Shown one piece after another: positions 1 through 38,864 of a stretch of DNA of 38,864 nt. Under the pieces are notes generated by a model. The model made no database searches. It was not told the origin of the DNA and saw nothing but the letters and a program-made list of their open reading frames with translations. Position numbers and translations under genes: made by a program. The stretch comes from Methanothrix sp. Lineage in GTDB: Archaea; Halobacteriota; Methanosarcinia; Methanotrichales; Methanotrichaceae. Every line of letters starts with the position of its first letter. Position 1 is the first letter of the stretch. The DNA lies in NCBI GenBank assembly GCA_040770465.1, contig JAXGJB010000027.1, positions 1 through 38,864 of the forward strand, read 5' to 3'.

Positions 1-692
1 CCTGGGCCTGCCACCCCCAGCATTTGGGCCAGCTCAATGGTCCCGACGCCGTCCAGAAGCGTCGCCCGCCACCCCAGGGCCGCCGAGGCGATGCTCAAGG
101 CCGCCAGGGCGTGGCCGAGGTTCAGGTGGAGGTAGCGGAAGGCCCTCTCGCCGTACTTCCAGGACTCTCGCCAGGGGATGGAGGTGAGGCCGACGAGGAC
201 CGTCCCCTCCGGCAGTCTCATCTCGCGCCAGGCCTCCTCCGAGAACCGGCCTATCACCTCTAGGCCGTGCTCCCGAGGCGCGTAGTGGGCGATGGTCGGA
301 GAGTCGAAGAGCCCCGGGACCGGCCCCGAGATCAGGTACCCCTCCGTCGGGTGGAGGTTTCCGCTGGAGGGATTGACCCGCAAGGCCCATGCCGCCCCGC
401 CAGCCCGCCTCCAGGCCGATATTGCGAGGGAATCGAAGAGGAGCTGGGATACGGTCTCGAAGCTCAAGAGCCGGGGTGGGACGTTCCCCTCGGAAAGGGC
501 GAGGTCAAACTCTGGCCCCTCGCCGGGCGAGGGCTCGGGACGGGCCAGCTCCACGAGCTCTGCGCCACGGTAACGACGAAATGGGGCTGGCTCGTTTGCC
601 CAGTCCATCGTCTTCGGGCCTGGGGCCATTTTTGTGAAGCTGTGCTTTGTCGCCTGGTGGTAGGCGAGAACAGATTCGAGCTCTTGGGACAA
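1..692 (-). CDS. SagB/ThcOx-type nitroreductase-family protein, 5' part only (runs off the left edge; absent from the ORF track)
   Basis: Manual translation from TTG at 692 (GGAGG at 706-702): MSQELESVLAYHQATKH...DWANEPAPFRRY...LRVNPSSGNLHPTEGY...WRESWKYGERAFRY, motifs typical of this family; no stop before position 1. Confidence 0.85.
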   Translation of the reverse strand, partial: MSQELESVLAYHQATKHSFTKMAPGPKTMDWANEPAPFRRYRGAELVELARPEPSPGEGPEFDLALSEGNVPPRLLSFETVSQLLFDSLAISAWRRAGGAAWALRVNPSSGNLHPTEGYLISGPVPGLFDSPTIAHYAPREHGLEVIGRFSEEAWREMRLPEGTVLVGLTSIPWRESWKYGERAFRYLHLNLGHALAALSIASAALGWRATLLDGVGTIELAQMLGVAGP

Positions 693-1056
693 TTCGAGAT
701 TCCTCCTGGGCGGGTCGGGAGTCGGGGGTTGGGCTAGTTCCCTTTCTCAAGCTGTTTTATTCGTATAACAATCTGAGGCAATAACCAGAGATAATCCTCA
801 ATGGTCCGCTTCGTGAGGCCCGAATACCGAATATGTCTTTACCCATCCTTAGATATCACCATCTGATCTTTCAACTGTTCGATCTCGCGAAGTCGTATGT
901 CACCTACTAAACCGAACTCCCTCAAAGCTGGCGTTTTTGGAGAATTTCGCCAACTTTGCATAAGTGTACTATTCGATACATTCCTCACATAAGGCTACTA
1001 CTCATAGAAACCTTTTTACTTTGTGGCATTCACACAAACTAATAAGGGTGAACAAG

Positions 1057-2673
1057 ATGAGACTGAAGCTAATATACATTCTGTTGATGCTAGCATCGCT
1101 AGCAATGCCAGCCGTGGCGGATGAGGTGGAAACAGAAGTCGTATTCCCCGATCCGAACCTTGAGGATGCCGTAAGAGACACGATCGATAAACCAGAAGGT
1201 CCCATCTATGCTGCAGATCTAGAACAGATCGATCGTCTTGGGGCGAATAAAAGTAACATCAGAGATCTTACCGGGCTGGAGTATTGTAATCACCTGCAAG
1301 AACTGTGGCTAAGACGCAACGATATAACTGACGTATCTCCGCTGGCAGGCCTCACTAACCTGGAGAATCTGTACCTAGGGGGCAACCAGATAACCGATGT
1401 TTCTCCGCTGGCGGGCCTCACTAACCTGCTGAAACTTGACCTAGACGACAATCAACTAACCGACGTCTCACCTCTGGCAGGCCTCACTAAACTGCAATAT
1501 CTGGACCTAGACGATCATCAAGACGACAATCAACTAACCGACATCTCTCCGCTGGCAGGCCTCACTAACCTGGAAGATCTGTACCTAGGGGGCAACCAGA
1601 TAACCGATGTATCTCCGCTGGCTGGGCTCACTAACCTGCGATATCTGGTCCTAAGGTGGAACCGGATAACCGACGTATCTCCGCTGGCTGGGCTCACTAA
1701 CCTGAAATCTCTGAACTTATGGTACAATGAGATAACCGACGTCTCTCCCCTGATGGGGTTGACTAACCTGCAAGAACTGGGCCTTGAGCGCAATCAGATA
1801 ACCGACATCTCTCCGCTGGCGGGCCTCACTGACCTGAAATATCTGGACCTAAGTAGCAACGAGATAACCGACGTATCTCCGCTGGCAGGCCTCATTAACC
1901 TGCAATACCTGGACCTAGAGGGCAACCTGGAAGCTCTGTACCTGGGGGGCAGGGGCAATCAGATAACCGACGTCTCTCCTCTGGCAGGCCTCATTAACCT
2001 GCAATATCTGGTCCTAAGGTGGAACCGGATAACCGACGTCTCTCCTCTAGCGGGCCTCACTAACTTGCAAGAACTGCAACTAGGTGAAAACCAGATAACA
2101 AATGTCTCTCCTCTGGTGGGCCTCACTAACCTGCAAATTCTGGACCTATGGGGTAACGAGATAATCGACGTCTCTCCTCTAGCAGGCCTCACCAACCTGC
2201 AAGAACTATCCCTATCGTACAACCAGATAACCGATGTCTCTCCTCTAGCGGGCCTCACTAACCTGCAAAAACTGTACCTACAGAGGAATGAGATAACCGA
2301 CATCTCTCCTCTGGCGGGCCTCACAAAACTGCAAATTCTGAACCTAGAGAATAACGAGATAATCGACGTCTCTCCTCTAGCAGGTCTCACTAACCTGCAA
2401 GAACTGGACCTAAGTAGCAATGACATAATCGACGTCTCTCCTCTGGCAGACCTCACCAACCTGGAAAAACTGGACCTAGCATGGAACCAGATCATCGACA
2501 TTTCCCCTCTGGCGTGCCTCACTAACCTGAAAACTCTGGACCTACGGAGCAACCAGATAACAGATGTTTCTACGCTGACAGGCCTCACAAACCTGCAATA
2601 TCTGAAACTAGAGGACAACGATATAACCGACGTTTTCCCTCTAGAGGGCCTCACAGCTAAAATAACATATTAA
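1057..2673 (+). CDS. Secreted internalin-like leucine-rich repeat protein
   Basis: Signal peptide MRLKLIYILLMLASLAMPAVA from ATG 1057; cap motif FPDPNLEDAVR; about 20 repeats of LxxLxLxxNxITDVSPLAGLTN. Confidence 0.93.
   Translation: MRLKLIYILLMLASLAMPAVADEVETEVVFPDPNLEDAVRDTIDKPEGPIYAADLEQIDRLGANKSNIRDLTGLEYCNHLQELWLRRNDITDVSPLAGLTNLENLYLGGNQITDVSPLAGLTNLLKLDLDDNQLTDVSPLAGLTKLQYLDLDDHQDDNQLTDISPLAGLTNLEDLYLGGNQITDVSPLAGLTNLRYLVLRWNRITDVSPLAGLTNLKSLNLWYNEITDVSPLMGLTNLQELGLERNQITDISPLAGLTDLKYLDLSSNEITDVSPLAGLINLQYLDLEGNLEALYLGGRGNQITDVSPLAGLINLQYLVLRWNRITDVSPLAGLTNLQELQLGENQITNVSPLVGLTNLQILDLWGNEIIDVSPLAGLTNLQELSLSYNQITDVSPLAGLTNLQKLYLQRNEITDISPLAGLTKLQILNLENNEIIDVSPLAGLTNLQELDLSSNDIIDVSPLADLTNLEKLDLAWNQIIDISPLACLTNLKTLDLRSNQITDVSTLTGLTNLQYLKLEDNDITDVFPLEGLTAKITY
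1294..2655 (+). repeat. Intragenic tandem array of about 20 x 66-bp (22-aa) LRR units
   Basis: Recurring ataaccgacgtctctcctctggcgggcctcactaacctg core; two units carry insertions. Confidence 0.95.
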
Positions 2674-2690
2674 AGCCAACAGAGAATCGA

Positions 2691-3710
2691 TCACCTTCGC
2701 CCGGGAGGACAGCGCTGGGACAACAGACACCCTCGCCTGACGTCGACGAGCCCCTCCTCGCCCCCGCGTTCGAAGCCCTCCTCATCTAATCTGGCGAGGA
2801 CCTCCTCGACGAACCCTGCGATCCCGCCCGGATGATACGCCTCGATGGCGTCCAGCTCCGCGATCCTCTCGGGGTCGAGGCCCGAGGGCTTGACGCGCCA
2901 GCTGTACAACTTCTTCTCCTCCTTCGAGCTCGCCTTCCCCGTAATCGTTGGAATCCCGAGGTCCAAGACCTGGCGGGGGGAGAGGCCGACCCGCACCATC
3001 CTGAGGTCCGGTCCGTCGCCTGCGGAGCTGATCTGGTCCTTTATCAGTGAACTGAGATCCCTGCAGAATGCGACGCCCGACGGGGATAGGTCCGAGAGGC
3101 AGAGGGCGATCGTCGGGCTCCGGCCACGGCTCTTCGCGCCCCCGGCGCGGGCGATGAGCCGCTCCACCGCCTCAGCCGTCGGCCTGCCCTCGACGGAGAC
3201 GAGGGCTGCGCCCATTTTCGTGCAGACGGGAAGGACCAGCCGGGCGAGGCCGGGCCCCGCCATCCACAGCTCGATCCTCGGCCGCTCGGAGCCGGCGGCC
3301 CCGGCCTCCTTAACATCCTCCACCTCCACCTCGGCCTCCGGCGGCACGAACTCGCCGACGAGAGGCTCCAGGATCGCGTCCTCGGGGAGACGGCCGAAGA
3401 GCTTCGCCCTATCGACCCACTTCTCGAGCTTGGGGCAGTCGGTCTCGTGATACCTTCTTACCGCCCTGATCTCGCCGACGAACCCGCCGCAGATGGGGTA
3501 GTCGGCGGCCTCTCGCCCCAGGGCGAAGTAGTAGAGGGCGGCGACGGTCGTCTGCGGCCGCCCAAACTCCCGATAGACTCCCGCAACCCAGCCCGTCTTC
3601 GTCCTGTCCACCGCGGCCTCGATGGGCCTGTCGACGATCTCCTTCATCTCCCTCACCAAACGCTGCCTGAAGATATCAGCCTGGCGGCGGCACCCTCCCT
3701 TCTTTGCCAT
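2691..3710 (-). CDS. Hypothetical protein resembling the TOPRIM/TopoVI-A-like family, with degenerate acidic motifs
   Basis: Motif order TTVAALYY, RAKLFGRLPEDAI, IELWMAG, LSDLSPSG, RVGLSPRQV, ELDAI matches that family from memory; start is ATG 3710 or 3770. Confidence 0.55.
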   Translation of the reverse strand: MAKKGGCRRQADIFRQRLVREMKEIVDRPIEAAVDRTKTGWVAGVYREFGRPQTTVAALYYFALGREAADYPICGGFVGEIRAVRRYHETDCPKLEKWVDRAKLFGRLPEDAILEPLVGEFVPPEAEVEVEDVKEAGAAGSERPRIELWMAGPGLARLVLPVCTKMGAALVSVEGRPTAEAVERLIARAGGAKSRGRSPTIALCLSDLSPSGVAFCRDLSSLIKDQISSAGDGPDLRMVRVGLSPRQVLDLGIPTITGKASSKEEKKLYSWRVKPSGLDPERIAELDAIEAYHPGGIAGFVEEVLARLDEEGFERGGEEGLVDVRRGCLLSQRCPPGRR

Positions 3711-3931
3711 CAGGTACCGTCGTCGCCCCTTACCGGCTCGCGCATCCGGGCTCTTTGTTTTGAGCCCCATCGCGCGAAAATCGCCCGGCTCCGGGTCGAT
3801 CGATCGACTTGCTATCGTTTCGCCGTCGATCTTTCCTCAGGCCGGTTGCGGGTCGGAGCCGCCACCTTCTGCACAAGGGTTTTAGCCGAAAAGATCCATC
3901 TTGAAGTTAGAGCGACCGAGAAGTTGTAGTC

Positions 3932-4276
3932 ATGTCAAATACCAAGATCGATTCCACGGCAGATGAGGCAGACCGCTTCCTCTCCGAGATCCGTAAGCTT
4001 CGGGGCGGGCGAGAGGCAGGCGACGAGGAGGAGGAGGACTGGGTCGAGAGGGCGGTGGACCTGAAGGTAGATCAGCTCCTGGACCTCTCCGAGTGCCTGC
4101 GAAACCTGGAGCCCTCCCAGGAGATCCTCGAGATCAGAAACGAGTGCGACGGGATCGTGGAAGAGATGGTGACTGGAAGGCTCGGGGGCGAGGCGGCCGT
4201 GGGCCAGACCGACGCTTTCCTCTGCAAAGCTGCCACCCTCATCATGGAACGGCTGATGGGCGAGATCGAAGAGTGA
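3932..4276 (+). CDS. Small acidic helical hypothetical protein
   Basis: 114-aa ATG ORF with host-like codon usage filling the gap between neighbours. Confidence 0.75.
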   Translation: MSNTKIDSTADEADRFLSEIRKLRGGREAGDEEEEDWVERAVDLKVDQLLDLSECLRNLEPSQEILEIRNECDGIVEEMVTGRLGGEAAVGQTDAFLCKAATLIMERLMGEIEE

Positions 4277-4387
4277 AATCTCGAAGATCCGAGATAAGAT
4301 TCCAATCAGATCTCATCTCAGATCTCATCTTCTGAATTTTGCCTCATTTTTGCCTCATCGAAGTTCATAATCTCGGTCCATCAGGCA

Positions 4388-6121
4388 TCAGGCCTCTTTC
4401 GCCCGCAGGGGGTATCCCTCGGAGACTGACCAGGCCCCGCCTCTGAGATCGGTTACCTCCCGTTTCTGCCCCAGGTCCGGGGCCACATCCAGAAGCCTCA
4501 TGGTGTAGGGGTGGACGGGGCTCGTCGTCACCTCGCTCGTCGCCCCCTCCTCGACGATCTTCCCTTCCAGCATCACCGCCATCCTGTCGCTCACCTTCCG
4601 TGCCAGGGCGATGTCGTGGGTGATGAAGAGGATTGATAGGCCCCTCTTCTCCTGGAGATCGAGGAGGAGCTTGAGGATCTTCGCTTGGACGCTGGCGTCG
4701 AGGGACGACGTCGGCTCGTCGGCTATGAGGAGCTTCGGGTTGAGGACGAGGGCCCTTGCGATCGCCACCCTCTGGGCCTCGCCGCCGCTGATCTGGTGGG
4801 GGTACTTCTTCAGGAAGGCGTCGTCGGAAGGAAGCTCCACCTCTTCGAGGGCCTTTCTTGCGGTCTCGATCCTCTCTGTGGCGCTTCCCACCTTCTGGAC
4901 CTGGAGGGGCTCGATGACGGCATCCAGGACGTTCATCCGGTGGCTTATCGACTCCTTCGGGTTCTGATAGATCATCTGGACACGCCTGTAGAAGTCCCGG
5001 TCCCTCCGGAGGAGGGGCTCGCCATCCAGCCGGATCTCGCCCTCAGATTGGTCGAAGAGGCCGATGACGGTCTTGGCGAGGGTGGTCTTGCCAGAGCCGC
5101 TCTCCCCGACGAGGGCGATCGTCTCCCCCTCGAAGAGGGTCAGGTCGATCCCGTCGACGGCCGCAAAATCGCCGAATTTCGTCCGTAGGTTCTCCAGCTC
5201 CAGGAGGGGGACGATCCCGCCCCGGTGGCAGGCGATCAAGCGGTCTCCGACCTCCGAGAGGGGCGGGACATCTTTTCCGCACCGGTCGATCCTCTGGGTG
5301 CACCGGTCGCTGAAGGGACAGCCTGGAACGCCGTGGACCAGCATCCCCGGTATCCCCTGAAGGTCCTTAGTGGTGGTCATGTTTGGCGACGACCTGATCA
5401 GCCCCCGGGTGTAGGGGTGGCGCGGGTTCTCCAGAAGGTCCCGGGTCTCGCCAAGCTCGACGATCCTTCCGGCGTAGAGGACCGCCATCTTCTCCGCGAG
5501 CTTCGCGGCGGTGGAGAGGTCGTGGGTTATGACCAGGACGATCTTCTCCCTGATCCTCTCCCTCAGAAGCTGGATGATATCGGCCTTGGTGACGGCGTCG
5601 AGGGATGCCGTCGGCTCGTCGAGGATCAGAACCTGGGGGTCGTTTGCAAGAGCCATGGCGATGAGGACCCTCTGCTTCTCCCCCCCGCTCAACTGGTGAG
5701 GGAACGATCCCCCCTTCTCCCTGCCCAGGCCGACAGAACTGAGGAGGCCGTTGACTCGGCCCCCGACGTCCCCGGCGTCGCCCCTCTCCCGATGGGCGAG
5801 GATCGCCTCCTCGATCTGGGACGAGACGGTCATGAGGGGGTCGAGGGCGTCCTCGACGTTCTGAAAGACCATGGCCATATCCTTCCCCCGAAACTTCCGG
5901 AGCCCTCCTTCGTCCAGAGCCGTCAGGTCCTTTCCGTCCAGGAGGATTCTTCCCGAGACCTGGCCATCCAATAGGCCCATGAGGGCAAGCCCCAGGGTGG
6001 TCTTCCCGGCCCCGGACTCGCCGATGATCGCGAGGGTGTCGCCCCGGAGGAGGTCGAGGTCGATTCCAGCCAGGATCTCGGCACCGTCGTAAGACGCCTT
6101 CAAGTCGCTGATTTCAAGCAA
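4388..6121 (-). CDS. Opp/Dpp/Nik-family ABC ATPase with two fused ATPase domains
   Basis: Two Walker A motifs (GESGAGKT, GESGSGKT), LSGGEKQR and ISGGEAQR signatures, HPYT motifs, CPFSDRC Cys cluster. Confidence 0.95.
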   Translation of the reverse strand: MLEISDLKASYDGAEILAGIDLDLLRGDTLAIIGESGAGKTTLGLALMGLLDGQVSGRILLDGKDLTALDEGGLRKFRGKDMAMVFQNVEDALDPLMTVSSQIEEAILAHRERGDAGDVGGRVNGLLSSVGLGREKGGSFPHQLSGGEKQRVLIAMALANDPQVLILDEPTASLDAVTKADIIQLLRERIREKIVLVITHDLSTAAKLAEKMAVLYAGRIVELGETRDLLENPRHPYTRGLIRSSPNMTTTKDLQGIPGMLVHGVPGCPFSDRCTQRIDRCGKDVPPLSEVGDRLIACHRGGIVPLLELENLRTKFGDFAAVDGIDLTLFEGETIALVGESGSGKTTLAKTVIGLFDQSEGEIRLDGEPLLRRDRDFYRRVQMIYQNPKESISHRMNVLDAVIEPLQVQKVGSATERIETARKALEEVELPSDDAFLKKYPHQISGGEAQRVAIARALVLNPKLLIADEPTSSLDASVQAKILKLLLDLQEKRGLSILFITHDIALARKVSDRMAVMLEGKIVEEGATSEVTTSPVHPYTMRLLDVAPDLGQKREVTDLRGGAWSVSEGYPLRAKEA

Positions 6122-6123
6122 AG

Positions 6124-6990
6124 TCAGATTCCTCCATCATGGTGGTGGTCGTCTTTCTCCCTTAGCCTCGGGTCGAGGACCCCCTCCAAGGCGAAGCCGG
6201 TGAAGCTGAGCCCGATCAGGGTGAGGGAGAGGGCGATCCCCGTAGGCAAGAGCCACCACTTCCAGACCTCCAGGTAGGTGAAGACCCGGGCGTACTGCAT
6301 CATCTTCCCCCAGCTCATCAGCGAGGGGTCTGAGATCCCCAAAAACGAGAGCCCCGCCTCCATGAAGACGGCGCGTCTTGCATCCTGGATCATTATCGCC
6401 ACCAGGACCGGCGCCAGGTCCGGGACGATGTGGCGAAATAGAAGGTGAGACCAGCCCGCCCCAAAGGTCAGGGCCGCCGAGACGTGCATCCTCTCCTTCA
6501 GGGTGAGGGTCTGAGCCCTTATCACCCTCGCCCCTCCGGGCCACGAGAGGGCGGATAGGAGGAGGATCATCATGAGGACGTTGGGCCGGAGGTAGGCGGC
6601 CACCAGGATTATCACGATCACGTCGGGGATGGCGATGCTGGCGTCGACGACCCTCATCCAGAACCGATCGTAGAGGCCGCCGAAGATCGCCGAAGTCCCG
6701 CCGATGAGGACGCTGATGAAGGCCGAGAGGAGGGCGACCCCGAAGCCGACGGACAGGGAGGTTCGGGCTCCGTAGAGGAGCTGGGTCCAGATGTCCTGCC
6801 GGGCGTCGTTGGTGCCGAGCCAGTGCTCCGCCGAGGGGGGGCTGAAGGCGGGGGTGTCGGTGTTCTCCCGTGGGGAGTAGGGAGAGAGGAGCGGGGCGAA
6901 GACCGCGAGGAGAACCATCAGTCCTATGAGAATGAGCCCCGCCCTTCCTGCGCCCCTCTCAGCCACCTCGTGCCAGACGTCAACGTGCAT
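6124..6990 (-). CDS. Opp/Dpp/Nik ABC permease, C-type
   Basis: PSAEHWLGT...LLYGARTSL, EAGLSFLG, DPR terminus; GAGGGTGA upstream of ATG. Confidence 0.93.
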   Translation of the reverse strand: MHVDVWHEVAERGAGRAGLILIGLMVLLAVFAPLLSPYSPRENTDTPAFSPPSAEHWLGTNDARQDIWTQLLYGARTSLSVGFGVALLSAFISVLIGGTSAIFGGLYDRFWMRVVDASIAIPDVIVIILVAAYLRPNVLMMILLLSALSWPGGARVIRAQTLTLKERMHVSAALTFGAGWSHLLFRHIVPDLAPVLVAIMIQDARRAVFMEAGLSFLGISDPSLMSWGKMMQYARVFTYLEVWKWWLLPTGIALSLTLIGLSFTGFALEGVLDPRLREKDDHHHDGGI

Positions 6991-8047
6991 GGCTCACCCT
7001 CGGATCGAGCTTTGAATAGAGGAGGTCCACCATGAGGTTTGCAGCCAGCACCGCCAACGTCACGAGCAGGAGGATCCCCTGGATCAGGGGGTAGTCCCGG
7101 GTTAGAAGGGAGTTGTAGAGGAGCCATCCGACGCCGGGGTAGGAGAATACGATCTCGACGAAGAGCGCTCCTGTGATGACGTGGGGCATCATGAGCCCCG
7201 TCGAGGTCACCACCGGGAGGAGGGAGTTTCGACCGGCGTGCCTGTACTTGATCTGCCTCTCGGAGCAGCCTTTCGCCTTCGCCGTGAGGATGAAGTTCTC
7301 CTTCAGGGTGGTGATCATGGTGTTTCTTGTTAGAAGGTATGCCGATGTGACCCGCACCAGGACGAGGGCCGCCAGGGGGGCCAGAAGATGGTGAAGGATG
7401 TCGATTGCCAGTGGGAACCCCTCAAGCCCGCTGTATGGGGTGAGGGCCCCAGATAGGGGGACGACCCCAAAGACCACCCCGAAGACCAGGAGGAGGACGA
7501 TCCCCATGAAGAAGTCGGGAAATCCGTTGAGGAACATGAGCCCCGCAAGGAGCGTTTTGTCGAGGCTCTGCCCCCGGCGGTACCCCGACTCGATCCCCAG
7601 GACGAATCCCAGAAGGGTTGATATGATCAAAGCAGTGCCCGTGAGAAGGAGCGTCCAGGGGAGAAAGTCGAGGATCACCGTCAGGACATCCTGGTGGTAG
7701 TAGTAGGAATGGCCCAGGTCGCCGTTTGCGAGCGAGGTGATGTATGCCAAGAACTGCTGGCTCACCGACTGGTCGAGGGAGAGCCGCTGGATCAGCTCGG
7801 CTTTCAGCTGGGGCGTCATGGCCAAAAGCGCCTCCTCGCCGTAGATCGCCTGGAAGGGGTCTCCGGGCATCATCCGCGGGAGGGCGAAGTTGAGGGTTAG
7901 GATGATGGCGAAGGCTATGATGTAGTTGGTGAAGAAGGCGGCTCGTCTGAGGGCGGCCCTCCCCCTCGCCACGGCCTTCTGGAAATTCCAATCCAGCTTC
8001 AGGCTTTCCAGATGGCGCTTATGAAGGTCCTGCATCGAATTTCGCAC
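6980..8047 (-). CDS. Opp/Dpp/Nik ABC permease, B-type (start uncertain)
   Basis: PRMMPGDP, GDLGHSY, TAKAKG, RDYPLIQG, LDPR motifs. Confidence 0.93.
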   Translation of the reverse strand: MRNSMQDLHKRHLESLKLDWNFQKAVARGRAALRRAAFFTNYIIAFAIILTLNFALPRMMPGDPFQAIYGEEALLAMTPQLKAELIQRLSLDQSVSQQFLAYITSLANGDLGHSYYYHQDVLTVILDFLPWTLLLTGTALIISTLLGFVLGIESGYRRGQSLDKTLLAGLMFLNGFPDFFMGIVLLLVFGVVFGVVPLSGALTPYSGLEGFPLAIDILHHLLAPLAALVLVRVTSAYLLTRNTMITTLKENFILTAKAKGCSERQIKYRHAGRNSLLPVVTSTGLMMPHVITGALFVEIVFSYPGVGWLLYNSLLTRDYPLIQGILLLVTLAVLAANLMVDLLYSKLDPRVSHAR

Positions 8048-8186
8048 CCCATCATCTTAATAAATCCCGATTAATATTGCGCTTAATTTCTCAACGATCC
8101 ATGTAATCAGGTCATTATTTATGAAACTTTCCCGAATCGTATGCGTGAAAATGCATCAAGCTGATGAACTATAACACAAAATCCAT

Positions 8187-9320
8187 GAGGATTTCGATTT
8201 ACTGGTTGAGAGAGCGCGTTTTGGTCCCCAAATCCAATTATCAGCGTCATATTTGCCCCGCTCACGCGCCATATCTTCTTAATTTGGCCTAATTCTCAGC
8301 AATTTTAGATAGCTTCCGCTATCTTCAGATAACCTCCGCTCTTTTTAGTGTGTATAGCTGATACAGATTATACGCGATGGCTGCAACTATCATTTTACCA
8401 TGAACCCTTTTCATAGTTGTAACCAGAACCCTGCCTGCTCCAAAAACTCGCTTTATAACCGCGAAGGGTCTTTCTCCAGGTGATCTCAGCTTACTTATCA
8501 GCCGATTCCGTTCATTTTCGAGTTCATCCAGCGGTCTTTCCGTCGTCCTTCTCTTCATAGTGAAATCTTCACCCCTCGCAGGCACCCCAAAATATCCCTT
8601 ATCTCTAAGCACCACCTCTCCTGGAACGGAAAGATCGACTCTGCTATCGTGGACCTTTGCTGTGGTCGTATCTATCTCACGGATAAGTGCATAGTCCAAA
8701 TCTACTTTAGAATGAAGTTTATACCCAAAGTGAAGCTCTTCACCCTTCTTTGTCCACGTGCCATCTTTGCTTCGGCGAGTTTTAGCTTGATCACCACGAG
8801 GTTTTTTAGATGAACCAGGATCAGCTTCAATGAATGTAGCATCCTGGATTGTTCCACGTTTCACCATTAGTCCCTTAGAATCCAACTGATGTCTGAATTC
8901 ATCCCAGACTCGATCGTACGTTCCTGTCTCTATCATCCGCTCCTTGAACAGCCATACCGTGCTGGAATCAGGGACCCGCTCCGGAAAACCAAGAAATCCC
9001 ATAAACGACACACGATCCTTGATCTGTCTCACAACTTCAAGGTCGCTTAGACCGTACCACTCCTCAAGTATCAGAATCCTGAACATCATCAGAACGTCGC
9101 AATTAGGTCGCCCACCTTTCTCGCTTTTGTTCCGGTACATCTCCTCAAGTAGCTCGCGAATAGGTTTCCAGTCTATGATATCAACTATCTGCAAGAGCCG
9201 GTTCTCTGATTTCTGCTTACTGTAAACTTCTCGGAACGCCCAGGCCGAAAAAGTATTCATAATTATTAATTGTTTTAATACTATTTAAACATTGCTATAT
9301 TTAGGTTTTTCGAAATCCTC
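8187..9320 (-). mobile_element. Complete IS5-family insertion sequence (1134 bp)
   Basis: Terminal inverted repeats GAGGATTTCGA (8187-8197) / TCGAAATCCTC (9310-9320); 4-bp target duplication CCAT at 8183-8186 and 9321-9324; lower GC than flanks. Confidence 0.93.
8325..9260 (-). CDS. IS5-family DDE transposase
   Basis: GRP...YGLSD, PDSSTVWLF, QDATFIEA, FGYKLH, DKGY, ERPFAVIKR. Confidence 0.95.
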   Translation of the reverse strand: MNTFSAWAFREVYSKQKSENRLLQIVDIIDWKPIRELLEEMYRNKSEKGGRPNCDVLMMFRILILEEWYGLSDLEVVRQIKDRVSFMGFLGFPERVPDSSTVWLFKERMIETGTYDRVWDEFRHQLDSKGLMVKRGTIQDATFIEADPGSSKKPRGDQAKTRRSKDGTWTKKGEELHFGYKLHSKVDLDYALIREIDTTTAKVHDSRVDLSVPGEVVLRDKGYFGVPARGEDFTMKRRTTERPLDELENERNRLISKLRSPGERPFAVIKRVFGAGRVLVTTMKRVHGKMIVAAIAYNLYQLYTLKRAEVI

Positions 9321-9427
9321 CCATGACAAATAAATAGAATAGCCCGTAGATTTGGGGAAATCAGGGGAGATTATGGTGGCCAGAACTTTCATGGTGGCAA
9401 ATTCGCATGATCTTCGAAGCTCAGCCG

Positions 9428-10222
9428 TCATCGATCCACAGACGTCTTCGTCAGAGATATTGCTTCAGTCAGCGATCTTGCCGCAGGACACCAGTCGGCC
9501 GGCGGCTCTCCCCCTACAGTCCGGGGCGAGAGGAGGGGGAAGGCCCTGCAGACGATGGGCCTTGCCGGATGTATCTTGCAGAGGCCCTTCGCCTCGTCGA
9601 GGAAGATGCAGGGAGAGGTCTTCTTTATCGCCCAGGCCCGCTGCCCCTCCACCTCGACGGAGGCGGCGTACTTCTGGATCGTCTTTCTTACGCTGATCCC
9701 GAGATGGGCCGATAGCCTCTCGACGTCCTGGGGCTCCAGGCTTATGGGGCTTGAGAGGGTGCAGCACCTCCCGCACCTCTCGCAATCCAGGCTGGAGGCG
9801 ATCTTGTAGAGCCAGGAGCCGCGATCGGGATCGGGGATTTCGGGGTCGAGGCCGACGCCACCCATAAGCCCGATCGCCTCCATCACCCTTCGATGGACCC
9901 GCGGCGAGTTGAAGGCCGCCGGAAGCCAGGTGGGCTCGCGGCAAGGCTTCTGGACGTAGGATACGGGCAGGTCAAGAAATAGGCCGTCGAGGTGGTAGGC
10001 GGTCCTGGAGATCGGCGACCAGAATACCCTCCCCTCGGCCACAAGAGCGATCAGCGCCTCGCCCACCTCCCGCGAGAGGCCGGGCGCCACCACCAGGTTC
10101 TCGGCGCAGGTGACCGCCCCCTCCGGGTCCTCGCCGAAGGCCTTGGCGATCCGCGCTGAGGTGACGTGCCTCTCGGAATGGATGAAACTTTCGATCTTTC
10201 GTTTCAGCTCCGCGCTCGTCAT
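9428..10222 (-). CDS. YkgJ-family cysteine-cluster protein with an extra N-terminal domain
   Basis: CERCGRCC...PCIFL...CKIHPARPIVCRAFP; likely start MTSAELK at 10222 with GGGGTGA upstream. Confidence 0.85.
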   Translation of the reverse strand: MTSAELKRKIESFIHSERHVTSARIAKAFGEDPEGAVTCAENLVVAPGLSREVGEALIALVAEGRVFWSPISRTAYHLDGLFLDLPVSYVQKPCREPTWLPAAFNSPRVHRRVMEAIGLMGGVGLDPEIPDPDRGSWLYKIASSLDCERCGRCCTLSSPISLEPQDVERLSAHLGISVRKTIQKYAASVEVEGQRAWAIKKTSPCIFLDEAKGLCKIHPARPIVCRAFPLLSPRTVGGEPPADWCPAARSLTEAISLTKTSVDR

Positions 10223-10364
10223 CTGGACTTCACCCCAAAGGTCGTTCCGGGATGGGCGGGTCTCCTCTAAGTATATGTCCCCTGGATGCGAGACGAAAAA
10301 GCGAGACAAAAAAAGAAGGCGATGCCCCTGATGGAGGCATCATACCTCGGGCTCTATTTCTCCC

Positions 10365-11897
10365 TCAGAGGAAGGCCATCTTGTTCAATGGTATCGGAAC
10401 CCCAATGGCGATCCCGCCCTTGGTGTAGAAGAGGTCCACCTCGCCGTTGTGGGCCCAGTACCAGTTGGGGTAGTAGAGGGTGAGGGCGGGAAGATCTTCG
10501 GCGTAGAGGCTCTGGGCCTCGTCGATCAAATCGGCCCTATCGTCCTCGTCGGTCTCAGTCTCCTGATCCTCAAGGAGAGACGCCAGCTCGTCGTCCTCGT
10601 GGTACTGCGCGCTGTTGAGGGTCTCGTCCAGGGTCATCCTCCGGAGGTAGTCGGGGTCTGCTCCGAGGCCGCCGTGGCCGAGGAGGGCGAGGTCGAAGTC
10701 CCAGGCCAGCACCTTTGTATCCAGGGCGGCCCCGTCCAGGGATCGGAGGGTCACCTCGAGGCCTGCGTCCTCCAGCTGCTGCTCGATCAGCTCGGCCACC
10801 CGGGAGCCGGGCCAGCCGACGGTCCCCCGCTCGGCCACCAGGATCTCCACCTCTTCGCCCTCGAGTCCGAGATCGATGATCATATCTCTCGCCAGATCCG
10901 GATCGTACTCGTACTCTTCGACGTCGGGGTTGTACCAGTCGCTGTCAGGAGGGACCAGTCCGGGGTTGCCCGCCAGGGCCTCGCCGCGCTGGGTTACGTC
11001 CACCAGGGCCTCCCGGTCGATGGCGTAGGCGAGAGCCCGCCTGAACTCGGGGTCTGAGAAGGGCTCCTTCTGGTGGTTGATCATCAGCTTCGCGTTCCAG
11101 TCGTGGGCGCCCTCGATGATCTCAAGCCCCTCGTCCTCCAGCTGGGACGTGGCCTCGGGGGGGACGGAGGCGGCGTCCACCGATCCCTGGGTGAGGCCGG
11201 CGGGGGCGGTCTGGTCGGTCATCTTGACGAAGATGATCCTTCCCACTTTTGGGGTTCCCAGATAGTAGTCGTCGCGGGCCTCGTAGAGGTAAGTCCCCTG
11301 GGCCTTGTTGTAGTCAGCGAGCCTGAAGGGGCCTGTCCCCACCAGGGCCTCATCGTCGCTGAAGCTCGCGGGGTCGGAGACCCCGTCCCAGATGTGCTCG
11401 GGAAGGATCGGAAGGGTACAGGCGACCAGGTCCATGAAGGGGGCGTAGGGCTCGGACAGGTAGAGCTTCACCCCGTTATCACCGGTGGCCTCGGCAGATT
11501 CGATTATCCCGGAGTCGACCCACTGGTAGGGGTGATCTTGGAAGTAGTCGACGGTGAAGACGACGTCAGAGGCGTCGAAGGGCTCGCCGTCGTGCCAGGT
11601 GACGCCCTCTTGAAGCTCGAAGGAGTAGGCGTTCTCGTCCTCGATAAACTGCCAGCTTTCGGCCAGGGCAGGAAGGTACTCTTCATCGTCCTTCCAGACG
11701 AGGGTGTCGAAGACGAAGCTCATCCGGACGTATCCGGGGCCCCGGGAGTAGTGGCCGAAGGGCGAGGGAAAGCCCCAGTCTCCCGTGGCGTCGGCGATGG
11801 TGTACTCGGCCACCTCGTAGTCTGTGGCTCCGGCGGTCCCCATGGCGACGAGCGCCAGGAGGGCCAATGCCGGGACGAAGATAAGGAGTTTTAGCAT
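10365..11897 (-). CDS. Family 5 ABC solute-binding protein (Opp/Nik type)
   Basis: Signal peptide; PALAESW, WHDGEPFDASDVVFT, GTGPF, RRALAYAIDRE; GAGGTG upstream. Confidence 0.95.
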   Translation of the reverse strand: MLKLLIFVPALALLALVAMGTAGATDYEVAEYTIADATGDWGFPSPFGHYSRGPGYVRMSFVFDTLVWKDDEEYLPALAESWQFIEDENAYSFELQEGVTWHDGEPFDASDVVFTVDYFQDHPYQWVDSGIIESAEATGDNGVKLYLSEPYAPFMDLVACTLPILPEHIWDGVSDPASFSDDEALVGTGPFRLADYNKAQGTYLYEARDDYYLGTPKVGRIIFVKMTDQTAPAGLTQGSVDAASVPPEATSQLEDEGLEIIEGAHDWNAKLMINHQKEPFSDPEFRRALAYAIDREALVDVTQRGEALAGNPGLVPPDSDWYNPDVEEYEYDPDLARDMIIDLGLEGEEVEILVAERGTVGWPGSRVAELIEQQLEDAGLEVTLRSLDGAALDTKVLAWDFDLALLGHGGLGADPDYLRRMTLDETLNSAQYHEDDELASLLEDQETETDEDDRADLIDEAQSLYAEDLPALTLYYPNWYWAHNGEVDLFYTKGGIAIGVPIPLNKMAFL

Positions 11898-12323
11898 TTT
11901 GAAACACCTCTTTTCGAATGGTCGGATCTTATGTTACTTATGTTATGATCGAAAATTCTAGTTGCCTGATTTATGAACTTATTCTTTTGAGCACGTTGAA
12001 AACGAGAATTTGAGATTTGAATCTATTCAAAAACAATCTCAGCACCAATCTCAGCATCACACATTTAACATAATATCTGGAAATAAATTAACATCATTAA
12101 TGTACTCATCTGGGAAAGAGTCTATTTTCGGCATCCCTCTTTTCGCCATTTGCAAGTTAGTCATACTAATTACGGCAAACATCTTAAATACAGAAATCAG
12201 TCTAACCGAATCGATAGGTCAAAGAGAAAAACTGGACCATCCCGCCCCTGCAGGCAGCGCAGCGGCATTGCAGGCAAGGCTGGGGCTGGGGCCGAGAACG
12301 GAAAATTCGAGGTGAACATCACG

Positions 12324-13196
12324 ATGAACCCCATGACTGAGATAGACTGGAACGAGGTTTGGATTGATCAGATGAAGAGGAGCCGGATGGTGAGCACCGC
12401 CCGCGAGTGTGCTCGAATCTGGGAGAGCCGGGAGAGCGCCATCAAGTTCTGGAACATGTCAAAAGAGAACAGCCACCGCGTCGAGAGGACGATCGCGGGA
12501 ACCGATTTCGCCCCGGAGTCACGGGTCCTGGACATCGGCTCAGGCCCCGGAACCCTCGCCATCCCCTTCGCTCAGCGAGTCGCCGGCGTCACCGCCGTCG
12601 AGCCTGCTGAGGGGATGGTCTCGGTCCTCAAAGAGAAGATGGCCGAGGAGGGGGTCAGTAACATCGACGTCGTCCAGAAGCGGTGGGAGGACGTCTCCGT
12701 CGCCGACGACCTGGACCCGCCCTACGACGTGGTGATCGCCTCCTTCTCCCTGGGGATGCCCGACATCAGGGCGGCGATCGAGAAGATGATCGCTGCCTCC
12801 GCCCCAGGCGGCCACATCTACCTCTACCACTTCGCCGGGGAGACCCACTGGGACCGGGACTGCCGGGACCTCTGGCCGAGGCTCCACGGCAAGGAGTACA
12901 CGCCCGGCCCCAAGGCCGACGTTCTCTACAACGTCCTCTATCAGATGGGGATCTACCCTTCCATGAGCACCTTCCAGCTCCAGCACAGCCAGCGGTTCGC
13001 CAACAAGGGGGAGGCGATGGAGCACTTCCGCAGCCAGTACCACATATCGACGGCGGAGCAGGAGGCGATCGTGCAGGATCACCTGGGCCGGGTTCTCGTA
13101 GAGGAGAACGGGGGCTTCAGCCTCCCGGCGTCGTCGATCAGGGTCAAGATCTGGTGGGAAACGGGGTCGCAAGAGGATGGCTTGGTCGAGAGCTGA
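12324..13196 (+). CDS. Class I SAM-dependent methyltransferase
   Basis: VLDIGSGPGTL motif I, YDVVIAS; GAGGTGA precedes ATG 12324 (the ORF-track start at 12150 is probably over-extended). Confidence 0.9.
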   Translation: MNPMTEIDWNEVWIDQMKRSRMVSTARECARIWESRESAIKFWNMSKENSHRVERTIAGTDFAPESRVLDIGSGPGTLAIPFAQRVAGVTAVEPAEGMVSVLKEKMAEEGVSNIDVVQKRWEDVSVADDLDPPYDVVIASFSLGMPDIRAAIEKMIAASAPGGHIYLYHFAGETHWDRDCRDLWPRLHGKEYTPGPKADVLYNVLYQMGIYPSMSTFQLQHSQRFANKGEAMEHFRSQYHISTAEQEAIVQDHLGRVLVEENGGFSLPASSIRVKIWWETGSQEDGLVES

Positions 13197-13429
13197 CGGG
13201 ACGGCGCCTGGATGGGGAGAGGGGCAGGGGGCGCTCTCTCCCCGAAACGGCCCTATCAAGATCGATATGAACACAATTTTAAACTCGAAAGCTATATTGT
13301 CTGTGGTGTAGGGATTTGGTCGACCAGGCGGAGATCCATCGAAAGTGCATAAGCGATAACGTCGAAGACCGCAAAAGGGCAGCGACTCAAATCGGAAAAA
13401 ATTTTGCCAATCTTACCGATAAAGATTCA

Positions 13430-15049
13430 GCCTGGCAAGATCTGCATCGTTTGACAGCCGACGAGGATAGAAGGGTTCGAGTGAGTGCTACTGACGCACT
13501 TGGTTCCGCTTTCTCTCACCTCCCCGAAAAAGATTCAGCCTGGCAAGATCTGATTCGGCTGATAGAAGACCAAGATCGCTATGTTCGGAGGGGGGCTGCC
13601 GACGCACTTGGTTTTGCCTTCCCTCACCTTCCCGACAAAGACGCAGGATGGCAAGATCTGCATCGCCTGGCTGGAGATGAGGACAATAATGTGCGAAGAG
13701 GGATTGCTAGCTCTATTGGCTCGGCTTTCCCCCACCTTTCCGACAAAAAAGCAGCAGGGCAAGATTTGCATCGGCTAACCGGCGACGAGGATTGGATTGT
13801 GAGGGTATGGGCTGCCCGCGCTATTGGTACCGCCTACCCCTACCTCCCCGAAATAGACGGCGCATGGCAAGATCTGATTCGGCTAACTGGTGATGAGTAC
13901 AGAGATGTGCGATCGGAGGCTGCCAATTCTCTCAGCTCCTCCTTCCCCCTTCATCCTGACAAAGAAAGAGCCTGGAACGATCTGATTTGGCTAACTGGTA
14001 ACGAGTACAGAGATGTGCAAGAGGGGGCTGTCCGTGCAATTGGCATCGCTTTTCTCCACGTTCCCAATAAAGACGCTGCCTGGCAAGATCTAATCCAATT
14101 AACCGTTAACGAGGAAAGCTCTGTACGATCGGAGGCTGCAAGAGCTCTTCGATCCGCTTTCTCCTACGTTCCAAATAAAGACGCTGCCTGGCAAGACATT
14201 CATCGTTTGACCACCTATGAGGACAGCTTTGTACGATCGGTGGCTGCTCGAACTCTTGGTATCGCCTTCCCCCACCTTCCCGTCAAAGAAGCCGCTTGGC
14301 AAGATCTGCATCGGCTAACTGGTGACGAGGACAACTCTGTGCGATCGGTGGCTGCTCGAACTCTTGGTATCGCCTTCCCCCACCTTCCCGTCAAAGAAAC
14401 CGCTTGGCAAGATCTGCATCGGCTAACTGGTGACGAGGACAACTCTGTGCGATCGGTGGCTGCAAGAGCTCTTCGATTTGCCTTCTCCGACGTTCACGAC
14501 AAGGAAGCTGCGTGGCAAGATCTGCATCGGCTAACTGATGATGAGGACCGCACTGTTCGATCTGAGGCTGCCAACGCTCTTCAATTCGTCTTCTCCGACG
14601 TGCTTGACAAGGAAACAGCCTGGCAGGATATTATTCGGCTGACGAGCGACGAGGACAGTTTTGTGCGTAAGGAGGCTGCCGGCGCTCTTCGGTTCGTCCA
14701 CTCTGACGTGCTTGACAAGAACACAGTCTGGCAAGATCTTATTCGGCTGACGAGCGACGGGGACAGTGATGTGCGATATTTGGCTGCTGACGTTCTTGGC
14801 GCCGCGTTCTCCGCCGTTCCCGACAAGGACGCTGCCTGGCAAGATCTGCATCGGCTAACTGGTGACAAGGATAGCTCTGTGCGAACATGGGCTGCCAACG
14901 CTCTTGGCGCCGCGTTCTCCGCCGTTCCCGACAAGGACGCTGCCTGGCAAGATCTTCATCGATTGACAGGCGACGAGTCCAGCGATGTGCGAGTGTCCGC
15001 AAACCATTCTCTAGGCAAGGCCTCGATATTCAAGGCGACAGAGGCTGAG
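13430..15049 (+). repeat. Intragenic tandem array of 15 x 108-bp (36-aa) HEAT-like units
   Basis: AWQDLHRLTGDEDxxVRxxAAxALG unit; aactcttggt recurs at 14251 and 14359, exactly 108 bp apart. Confidence 0.95.
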
Positions 15050-15900
15050 GGCGGAGAGGACTTCAGAATAGAGCTGGAAAACGCACTGAAATATTTCGAG
15101 ATGTCCGCCGCAGAAGCTTCGTTTTTCAATCCGGCCAAATTCTGTCTTCCTTTCTATCGATCATTTTATGTTCTTACCTTCAAGAAGGAGGGCTCTGAAG
15201 CGGAGGTACAGAAATCTCTGGCAGAGGCAAAAAGAGCGTCGGAAGGATCGAAGAGCAGAGAAGACCTGCTGGAAGCGGTAGAGAATCTATCAAATGCCCT
15301 GAAAGAAACCCAAAGTCTGCGAGAAAGGGGTTTTGAAGCTGCAAAATGCGATCTCAATTCTTACAGGCTGTACTGCGACCGTGCTGTGGAGCTTCTGGAC
15401 GAAAACGAAGATAGGGCACCAGGAGCAACGAGAATTCTCAAGAGAGGACTGCCGATAATCAATCATCGGATAAAAGAAACGATAGATGAGATTCAGAAAA
15501 ACGCGAAAGCCATATGCTTACAAACCCGAGGCACTGGCACGCCTTTCGAATCGCTGGGCTCGGAAATTAACCAGTTAGCTGGGGAACTCTCTGGAGATTA
15601 TCTTAAATCTGAAATATCTGCATCCAGGATTGCATCTATTTTGAGAAAGATGTGCAAACTACTACCTGCAGACGAGAGAAGTCACGCCTGCGAAATCGTA
15701 GCTGAGATTGATGACGAAATGGAAATTGGATATAAATTGAGCAAAATTGAACTTGCTTTAACTTTCATTCAGCCCAATATCGAAATAGCGTTGCGAGATG
15801 AAAAATCAGATCAAATAATTGCTAAATTAGATGAACTAAAATATGATCTGAAAGAGCTGTCAACGACGCTTCTCAATCGGTTAGATGAGAACAAAAAGAT

Positions 15901-17201
15901 GGCTCCTCGCTGTTTCATGTGGGTAGGTTGAACTTGAGTTTTCCTAATCTTAGATATATAGTTATGACGAAATTCTTTGTTGTTCTGAATCCTCTCGCGT
16001 CGTCTTTTGCCGATTGAATGAGGCTATTTATTCCCTCTAAGATTCCATTATCTATCCTTGTATTTATATAGTTCAGAACTCCTTTCCAATGCCCCTTGAT
16101 CGCTTTTGCGGTATCAATAACCGGGTTTAACCTGCTGTGTGTCGCCCAGAAGTACCATCGTTTCAGATAATCTTCGGCCAATAACGGGTCTTTGAAGTTC
16201 CAGAAATCTCGTAAGCTCAATTTGATGTTGTAAGCTCTCAAGGTTTTTAACCTCATATCTCTTAGAGACCCCAATTCATATCTCTGTTTTTTCGTGAGTT
16301 TCTCAGGATTTTTTAGCCAGATATATCTTGTATGCTTCAAGTTGCTGTTATGGGATTGCTCTTCACGTCTCACTTGATCCACTGCTTGGTTCATCAGCTT
16401 CATAACATGGAACTTATCGAATGTTATTGATGTTTCTGGGAAGTTCCTAGTGACTCCAGATATGAATGCGGGGGACATATCACAGCAGAAATTACGTACA
16501 TTTTTAAAAGAGCCATTATGATCCTCAAGGTCATCTCTAAACGACTCAATTGCCGAAGCATCTTTTCCTTCACATACATATAAAACTTTAGATTTATCCA
16601 AATCTACGAAAACTGATACGTATTTGTGACCTTTTGCTCTTGATGTCTCATCAACACCTACTGATTCAACCTCTGAGAAATCCTCTTCCGATCTTGCTTT
16701 TAGTACGTAGTGCTCCAGGACTCGCCATATCCGGGTATCGCATTCTTCGATCAGGTCCGCAACAGATTTAACGGGCATATGCTGAGCCATTAAGATTATC
16801 AAGGAATCCATGAGGAGGGAAAAACCGCTACCCTTCCTTGCCCAAGGCACCTTGACAAGTTTGACTCCGCAGGTTTCACATTTCGTTCTGGGAACGCGAC
16901 AATGAAGGTAGGTTTTAAACTGGAAGAAATTTAGATGACGCCAAGTCCTATCGATTGTATCATGAACATCGCATTCAGAGTTGCCGCATCTAGGACATGG
17001 AAATTTGCCACCACGTTCGAAATCTATGTAGATGTCGAGTCGCTTCCCTTCCACGTCGAAGTCGATTGAGTCGATTAACCAGGGAGGCTGTAGGTTCAGT
17101 GCCTGCTTGAAAAGATCCTCTTGTGAGATTGACATGCTTTTTATTCGATAGCATGAGATGATAAATGGCTATCTATTACCCACACGGAACAGCGAAGAGC
17201 C
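15901..17201 (-). mobile_element. Complete ISL3-family insertion sequence (1301 bp)
   Basis: 25-bp imperfect inverted repeats GGCTCCTCGCTGTTTCATGTGGGTA versus GGCTCTTCGCTGTTCCGTGTGGGTA (22/25); 8-bp target duplication AAAAAGAT at 15893-15900 and 17202-17209. Confidence 0.96.
15915..17135 (-). CDS. ISL3-family transposase
   Basis: Zinc finger CPRC...CETC, RTWRHL, GVDET, CDMSPAF, FDKFHV, NGILEGINS. Confidence 0.96.
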   Translation of the reverse strand: MSISQEDLFKQALNLQPPWLIDSIDFDVEGKRLDIYIDFERGGKFPCPRCGNSECDVHDTIDRTWRHLNFFQFKTYLHCRVPRTKCETCGVKLVKVPWARKGSGFSLLMDSLIILMAQHMPVKSVADLIEECDTRIWRVLEHYVLKARSEEDFSEVESVGVDETSRAKGHKYVSVFVDLDKSKVLYVCEGKDASAIESFRDDLEDHNGSFKNVRNFCCDMSPAFISGVTRNFPETSITFDKFHVMKLMNQAVDQVRREEQSHNSNLKHTRYIWLKNPEKLTKKQRYELGSLRDMRLKTLRAYNIKLSLRDFWNFKDPLLAEDYLKRWYFWATHSRLNPVIDTAKAIKGHWKGVLNYINTRIDNGILEGINSLIQSAKDDARGFRTTKNFVITIYLRLGKLKFNLPT

Positions 17202-17553
17202 AAAAAGATCCTCATCTCAACAATACTCGATCAAAGCGATCAAGAGCAAATGAACGAGATGCTGGACCTCGTAAAGCAGGTATTATCGGAGATTCAGCAT
17301 CAAGAACTTCGACGTCCTATTACTTCAGACTATGTAGAGCAGTCATTGAAGGTAGTTGATGACACAAGGCTCAAGGCCGCAGACAAGCTGAAATTCATAC
17401 TGCCCCTCATATTTTTCCAATATGAGCATGAAATCACACTTGAGAAAGGGGTGAACCTGAGCGCTGCACTAGGCCGATTGGTAGGCTGGGCGCGGAGAAA
17501 ACGGTAAGCCCGCCGGGGGAGGGCCGTCAGAATTCTAGACCTGACTTTCTCTC

Positions 17554-18381
17554 TCAGTAGTGCACCAACGTCCCCTCCATCTTCGCCTTCCGGACCGCGT
17601 ACCTGAAGGCGAGAAGGCTCGCAGGAAGGAGGATCGCCGAGAAGAGGACCAGGGTCCCCACGTCAGGCGCCAGGTCCCGCAGGGTGTAGCCCTGGAGGAG
17701 GGCGTGCCTCATCCCGTTCAGCGAGTAGGTCATCGGGAGGAGGTGCGAGACCGTCTGAAGCCACGCCGGCAGGACGGTGATGGGGAAGAAGACCCCCCCG
17801 AATAGCTCCGAGGTGCTCATGAAGAGCATGTTGATCGGGTCGCCCCTCTTGAAGATCATGATGAAGCTCGCCGAAAGGATCCCAATGCTGGAGAAGCACA
17901 CTATGGTGAGGCCGAGGATGATCAGCGCCCCAAGGACGTTGGCGCCCGCGAGGCTCACCCCAAGCAGGACCCCGATCATGAGGTAGAGGAGGACCCGGAA
18001 GGAGGCGAAGATGAAGTTCCAGAGGGTGGAGAGGGTGATGATCGCCGAGGCGTCGGTGGGGGTGACCAGCATCGCCTCCAGGGTCCCCATCATCTGCTCG
18101 TCCCGGACGCTCTCGGAGAAGCCCCGTAGCGAGACCATCAGATACCCGGAGAAGGCGATCCCGATGAGGACGAAGGAGAAGTAGTCGCCGCCGTAAGGCT
18201 CCAGGTACTTCGCCCCGGCGGTCCCGATCAGCTTGGCGACGAAGTAGTAGGTGAGGATGTTGAAGAACATGAAGAAGAGCCGGAGGAAGAACTCGAACTT
18301 GTAGCTCATCTGGAGCATGTAGCTCCTCCTCACGAAAGAGAGGGCCTTCCGATAGGTCGCGAACATATCACCCACCTTCAT
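17554..18381 (-). CDS. ABC-2 type exporter permease
   Basis: EQMMGTLEAMLVTP, GVFFPITVLPAWLQ, LPMTY; ATGA overlap with the upstream ATPase. Confidence 0.92.
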   Translation of the reverse strand: MKVGDMFATYRKALSFVRRSYMLQMSYKFEFFLRLFFMFFNILTYYFVAKLIGTAGAKYLEPYGGDYFSFVLIGIAFSGYLMVSLRGFSESVRDEQMMGTLEAMLVTPTDASAIITLSTLWNFIFASFRVLLYLMIGVLLGVSLAGANVLGALIILGLTIVCFSSIGILSASFIMIFKRGDPINMLFMSTSELFGGVFFPITVLPAWLQTVSHLLPMTYSLNGMRHALLQGYTLRDLAPDVGTLVLFSAILLPASLLAFRYAVRKAKMEGTLVHY

Positions 18382-19277
18382 ACCCCACCCCTCCTCCTGC
18401 CGAGGCCGCCGCCCCGGTGGGGAAAGCCCCTCCGATTGAGGCGGAATCCCGGAGCCGTTGTCCCGGCTCCGCCCCTCTCCTCAAACTTCTTTCCAGTGTA
18501 ATGGAGGAAGACGTCGGAGAGCTTCGAGCCGTCGCCCAGACTCGCCTTCAGGTCGGCGGGGCTGCCGATGACCTTTATCCTGCCGTCGTCGAAGATCGCC
18601 ACCCGATCGCAGAGCTCTTCCGCCTCTTCGAGGTTGTGGGTCGAGATGAAGATCGTCTTTCCCCGCTCCTTCACGATCTCCTCTTTTATGAAATTTCTCA
18701 GGCCCTGGGCTGCTCCCGGATCGAGGCTCCTCGTCGGCTCGTCCATGAATAGGACCGCAGGATCGTTGAGGAGCCCCCGGGCGATGGCCATCCTCTGCTT
18801 CATCCCCGCCGAGTAGTTGAGAAACCTCTCGTCAGCGGCATACTTCAGATCCACGACCCCGAGAAGCTCGTCGACCATATTTCTGGCGTCGTCGGAGTAG
18901 AAGTTGTGAAGGGAGGCGAAGAACTCCAGGTTCTGCCTCCCGGTGAGCCTCCAGTAGAAGCTCCTCTCATCGGTGGTGACCAGGCCAATCGACTCGCGAA
19001 CCCGTCCGCTCTCCTTCTCGATGTCGAAACCGTTTATCCGGGCTGAGCCCGCCGTCGGGAGGATCAGGGTGCAGAGGATCTTTATCAGCGTCGTCTTCCC
19101 CGCGCCGTTAGGCCCGAGGATGCCGAAGACCTCCCCCTTTTCGACCACCAGGTCGACCCCGTCCACCGGCGTGATCCCCCCAATTGCGGGCCGACGACGG
19201 ACGAGGTCGACGAGCCCCCTCGGCACCGTGAACGTCTTCGTCAGCCCAATCGTCTCAATAGCCTTCTCCCCGATGAT
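18378..19277 (-). CDS. ABC-2 type exporter ATPase (probable ATC start at 19277 or 19274)
   Basis: GPNGAGKTT, YSAGMKQR, MDEPT; typical N-terminus AIETIGLTKTF lies in frame upstream of the GTG at 19226. Confidence 0.9.
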   Translation of the reverse strand: MIGEKAIETIGLTKTFTVPRGLVDLVRRRPAIGGITPVDGVDLVVEKGEVFGILGPNGAGKTTLIKILCTLILPTAGSARINGFDIEKESGRVRESIGLVTTDERSFYWRLTGRQNLEFFASLHNFYSDDARNMVDELLGVVDLKYAADERFLNYSAGMKQRMAIARGLLNDPAVLFMDEPTRSLDPGAAQGLRNFIKEEIVKERGKTIFISTHNLEEAEELCDRVAIFDDGRIKVIGSPADLKASLGDGSKLSDVFLHYTGKKFEERGGAGTTAPGFRLNRRGFPHRGGGLGRRRGGV

Positions 19278-19384
19278 CCCGCCTCCATAATGCTGCGCTG
19301 CAGACTGACGCTCCCAAAGCTGACGCTCCCGAAATCTCCATCAACAGTTTCGATCTTCAGAACAAATTCTGAACAGAGATCGTA

Positions 19385-20266
19385 TCACGACAGCCTGATC
19401 TCCTTGATCTCCGAGAGGCTCCGGGGAAACCCGCTCCTCCTTTTACCGCTGGTGAAGAAACTGCCATTGTGGTTCGGACGACCGCCATTCATCTTGATCT
19501 GCTTCACCGGCACGATGAAAGGCTCCTCCGACTGGGACCTCACCGCCACCTCGACGTTGTAGATCGCCTCGATGTTCTCGGGGGTCAGAACCGATGCGGG
19601 GCTCCCGACGGCCATTATCCTTCCCTTCTTCATCATGATGATCCCGTCGGAGTACTTCGATGCGAGGTTGAGGTCGTGAAGGGCCAATAGAGCCGTCATC
19701 CTCCTCTTCTTCACAAGGTCGCTGACGATGTTCATCACGTCCAGCTGGTGCCAGATGTCGAGGTTACTCGTCGGCTCGTCGAGGAGCATCACCTTCGTCT
19801 CCTGGACGAGGGCTCTTGCGATCAGGACCTTCTGCTGCTGCCCCCCGCTCAATTCGCCGAAACCGCTCATGGCCAGCTCCTCGATCCCAAGAAGCCTCAA
19901 CACCTCCCAGACCTTCTCCTCGTCATCGGAGCTGGAGAGCCATCCGATGTGAGGCCTCCTCCCCATCAGGATGGTGTCAAAGACGTTCGACGAGAAGGTC
20001 CGGGCCGAGCTCTGGGGGACGTAAGAGAGGTTCTTTGCGATCTCCATCCGATCCATCTTCGTCACCTCCTTCCGATCGATCAGGATGTTCCCGCATGCCG
20101 GCGTGAGGATCCGGTCGATGCACTTGATCAATGTCGACTTCCCCGAGCCGTTCGGCCCAACTATCGAGACGAGCTTTGAGGGACCGATCTCAAAGCTGAC
20201 GTCCTTTAGTATAGGCGTGCTGCTGTAGCCAAATTCGATTCCCTTAGCCTGAAGCTGGATCATCAT
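19385..20266 (-). CDS. FecE/BtuD-type ABC ATPase
   Basis: GPNGSGKST, LSGGQQQKV, LLDEPTSNLD, LHDLNLA; start MMIQLQAK overlaps the permease stop (ATGA); the ORF-track extension to 20662 is spurious. Confidence 0.93.
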   Translation of the reverse strand: MMIQLQAKGIEFGYSSTPILKDVSFEIGPSKLVSIVGPNGSGKSTLIKCIDRILTPACGNILIDRKEVTKMDRMEIAKNLSYVPQSSARTFSSNVFDTILMGRRPHIGWLSSSDDEEKVWEVLRLLGIEELAMSGFGELSGGQQQKVLIARALVQETKVMLLDEPTSNLDIWHQLDVMNIVSDLVKKRRMTALLALHDLNLASKYSDGIIMMKKGRIMAVGSPASVLTPENIEAIYNVEVAVRSQSEEPFIVPVKQIKMNGGRPNHNGSFFTSGKRRSGFPRSLSEIKEIRLS

Positions 20267-21369
20267 GCCCAAAACTCCTTTCTTCTCCCTTTCAACATGA
20301 GATACATGAAGAACGGAACCCCGATCACACTGGTCATTATCCCCGTCGGTATCACCGTCGGAGCGATGATGTTCATCGCCGCCCCGTCGGCTGCCACCAG
20401 AATCACGGCCCCCAGGATCCCCGAAGCCGGGATCAAGAACCGATGATCTCCCCCGAGGATCATCCTCGCCATGTGGGGCGCCACAAGCCCTATGAAAGAT
20501 ATCGTCCCCGTGAAGCAGACGACCGTCGCCACCACCACGCTCGATATCAGCATTATGAAAATCCGCACGTGCTCGGCGTTGACACCGATGCTCTTCGCGG
20601 TCTCGTCGCCTGATGTCATTATGTTCAGATCCCAGGCCTTGAGCATCAGAAGAGGTATGCATACCGCGAAGACGCCGAGTATCAGGGGGATCTTCGTCCA
20701 GGAGAAGGAGGCCAGGTCCCCCATCCCCCAGGACGTCATGAGCCGGAGCTGTTCATCGTCGGCGAAGTACTTGAAGAGCTGGCTCATGGCGGAAAAGAAG
20801 TAGTTGACGGCTATCCCCGCCAGGATCAGCGTCTCCGACGTGGCCCCCTTGACGGCTGCAAGACCTATGATGAAGCAGGAGCATAGGAGGGCGAAGAAGA
20901 AGGCGTTGCCTATGAGAAGGTACGGACCGCCCAAGAGCGAGACGCCCAGGACCGCGGCGATCGATATGCCGAACTGGGCCCCGGCCGAGATCCCCAGGGT
21001 GAAGGGGCTGGCGAGGGGGTTCTTCAATACCGCCTGCATCACGCAGCCGCAGACCCCAAAGCCGACCCCGGCGAGGATCCCGCCTACGATCCTGGGAAAC
21101 CTTATGTTCCAGACGACACGCGAGGTGAGTGGTTCAACATTGAAGTAGCCCGGATAGAACCGGTCGATGAGGGCCTGGTACGCCTCGGCGACGGTGATGT
21201 CGAGAGGTCCAAGGGTTATGATCACCCCCGTCAGGATGATGATGGCGGCGACGATCAACATCATGAAGAGGTACCGTGCGAATACGAAGGAGTCGTGAGC
21301 CTCCTGCATCCTGCTCCTCTTTCCCGTCCGGGTCGAAACTCGTCTCACCGTCTTCGCCATATCCACCAC
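20263..21369 (-). CDS. FecCD/BtuC-type ABC permease
   Basis: WNIRFPR, NPLASPFTLGISAGA, GTISFIGLVAPH, IGVPFF. Confidence 0.95.
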   Translation of the reverse strand: MVDMAKTVRRVSTRTGKRSRMQEAHDSFVFARYLFMMLIVAAIIILTGVIITLGPLDITVAEAYQALIDRFYPGYFNVEPLTSRVVWNIRFPRIVGGILAGVGFGVCGCVMQAVLKNPLASPFTLGISAGAQFGISIAAVLGVSLLGGPYLLIGNAFFFALLCSCFIIGLAAVKGATSETLILAGIAVNYFFSAMSQLFKYFADDEQLRLMTSWGMGDLASFSWTKIPLILGVFAVCIPLLMLKAWDLNIMTSGDETAKSIGVNAEHVRIFIMLISSVVVATVVCFTGTISFIGLVAPHMARMILGGDHRFLIPASGILGAVILVAADGAAMNIIAPTVIPTGIMTSVIGVPFFMYLMLKGRRKEFWA

Positions 21370-21375
21370 CCGGTC

Positions 21376-22161
21376 TTACTTCCCGACCACGGCCTTCGCC
21401 AGCCCTGCGGTCGCACAGATATCCTCGACCGATCGCCGAGGGGCGTCAGAGCCTGCCGAGACTACGATGAGGTTCTTCTCTTTTGCAATCTCGGTGAGGG
21501 TCTGAAACTCCCTCAGCTTAAGGGCGCTTGGCTTCTCCTCGTAGAGGGTGGCAGCATCGCTCATCCTCTGGGACGCCTGGAACTCGCCTTCTGCGAGGAT
21601 TATCCTCGCCCTCTTCTCCCTCTCGGCCTCCGCCTGCCTTGCTATCGCCCGGAGCATGTTCTCCGGCAGGGCCACGTCTCTCATGGTGGCGGTGACCACC
21701 TTGATCCCCCAGGGGTCGGTCATCTGGTCCAGGATCGCCTGAATCTCCGTGTTCAGCTCGTCCCGGTTGGATAGGATGGTGTCCAGCTCGTTTTGGCCGA
21801 GGACGTCTCTCAAGGTCGTCTGGGCGAGGAGCGCCGTAGCAGCCTCGTAGTCTTCCACCTCGACGATCGCTTTAGTCGATTCCGTGACCTTGTAGTAGAT
21901 GACGGCGTCGACGTCAACGCTGACGTTGTCGCTGGAAATCACCGTCTGTCTCGGCACGTCCAGCTCTCGGACCCTCAGGTCCACCTTGACGATCCTGTCG
22001 ACGATCGGTATTATCAAAAACAGGCCCGGTCCCTTCTCGCCGAGGAGCTTTCCGAACCGAAATACGACTGCCCGTTCGTACTGCCTTGTGATCTTCAGAG
22101 ATGAAAATAAAATCAGGCCTATGACCAGCACGCCAGCCAAGAGCCGGATGTCAAATGCCAC
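21376..22161 (-). CDS. SPFH/band-7 stomatin-like protein
   Basis: QYERAVVFRFG, VDLR, AQTTLRDVLG, TDPWGIKV, QAEAEREKRA. Confidence 0.95.
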   Translation of the reverse strand: MAFDIRLLAGVLVIGLILFSSLKITRQYERAVVFRFGKLLGEKGPGLFLIIPIVDRIVKVDLRVRELDVPRQTVISSDNVSVDVDAVIYYKVTESTKAIVEVEDYEAATALLAQTTLRDVLGQNELDTILSNRDELNTEIQAILDQMTDPWGIKVVTATMRDVALPENMLRAIARQAEAEREKRARIILAEGEFQASQRMSDAATLYEEKPSALKLREFQTLTEIAKEKNLIVVSAGSDAPRRSVEDICATAGLAKAVVGK

Positions 22162-22204
22162 TTTTCTGTCCTCCTAGAAATCTAACGTCTAAAATTTCAT
22201 CAGG

Positions 22205-23050
22205 TTATGAGCTCTCCGACTTGTCCCACCATATCATGGCGCTCTTCGTCCGCCTCCTGAAGACGAGGCTGCCGCCGTTTTTATCTTCAAGATTTTTGGC
22301 GAGATACTCCCTCAGAATGGACTCGTTCTCTGCGGGGATCTCCCTTCTCGCCTTCCACCGTTCGACCGCCTCGTCGAGGCTCTCGTAGCGCTGAACGTGC
22401 TCTGCATCCCTGATCTCGACGTTGGCAAAGATCCCCATGTCGTGGAGGATGTTGTAGAGGAGCATGTAGTCGGACCGGAAGCCTCCATGCCGCCTCGGCG
22501 GCCTATCGTAGATCCTCTCCCAGAGCTCCTCCTCGAAGTCGTCGAAGAACCACTTGCCGGCGGCGGTGAAGATGTAGACTCGCTTCTTCGCCGCTGCATT
22601 CATCTTCGCCAGGGCCTCCTGGAGGTCGAACATCCCCAGGGAGTGGGATGCGACGACCACGTCGTGAGGCTCGATGTCGACCCCGATCTCCACGTCCTCC
22701 CACCTCTTCTGGATGGCCTTGTAGTTGGAGAGCCCCTCTTCGGCCATGTTATCCTGGAGATAGCTGAGCATCCCACTCGACTGATCGACCGCCGTCACCT
22801 GCTTTGCAATTTTCGCGATGGGGACCGAGAGGCGGCCAGTGCCTGCGCCGACGTCGAGAACGGTGTAATCCGGATCGAGGCCGAGGCTTGCCACCTGCCT
22901 CTCAGTCCGCTCGCTCCTCCCTCTCGTCGACCTGTTGAACTCCTCTGCCCTCTTATCCCACATCTCACCGGGGTTTTCGCGGCCTCGCCTCTTTCGCCCC
23001 TCAGAGATCATCGCCTTTCGAAGCTCGTTCCAGTTTATAAAGCCGGTCAA
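22205..23050 (-). CDS. Class I SAM-dependent methyltransferase, paralog of 12324-13196
   Basis: VLDVGAGTGRL, QKRWEDV, DVVVASHSLGM; TTG start at 23050 with GGAGGG upstream. Confidence 0.9.
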   Translation of the reverse strand: MTGFINWNELRKAMISEGRKRRGRENPGEMWDKRAEEFNRSTRGRSERTERQVASLGLDPDYTVLDVGAGTGRLSVPIAKIAKQVTAVDQSSGMLSYLQDNMAEEGLSNYKAIQKRWEDVEIGVDIEPHDVVVASHSLGMFDLQEALAKMNAAAKKRVYIFTAAGKWFFDDFEEELWERIYDRPPRRHGGFRSDYMLLYNILHDMGIFANVEIRDAEHVQRYESLDEAVERWKARREIPAENESILREYLAKNLEDKNGGSLVFRRRTKSAMIWWDKSESS

Positions 23051-23127
23051 TCTCTTCCCTCCGTTGTTTCCGTATAAATGGTGAAAGTGGGGTGGACCCA
23101 TCGCCAATCTCCCCAAATCCCCAAAAT

Positions 23128-24420
23128 TTACTGTGAATCCAGGTACTCCCTGGGCCATACCATGTAGTCAGCGTAATCCGAAAAGACGCCGCCAACCCCC
23201 AGGAACGCCTCGAAGATCTCGTTCCCCTCTTTCTCCAGATCCAGATCATTGAACTCCTCGGGGTGGAAGAGCTTCGCCATGTAGATCACGTTGAAGAGGC
23301 TTCTGTCAGGCGGGGTGCCTCTGCAGTGAGGAGAGAAGCAGTAGTAGACGTTGCCGTTCTGGATTGCAGATATCGATTGAAGTTCGGGTGAGTTCAGTAT
23401 GAACCCGAGGGAGTCGTTGTTCTGGGAGCTGCTGCTGGCGAGGAGGATGTAATCCGGGTCCCAGGCGATGATCTGTTCGATCCCGACGTTAATGGAGGTT
23501 CCCTCGCATTCCGCTGCTACATTGATCCCGCCGGCGATCTCTATCGGCTCATATTTGGGCTCGGTACGGGTGAAATCTCTCTGTTCTTTCGGATCGTAGA
23601 AGCCCTTGGTAGCTCCTCGTGAAGCGTAGTAGACCGTCGGCTTTTCGCTCTCGTCCAGGGCATCAGTGACAGATCTTATCATATCCAGTTTGGATTCGAT
23701 GAAGCCGACGAGCTCGTCTGCCTCATCATCCCTCTCCAGAAGGTTGCCTATAACCTCGATCTGGTTGTAGAGGCCGCCTTCATCGCGGCTGTACGTCCAG
23801 CCCCTGCCGCTGGCCACCACGCTGGGGCAGCCAACCTTATCTTCGAACTCCTCAGCATTGGTTTCGCTGGACGTGATGATCACGTCCGGAGTGAGGGCGG
23901 CCATCTGCTCGTAGTAGATATCATATCGGGTGCTCGTCTCTGGCAGATCTGCAAGATTTCCGCCGAGGATCGAGTTGTAGCAATCAAGACATCCCTCTTC
24001 GAAGGTCCCGAAGGTGGTTGGGCAGAGGCACGACTTGACCGCCTGCTCTGAGGAGACGATCTTATCGCCGTCCCCCAGAGCGATGACTATACGGCAGGTG
24101 TCCGGCTCTCGGGTGATTATCCGCTCGACGGGCTTGTAGAGAGTTACCTCACGGCCCGCGGAGTCTATGATCGTCCTTGGGTAATTTTCGTTTATGTTCT
24201 CGATCATCTCCAGCTCTTCCGCGGTTACGCTTCCATCGTCGTAGGAGCTTTGAGCAGCCTCCAGCTCCTCATCCGAGACGATCGAATCTCCGTTTAGGTC
24301 TCCGGGGACCACCACATCGAAGGCGACCGCCGGCAGGGCCGCAAGCGAGATCGAGATTGCCAGAAGCAGGAGAATGGGCAATCTTACGATTTCTCTAATC
24401 ATTTCTCTTATTTCTCCCAT
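23128..24420 (-). CDS. FecB/BtuF-type solute-binding protein with an N-terminal dockerin/EF-hand-like loop
   Basis: Signal peptide; GDLNGDSIVSDEEL; DSAGREVT, KPVERII, AGGINVA, EQIIAWDPDYI. Confidence 0.9.
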   Translation of the reverse strand: MGEIREMIREIVRLPILLLLAISISLAALPAVAFDVVVPGDLNGDSIVSDEELEAAQSSYDDGSVTAEELEMIENINENYPRTIIDSAGREVTLYKPVERIITREPDTCRIVIALGDGDKIVSSEQAVKSCLCPTTFGTFEEGCLDCYNSILGGNLADLPETSTRYDIYYEQMAALTPDVIITSSETNAEEFEDKVGCPSVVASGRGWTYSRDEGGLYNQIEVIGNLLERDDEADELVGFIESKLDMIRSVTDALDESEKPTVYYASRGATKGFYDPKEQRDFTRTEPKYEPIEIAGGINVAAECEGTSINVGIEQIIAWDPDYILLASSSSQNNDSLGFILNSPELQSISAIQNGNVYYCFSPHCRGTPPDRSLFNVIYMAKLFHPEEFNDLDLEKEGNEIFEAFLGVGGVFSDYADYMVWPREYLDSQ

Positions 24421-24706
24421 TTTTATACCCTCTAATTTGTAACTAAATCGTACGATGCTAAGAATAATAGGCCATATTTATCTGTATTGGTGATAATGAT
24501 ATGAATAAAAGGATTAGAAAATAGTCACCTATCAGCATCTTGCCGGGCCACTCTCCTCGTCGGCCGCCGAGCCTCAATAGATCGTCTTCTGGAGATGCAA
24601 TCCACAGTTCTGGCAGCCGGAACGGCTCACGAAATGCTCAGGAATCCCTCGATGTGAGGATGGAAGGGGATGGACCGCAGTCCTTCCCCTTCAAGCCTCT
24701 CGAAGT

Positions 24707-26002
24707 TCACTGCTCGTTCAACCAATCCCTCGGCCAGACCAGGTAGTCAGCGTACTCGGTGAATACGCCGTCGACTCCCAGGAACGCCTCGAAGATCTCG
24801 TTTCCCTCCGCCCCCATGTCCACGTCTCCGAACTCTTCAGGGTACAGAACCTTGGCCATGTAGACCATGTTTAGGAGGCTTCTGTCTGGAGGTCTCCCCC
24901 TGCAGTGGGGATAGAAGCAGTTGTAGACGTTCCCGTTCTGGACGGCGGCTATCGACTGGAGGTCGGGAGACTCCATGATCCAGTCGATGACCTCGGCATC
25001 CTCCGGAGTGCTGCATGCAACGAAGATGTAGTCGGGGTTCCAGGCGATGATCTGCTCGACGGCGACGTTGATCTCGTAGCCCTCAGCCCCCTCGGCGACG
25101 TTTCTCCCGCCAGCTATGTTCAGGGGATCGTATTCCGTAAACGTCCTGGTGAAGTCACGCCCCTCTTTCGGGTCGTAGAAGCCGAGCTTGGCGCCCCGGG
25201 GCGCAAAGTAGACCTTCGGCTTCTCCTCCTCGGCGATGCCGTCGGTGACCGATCTTACCATCTCGATCTCCGACTCGACGAAGCCGATCAGCTCTTCCGC
25301 CTCATCGTTTCTATCCAGAGTGTCGCCTATCACCTCGATCATGCCGTAGAGGCCGTCATCGCGGCTGTAGATCCAGCCGTCTCCATCGGCGACCACCACG
25401 GGGCAGCCGATCTTGCTCTCGAAGTCCTGGACGTTGGTGACGCTGGAGGTGATGATGACGTCCGGGTTGAGAGAGGCCATCTGCTCGTAGTAGATGTCGT
25501 ACCGCGTGCTCGTCTCAGGCAGGTCCGGCATGTTTCCGTCGAGGATCGAGTGATAGCATTCGAGGCATCCCTCTTCGAAGGTCTCGAAGGTGGTGGGGCA
25601 GAGGCAGGACTTGACCGCCTGCTCCGATGCCACAACCTTATCGCCGTCGCCGAGGGCGATGACGATCCGGCAGGTGTCGGGCTCTCGGGTGATGATCCGC
25701 TCGACGGGCTTGTAGAATACGACCTCCCGCCCCTCGGAGTCGACGACGGTCCGCGGGTAGTTGTCGTGGATATGCTCGATCTCTTCAAGCTCCTCTTCGG
25801 TGATCTCCTCGTCGTCGAAGGAGCTTTGAGCTTCCTCCAGCTCCTCGTCCGATACCACAAAGTCGCCGTCAGCGTCGCCAGGGACCACCAGCTCATAGCC
25901 GACGGCCGGGACGACAGCGAGGGAGACGGAGATCGAGATCGCCAGAAGCAGGAGAAAGGGCAATCGTCCGATTTCTCTCGTTATTTCGCCTATTTTTCCC
26001 AT
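24707..26002 (-). CDS. FecB/BtuF-type solute-binding protein, tandem paralog
   Basis: Highly similar to 23128-24420; ATG 26002 preceded by AGGAGGT. Confidence 0.9.
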   Translation of the reverse strand: MGKIGEITREIGRLPFLLLLAISISVSLAVVPAVGYELVVPGDADGDFVVSDEELEEAQSSFDDEEITEEELEEIEHIHDNYPRTVVDSEGREVVFYKPVERIITREPDTCRIVIALGDGDKVVASEQAVKSCLCPTTFETFEEGCLECYHSILDGNMPDLPETSTRYDIYYEQMASLNPDVIITSSVTNVQDFESKIGCPVVVADGDGWIYSRDDGLYGMIEVIGDTLDRNDEAEELIGFVESEIEMVRSVTDGIAEEEKPKVYFAPRGAKLGFYDPKEGRDFTRTFTEYDPLNIAGGRNVAEGAEGYEINVAVEQIIAWNPDYIFVACSTPEDAEVIDWIMESPDLQSIAAVQNGNVYNCFYPHCRGRPPDRSLLNMVYMAKVLYPEEFGDVDMGAEGNEIFEAFLGVDGVFTEYADYLVWPRDWLNEQ

Positions 26003-26466
26003 ATCTATACCTCCTATTTTGTGATTTAATCTCACGAAATTGAGATTTAATAGCCATTATTTGAGGGTTTCGAAGACCCCATGCAATAGCGGAATTGGGG
26101 CACTGGGGTTAATATTTTTAAATATTGACAGAGAACTGCGGCGTAAGTAATCGATTATCCTCTCAGATCATGGCTCTCGGCGTTCTGGCCCTCAATCTAA
26201 AGTCATTCTCCTGGTTTACCGTCGACGATGCGATGCAATAAAACAGGCTGAAAATGGGTGGCTTGCTTTCAGTCACCGGTGAGCTGTTCCATCTTTCTCT
26301 TGAGATTTAAAGTTATCTTCAGCCTAATTTTCTCCCTACATTTGCCGAATGAGACTTGATAGATTCGATATCATCAACCATTTCCAGTCAAAAAATGAGT
26401 ATATTTTAATAAGAGTAGGTTCAACACTATCCTTCAAAGTAGAAGAACTAAGCAGGAGATGATAAT

Positions 26467-26880
26467 ATGAAAAAAACAGGCAGAGACGTTCCGACTGGGG
26501 TGTTCATCCTTGCCGGATTGTTCTTCTTAAGCGGATTCCATGGCGTGATATTTGGCGTTCTCATCAGCATTATGAGTTTTATGATCTATCTCTTCAGAGG
26601 TGGATTCGAGGCAGATACAGCATACATCATAGCGCTTGTTTTGGACGTGTCTATTAATGCTGTTGTAGGGGGTCTCTACATCCTTTGTGGCTCGTGGCTG
26701 ATCTCGCTTCAGCCCCGAGGCTGGAAGCTGGCCGCGGCCGGCTCTGCAGTATATCTTCTGCTCGTCCTTGCAAGCATCTCCCTCGGCGGAACCTCTGCGG
26801 GATTGTAGCATGCTGTAATTGCCGGGATCATTTTAGCTTACTTGAATATGCCGGCCACTAAACGGGTCTTTGGACGCTGA
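26467..26880 (+). pseudogene. Small multi-pass membrane protein with an internal TAG at 26806-26808
   Basis: AGGAG upstream; three hydrophobic helices, then TAG, then in-frame HAVIAGIILAYLNMPATKRVFGR-TGA, which looks like a fourth helix and natural terminus. Confidence 0.6.
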
Positions 26881-26909
26881 AGGTCGTGCCTTAAGAGCCA
26901 ATTTTCCTC

Positions 26910-27220
26910 AATGGCGGCCACAGACGATCCCTCCCCTCGGAGTCGCGATGGCGGGACTTCGGCCTCCGACCAGCCGTCTGTGGCCGAGGTCGTCCGAGGA
27001 TCGATCGGCCGAGAGATCTGCAGCGGGTTTCGTGGCGGCGGAGATGATGCGCCGACCAGCGCTGCAGCGAGGATGGGCGGCGGTGACTTTGTGTAGCCTA
27101 TCCGTCATGCGGCCATAGCTAAATGCAACTACGGGTTATGCACTTCAGCCTCTCAACCACCTGGAGTCCAGAGGCATCGGCGAGCCCTCCCCACCCGGTT
27201 CCAGAGGTACACAGATTCCC
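26910..27220. ncRNA. Candidate structured RNA or repeat element A (strand undetermined)
   Basis: Perfect stems 26916-26926/26975-26985 (11 bp) and 27018-27025/27060-27067 (8 bp) with nested stems; no credible ORF. Confidence 0.35.
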
Positions 27221-27272
27221 GGTGTTATAAGTCAAATATCCAAATCGTCCTTCGTCTCGACCTCTGGTTACG

Positions 27273-27293
27273 GCCCGAAATCTATATATGATA
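27273..27293 (+). promoter_or_regulatory. Putative BRE/TATA promoter for the central structured RNA
   Basis: CCCGAAATCTATATATGATA about 20-30 bp upstream of the base-paired region. Confidence 0.5.
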
Positions 27294-27305
27294 ATGATGA
27301 CAAAA

Positions 27306-27577
27306 GAGATCGTTTGCCGCGTACTGTGCGGATGTGCTGTGGCGTGAGCACAGGCTCAGGCTCCTGGCAGAAGATGCCTGCCCCAACGGGCAAAGCATGC
27401 GGCCGCCTTTCGTGACGGGCCGGCGAAAGCCAGGAGGTGCCTTTGCGGAGCCGATGTGTGCAGCGCCTGAAGGGCCGAATCTGCAAAAGAGATGCACGCC
27501 GTAACGGGCGTAGTATGGGTCCGGTCCGCATGAACCTGGGGAAACCCCGGAAGGCGCAGGACGCGGCGCAAGATCTC
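27306..27577 (+). ncRNA. Candidate multibranched non-coding RNA of about 270 nt, family unknown
   Basis: 5'/3' closing helix, many internal stems, two GAAA tetraloops, TATA-like box upstream, T-run at 27586-27590, no plus-strand ORF. Confidence 0.65.
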
Positions 27578-27699
27578 ATAATATCTTTTTCTCAGCTCAA
27601 TTAAGTTGCTCCAGCCTTTTGCAGTTGAGAGGTCCCTTCGCGGTTCCACCCCCGCAGACCGACGCGCAGAGGTGGATTCGTCCACTCGAATATGTCAGT

Positions 27700-27920
27700 A
27701 AAAAATCCGGGCAGTTAGACGACGAACGAGGCGCTCAAATGCTCAGACGCCCGCCGTCTCGCCAGTCTGGTGCGCCTCATCTCCGCCGCCCCACCTCGCC
27801 GCCGCCCCGAATCCACACTGCGCGTCTCTTGTCGACCGATCCCAGGGCGCCCTCGACCGCGAGCGCGAGCGGCGGATGAGAGGCCGGAAGCCTGCAACAG
27901 CGTATCCGACGCCGAGAGTA
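27700..27920 (-). ncRNA. Candidate structured RNA B, convergent with the central RNA
   Basis: TATA-like CTATATGATATA (27945-27934), nested GC stems, T6 run at 27705-27700 on the minus strand. Confidence 0.4.
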
Positions 27921-28020
27921 GTAAAAGCATCTGTATATCATATAGAGGTCGGAAATCCGCTTGAGCATTCAGGCACTTTTTCATCGAGAAAAAAGCGCTC
28001 CAGAAACTGCTTCTGGACCG

Positions 28021-28422
28021 CTACAACCGCGTTGATTTCGAACTTTGATCTGATCTTCTTGCCGAAACAATCCTGTTGGTTATCCCCCTCGCCAGAGAAT
28101 ATGGAACGCTGAGGAGGAATACGCCGACAATAATCGCCGGGATGACGCGCACTTGATCGAAGATTAGGTGTTGAGCGATCATGTCGAAGACGGTCGCTAT
28201 GACGATCGTCTTGGAGAGAGACTTGAGAACTCCGGCAAGTTTGGCTCTTCGGTTATCGCGGTCGACGATCAAATCGATGATAAACGGCGGTTCGCCTGCC
28301 TTTGCATCCATCGCGCCGTCGCGTATCCCCAGCAGCACCGCTACCAGTGGTTGAAAGACGAATCGAAGGCTCATAGGTCCGACGAGGCGCGCTATGACAT
28401 TTTCGGCGACGGTATCAAGCAA
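28021..28422 (-). CDS. Hypothetical membrane protein
   Basis: 133 aa with three hydrophobic segments; GPMSLRFVFQP...GIRDG. Confidence 0.8.
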   Translation of the reverse strand: MLDTVAENVIARLVGPMSLRFVFQPLVAVLLGIRDGAMDAKAGEPPFIIDLIVDRDNRRAKLAGVLKSLSKTIVIATVFDMIAQHLIFDQVRVIPAIIVGVFLLSVPYSLARGITNRIVSARRSDQSSKSTRL

Positions 28423-28902
28423 TGAGGACGTGCTTTCCCCTCCGTCTTTGGCGTATATACGTGTTTAGCTGGCTGGGCCTGGCCCACGATCATGCAAGAT
28501 CTTCAGTTTTCAGAGGGATTTAATTAGGTTCGGGCATATAAACTGGCGATCCCCAGACGATGAGTGCCAAACTCGAAGGCGATAAGCTCTCGATCCCCGA
28601 AATGATCGTACAAAACATTCATGATCCTACCGGGATCATGCACAAAGGATGAAGAACGATTTCGTGCGACACTTTTTCATGTGAAGCCTGATCTTCGTCG
28701 ACTCTAATTGAAAACGTTAAGGTAAAATCACCCAAGGAACACTAACCTGCAGAAAATCGAAGTTCTCCGGATGATGAATCATCCGGCAATATCGAATCAT
28801 CGGTGATCGGATCATACAGGGTGATCGGATCAACAGGTGGCGAATATCATCAGGCGGACAAAATCATACTTGCGGCTTGGAGGGTTTAGGAGGGTTTGCG
28901 AG

Positions 28903-29751
28903 ATGGTCAAGGTGGGAGTGCACGTCTCCATCGCGGGCTCCATTGATCTTGCGGTGGACAGGGCAGAAGAGAGAGGATGCGACACGTTCCAGATATTCTC
29001 TCGAAACCCCCGGGGGTGGAGGTTCAAGGAGATCTCCGAGGATGTGGCTGAGGAGTTTCGAAGAAAGCTGAAACGCTCCGGCATCAACCCGGCCGTCGAC
29101 CACATGCCGTATCTGCCAAACCTGGCCACGCCCAAGGAGGAGGTATACGCCAAATCGGTGGAAGCCCTGGCTGTGGAGCTCGAAAGGTGCGACACGCTTG
29201 GGATACCATACCTGGTCACCCACCTTGGAAGCCACCTGGACTCCGGCAAGGAGGCGGGGTTCAGGAGGACGGCCGAGGCGATCATAAAAGCCCTCTCTTC
29301 CGCCGAAAACGACGTCATCCTCCTTCTGGAAACGACCTCCGACTCCAAAAACAGCGTTGGAGGCTCCTTCGAGGACCTGGCGGAGATCATGAGGAGGGTG
29401 GACCGGGACGATCGGGTCGGAGCCTGCTTTGATACGTGTCACGCCTTCGTGGCGGGATATGATTTGAGGTCAGAGGTGGGGGTGGAGGAGACGATGGAGA
29501 ATTTCGACGGTGCGATCGGCCTATCAAGGCTGAAGGTCGTTCATCTCAACGACTCAAAAGGCCCCCTCGGATCGAAGCTGGACCGCCACGAACACATCGG
29601 CCTGGGGGAGATCGGTGAGGAGGGGTTCAGGCGGATCCTGAGCCATCCGGCCATAAGAGGGTGCCCCCTAATCCTGGAGACCCCGGTGGACGATCGGAGG
29701 GACGATCGGGGGAACATCGCGAAGGTCCGAGATCTGGCGGGAGAGGGATAA
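28903..29751 (+). CDS. nfo: Endonuclease IV
   Basis: GVHVSIAG, FQIFSRNPRGW, HMPYLPNLA, DTCHAF, HLNDSK, DRHEHIG, ILETP. Confidence 0.96.
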   Translation: MVKVGVHVSIAGSIDLAVDRAEERGCDTFQIFSRNPRGWRFKEISEDVAEEFRRKLKRSGINPAVDHMPYLPNLATPKEEVYAKSVEALAVELERCDTLGIPYLVTHLGSHLDSGKEAGFRRTAEAIIKALSSAENDVILLLETTSDSKNSVGGSFEDLAEIMRRVDRDDRVGACFDTCHAFVAGYDLRSEVGVEETMENFDGAIGLSRLKVVHLNDSKGPLGSKLDRHEHIGLGEIGEEGFRRILSHPAIRGCPLILETPVDDRRDDRGNIAKVRDLAGEG

Positions 29752-29752
29752 G

Positions 29753-30466
29753 ATGGGGCTTTTCGCGAGAGGGGCGGCAGGCGACGTCGCCATCGTCGCG
29801 ATCCTCGCTGCCTACGGCACCCTGGTCCTCGCGACCCTCTGGGACCGTCCCTACATCGCAGCCCTCCTCATGGTGCCGCCGCCGATCATCCTCGCTTCGA
29901 GGCTCGGCGATCCCCGGAGGGCGGCGGCTTTTGCCCTGACCGGCGCGGTCCTCGGCCCCCTGACGGAGATGGCCTGCGTGGCGGGGGGCCTTTGGACCTA
30001 CGCCGAGACCGGGGGGCTCCCTCTCGTTCCGCCCTGGAACTTTCCCGCCTGGGCCTGCTTTCCCCCGGCCCTCTGGCTTCTTACAGGGGCCGTTCTGAAG
30101 ACGGACGTTCCGGCCGTCTCGGCTCCGAGGACTCTGGCCTTCGCCATGGCGGGTGTGGGGGCGGAGATCGCGGTCTTCGTCTCCTTTGGCATGAACCCGC
30201 CCGCCGCCCTGGCGGGTGGAGCGGTCCTGGCGGCGGCCGTGATCTTCGCCTTCCGAGAGAGGGCTACCTTCTCCATGATGGGTGCCGGCGCCCTTCTAGG
30301 ACCGCTCTGCGAATCGCTTCCGATCTCCGCCGGAGCCTGGTGGTACTCGGCGCCCTCCGACCTGTTCGGGATGCCTGCCTACATGATCCTCGCCTACGCC
30401 ATCTTCGGCGCCCTTCTGGGCCACGCCTCCAGGGCTGCGGGATGGCTTCTGGCAGGAGATGAATAA
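29753..30466 (+). CDS. Membrane protein with an internal duplication (DUF2878-like)
   Basis: Two similar halves: GAVLGPLTEMACVAGGLWTY and GALLGPLCESLPISAGAWWY. Confidence 0.75.
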   Translation: MGLFARGAAGDVAIVAILAAYGTLVLATLWDRPYIAALLMVPPPIILASRLGDPRRAAAFALTGAVLGPLTEMACVAGGLWTYAETGGLPLVPPWNFPAWACFPPALWLLTGAVLKTDVPAVSAPRTLAFAMAGVGAEIAVFVSFGMNPPAALAGGAVLAAAVIFAFRERATFSMMGAGALLGPLCESLPISAGAWWYSAPSDLFGMPAYMILAYAIFGALLGHASRAAGWLLAGDE

Positions 30467-30597
30467 GGGTGAAGGGGAAACGAGACGGGTGAGAGAAAGG
30501 AAGGAAACGAGAGGGGCGAAGGAAAAAAAAGAGCGGGAAGGATTATGGGACGGACCGACGAAAAGAGGTCAAAGAAAATATCGATATCATGCCCCTA

Positions 30598-31041
30598 TCA
30601 GGAGACGTAGCTCAGGGTCAGAAGAAGGTCATCTTCAGATATCGGCTTCAGAAGATATGTGACTGCACCGAGGTCGTAGCTCTTCTGGATGTGCTCGGAT
30701 ATTATGGAGCCTGTCAGCATCACCACCGGTATGCCTCGAAACTCGTGAGTGGCCTTCAGCTGCTCTAAAAGCTCCATGCCGCTCAGGCGGGGAAGTTTGA
30801 TGTCCAGGAGTATCAGGTCGGGAAGGTCTGCGCCCCTCTCCCGAAGGGCCTCCAGGATCTTGAGGGCCTCCTCGGCGTCTCTGGCGAGATGGATGTCCCT
30901 CTCGAGGCATATCCTCCGGAGAAGCCTGCAGGTCAGCTCGGCGTCGTCGGGATTGTCCTCGACGAGCAAAATTTTTAGCTTCTGACAAGGCCTATCTACC
31001 TTCATCCCCGAGCTTTTATCGTCTCGAATCGCCGCCGACAT
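30598..31041 (-). CDS. Stand-alone response regulator receiver (CheY/Rcp1-like)
   Basis: ILLVEDNPDD, PDLILLDIKLPRLSG, VMLTGS, YLLKP; start may be ATG 31005. Confidence 0.93.
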   Translation of the reverse strand: MSAAIRDDKSSGMKVDRPCQKLKILLVEDNPDDAELTCRLLRRICLERDIHLARDAEEALKILEALRERGADLPDLILLDIKLPRLSGMELLEQLKATHEFRGIPVVMLTGSIISEHIQKSYDLGAVTYLLKPISEDDLLLTLSYVS

Positions 31042-31196
31042 CTGTCCAGTTCACCAACTAGACCTGGGATGTCGCCCCTAAAAATACTTTTCCCGTTGGA
31101 CGGAGGACGGAATGTCTGTAATAAAAGTTATTAAATATCAATACATGTTTTTATCAAAAATTATAAAATATGGTGACAGATAGATTGGTTGAGGTT

Positions 31197-32126
31197 TCAG
31201 AACTCGATCCTTTCCGGGGCGCTTCCCCGAGAGAGGAGAGCCACCCTGCTGAGGGGGACGTGGTCTTTGAGGGGGTAGCCCAGGATCTCTGATAGCTCCC
31301 TCGCGAATTCCATCACCTCGTCGTGGCTGGGCATCGAGTCCCGTTCGAGCCTCTTCCTGGAGCTGCCCAGATGCATGTAGGCCTTCACCTCGACGAAGTC
31401 CGGCTCCGCCATCTCGATGAGCTTCGCGTAACCCTGGGGGTCTTTCATGTTCAGGTTCCGGGCCAGGGTGAGCCTAGCCACCGTCCTGGATGGAGACTCT
31501 TTCATCCTCTCCAGGCTCTCCAGAAATCTGCCCCACAGGTTTGAAACGGGGTTTGAGACTTTCAGGTACGTCTCCTCGTCGGGAGCGTTGAGGCTGATGT
31601 AGAGCTGGGTTGGCCTGACCTCTCCGACGACCTCGGGGTTCGTTCCGTTGGTCACCAGAAACGCGGTCATGCCGCGGCGCTTCACCTCCTCGACGAGATC
31701 TCCGATCATCGGGTAGAGGGTCGGCTCTCCCATCAGGGAGATGGCGACGTGAGCGGGGCTCTTCGCCTCTTTTAGCCTCGCCGGATCGGTCGTCTCGGGT
31801 GCGCCGCCGTAGCCGGAGATTAGCCTCTGCTGCTCGAAGAGGACGCCGTCAAGAAGCTTCTCGGGCTCGATCCACTCCCCTGAATCGCGGGGCATCTCGT
31901 CGATGGGCCTCCAACAGTGGAGGCAGCGGTGGTTGCAGAGGAGGGTGGGGGTCATCTGGACGCACCTGTGGCTATTGATGCCGTAAAAGTGGTTCTTGTA
32001 GCACTGGTCGCCGCCGCGGATGCTCCGCCGAAGCCACAGGCAGGGCTTGACCGCGCCGTGGGCCACCAGGTGGTATCCCTGCCTTTTGAGCTTCTCTTTC
32101 GTCGTGGGGGGGAAGGGCTCCGTCAT
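31197..32126 (-). CDS. taw1: 4-demethylwyosine synthase (radical SAM, Taw1/TYW1)
   Basis: CYKNHFYGINSHRCVQMTP, CNHRCLHCWR, ISLMGEPTLYP, EVKAYMHLG. Confidence 0.96.
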   Translation of the reverse strand: MTEPFPPTTKEKLKRQGYHLVAHGAVKPCLWLRRSIRGGDQCYKNHFYGINSHRCVQMTPTLLCNHRCLHCWRPIDEMPRDSGEWIEPEKLLDGVLFEQQRLISGYGGAPETTDPARLKEAKSPAHVAISLMGEPTLYPMIGDLVEEVKRRGMTAFLVTNGTNPEVVGEVRPTQLYISLNAPDEETYLKVSNPVSNLWGRFLESLERMKESPSRTVARLTLARNLNMKDPQGYAKLIEMAEPDFVEVKAYMHLGSSRKRLERDSMPSHDEVMEFARELSEILGYPLKDHVPLSRVALLSRGSAPERIEF

Positions 32127-32247
32127 AACGGGTAGTTGGAGGTGGGCCGGCGGTTATATAGTTAATCGAGGGTAGTTGGGGAGGAGGAATCTCGAAAAAA
32201 GCCTTTTATATTCCTAAAGACCGTCGTAGCAATTTAGAGGGAGATAT

Positions 32248-32973
32248 ATGATCCGAAAAAACCATACGACCGCGTCAGGGATCGCCCTCCTGGTAATCCT
32301 CATCGCCGTTGGGATGTCCCAGGGGGCAGACCTGAAAGTGTGCGAGTGCCAGGCCTGCGGCTGCCAGTACCTCAGCATCCAGGAGGCGATCAACGTATCC
32401 AATCCCGGAGACACCGTCCTGGTGAGGAGCGGAACCTTCCATGGGAACATCAACGTATCAAAGCCGATCGTTCTCAAAGGAGAGCAGTGGCATGGCGGCG
32501 ACTTTCCCCTTATAAGCGCTGATGGGAATGGCAGCTGTATAACCGTGACCGCGGATGGGGCTACGGTGCAGTCGATCAAGGTCACAAACTCCGGAAACGC
32601 GTCCGGCGACGCTGGGATCAGGGTCGTCTCAAATAACACCACCGTCAGAAGCAACACGGCCAGGGAGAACGGCGGCCCGGGGATAATCCTTGAGGGGGCG
32701 AGAAACTGCACCCTGAGCGGCAACAAGGCTGCGAACAACTCCGTTGGGATCTGCCTTTCAAACTCGAGCGACAACCTCCTCTTCAATAACAGGCTCTACA
32801 ACAATACGGAGCTTGACGCTTTCGACGACGGCCAGAACCGCTGGGACGACGGATCCCGGGGCAACTACTACGGCTCCTTCAACTGTACCGACGAGAACAA
32901 CGATACCATCTGCGATCTCGCTTGCAACATCTCGGGAGGCTCAAGCGTCGACGCTCATCCCCTGGTCGGTTGA
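32248..32973 (+). CDS. Secreted NosD/CASH right-handed beta-helix protein
   Basis: Signal peptide; SIQEAIN..PGDTVLVRSGTF, GI.L..SS.N repeats, NRWD...GNYY, DAHPL terminus. Confidence 0.88.
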   Translation: MIRKNHTTASGIALLVILIAVGMSQGADLKVCECQACGCQYLSIQEAINVSNPGDTVLVRSGTFHGNINVSKPIVLKGEQWHGGDFPLISADGNGSCITVTADGATVQSIKVTNSGNASGDAGIRVVSNNTTVRSNTARENGGPGIILEGARNCTLSGNKAANNSVGICLSNSSDNLLFNNRLYNNTELDAFDDGQNRWDDGSRGNYYGSFNCTDENNDTICDLACNISGGSSVDAHPLVG

Positions 32974-33195
32974 AGCCGACCTCAATTCTCTTTTTAGGCC
33001 CTCGATGACAGAAGGGATCGCATCATCCGAAGGCAGAGCAGACCGAGCTCCCAGGCAAAGCTCCCTGGCCCGGACCGCGGGGGCGCTGACGGTCCGTCAA
33101 GGCGGATAATCGGGATAAATGAATGCGCTGCCTCAGCCTTAAGGGAGCACATTTAAATAGTCGTAAGCTTCTAGTCAGAATAACGAGGAATTGAA

Positions 33196-33393
33196 ATGGT
33201 TACTGGCACAGTGAAGTTCTTCAACAGAACGAAGCATTTCGGCTTTATAGCTGGAGACGACGGTACTGACTATTTTGTACACTCAAGCGGTCTGAAGCCG
33301 GGCGTATCCATAGATGAGGGAGATAAGGTCAGCTTTGAAGTGGTGGCCGGCGACAGAGGCCCCAAAGCAGAAAAGGTGGAGAAGACGAAGTAG
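33196..33393 (+). CDS. cspA: Cold-shock domain protein
   Basis: GTVKFFN...FGFI, DYFVHSS, GPKAEKV; ATTTAAATA TATA box at 33151. Confidence 0.95.
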   Translation: MVTGTVKFFNRTKHFGFIAGDDGTDYFVHSSGLKPGVSIDEGDKVSFEVVAGDRGPKAEKVEKTK

Positions 33394-33596
33394 ATCCTTA
33401 TTCTGAAACGGCAAATATTCAACATCATGCGACCGGACAAGGTCCGGCCAATTTTTACTTTCGAACCCATCTTTTCACCCTTCTCGTTTCCGTTTTCAAA
33501 ACCAATCTCTCCTCCCGTTCCGGCCTATCGCGTTCAGTCTTCGCCTCTTTTTACCCCCTGGCCTCCTCCTGCCGTCGATCTCGAGGTGCCCCCCTC

Positions 33597-34349
33597 TCAG
33601 CTCCGCTTCATCTGCCTTCTTCCAAGTCGCCTCTTCATCCAGCGGATCATCTGGCCGACGAAGACCGCAGGCGACGTCCTCCTGCCGTCGATCTCGACTT
33701 TGCCCGCCCGGATAGCTCCGATGACGTCGCCGCCATCTTCGAGATGGACGATGGTGACCCCGAGGCCGACCGCGTCGGCCACGTGGGCGTCGCTTCCCGC
33801 CACCATGGGAAGCCCCAGCCGCTCGGCCTTCCTCCTGGCCCAGAAGTTCGCGATCCCCAGGATGTACTTGGAGTTGTAGACCTCGGCGGCGTCGCAATCC
33901 GGTATACGAAACATGGCGTGCCTGAAGAGGTGGTAGGGGTGGGAGACGATGGCGATCCCGCCCCGGCGGTGGACGAACTCGATCGTCTCCTCGGGGCTTC
34001 GCCCCCTGGGCGGAAGCTCTCTCGTTCCCAGGGCCAGGAGGTGGCCGTCGGAGGTGGAGACCTCGACTCCCGGGATCACCAACAGGTCGAGCTTTCTCTC
34101 CTGCACGATCCTCTCGGCCAGAAAGGCGCCCTCGAGGGTGTCGTGGTCGGTGATGGCGATGCCGTCGAGGCCTTTCTCGACGGCGGCCGCCAGGATAGCT
34201 TCGATCCCGTCTCTGCCGTCAGAAAAGCTCGAATGGACGTGGAGGTCGAACCGGAGGGGGCGGGTCTTTGTTCCGTTCTTTGATCGGATCTCGTCCTTGC
34301 CTTTCGCATTCTTGTGACGTTTATCCTCGCCATCGCCCTTCTGTCCCAG
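33597..34349 (-). CDS. PHP-domain phosphoesterase (probable CTG start)
   Basis: In-frame extension above 34106 contains FDLHVHS..SDG and AITDHDT; downstream GVEVST, HPY, GSDAH. Confidence 0.9.
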   Translation of the reverse strand: MGQKGDGEDKRHKNAKGKDEIRSKNGTKTRPLRFDLHVHSSFSDGRDGIEAILAAAVEKGLDGIAITDHDTLEGAFLAERIVQERKLDLLVIPGVEVSTSDGHLLALGTRELPPRGRSPEETIEFVHRRGGIAIVSHPYHLFRHAMFRIPDCDAAEVYNSKYILGIANFWARRKAERLGLPMVAGSDAHVADAVGLGVTIVHLEDGGDVIGAIRAGKVEIDGRRTSPAVFVGQMIRWMKRRLGRRQMKRS

Positions 34350-34351
34350 CT

Positions 34352-35605
34352 TCAGACCTCCCTTGGGTCTGTGATCGTCCCATAGACGGCAGTCGCCGCG
34401 GCGGTGGCGGGGGATGCCAGGTAGACGAGGCCGCCCTTCCCCATCCTTCCGGGGAAGTTCCTGTTGGCGGTGGAGAGGCAGACCTCCCCCTCAGCGATTA
34501 CCCCCATATGAGCGCCCAGGCACGGGCCGCATCCAGGCGTTCCGATCATCGCCCCGGCCCTCACCAGGGTCTCGATGATCCCCGAGGCTAGGGCCCTGAG
34601 GAGGACATCTTTCGAAGCGGGGATGACCAGAGTCCTCGCCCTGACCGTCCTCCCTTTGAGGATGCTGGCTGCGACCTCCAGGTCCTCGTACCGGCCGTTG
34701 GTGCAGGTACCGATGAATACCTGGTCCACCTCGGTTCCCGAGAGATCGGAGACGGGCCGGACGTTGTCGACCCTGAAGGGCGCTGCCACCACTGGCTCCA
34801 GATCCGATACATCAAACTCCATCTCCGAGTCGCGGGATTCGGGGTCGGAGAAGACCGGATGGCAGGGCTCTTTCGCCCTCCCGTTCAGGAACTCTTCTGT
34901 GACGGCGTCGGGGGGGACGATGGCGGCCTTCGCCCCCATCTCGACCCCCATGTTGCAGAGGGTCATCCTCCCCGCTATGGAGAGAGACTCGATCGTCTCG
35001 CCGACGTATTCGAGGGCCTTGTAGGTGGCGCCGTCGGCCCCGATCGCCCCGACGAGCATGAGGGTCAGGTCTTTTGCGAGGACCCGTCGTCCCAGCTTTC
35101 CTGATACCCTTATCCCGATCGTCTCGGGGACCTTGAACCAGAGCCGGCCCCGTGAATAGATCTCCGCCATGTCCGTCGCCCCGACCCCGGTACCGAAGGC
35201 GCCGAAGGCGCCGTAGGTGCAGGAGTGGGAGTCGGCTCCCACCAGCAGCGTCCCCGGCAGGGCGAACCCCTCTTCGGGGAAGACCTGGTGGCAGATCCCG
35301 CGCCCCCCCTCGTAGAAGTGGACGATCCCCTGATCTTTCGCCCAGGACCGGACCTCCCTCTGGAGGTCGGCGGCGGTGGTGTTGTTTGCAGGAACGATGT
35401 GGTCGAAGGGGACGACTATCCTTTCTGGGTCAAAGACCCGCACAGACCCCATCTCCCGAAAGGCTTTGATGGCGAGGACGCTCGTCCCGTCATGGGACAT
35501 GGCATAGTCCACCTTCGCCTCGACGATCTCTCCCGCCTCGGCCCGTTTGCCGGAGGCGCGACTGAATATCTTCTCGCTGATGGTAGCCAAGGTCAACCGC
35601 TCCAT
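34352..35605 (-). CDS. 3-isopropylmalate dehydratase/homoaconitase large subunit (LeuC/HacA/AksD family)
   Basis: [44 protein letters not shown]. Confidence 0.94.
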
Positions 35606-35657
35606 AAAATAGGGGCCGGCTGGAGGGACCGGCCCGGTATTCGTCTCTCAGCCCGCC

Positions 35658-37505
35658 TCACTCGAACTCTGGGAGCATGTAGGCGATATCGTCCTGGGGG
35701 TGGCGGTAGAGCCTCGATTCGAGCCTCTTTTGGTCCAGGATGTGGCCGATGATCCCTATGCTCCTTCCGAGGGCGAATAGGCCGTTGAGATAGCCGTACG
35801 TTATGACGTCCTGGACGTCCTTCTCGTCGAAGACCCCGCAGGAGCCCATCAGGTCCAAGAAGAGGATCCCTATGCAGCCGTCGACGTTCAGGATAAGGTT
35901 TCCCTTCTTGGAGGTGGTGATCTCCTGGACCTGCAGGGCGTAGTCGAGGAGGTCGGTCCGCTCGAAGTTCTCTTTTGCGTAGCTTATGAGAAGCTCGACC
36001 CTCTTGTCGGGGTTTTTGACGCTCTTGATCCTGTGGCCGATCCCGGGGATGTTGATCCCCGCGGCCTTCATCTGGCTTACGAACTGTTCGGGGGTGAGCC
36101 CCGAGTCGCGAGCCCGCTTGAACTCCCGAGCGGCGTCGTCTATCGCCCCGCCGAACCTCGGCCCGATGGTCAATAGGCCGCTCGCCAGGGACGATATGAG
36201 ATCTTTTCCGGCGCAGGAGGCGACGATGGCGTTGTGGGCCGCCGAGACCGCGGGGCCGTGGTCTGCCACGATCTGGAGGACGAGCTCGATGAACTTTGCG
36301 GCGCAGGGAGGTATCTCCTTTTTGAACCAGAGAAGGCCGATTACCCCGCCGATCCCCATCCTGTCGTCCATCACGCGGCTGAGGGGCTTTCCTGCGTAGA
36401 GGACCTCCTCGCCCCGGTCGTCGGATATGGTGCAGATGAGGTTAGTCGCCTTCCGGACGGCCCCCTCGGAGACGGCCTTTGCAAAGTCCGCGGGGATCTT
36501 TGGGATCTCGGGCTCTTCAGGATCTCTCACCTTCCCTTCGGCCAACAGCTTCTCGTAGACCCGCTTTATCTCATCGCCGTAGCTGTCGAAAGATTCGGGG
36601 ACGATGGCTCCCGCCTCTTTGAGGGCGCGGTTCTTGGCGTCGGCGGTCTCAACGTCGGTCTGGGCCTTGGCTCCGGCGTGGCCGAACTGGACGCTGGAGG
36701 GGAGGATCTTGGAGCAGGTTCCCGTAACCCAGATCACCAGGGGCTTTTTGATCTTCCCCTCCACCAGGGCCTCGACGATCCGATACTCGTCGGTCCCTCC
36801 CACCTCGCCGAGGACGGCGATGATGGCGACCTCGGGGTTCGCTTCGAACCGGAGGATGTGGTCCATGAGGTTGCTGCCGGGGTAGCGGTCGCCGCCGATG
36901 GCGATCCCCTCGACGACGCCGCTGGAGTTCCTAGCGATGATGTTGAAGGCCTCGTTGAGCATCCCGCCGGACTTGGAGACGAAGCCGACGCATCCGGGCC
37001 GGTAGAGCTTCGACTCGATGATGTTCTCGATGGTGCCGGCGGTGTTTCCGATCCTGAAGGCTCCGGCGGCAAGCCCGCCGACGGTGGAGGGGCCGATGAT
37101 CGTCTTATTCATCATCTTCGCGGTGGCGGCCATCACCCTCGACATCCTCTCGGGGACGCCCTCGGCGATTATCGCCACCGTCTTTATGCTAGGCTGGGCG
37201 AGGGCCTCCATGGTGGTGTCGAAGGCGGACCGATAGGAGGCGAAGTTGACGACCACGTCCACCGAGGGGTGGTCGGCCACGGCGTCGGGGATCGTATTGT
37301 ACATGGGAAGGAGGATCTCCTGGGTCCCCCAGAAGACCTTGTGGATGCCGGAGCGGCCGGGGTTGATGATGGCGGCGACGCTGGGAACTTTTCTTCCGCA
37401 GAGGTAGTCGAAGTCGAGCATCCTCTGGATCGCGTTGACCTGGAATCCGTAGACGAAGGCTCGGGTGTTCTTGTCAAAAAGCGTGTACTCCTTCATCGTC
37501 ATCAC
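35658..37505 (-). CDS. aclA: ATP-citrate lyase alpha subunit
   Basis: QRMLDFDY, SKSGGM, QFGHAGA phosphohistidine loop, ADHGPAVS, TIGPRFGGA, IPGIGHRIKS, NVDG. Confidence 0.95.
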   Translation of the reverse strand: MMTMKEYTLFDKNTRAFVYGFQVNAIQRMLDFDYLCGRKVPSVAAIINPGRSGIHKVFWGTQEILLPMYNTIPDAVADHPSVDVVVNFASYRSAFDTTMEALAQPSIKTVAIIAEGVPERMSRVMAATAKMMNKTIIGPSTVGGLAAGAFRIGNTAGTIENIIESKLYRPGCVGFVSKSGGMLNEAFNIIARNSSGVVEGIAIGGDRYPGSNLMDHILRFEANPEVAIIAVLGEVGGTDEYRIVEALVEGKIKKPLVIWVTGTCSKILPSSVQFGHAGAKAQTDVETADAKNRALKEAGAIVPESFDSYGDEIKRVYEKLLAEGKVRDPEEPEIPKIPADFAKAVSEGAVRKATNLICTISDDRGEEVLYAGKPLSRVMDDRMGIGGVIGLLWFKKEIPPCAAKFIELVLQIVADHGPAVSAAHNAIVASCAGKDLISSLASGLLTIGPRFGGAIDDAAREFKRARDSGLTPEQFVSQMKAAGINIPGIGHRIKSVKNPDKRVELLISYAKENFERTDLLDYALQVQEITTSKKGNLILNVDGCIGILFLDLMGSCGVFDEKDVQDVITYGYLNGLFALGRSIGIIGHILDQKRLESRLYRHPQDDIAYMLPEFE

Positions 37506-38779
37506 TCTCCTCCTCCCAGGGCCATCGAGACTATCCTGGTCATGTGGGTCTCGGGGCCGTAGACGTGGATCGGGACGCCCAGTCTCTTGCCGAGCTTTCT
37601 CATGATCCGAAGCCCCTCCTCGTAGTTGGGCCCGCCCCTCCGGACGTATATCTCGACCCCCGTCTCCTTAAGACGTTCCCGGTAGTCCTCAAGGCCCATG
37701 ACGACCCCTTTGAAGGTCTTGGCGACGTCGGTGAAGTTCGCGATCCCGCCTCCGATTAGGAGGTATTTGGTCCTTCCTTGGGGGTCCTTCTCTCTTGTCA
37801 TCAGGTCCAGGATCGTCCTGGTGTACTCGTAGGTGTCCTCGGTGGAGGGGTCGCCGCTGTACTCGCCGTAGTTTGCGAGCTCGCCGCCGAATCCCAGGTC
37901 GCAGATGGTGTCGGCGTAGATGACGGACGCCCCGCCTCCCGCCACCATCGTCCAGATCCTCCCCTTCGGATTCAAGATCGTGAGCTTGAGGGAGGCTCCG
38001 GTCCGAGAGTCGATCTCCTTGATGTGCGCCTCCTCTTTTGTGAGAGCTCTGCCGAAGGGCTCGGGAAACTCGATCCCCTTCCAGCTACCCCTCTGCCAGA
38101 AGCTCTCTGCGTCGTCGAGCCTTGCCACCAGGTCCAGGGGGATTATCTTGCCTTCGTGGAAGACGAAGGGGTTGATCTCGAGGTATGCGAAGCCGAGGTC
38201 TTTGAAGAGCTGGTAGAGACCTTTGATGAAGTCAGCGACGGGCGTTCGTCTGCCGCCGAGATCGGCCGGAAGCTTGGATTTGAAGTCGAGCTTCTCGGGC
38301 TTTGCCAGGACGTCCACGGGGATCTCTGTAACCGTCTCCCAGTTCGCCTCGATGTCGACCCCGCCCCGGGGGGAGAAGTAGATTACGTCCCGACCGTAGT
38401 CGGACTTAATCGCCACGTAGAGCTCGTACTTCTGGTCGTGGGGGACGAAGGGCTCGATGAGGAATGTGTTGAGGGTCCCGACGACGGTTCCCACGAGGGT
38501 CTCTTTGTTCATCCTCTCCTCGATGTACTCGCGGGCCTCGTCCCAGGTGGCATCGAGGAGGATCAGGCCGTGAGCGCCCCTCTTGCCGAAGAGCTGGTCG
38601 GGTTTGACCACCAGCCTTTTCTTCTTAACCCAGGGGCATTCGACCGCCACCACCTCCAGGTCGGTTTCTGGGGTGACAAGGACGATCTGACCGTCGTAAT
38701 CGAAATCAGGTACGTAATTGGGAAGGCGTTCTGCCAGCATCTTCTTGGCGTCGTATTCCCTAATCCCTCTCTGTGCCAT
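37502..38779 (-). CDS. aclB: ATP-citrate lyase beta subunit
   Basis: IREYDAK, KPDQLFGKRG, MVAGGGASVIYADT, ANYGEYSG, GGGIANFTDVA, RRGGPNY. Confidence 0.95.
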   Translation of the reverse strand: MAQRGIREYDAKKMLAERLPNYVPDFDYDGQIVLVTPETDLEVVAVECPWVKKKRLVVKPDQLFGKRGAHGLILLDATWDEAREYIEERMNKETLVGTVVGTLNTFLIEPFVPHDQKYELYVAIKSDYGRDVIYFSPRGGVDIEANWETVTEIPVDVLAKPEKLDFKSKLPADLGGRRTPVADFIKGLYQLFKDLGFAYLEINPFVFHEGKIIPLDLVARLDDAESFWQRGSWKGIEFPEPFGRALTKEEAHIKEIDSRTGASLKLTILNPKGRIWTMVAGGGASVIYADTICDLGFGGELANYGEYSGDPSTEDTYEYTRTILDLMTREKDPQGRTKYLLIGGGIANFTDVAKTFKGVVMGLEDYRERLKETGVEIYVRRGGPNYEEGLRIMRKLGKRLGVPIHVYGPETHMTRIVSMALGGGE

Positions 38780-38832
38780 CTTCAAAACCTCCTCCCCAGG
38801 GGCAGCGTCTTTTTTGTTTACAAATCTTTCTA

Positions 38833-38864
38833 CGAAACGGTCCGGAAATGGTCCCGAAACGGTC
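38833..38864. repeat. 11-bp tandem repeat upstream of aclB, cut by the window edge
   Basis: CGAAACGGTCC GGAAATGGTCC CGAAACGGTC. Confidence 0.75.

What the first reader, a model, noticed from the sequence alone, without database searches (positions are those of the whole stretch)
27273..27590. Candidate novel ~270-nt ornate non-coding RNA with its own promoter and terminator
Seen: the two ends pair into a long closing helix (GAGATC 27306-11/GATCTC 27572-77; TGCCGCGT 27315-22/ACGCGGCG 27561-68; CTG/CAG). Internal stems are TGCGGA 27327-32/TCCGCA 27525-30; TGTGCT 27333-38/AGCACA 27347-52; CTCCT 27361-65/AGGAG 27432-36; ATGC-TGCCC-caac-GGGCA-GCAT; GGC-GAAA-GCC; TGCAG 27459-63/CTGCA 27481-85; ACGCC/GGCGT; and GGG-GAAA-CCC. 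The GAAA loops and G-U pairs favour the plus strand. A TATA-like box lies upstream, a T-run follows, and there is no plus-strand ORF. I could not match it to tRNA, SRP RNA, RNase P RNA or a complete group I/II intron. Inference: an independently transcribed large structured RNA.
Basis: partly seen in the sequence, partly recalled or inferred. Interest (0 to 1): 0.85.

Follow-up and report, generated by a model that had tools for sequence, protein, structure and literature searches.

The report
New structured RNA family in Methanotrichaceae
This is a gene for a highly folded non-coding RNA of about 256 nucleotides with its own promoter, belonging to an uncatalogued RNA family found only in the Methanothrix group of acetate-using methanogens; its function is unknown.

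Summary
A BRE/TATA element lies upstream and a T5 run downstream. No Rfam 15 family matches. SRP RNA and RNase P RNA lie elsewhere in the genome.

The RNA is not an orphan. A covariance model built from 12 other copies hits window 27310-27574 full length (42 bits). It finds members in 73 of 105 genomes of the same family, 1-4 per genome, and in 0 of 76 and 0 of 146 genomes of other families. In 74 distinct members, 61 of 65 consensus pairs carry compensatory changes.

Most members have a second structured domain of about 210 nt. The window copy is a rare subtype (3 of 105 genomes) that lacks it and has a T-run there instead.

Contigs from RNA libraries of three studies cover 27316-27571. One contig closes head-to-tail, so the RNA may be circular.

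Function is unknown. My best guess is a stable protein-binding scaffold RNA. Six literature searches found no description.

The parts
27270..27315 (+). Promoter block. BRE-like CCGAAA at 27275-27280 and TATA-like TCTATATAT(GATAAT) at 27281-27295, centred about 28 nt before 27316.
   Evidence: Sequence. Homology with the two other type-A genomes starts sharply at 27270-27272. Of 74 distinct family members, 51 have A[AT]CTAYNNNTAT at a fixed 27-30 nt before model position 1, and most others differ by one letter. The window's version is a spacing variant. The transcription start is inferred, not mapped.
27316..27571 (+). The RNA as covered by contigs of RNA libraries (256 nt).
   Evidence: The X1 contig covers 27316-27571 and closes on itself. 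X2 covers 27330-27571, X5 27397-27551 and X6 27324-27565. Model R1 hits 27310-27574 full length at 42 bits. The strand comes from the promoter, the T-run and G-U pairs, not from the contigs.
27315..27329 (+). P1 5' strand of the closing helix. It pairs with 27554-27568.
   Evidence: 12 of 13 family P1 pairs form in the window. In the family, 12 of 13 P1 pairs show changes on both sides.
27554..27568 (+). P1 3' strand.
   Evidence: Within type A, 27327/27556 changes U-G to G-C and U-A.
27353..27452 (+). Three-way junction arm. P4 is GGCU 27353-56 / AGCC 27449-52. P5 is CUCCUGGC 27361-68 / GCCAGGAG 27429-36, with two subtype-specific hairpins inside (27374-27398 and 27402-27424). P6 is a mini hairpin, 27438-40 / 27445-47.
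   Evidence: Mapping of the window row onto the family consensus, and folds. Family helices 4-7 all carry changes on both sides.
27492..27516 (+). P11, the most conserved element. A 4+5 bp hairpin with bulged A27512 and hexaloop GUAACG.
   Evidence: The 25-nt core hits other loci at 90-100% identity. All 9 of its P11 pairs form in the window. Family compensatory changes include A-U to G-C and C-G to U-A (helix 11).
27536..27550 (+). Local hairpin CUGGGG-AAA-CCCCGG. Its 3' half can instead form family helix P2 with 27338-27342.
   Evidence: 100% paired, no double change; P2 forms 4 of 5 pairs.
27586..27590 (+). T5 run, the likely termination signal.
   Evidence: Sequence. A T4+ run within 30 nt after the 5' domain occurs in 8 of 74 distinct members, and 6 of those 8 are type A. 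Termination at oligo-T in archaea is general knowledge, not tested here.
27578..27762 (+). Downstream block conserved with the two other type-A genomes although the flanks differ. It contains hairpins (one with a UUCG loop). Its role is unknown.
   Evidence: homology ends near 27762; alignment. The 3'-domain model R2 does not hit it at E up to 1.

Best explanation
Window 27316-27571 (+) is the gene of a stable, independently transcribed, highly structured non-coding RNA. It is a divergent paralogue ('type A') of a previously uncatalogued RNA family restricted to the Methanotrichaceae.

The family unit consists of:
- a family-specific BRE/TATA promoter;
- a 5' domain of about 170-290 nt, closed by a long terminal helix (P1), with about 11 helices and an almost invariant hairpin (P11: bulged A, hexaloop GUNAYG);
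- in most members, a second structured 3' domain of about 210 nt that ends at a T-run.

The window copy keeps P1, P4-P6 and P11 but has no recognisable 3' domain and has a T-run right after P1.

Shown here:
- family membership;
- conserved structure with compensatory changes;
- presence in RNA libraries;
- a head-to-tail joint in one assembly.

Inferred, not shown:
- a transcription start near 27312-27316;
- termination at 27586-90 followed by trimming to the helix;
- the plus strand as the transcribed strand.

My guess at function, at about one chance in three, is that it acts in trans as a protein-binding scaffold of a ribonucleoprotein. P11 would be the main recognition element. P1 would protect the ends or bring them together for ligation.
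For: Folding:
- Plus strand z -4.39, 0 of 200 shuffles as good.

Not a known family:
- No Rfam 15 match in the window at gathering score.
- Only a 13.7-bit chance hit at E up to 10.
- None over the RNA in 18 related loci or in a long member.

Family membership and spread:
- Model R1, built from 12 other copies, hits the window full length at 42 bits, E 1.1e-9 per genome.
- Members in 73 of 105 genomes of family f1 and 12 of 16 genera, 1-4 per genome.
- 0 of 76 genomes of four other families of the class.
- 0 of 146 genomes of 25 other families of the phylum.

Conserved structure:
- 61 of 65 consensus pairs have changes on both sides in 74 distinct members. Shuffles give 37.6 (sd 2.9), 0 of 500 reach the observed value, and slid controls give 19-33.
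- 91.7% of cells are paired, against 31-41% when slid.
- An all-against-all mutual-information scan ranks consensus pairs on top.

Strand:
- Frequent G-U pairs would be A-C on the other strand, for example G-U in 47 rows at columns 168/271 and U-G in 36 rows at 14/576.

Promoter:
- The motif sits at a fixed distance in 51 of 74 members.
- It is unlike the promoters of this genome's SRP and RNase P genes.

RNA libraries:
- 17 rows on record as RNA hold part of the stretch.
- Contigs from 4 runs of 3 studies cover 27316-27571 or parts of it.
- The 286-nt X1 contig (256+30) joins 27571 back to 27316.

Not coding:
- Type-A homologues differ by indels of 1, 3 and 4 nt.

No fixed neighbour:
- 40 loci share no flanking protein.
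Against: - Function is not shown by anything here.
- The alignments used for pair counts were fitted to the model, which favours the structure.
- Within type A alone there is almost no informative variation: 1-2 pairs with changes on both sides among 9 distinct sequences.
- In the window row the family helices P8-P10 map poorly. P9 forms 3 of 6 pairs.
- The family-like fold is 23 kcal/mol above the MFE.
- Contigs cannot show strand, ends or level.
- The head-to-tail joint is seen in 1 of 4 runs. Another contig at the same 3' position (X2) is plainly chimeric with an unrelated locus of the same genome, so the joint could be a library or assembly artefact.
- 32 of 105 family genomes gave no hit, under strict filters and a model biased to one subtype.
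- The 185 nt conserved downstream of the T-run are unexplained.
Confidence: 0.85

Rival explanations
1. The RNA is tied to integrative mobile elements. Either its gene is a preferred integration target (as tRNA genes are), or elements carry it as cargo. That would explain the multiple copies, the sharp unit boundaries and the differing neighbourhoods.
For: - One IMG/VR contig holds a full member (50.9 bits) about 110 nt downstream of a tyrosine-recombinase gene, with an ArdC-like gene nearby.
- tblastn with that integrase finds relatives near the RNA in L087, L089 and L047. It also finds a 34-aa fragment 57 nt from a truncated copy in L069.
- The type-A unit 27270-27762 sits in different neighbourhoods in the window and in G001/G011.
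- Inverted repeats 27034-52 / 27772-90 flank the unit.
Against: - That is 5 loci out of roughly 74 distinct members, found with one query and short flanks.
- No recurrent neighbour among 40 loci.
- No integrase relative in the window.
- No match in plasmid or phage collections.
- The 14 kb between the two copies of G001 hold purL, purQ and a Hef-type helicase-nuclease.
- tRNA genes lie nearby in only 1 of 40 loci.
- Being an integration target would not say what the RNA does.
Confidence: 0.12
2. It is a self-processing or catalytic RNA whose mature form is a covalently closed circle.
For: - A head-to-tail joint 27571 to 27316 in a closed 286-nt contig.
- The ends are held together by the 13-14 bp helix P1.
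- The conserved multi-helix core has invariant unpaired stretches.
- In long members the 5' domain would have to be released from the 3' domain.
Against: - The joint is seen in one run only, and chimeric contigs occur at the same end.
- No known ribozyme family matches.
- The flanking helix that a bulge-helix-bulge motif would need is not conserved, and it lies upstream of the predicted transcription start.
- No cleavage was tested.
Confidence: 0.1
3. The window copy is a decaying relic of a long-form gene that has lost its 3' domain and its function.
For: - It scores only 42 bits against the model, whereas the other copy in the same genome scores 248.9.
- There is no 3' domain.
- The subtype occurs in only 3 of 105 genomes.
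Against: - P1 and P11 are intact, and the subtype is kept in about six lineages at 78-100% identity with a conserved promoter and T-run.
- It is held in RNA libraries of three studies.
- Other genera carry only a 5'-domain form. In genus g7, a single 167-169-nt copy is found in 6 of 7 genomes.
Confidence: 0.06
4. It is a cis-acting leader or riboswitch of a neighbouring gene, or it encodes a small protein.
For: - The second copy in this genome lies upstream of a solute-binding-protein gene on the same strand.
- Short ORFs overlap the RNA.
Against: - In the window the next plus-strand gene starts at 28837, beyond a minus-strand gene.
- Neighbours vary among 40 loci.
- A T-run follows the RNA.
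- Frame-breaking indels separate close homologues.
Confidence: 0.03

Closest known systems
Large orphan structured bacterial RNAs (OLE, GOLLD, ROOL, raiA). The comparison is recalled; only their Rfam models were tested.
   Same: Large, many-helix RNAs with strong covariation. They are lineage-restricted, independently transcribed and were abundant RNAs of initially unknown function. Some sit next to mobile elements.
   Different: No sequence or structure match to any Rfam model. This one is archaeal, has a family-specific BRE/TATA promoter, is built of two domains with an optional 3' domain, and occurs in 1-4 paralogues per genome.
Archaeal SRP RNA (RF01857) and RNase P RNA (RF00373)
   Same: Stable archaeal RNAs of about 300 nt, closed by a terminal helix and with their own promoters.
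   Different: Both are found elsewhere in this genome at 176-210 bits. The window RNA gets no score from either model, and its promoter differs from theirs.
Archaeal circular RNAs made by the splicing endonuclease and RtcB, or by Rnl3-type ligases (recalled from the literature; no paper read here)
   Same: A head-to-tail joint in an RNA-library contig, and ends brought together by a helix.
   Different: No conserved bulge-helix-bulge motif. The flanking helix is window-specific, and the 5' end coincides with the predicted transcription start. Circularity in cells is not shown.
Transposon-encoded guide RNAs (omega RNA of TnpB/IscB including HEARO; IS110 bridge RNA)
   Same: Ornate RNAs of 150-300 nt present in several copies per genome.
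   Different: No nuclease or recombinase ORF recurs beside the RNA in 40 loci. It has its own promoter. Its 3' end is conserved rather than a variable guide.

Membership tests
Methanotrichaceae two-domain RNA family defined here (model R1) | Full-length match to the covariance model of the 5' domain | tested here: met
   27310-27574 (+), model positions 1-221 of 221, 42 bits, E 1.1e-9 per genome. The window was not in the seed alignment A1.
Methanotrichaceae two-domain RNA family defined here (model R1) | Terminal closing helix P1 and the P11 hairpin (bulged A, hexaloop) | tested here: met
   12 of 13 P1 pairs and 9 of 11 P11 pairs form in the window row. The two that fail are the outermost P11 pairs.
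Methanotrichaceae two-domain RNA family defined here (model R1) | Family-specific promoter block at a fixed distance | tested here: inconclusive
   The window has CCGAAA-TCTATATAT-GATAAT in the same place. It fails the strict motif that 51 of 74 members match, and its spacing is about 4 nt longer.
Methanotrichaceae two-domain RNA family defined here (model R1) | 3' domain (model R2) | tested here: not met
   No R2 hit in the window at E up to 1, whereas 18 of 29 sources searched have one. This feature is optional in the family, since other 5'-domain-only members exist. I therefore file the window as a 5'-domain-only subtype.
Any Rfam 15 family (4227 models) | Score at or above the family's gathering threshold | tested here: not met
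   0 matches in the whole window. The best hit at E up to 10 is 13.7 bits against a threshold of 55.
Archaeal SRP RNA / RNase P RNA | Match to RF01857 or RF00373 | tested here: not met
   No match at the locus. The genuine genes are on contigs C31/C26 and C11.
Transposon guide RNA (omega RNA, bridge RNA) | Adjacent TnpB/IscB/IS110 gene and a variable guide segment | tested here: not met
   No recurrent flanking ORF in 40 loci. No long ORF next to the RNA in the window. The 3' end is conserved.
Riboswitch or cis-regulatory leader | Conserved downstream gene on the same strand | tested here: not met
Endonuclease-dependent archaeal circular RNA | Bulge-helix-bulge motif formed by the flanks at the junction | tested here: inconclusive
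   A 6-bp flanking helix exists in the window only and is not conserved in homologues. A junction contig is seen in 1 of 4 runs. Raw reads were not available.

The most novel reading that the evidence does not exclude
These RNAs are a new class of large archaeal RNA. The 5' domain would accumulate as a covalently closed circle made without a bulge-helix-bulge motif, by ligation of ends held together by P1. It would work as a ribozyme or as the core of a lineage-specific ribonucleoprotein in the main acetate-using methane producers.
Probability: 0.15. Interest if true: 0.9.

Novelty: categorically new. Interest (0 to 1): 0.8.

Why it matters
Very few large, conserved, structured RNAs of unknown function are known from archaea. 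This family has the marks that have elsewhere pointed to important machines: many covarying helices, a dedicated promoter, presence in metatranscriptomes from digesters, wastewater and soil, and paralogues with an optional second domain.

It is confined to the Methanotrichaceae, which are among the main biological sources of methane. A defined RNA, a covariance model and precise ends make it directly testable by Northern blot, RNase R treatment, pull-down, probing and cryo-EM. Rfam-based genome annotation currently leaves these loci as empty intergenic DNA.

Tried and rejected
Known families. I ran Rfam at gathering and at permissive thresholds on the window, on 18 related loci and on a long member. 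Nothing matched at the RNA. The one real hit is an RNase P RNA that happens to lie beside a member in L018.

Literature. Six full-text searches found no description of such an RNA. Terms combined Methanosaeta, Methanothrix, Methanotrichaceae or harundinacea with non-coding, structured or circular RNA, RNA motif, covariation, sRNA and transcription start site. I read passages of only one paper (PMC13153191). It concerns a bacterial intron RNA in Methanothrix cells and is unrelated. Supplements are closed, and papers outside the library were not searched.

Cover on the flanks. In one search no contig of the four runs lay on 26400-27315 or 27572-28500.

The chimeric X2 contig. Its loose end matches own-genome contig C24 near 19031. 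That stretch has no Rfam hit at E up to 1 and folds no better than shuffles (z -0.50). I read it as a chimera, not a second RNA.

Mobile-element reading. The plasmid and phage collections gave no match. The interval between the two copies in G001 holds housekeeping genes. No empty site could be found, because the neighbourhood is rearranged among relatives.

Type-A covariation. Sixteen metagenome loci gave only about six close lineages, too few to test the subtype's own stems.

A broader model. Alignments A8 and A9 had 433 and 439 columns, above the 400 limit.

The 3' domain. Model R2 finds none in the window, L027 or L028 at E up to 1.

Full report
1. THE OBSERVATION

A script confirmed six stems letter by letter at the stated coordinates. 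The remaining hairpins are visible in the sequence and in the folds.

The plus strand 27300-27585 folds to -135.6 kcal/mol. Two hundred dinucleotide shuffles give -112.85 (sd 5.18), so z is -4.39 and none folds as well. The minus strand gives z -3.22.

Upstream lie CCGAAA (27275-80) and TCTATATAT (27281-89). Downstream lies TTTTT (27586-90). Plus-strand ORFs over the region reach only 56 and 55 aa.

2. NOT A KNOWN FAMILY

Rfam 15 finds nothing in the whole window at gathering scores. In 27150-27750 it finds only a 13.7-bit chance match at E up to 10.

The genome's own SRP RNA (209.9 and 176.3 bits, contigs C31 and C26) and RNase P RNA (209.6 bits, C11) lie elsewhere.

3. NOT AN ORPHAN

BLAST in 60 relatives found full-length homologues in only two genomes, G001 (89%) and G011 (81%). 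A 25-nt core (27492-27516) also matched many other loci at 90-100% identity.

Aligning those loci showed a shared promoter block, the 5' start TTTGCCGCG, the core hairpin and the 3' end GCGGCACAAAGC.

I built covariance model R1 from 12 of these other copies (221 positions, 65 pairs). It hits window 27310-27574 over its full length (42 bits, E 1.1e-9 per genome). It also hits a second copy in the same genome (C47, 248.9 bits).

4. SPREAD

- R1 finds members in 73 of 105 genomes of the window's family, and in 44 of the 64 that are of high quality.
- Members occur in 12 of 16 genera, at 1-4 per genome, and are 167-295 nt long.
- In a class-wide sample, 50 of 74 genomes of family f1 had a hit. 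The four other families had 0 of 76.
- In a phylum-wide sample, family f1 had 4 of 4. Twenty-five other families had 0 of 146.
- These searches used strict filters and a model biased to one subtype, so the 32 genomes without a hit are not shown to lack the RNA.
- An exact-pattern scan of one genome per prokaryotic species gave 28 stretches. Twenty-five have titles naming Methanothrix, Methanosaeta, Methanocrinis, Methanotrichaceae or Methanosarcinales.
- I re-scored 9 of those 28 with R1. One Acidithiobacillus hit is the 23-nt hairpin only and the other gives nothing. The Syntrophomonadaceae MAG hit is a partial member at the end of a 1.5-kb contig.

5. CONSERVED STRUCTURE

On 83 hits (74 distinct) aligned to R1, 91.7% of cells form standard pairs, and 61 of 65 pairs show changes on both sides.

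| Control | Pairs with changes on both sides | Cells paired |
|---|---|---|
| Observed | 61 of 65 | 91.7% |
| 500 shuffles | 37.6 (sd 2.9); 0 of 500 reach 61 | 79.7% |
| Partner slid 1-3 columns | 19-33 | 31-41% |

A smaller set of 40 gave 46 of 65 against 20.0 (sd 2.8). An all-against-all mutual-information scan of the same alignment ranks consensus pairs on top.

Two caveats apply. The alignments were fitted to the model, and the sequences are related to one another.

Frequent G-U pairs argue for the plus strand. For example, G-U occurs in 47 rows at columns 168/271 and U-G in 36 rows at columns 14/576.

6. A SECOND DOMAIN THAT THE WINDOW LACKS

In most members about 210 nt after the 5' domain are also conserved. 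They end in GACTCGATT followed by T-rich sequence.

On a MAFFT alignment of 20 of them, 13 of 38 predicted pairs show changes on both sides. Shuffles give 5.0 (sd 1.4), 0 of 500 reach the observed value, and slid controls give 2-6.

Model R2 of this domain hits 18 of 29 sources searched. It does not hit:
- the window;
- the two other type-A genomes;
- the 168-nt form of genus g7;
- L013, L016, L064, L065, L069 or L033.

The 5' domain is therefore the core, and the 3' domain is optional.

A T4+ run within 30 nt after the 5' domain occurs in 8 of 74 distinct members. Six of those eight are type A.

7. THE WINDOW'S SUBTYPE

Full-length type A occurs in 3 of 105 family genomes. It also occurs in 16 metagenome contigs that fall into about six lineages at 78-100% identity.

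Homology among the three genomes runs from 27270-27272 to about 27762 and stops there. The flanks differ, and the neighbouring 133-aa gene lies elsewhere in the other two genomes.

Mapped onto the family consensus, the window forms the following:
- P1: 12 of 13 pairs
- P2: 4 of 5 pairs (27338-42 with 27545-49)
- P3
- P4: 27353-56 with 27449-52
- P5: 27361-67 with 27430-36
- a shortened P6
- P11

P8-P10 map poorly.

These are TGTGCT/AGCACA, the GGGG-AAA-CCCC hairpin and TGCGGA/TCCGCA.

Within type A there is too little variation to choose between them.

| Fold | Energy (kcal/mol) |
|---|---|
| MFE | -125.7 |
| Family-like fold enforced | -102.3 |

The outermost GAGATC/GATCTC helix is not kept in homologues.

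8. PROMOTER

A block of about 45 nt before the RNA is nearly invariant across genera (AACCGCAAACTACAAATATCTATAACGATTATATAG). It is more conserved than the RNA body.

Of 74 distinct members, 51 match A[AT]CTAYNNNTAT at 27-30 nt before model position 1. Most others differ by one letter.

The SRP and RNase P genes of this genome have different upstream sequences.

In the window the TATA element is centred about 28 nt before G27316, which fits a transcription start at 27312-27316. This is an inference.

9. RNA LIBRARIES

Seventeen rows on record as RNA hold part of 27200-27700. Four runs of one digester study hold 0.44-0.52 of the sampled words.

I laid contigs of four runs from three studies on 26400-28500:

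| Run | Piece covered | Note |
|---|---|---|
| X1 | 27316-27571 | 286-nt contig; word depth 1230 |
| X2 | 27330-27571 | chimeric 3821-nt contig |
| X5 | 27397-27551 | loose end is an Illumina adapter |
| X6 | 27324-27434, 27405-27536, 27507-27565 | loose ends are Illumina adapters |

The X1 contig is 256 + 30 nt and joins 27571 back to 27316, which is a closed cycle.

The X2 contig runs on from 27571 into a stretch that matches own-genome contig C24. That shows chimeras form at this 3' end.

Contigs cannot show strand, ends or level, and word depth is a poor measure of expression. I conclude only two things: the stretch is present in RNA libraries, and molecules or artefacts with a head-to-tail junction exist in one of them.

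10. CONTEXT

- No protein family recurs beside the RNA in 40 loci.
- tRNA genes are nearby in 1 of 40 loci.
- The window's neighbours are unrelated to one another. They are a periplasmic binding protein, two small proteins without a Pfam match and a gene of the AP_endonuc_2 family.
- A tyrosine-recombinase gene lies beside a member on one IMG/VR contig. Relatives of it lie near four other members, one of them truncated.
- The collections of plasmids and phages hold nothing similar.
- The 14 kb between the two copies of G001 are housekeeping genes.

11. READING

The window holds a real structured RNA gene of a new, lineage-restricted family (confidence about 0.85).

Nothing here shows what it does. 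I commit, at about one chance in three, to a trans-acting scaffold of a ribonucleoprotein. Four observations point that way:
- the invariant P11 hairpin;
- the clamp-like P1;
- the dedicated promoter;
- the lack of any fixed neighbour or variable guide.

The rivals are a ribozyme or circular RNA (0.10), a link to integrative elements (0.12), a decaying paralogue (0.06), and a cis-regulatory or coding element (0.03).

Noticed in passing
window 27034-27052 and 27772-27790 (also 27061-86 / 27780-805): GC-rich inverted repeats (19 nt, 95% complementary, 719 nt apart) flank the RNA unit. In G007 a single copy of this motif lies just past the orthologue of the 133-aa gene, with no type-A RNA there. 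This could mark an old insertion or inversion.
   Followed up: partly
window 27578-27762: About 185 nt downstream of the T-run are conserved with G001 and G011 although the flanks differ. They hold hairpins that change on both strands between lineages, for example CCACC/GGUGG versus UCUUGC/GCAAGA, and a GUGGA-UUCG-UCCAC hairpin. The 3'-domain model does not match. Role unknown.
   Followed up: partly
own genome G000: C31:26108-26423 and C26:8961-9276: There are two SRP RNA genes with identical upstream and downstream flanks. This is either a real duplication or redundant assembly.
   Followed up: no
own genome G000 contig C24, about 18860-19300 (L112): This non-coding stretch upstream of a thymidylate-kinase-like ORF is fused to the window RNA's 3' end in a chimeric metatranscriptome contig. 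It contains motifs resembling the RNA's 3' and 5' ends in permuted order. No Rfam hit, and fold z -0.50.
   Followed up: partly
L129:2338-3302; L069:143-496; L047; L087; L089: Tyrosine-recombinase genes or fragments lie near five family members. One case is on an IMG/VR contig with an ArdC-like gene. Another is a 34-aa integrase fragment 57 nt from a copy truncated after the P4-P7 arm. The RNA gene may serve as an integration site.
   Followed up: partly
L018:963-1278 (-) and 1365-1570 (+): In one relative an RNase P RNA gene lies divergently, about 90 nt from a family member.
   Followed up: no
L002 (G000:C47), RNA at 1443-1663 (-) and ORF 319-1176 (-): The long-form copy of this genome lies directly upstream, on the same strand, of a gene for an SBP_bac_11 solute-binding protein. 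This arrangement is not seen at other loci.
   Followed up: partly
alignment A7, columns 16/476, 35/478, 38/478, 21/474: Column pairs outside the consensus structure covary (MI 0.38-0.70). They link the P1-P2 joining strand with the 3' base of P11. This could be a tertiary contact or merely subtype signal.
   Followed up: no
G001:C1:1683410-1683631 and 1697440-1697706 (L130): The long-form and type-A copies of G001 lie 14 kb apart on the same strand, with purL, purQ, a Hef-type helicase-nuclease, LemA and DUF2207 genes between them.
   Followed up: yes
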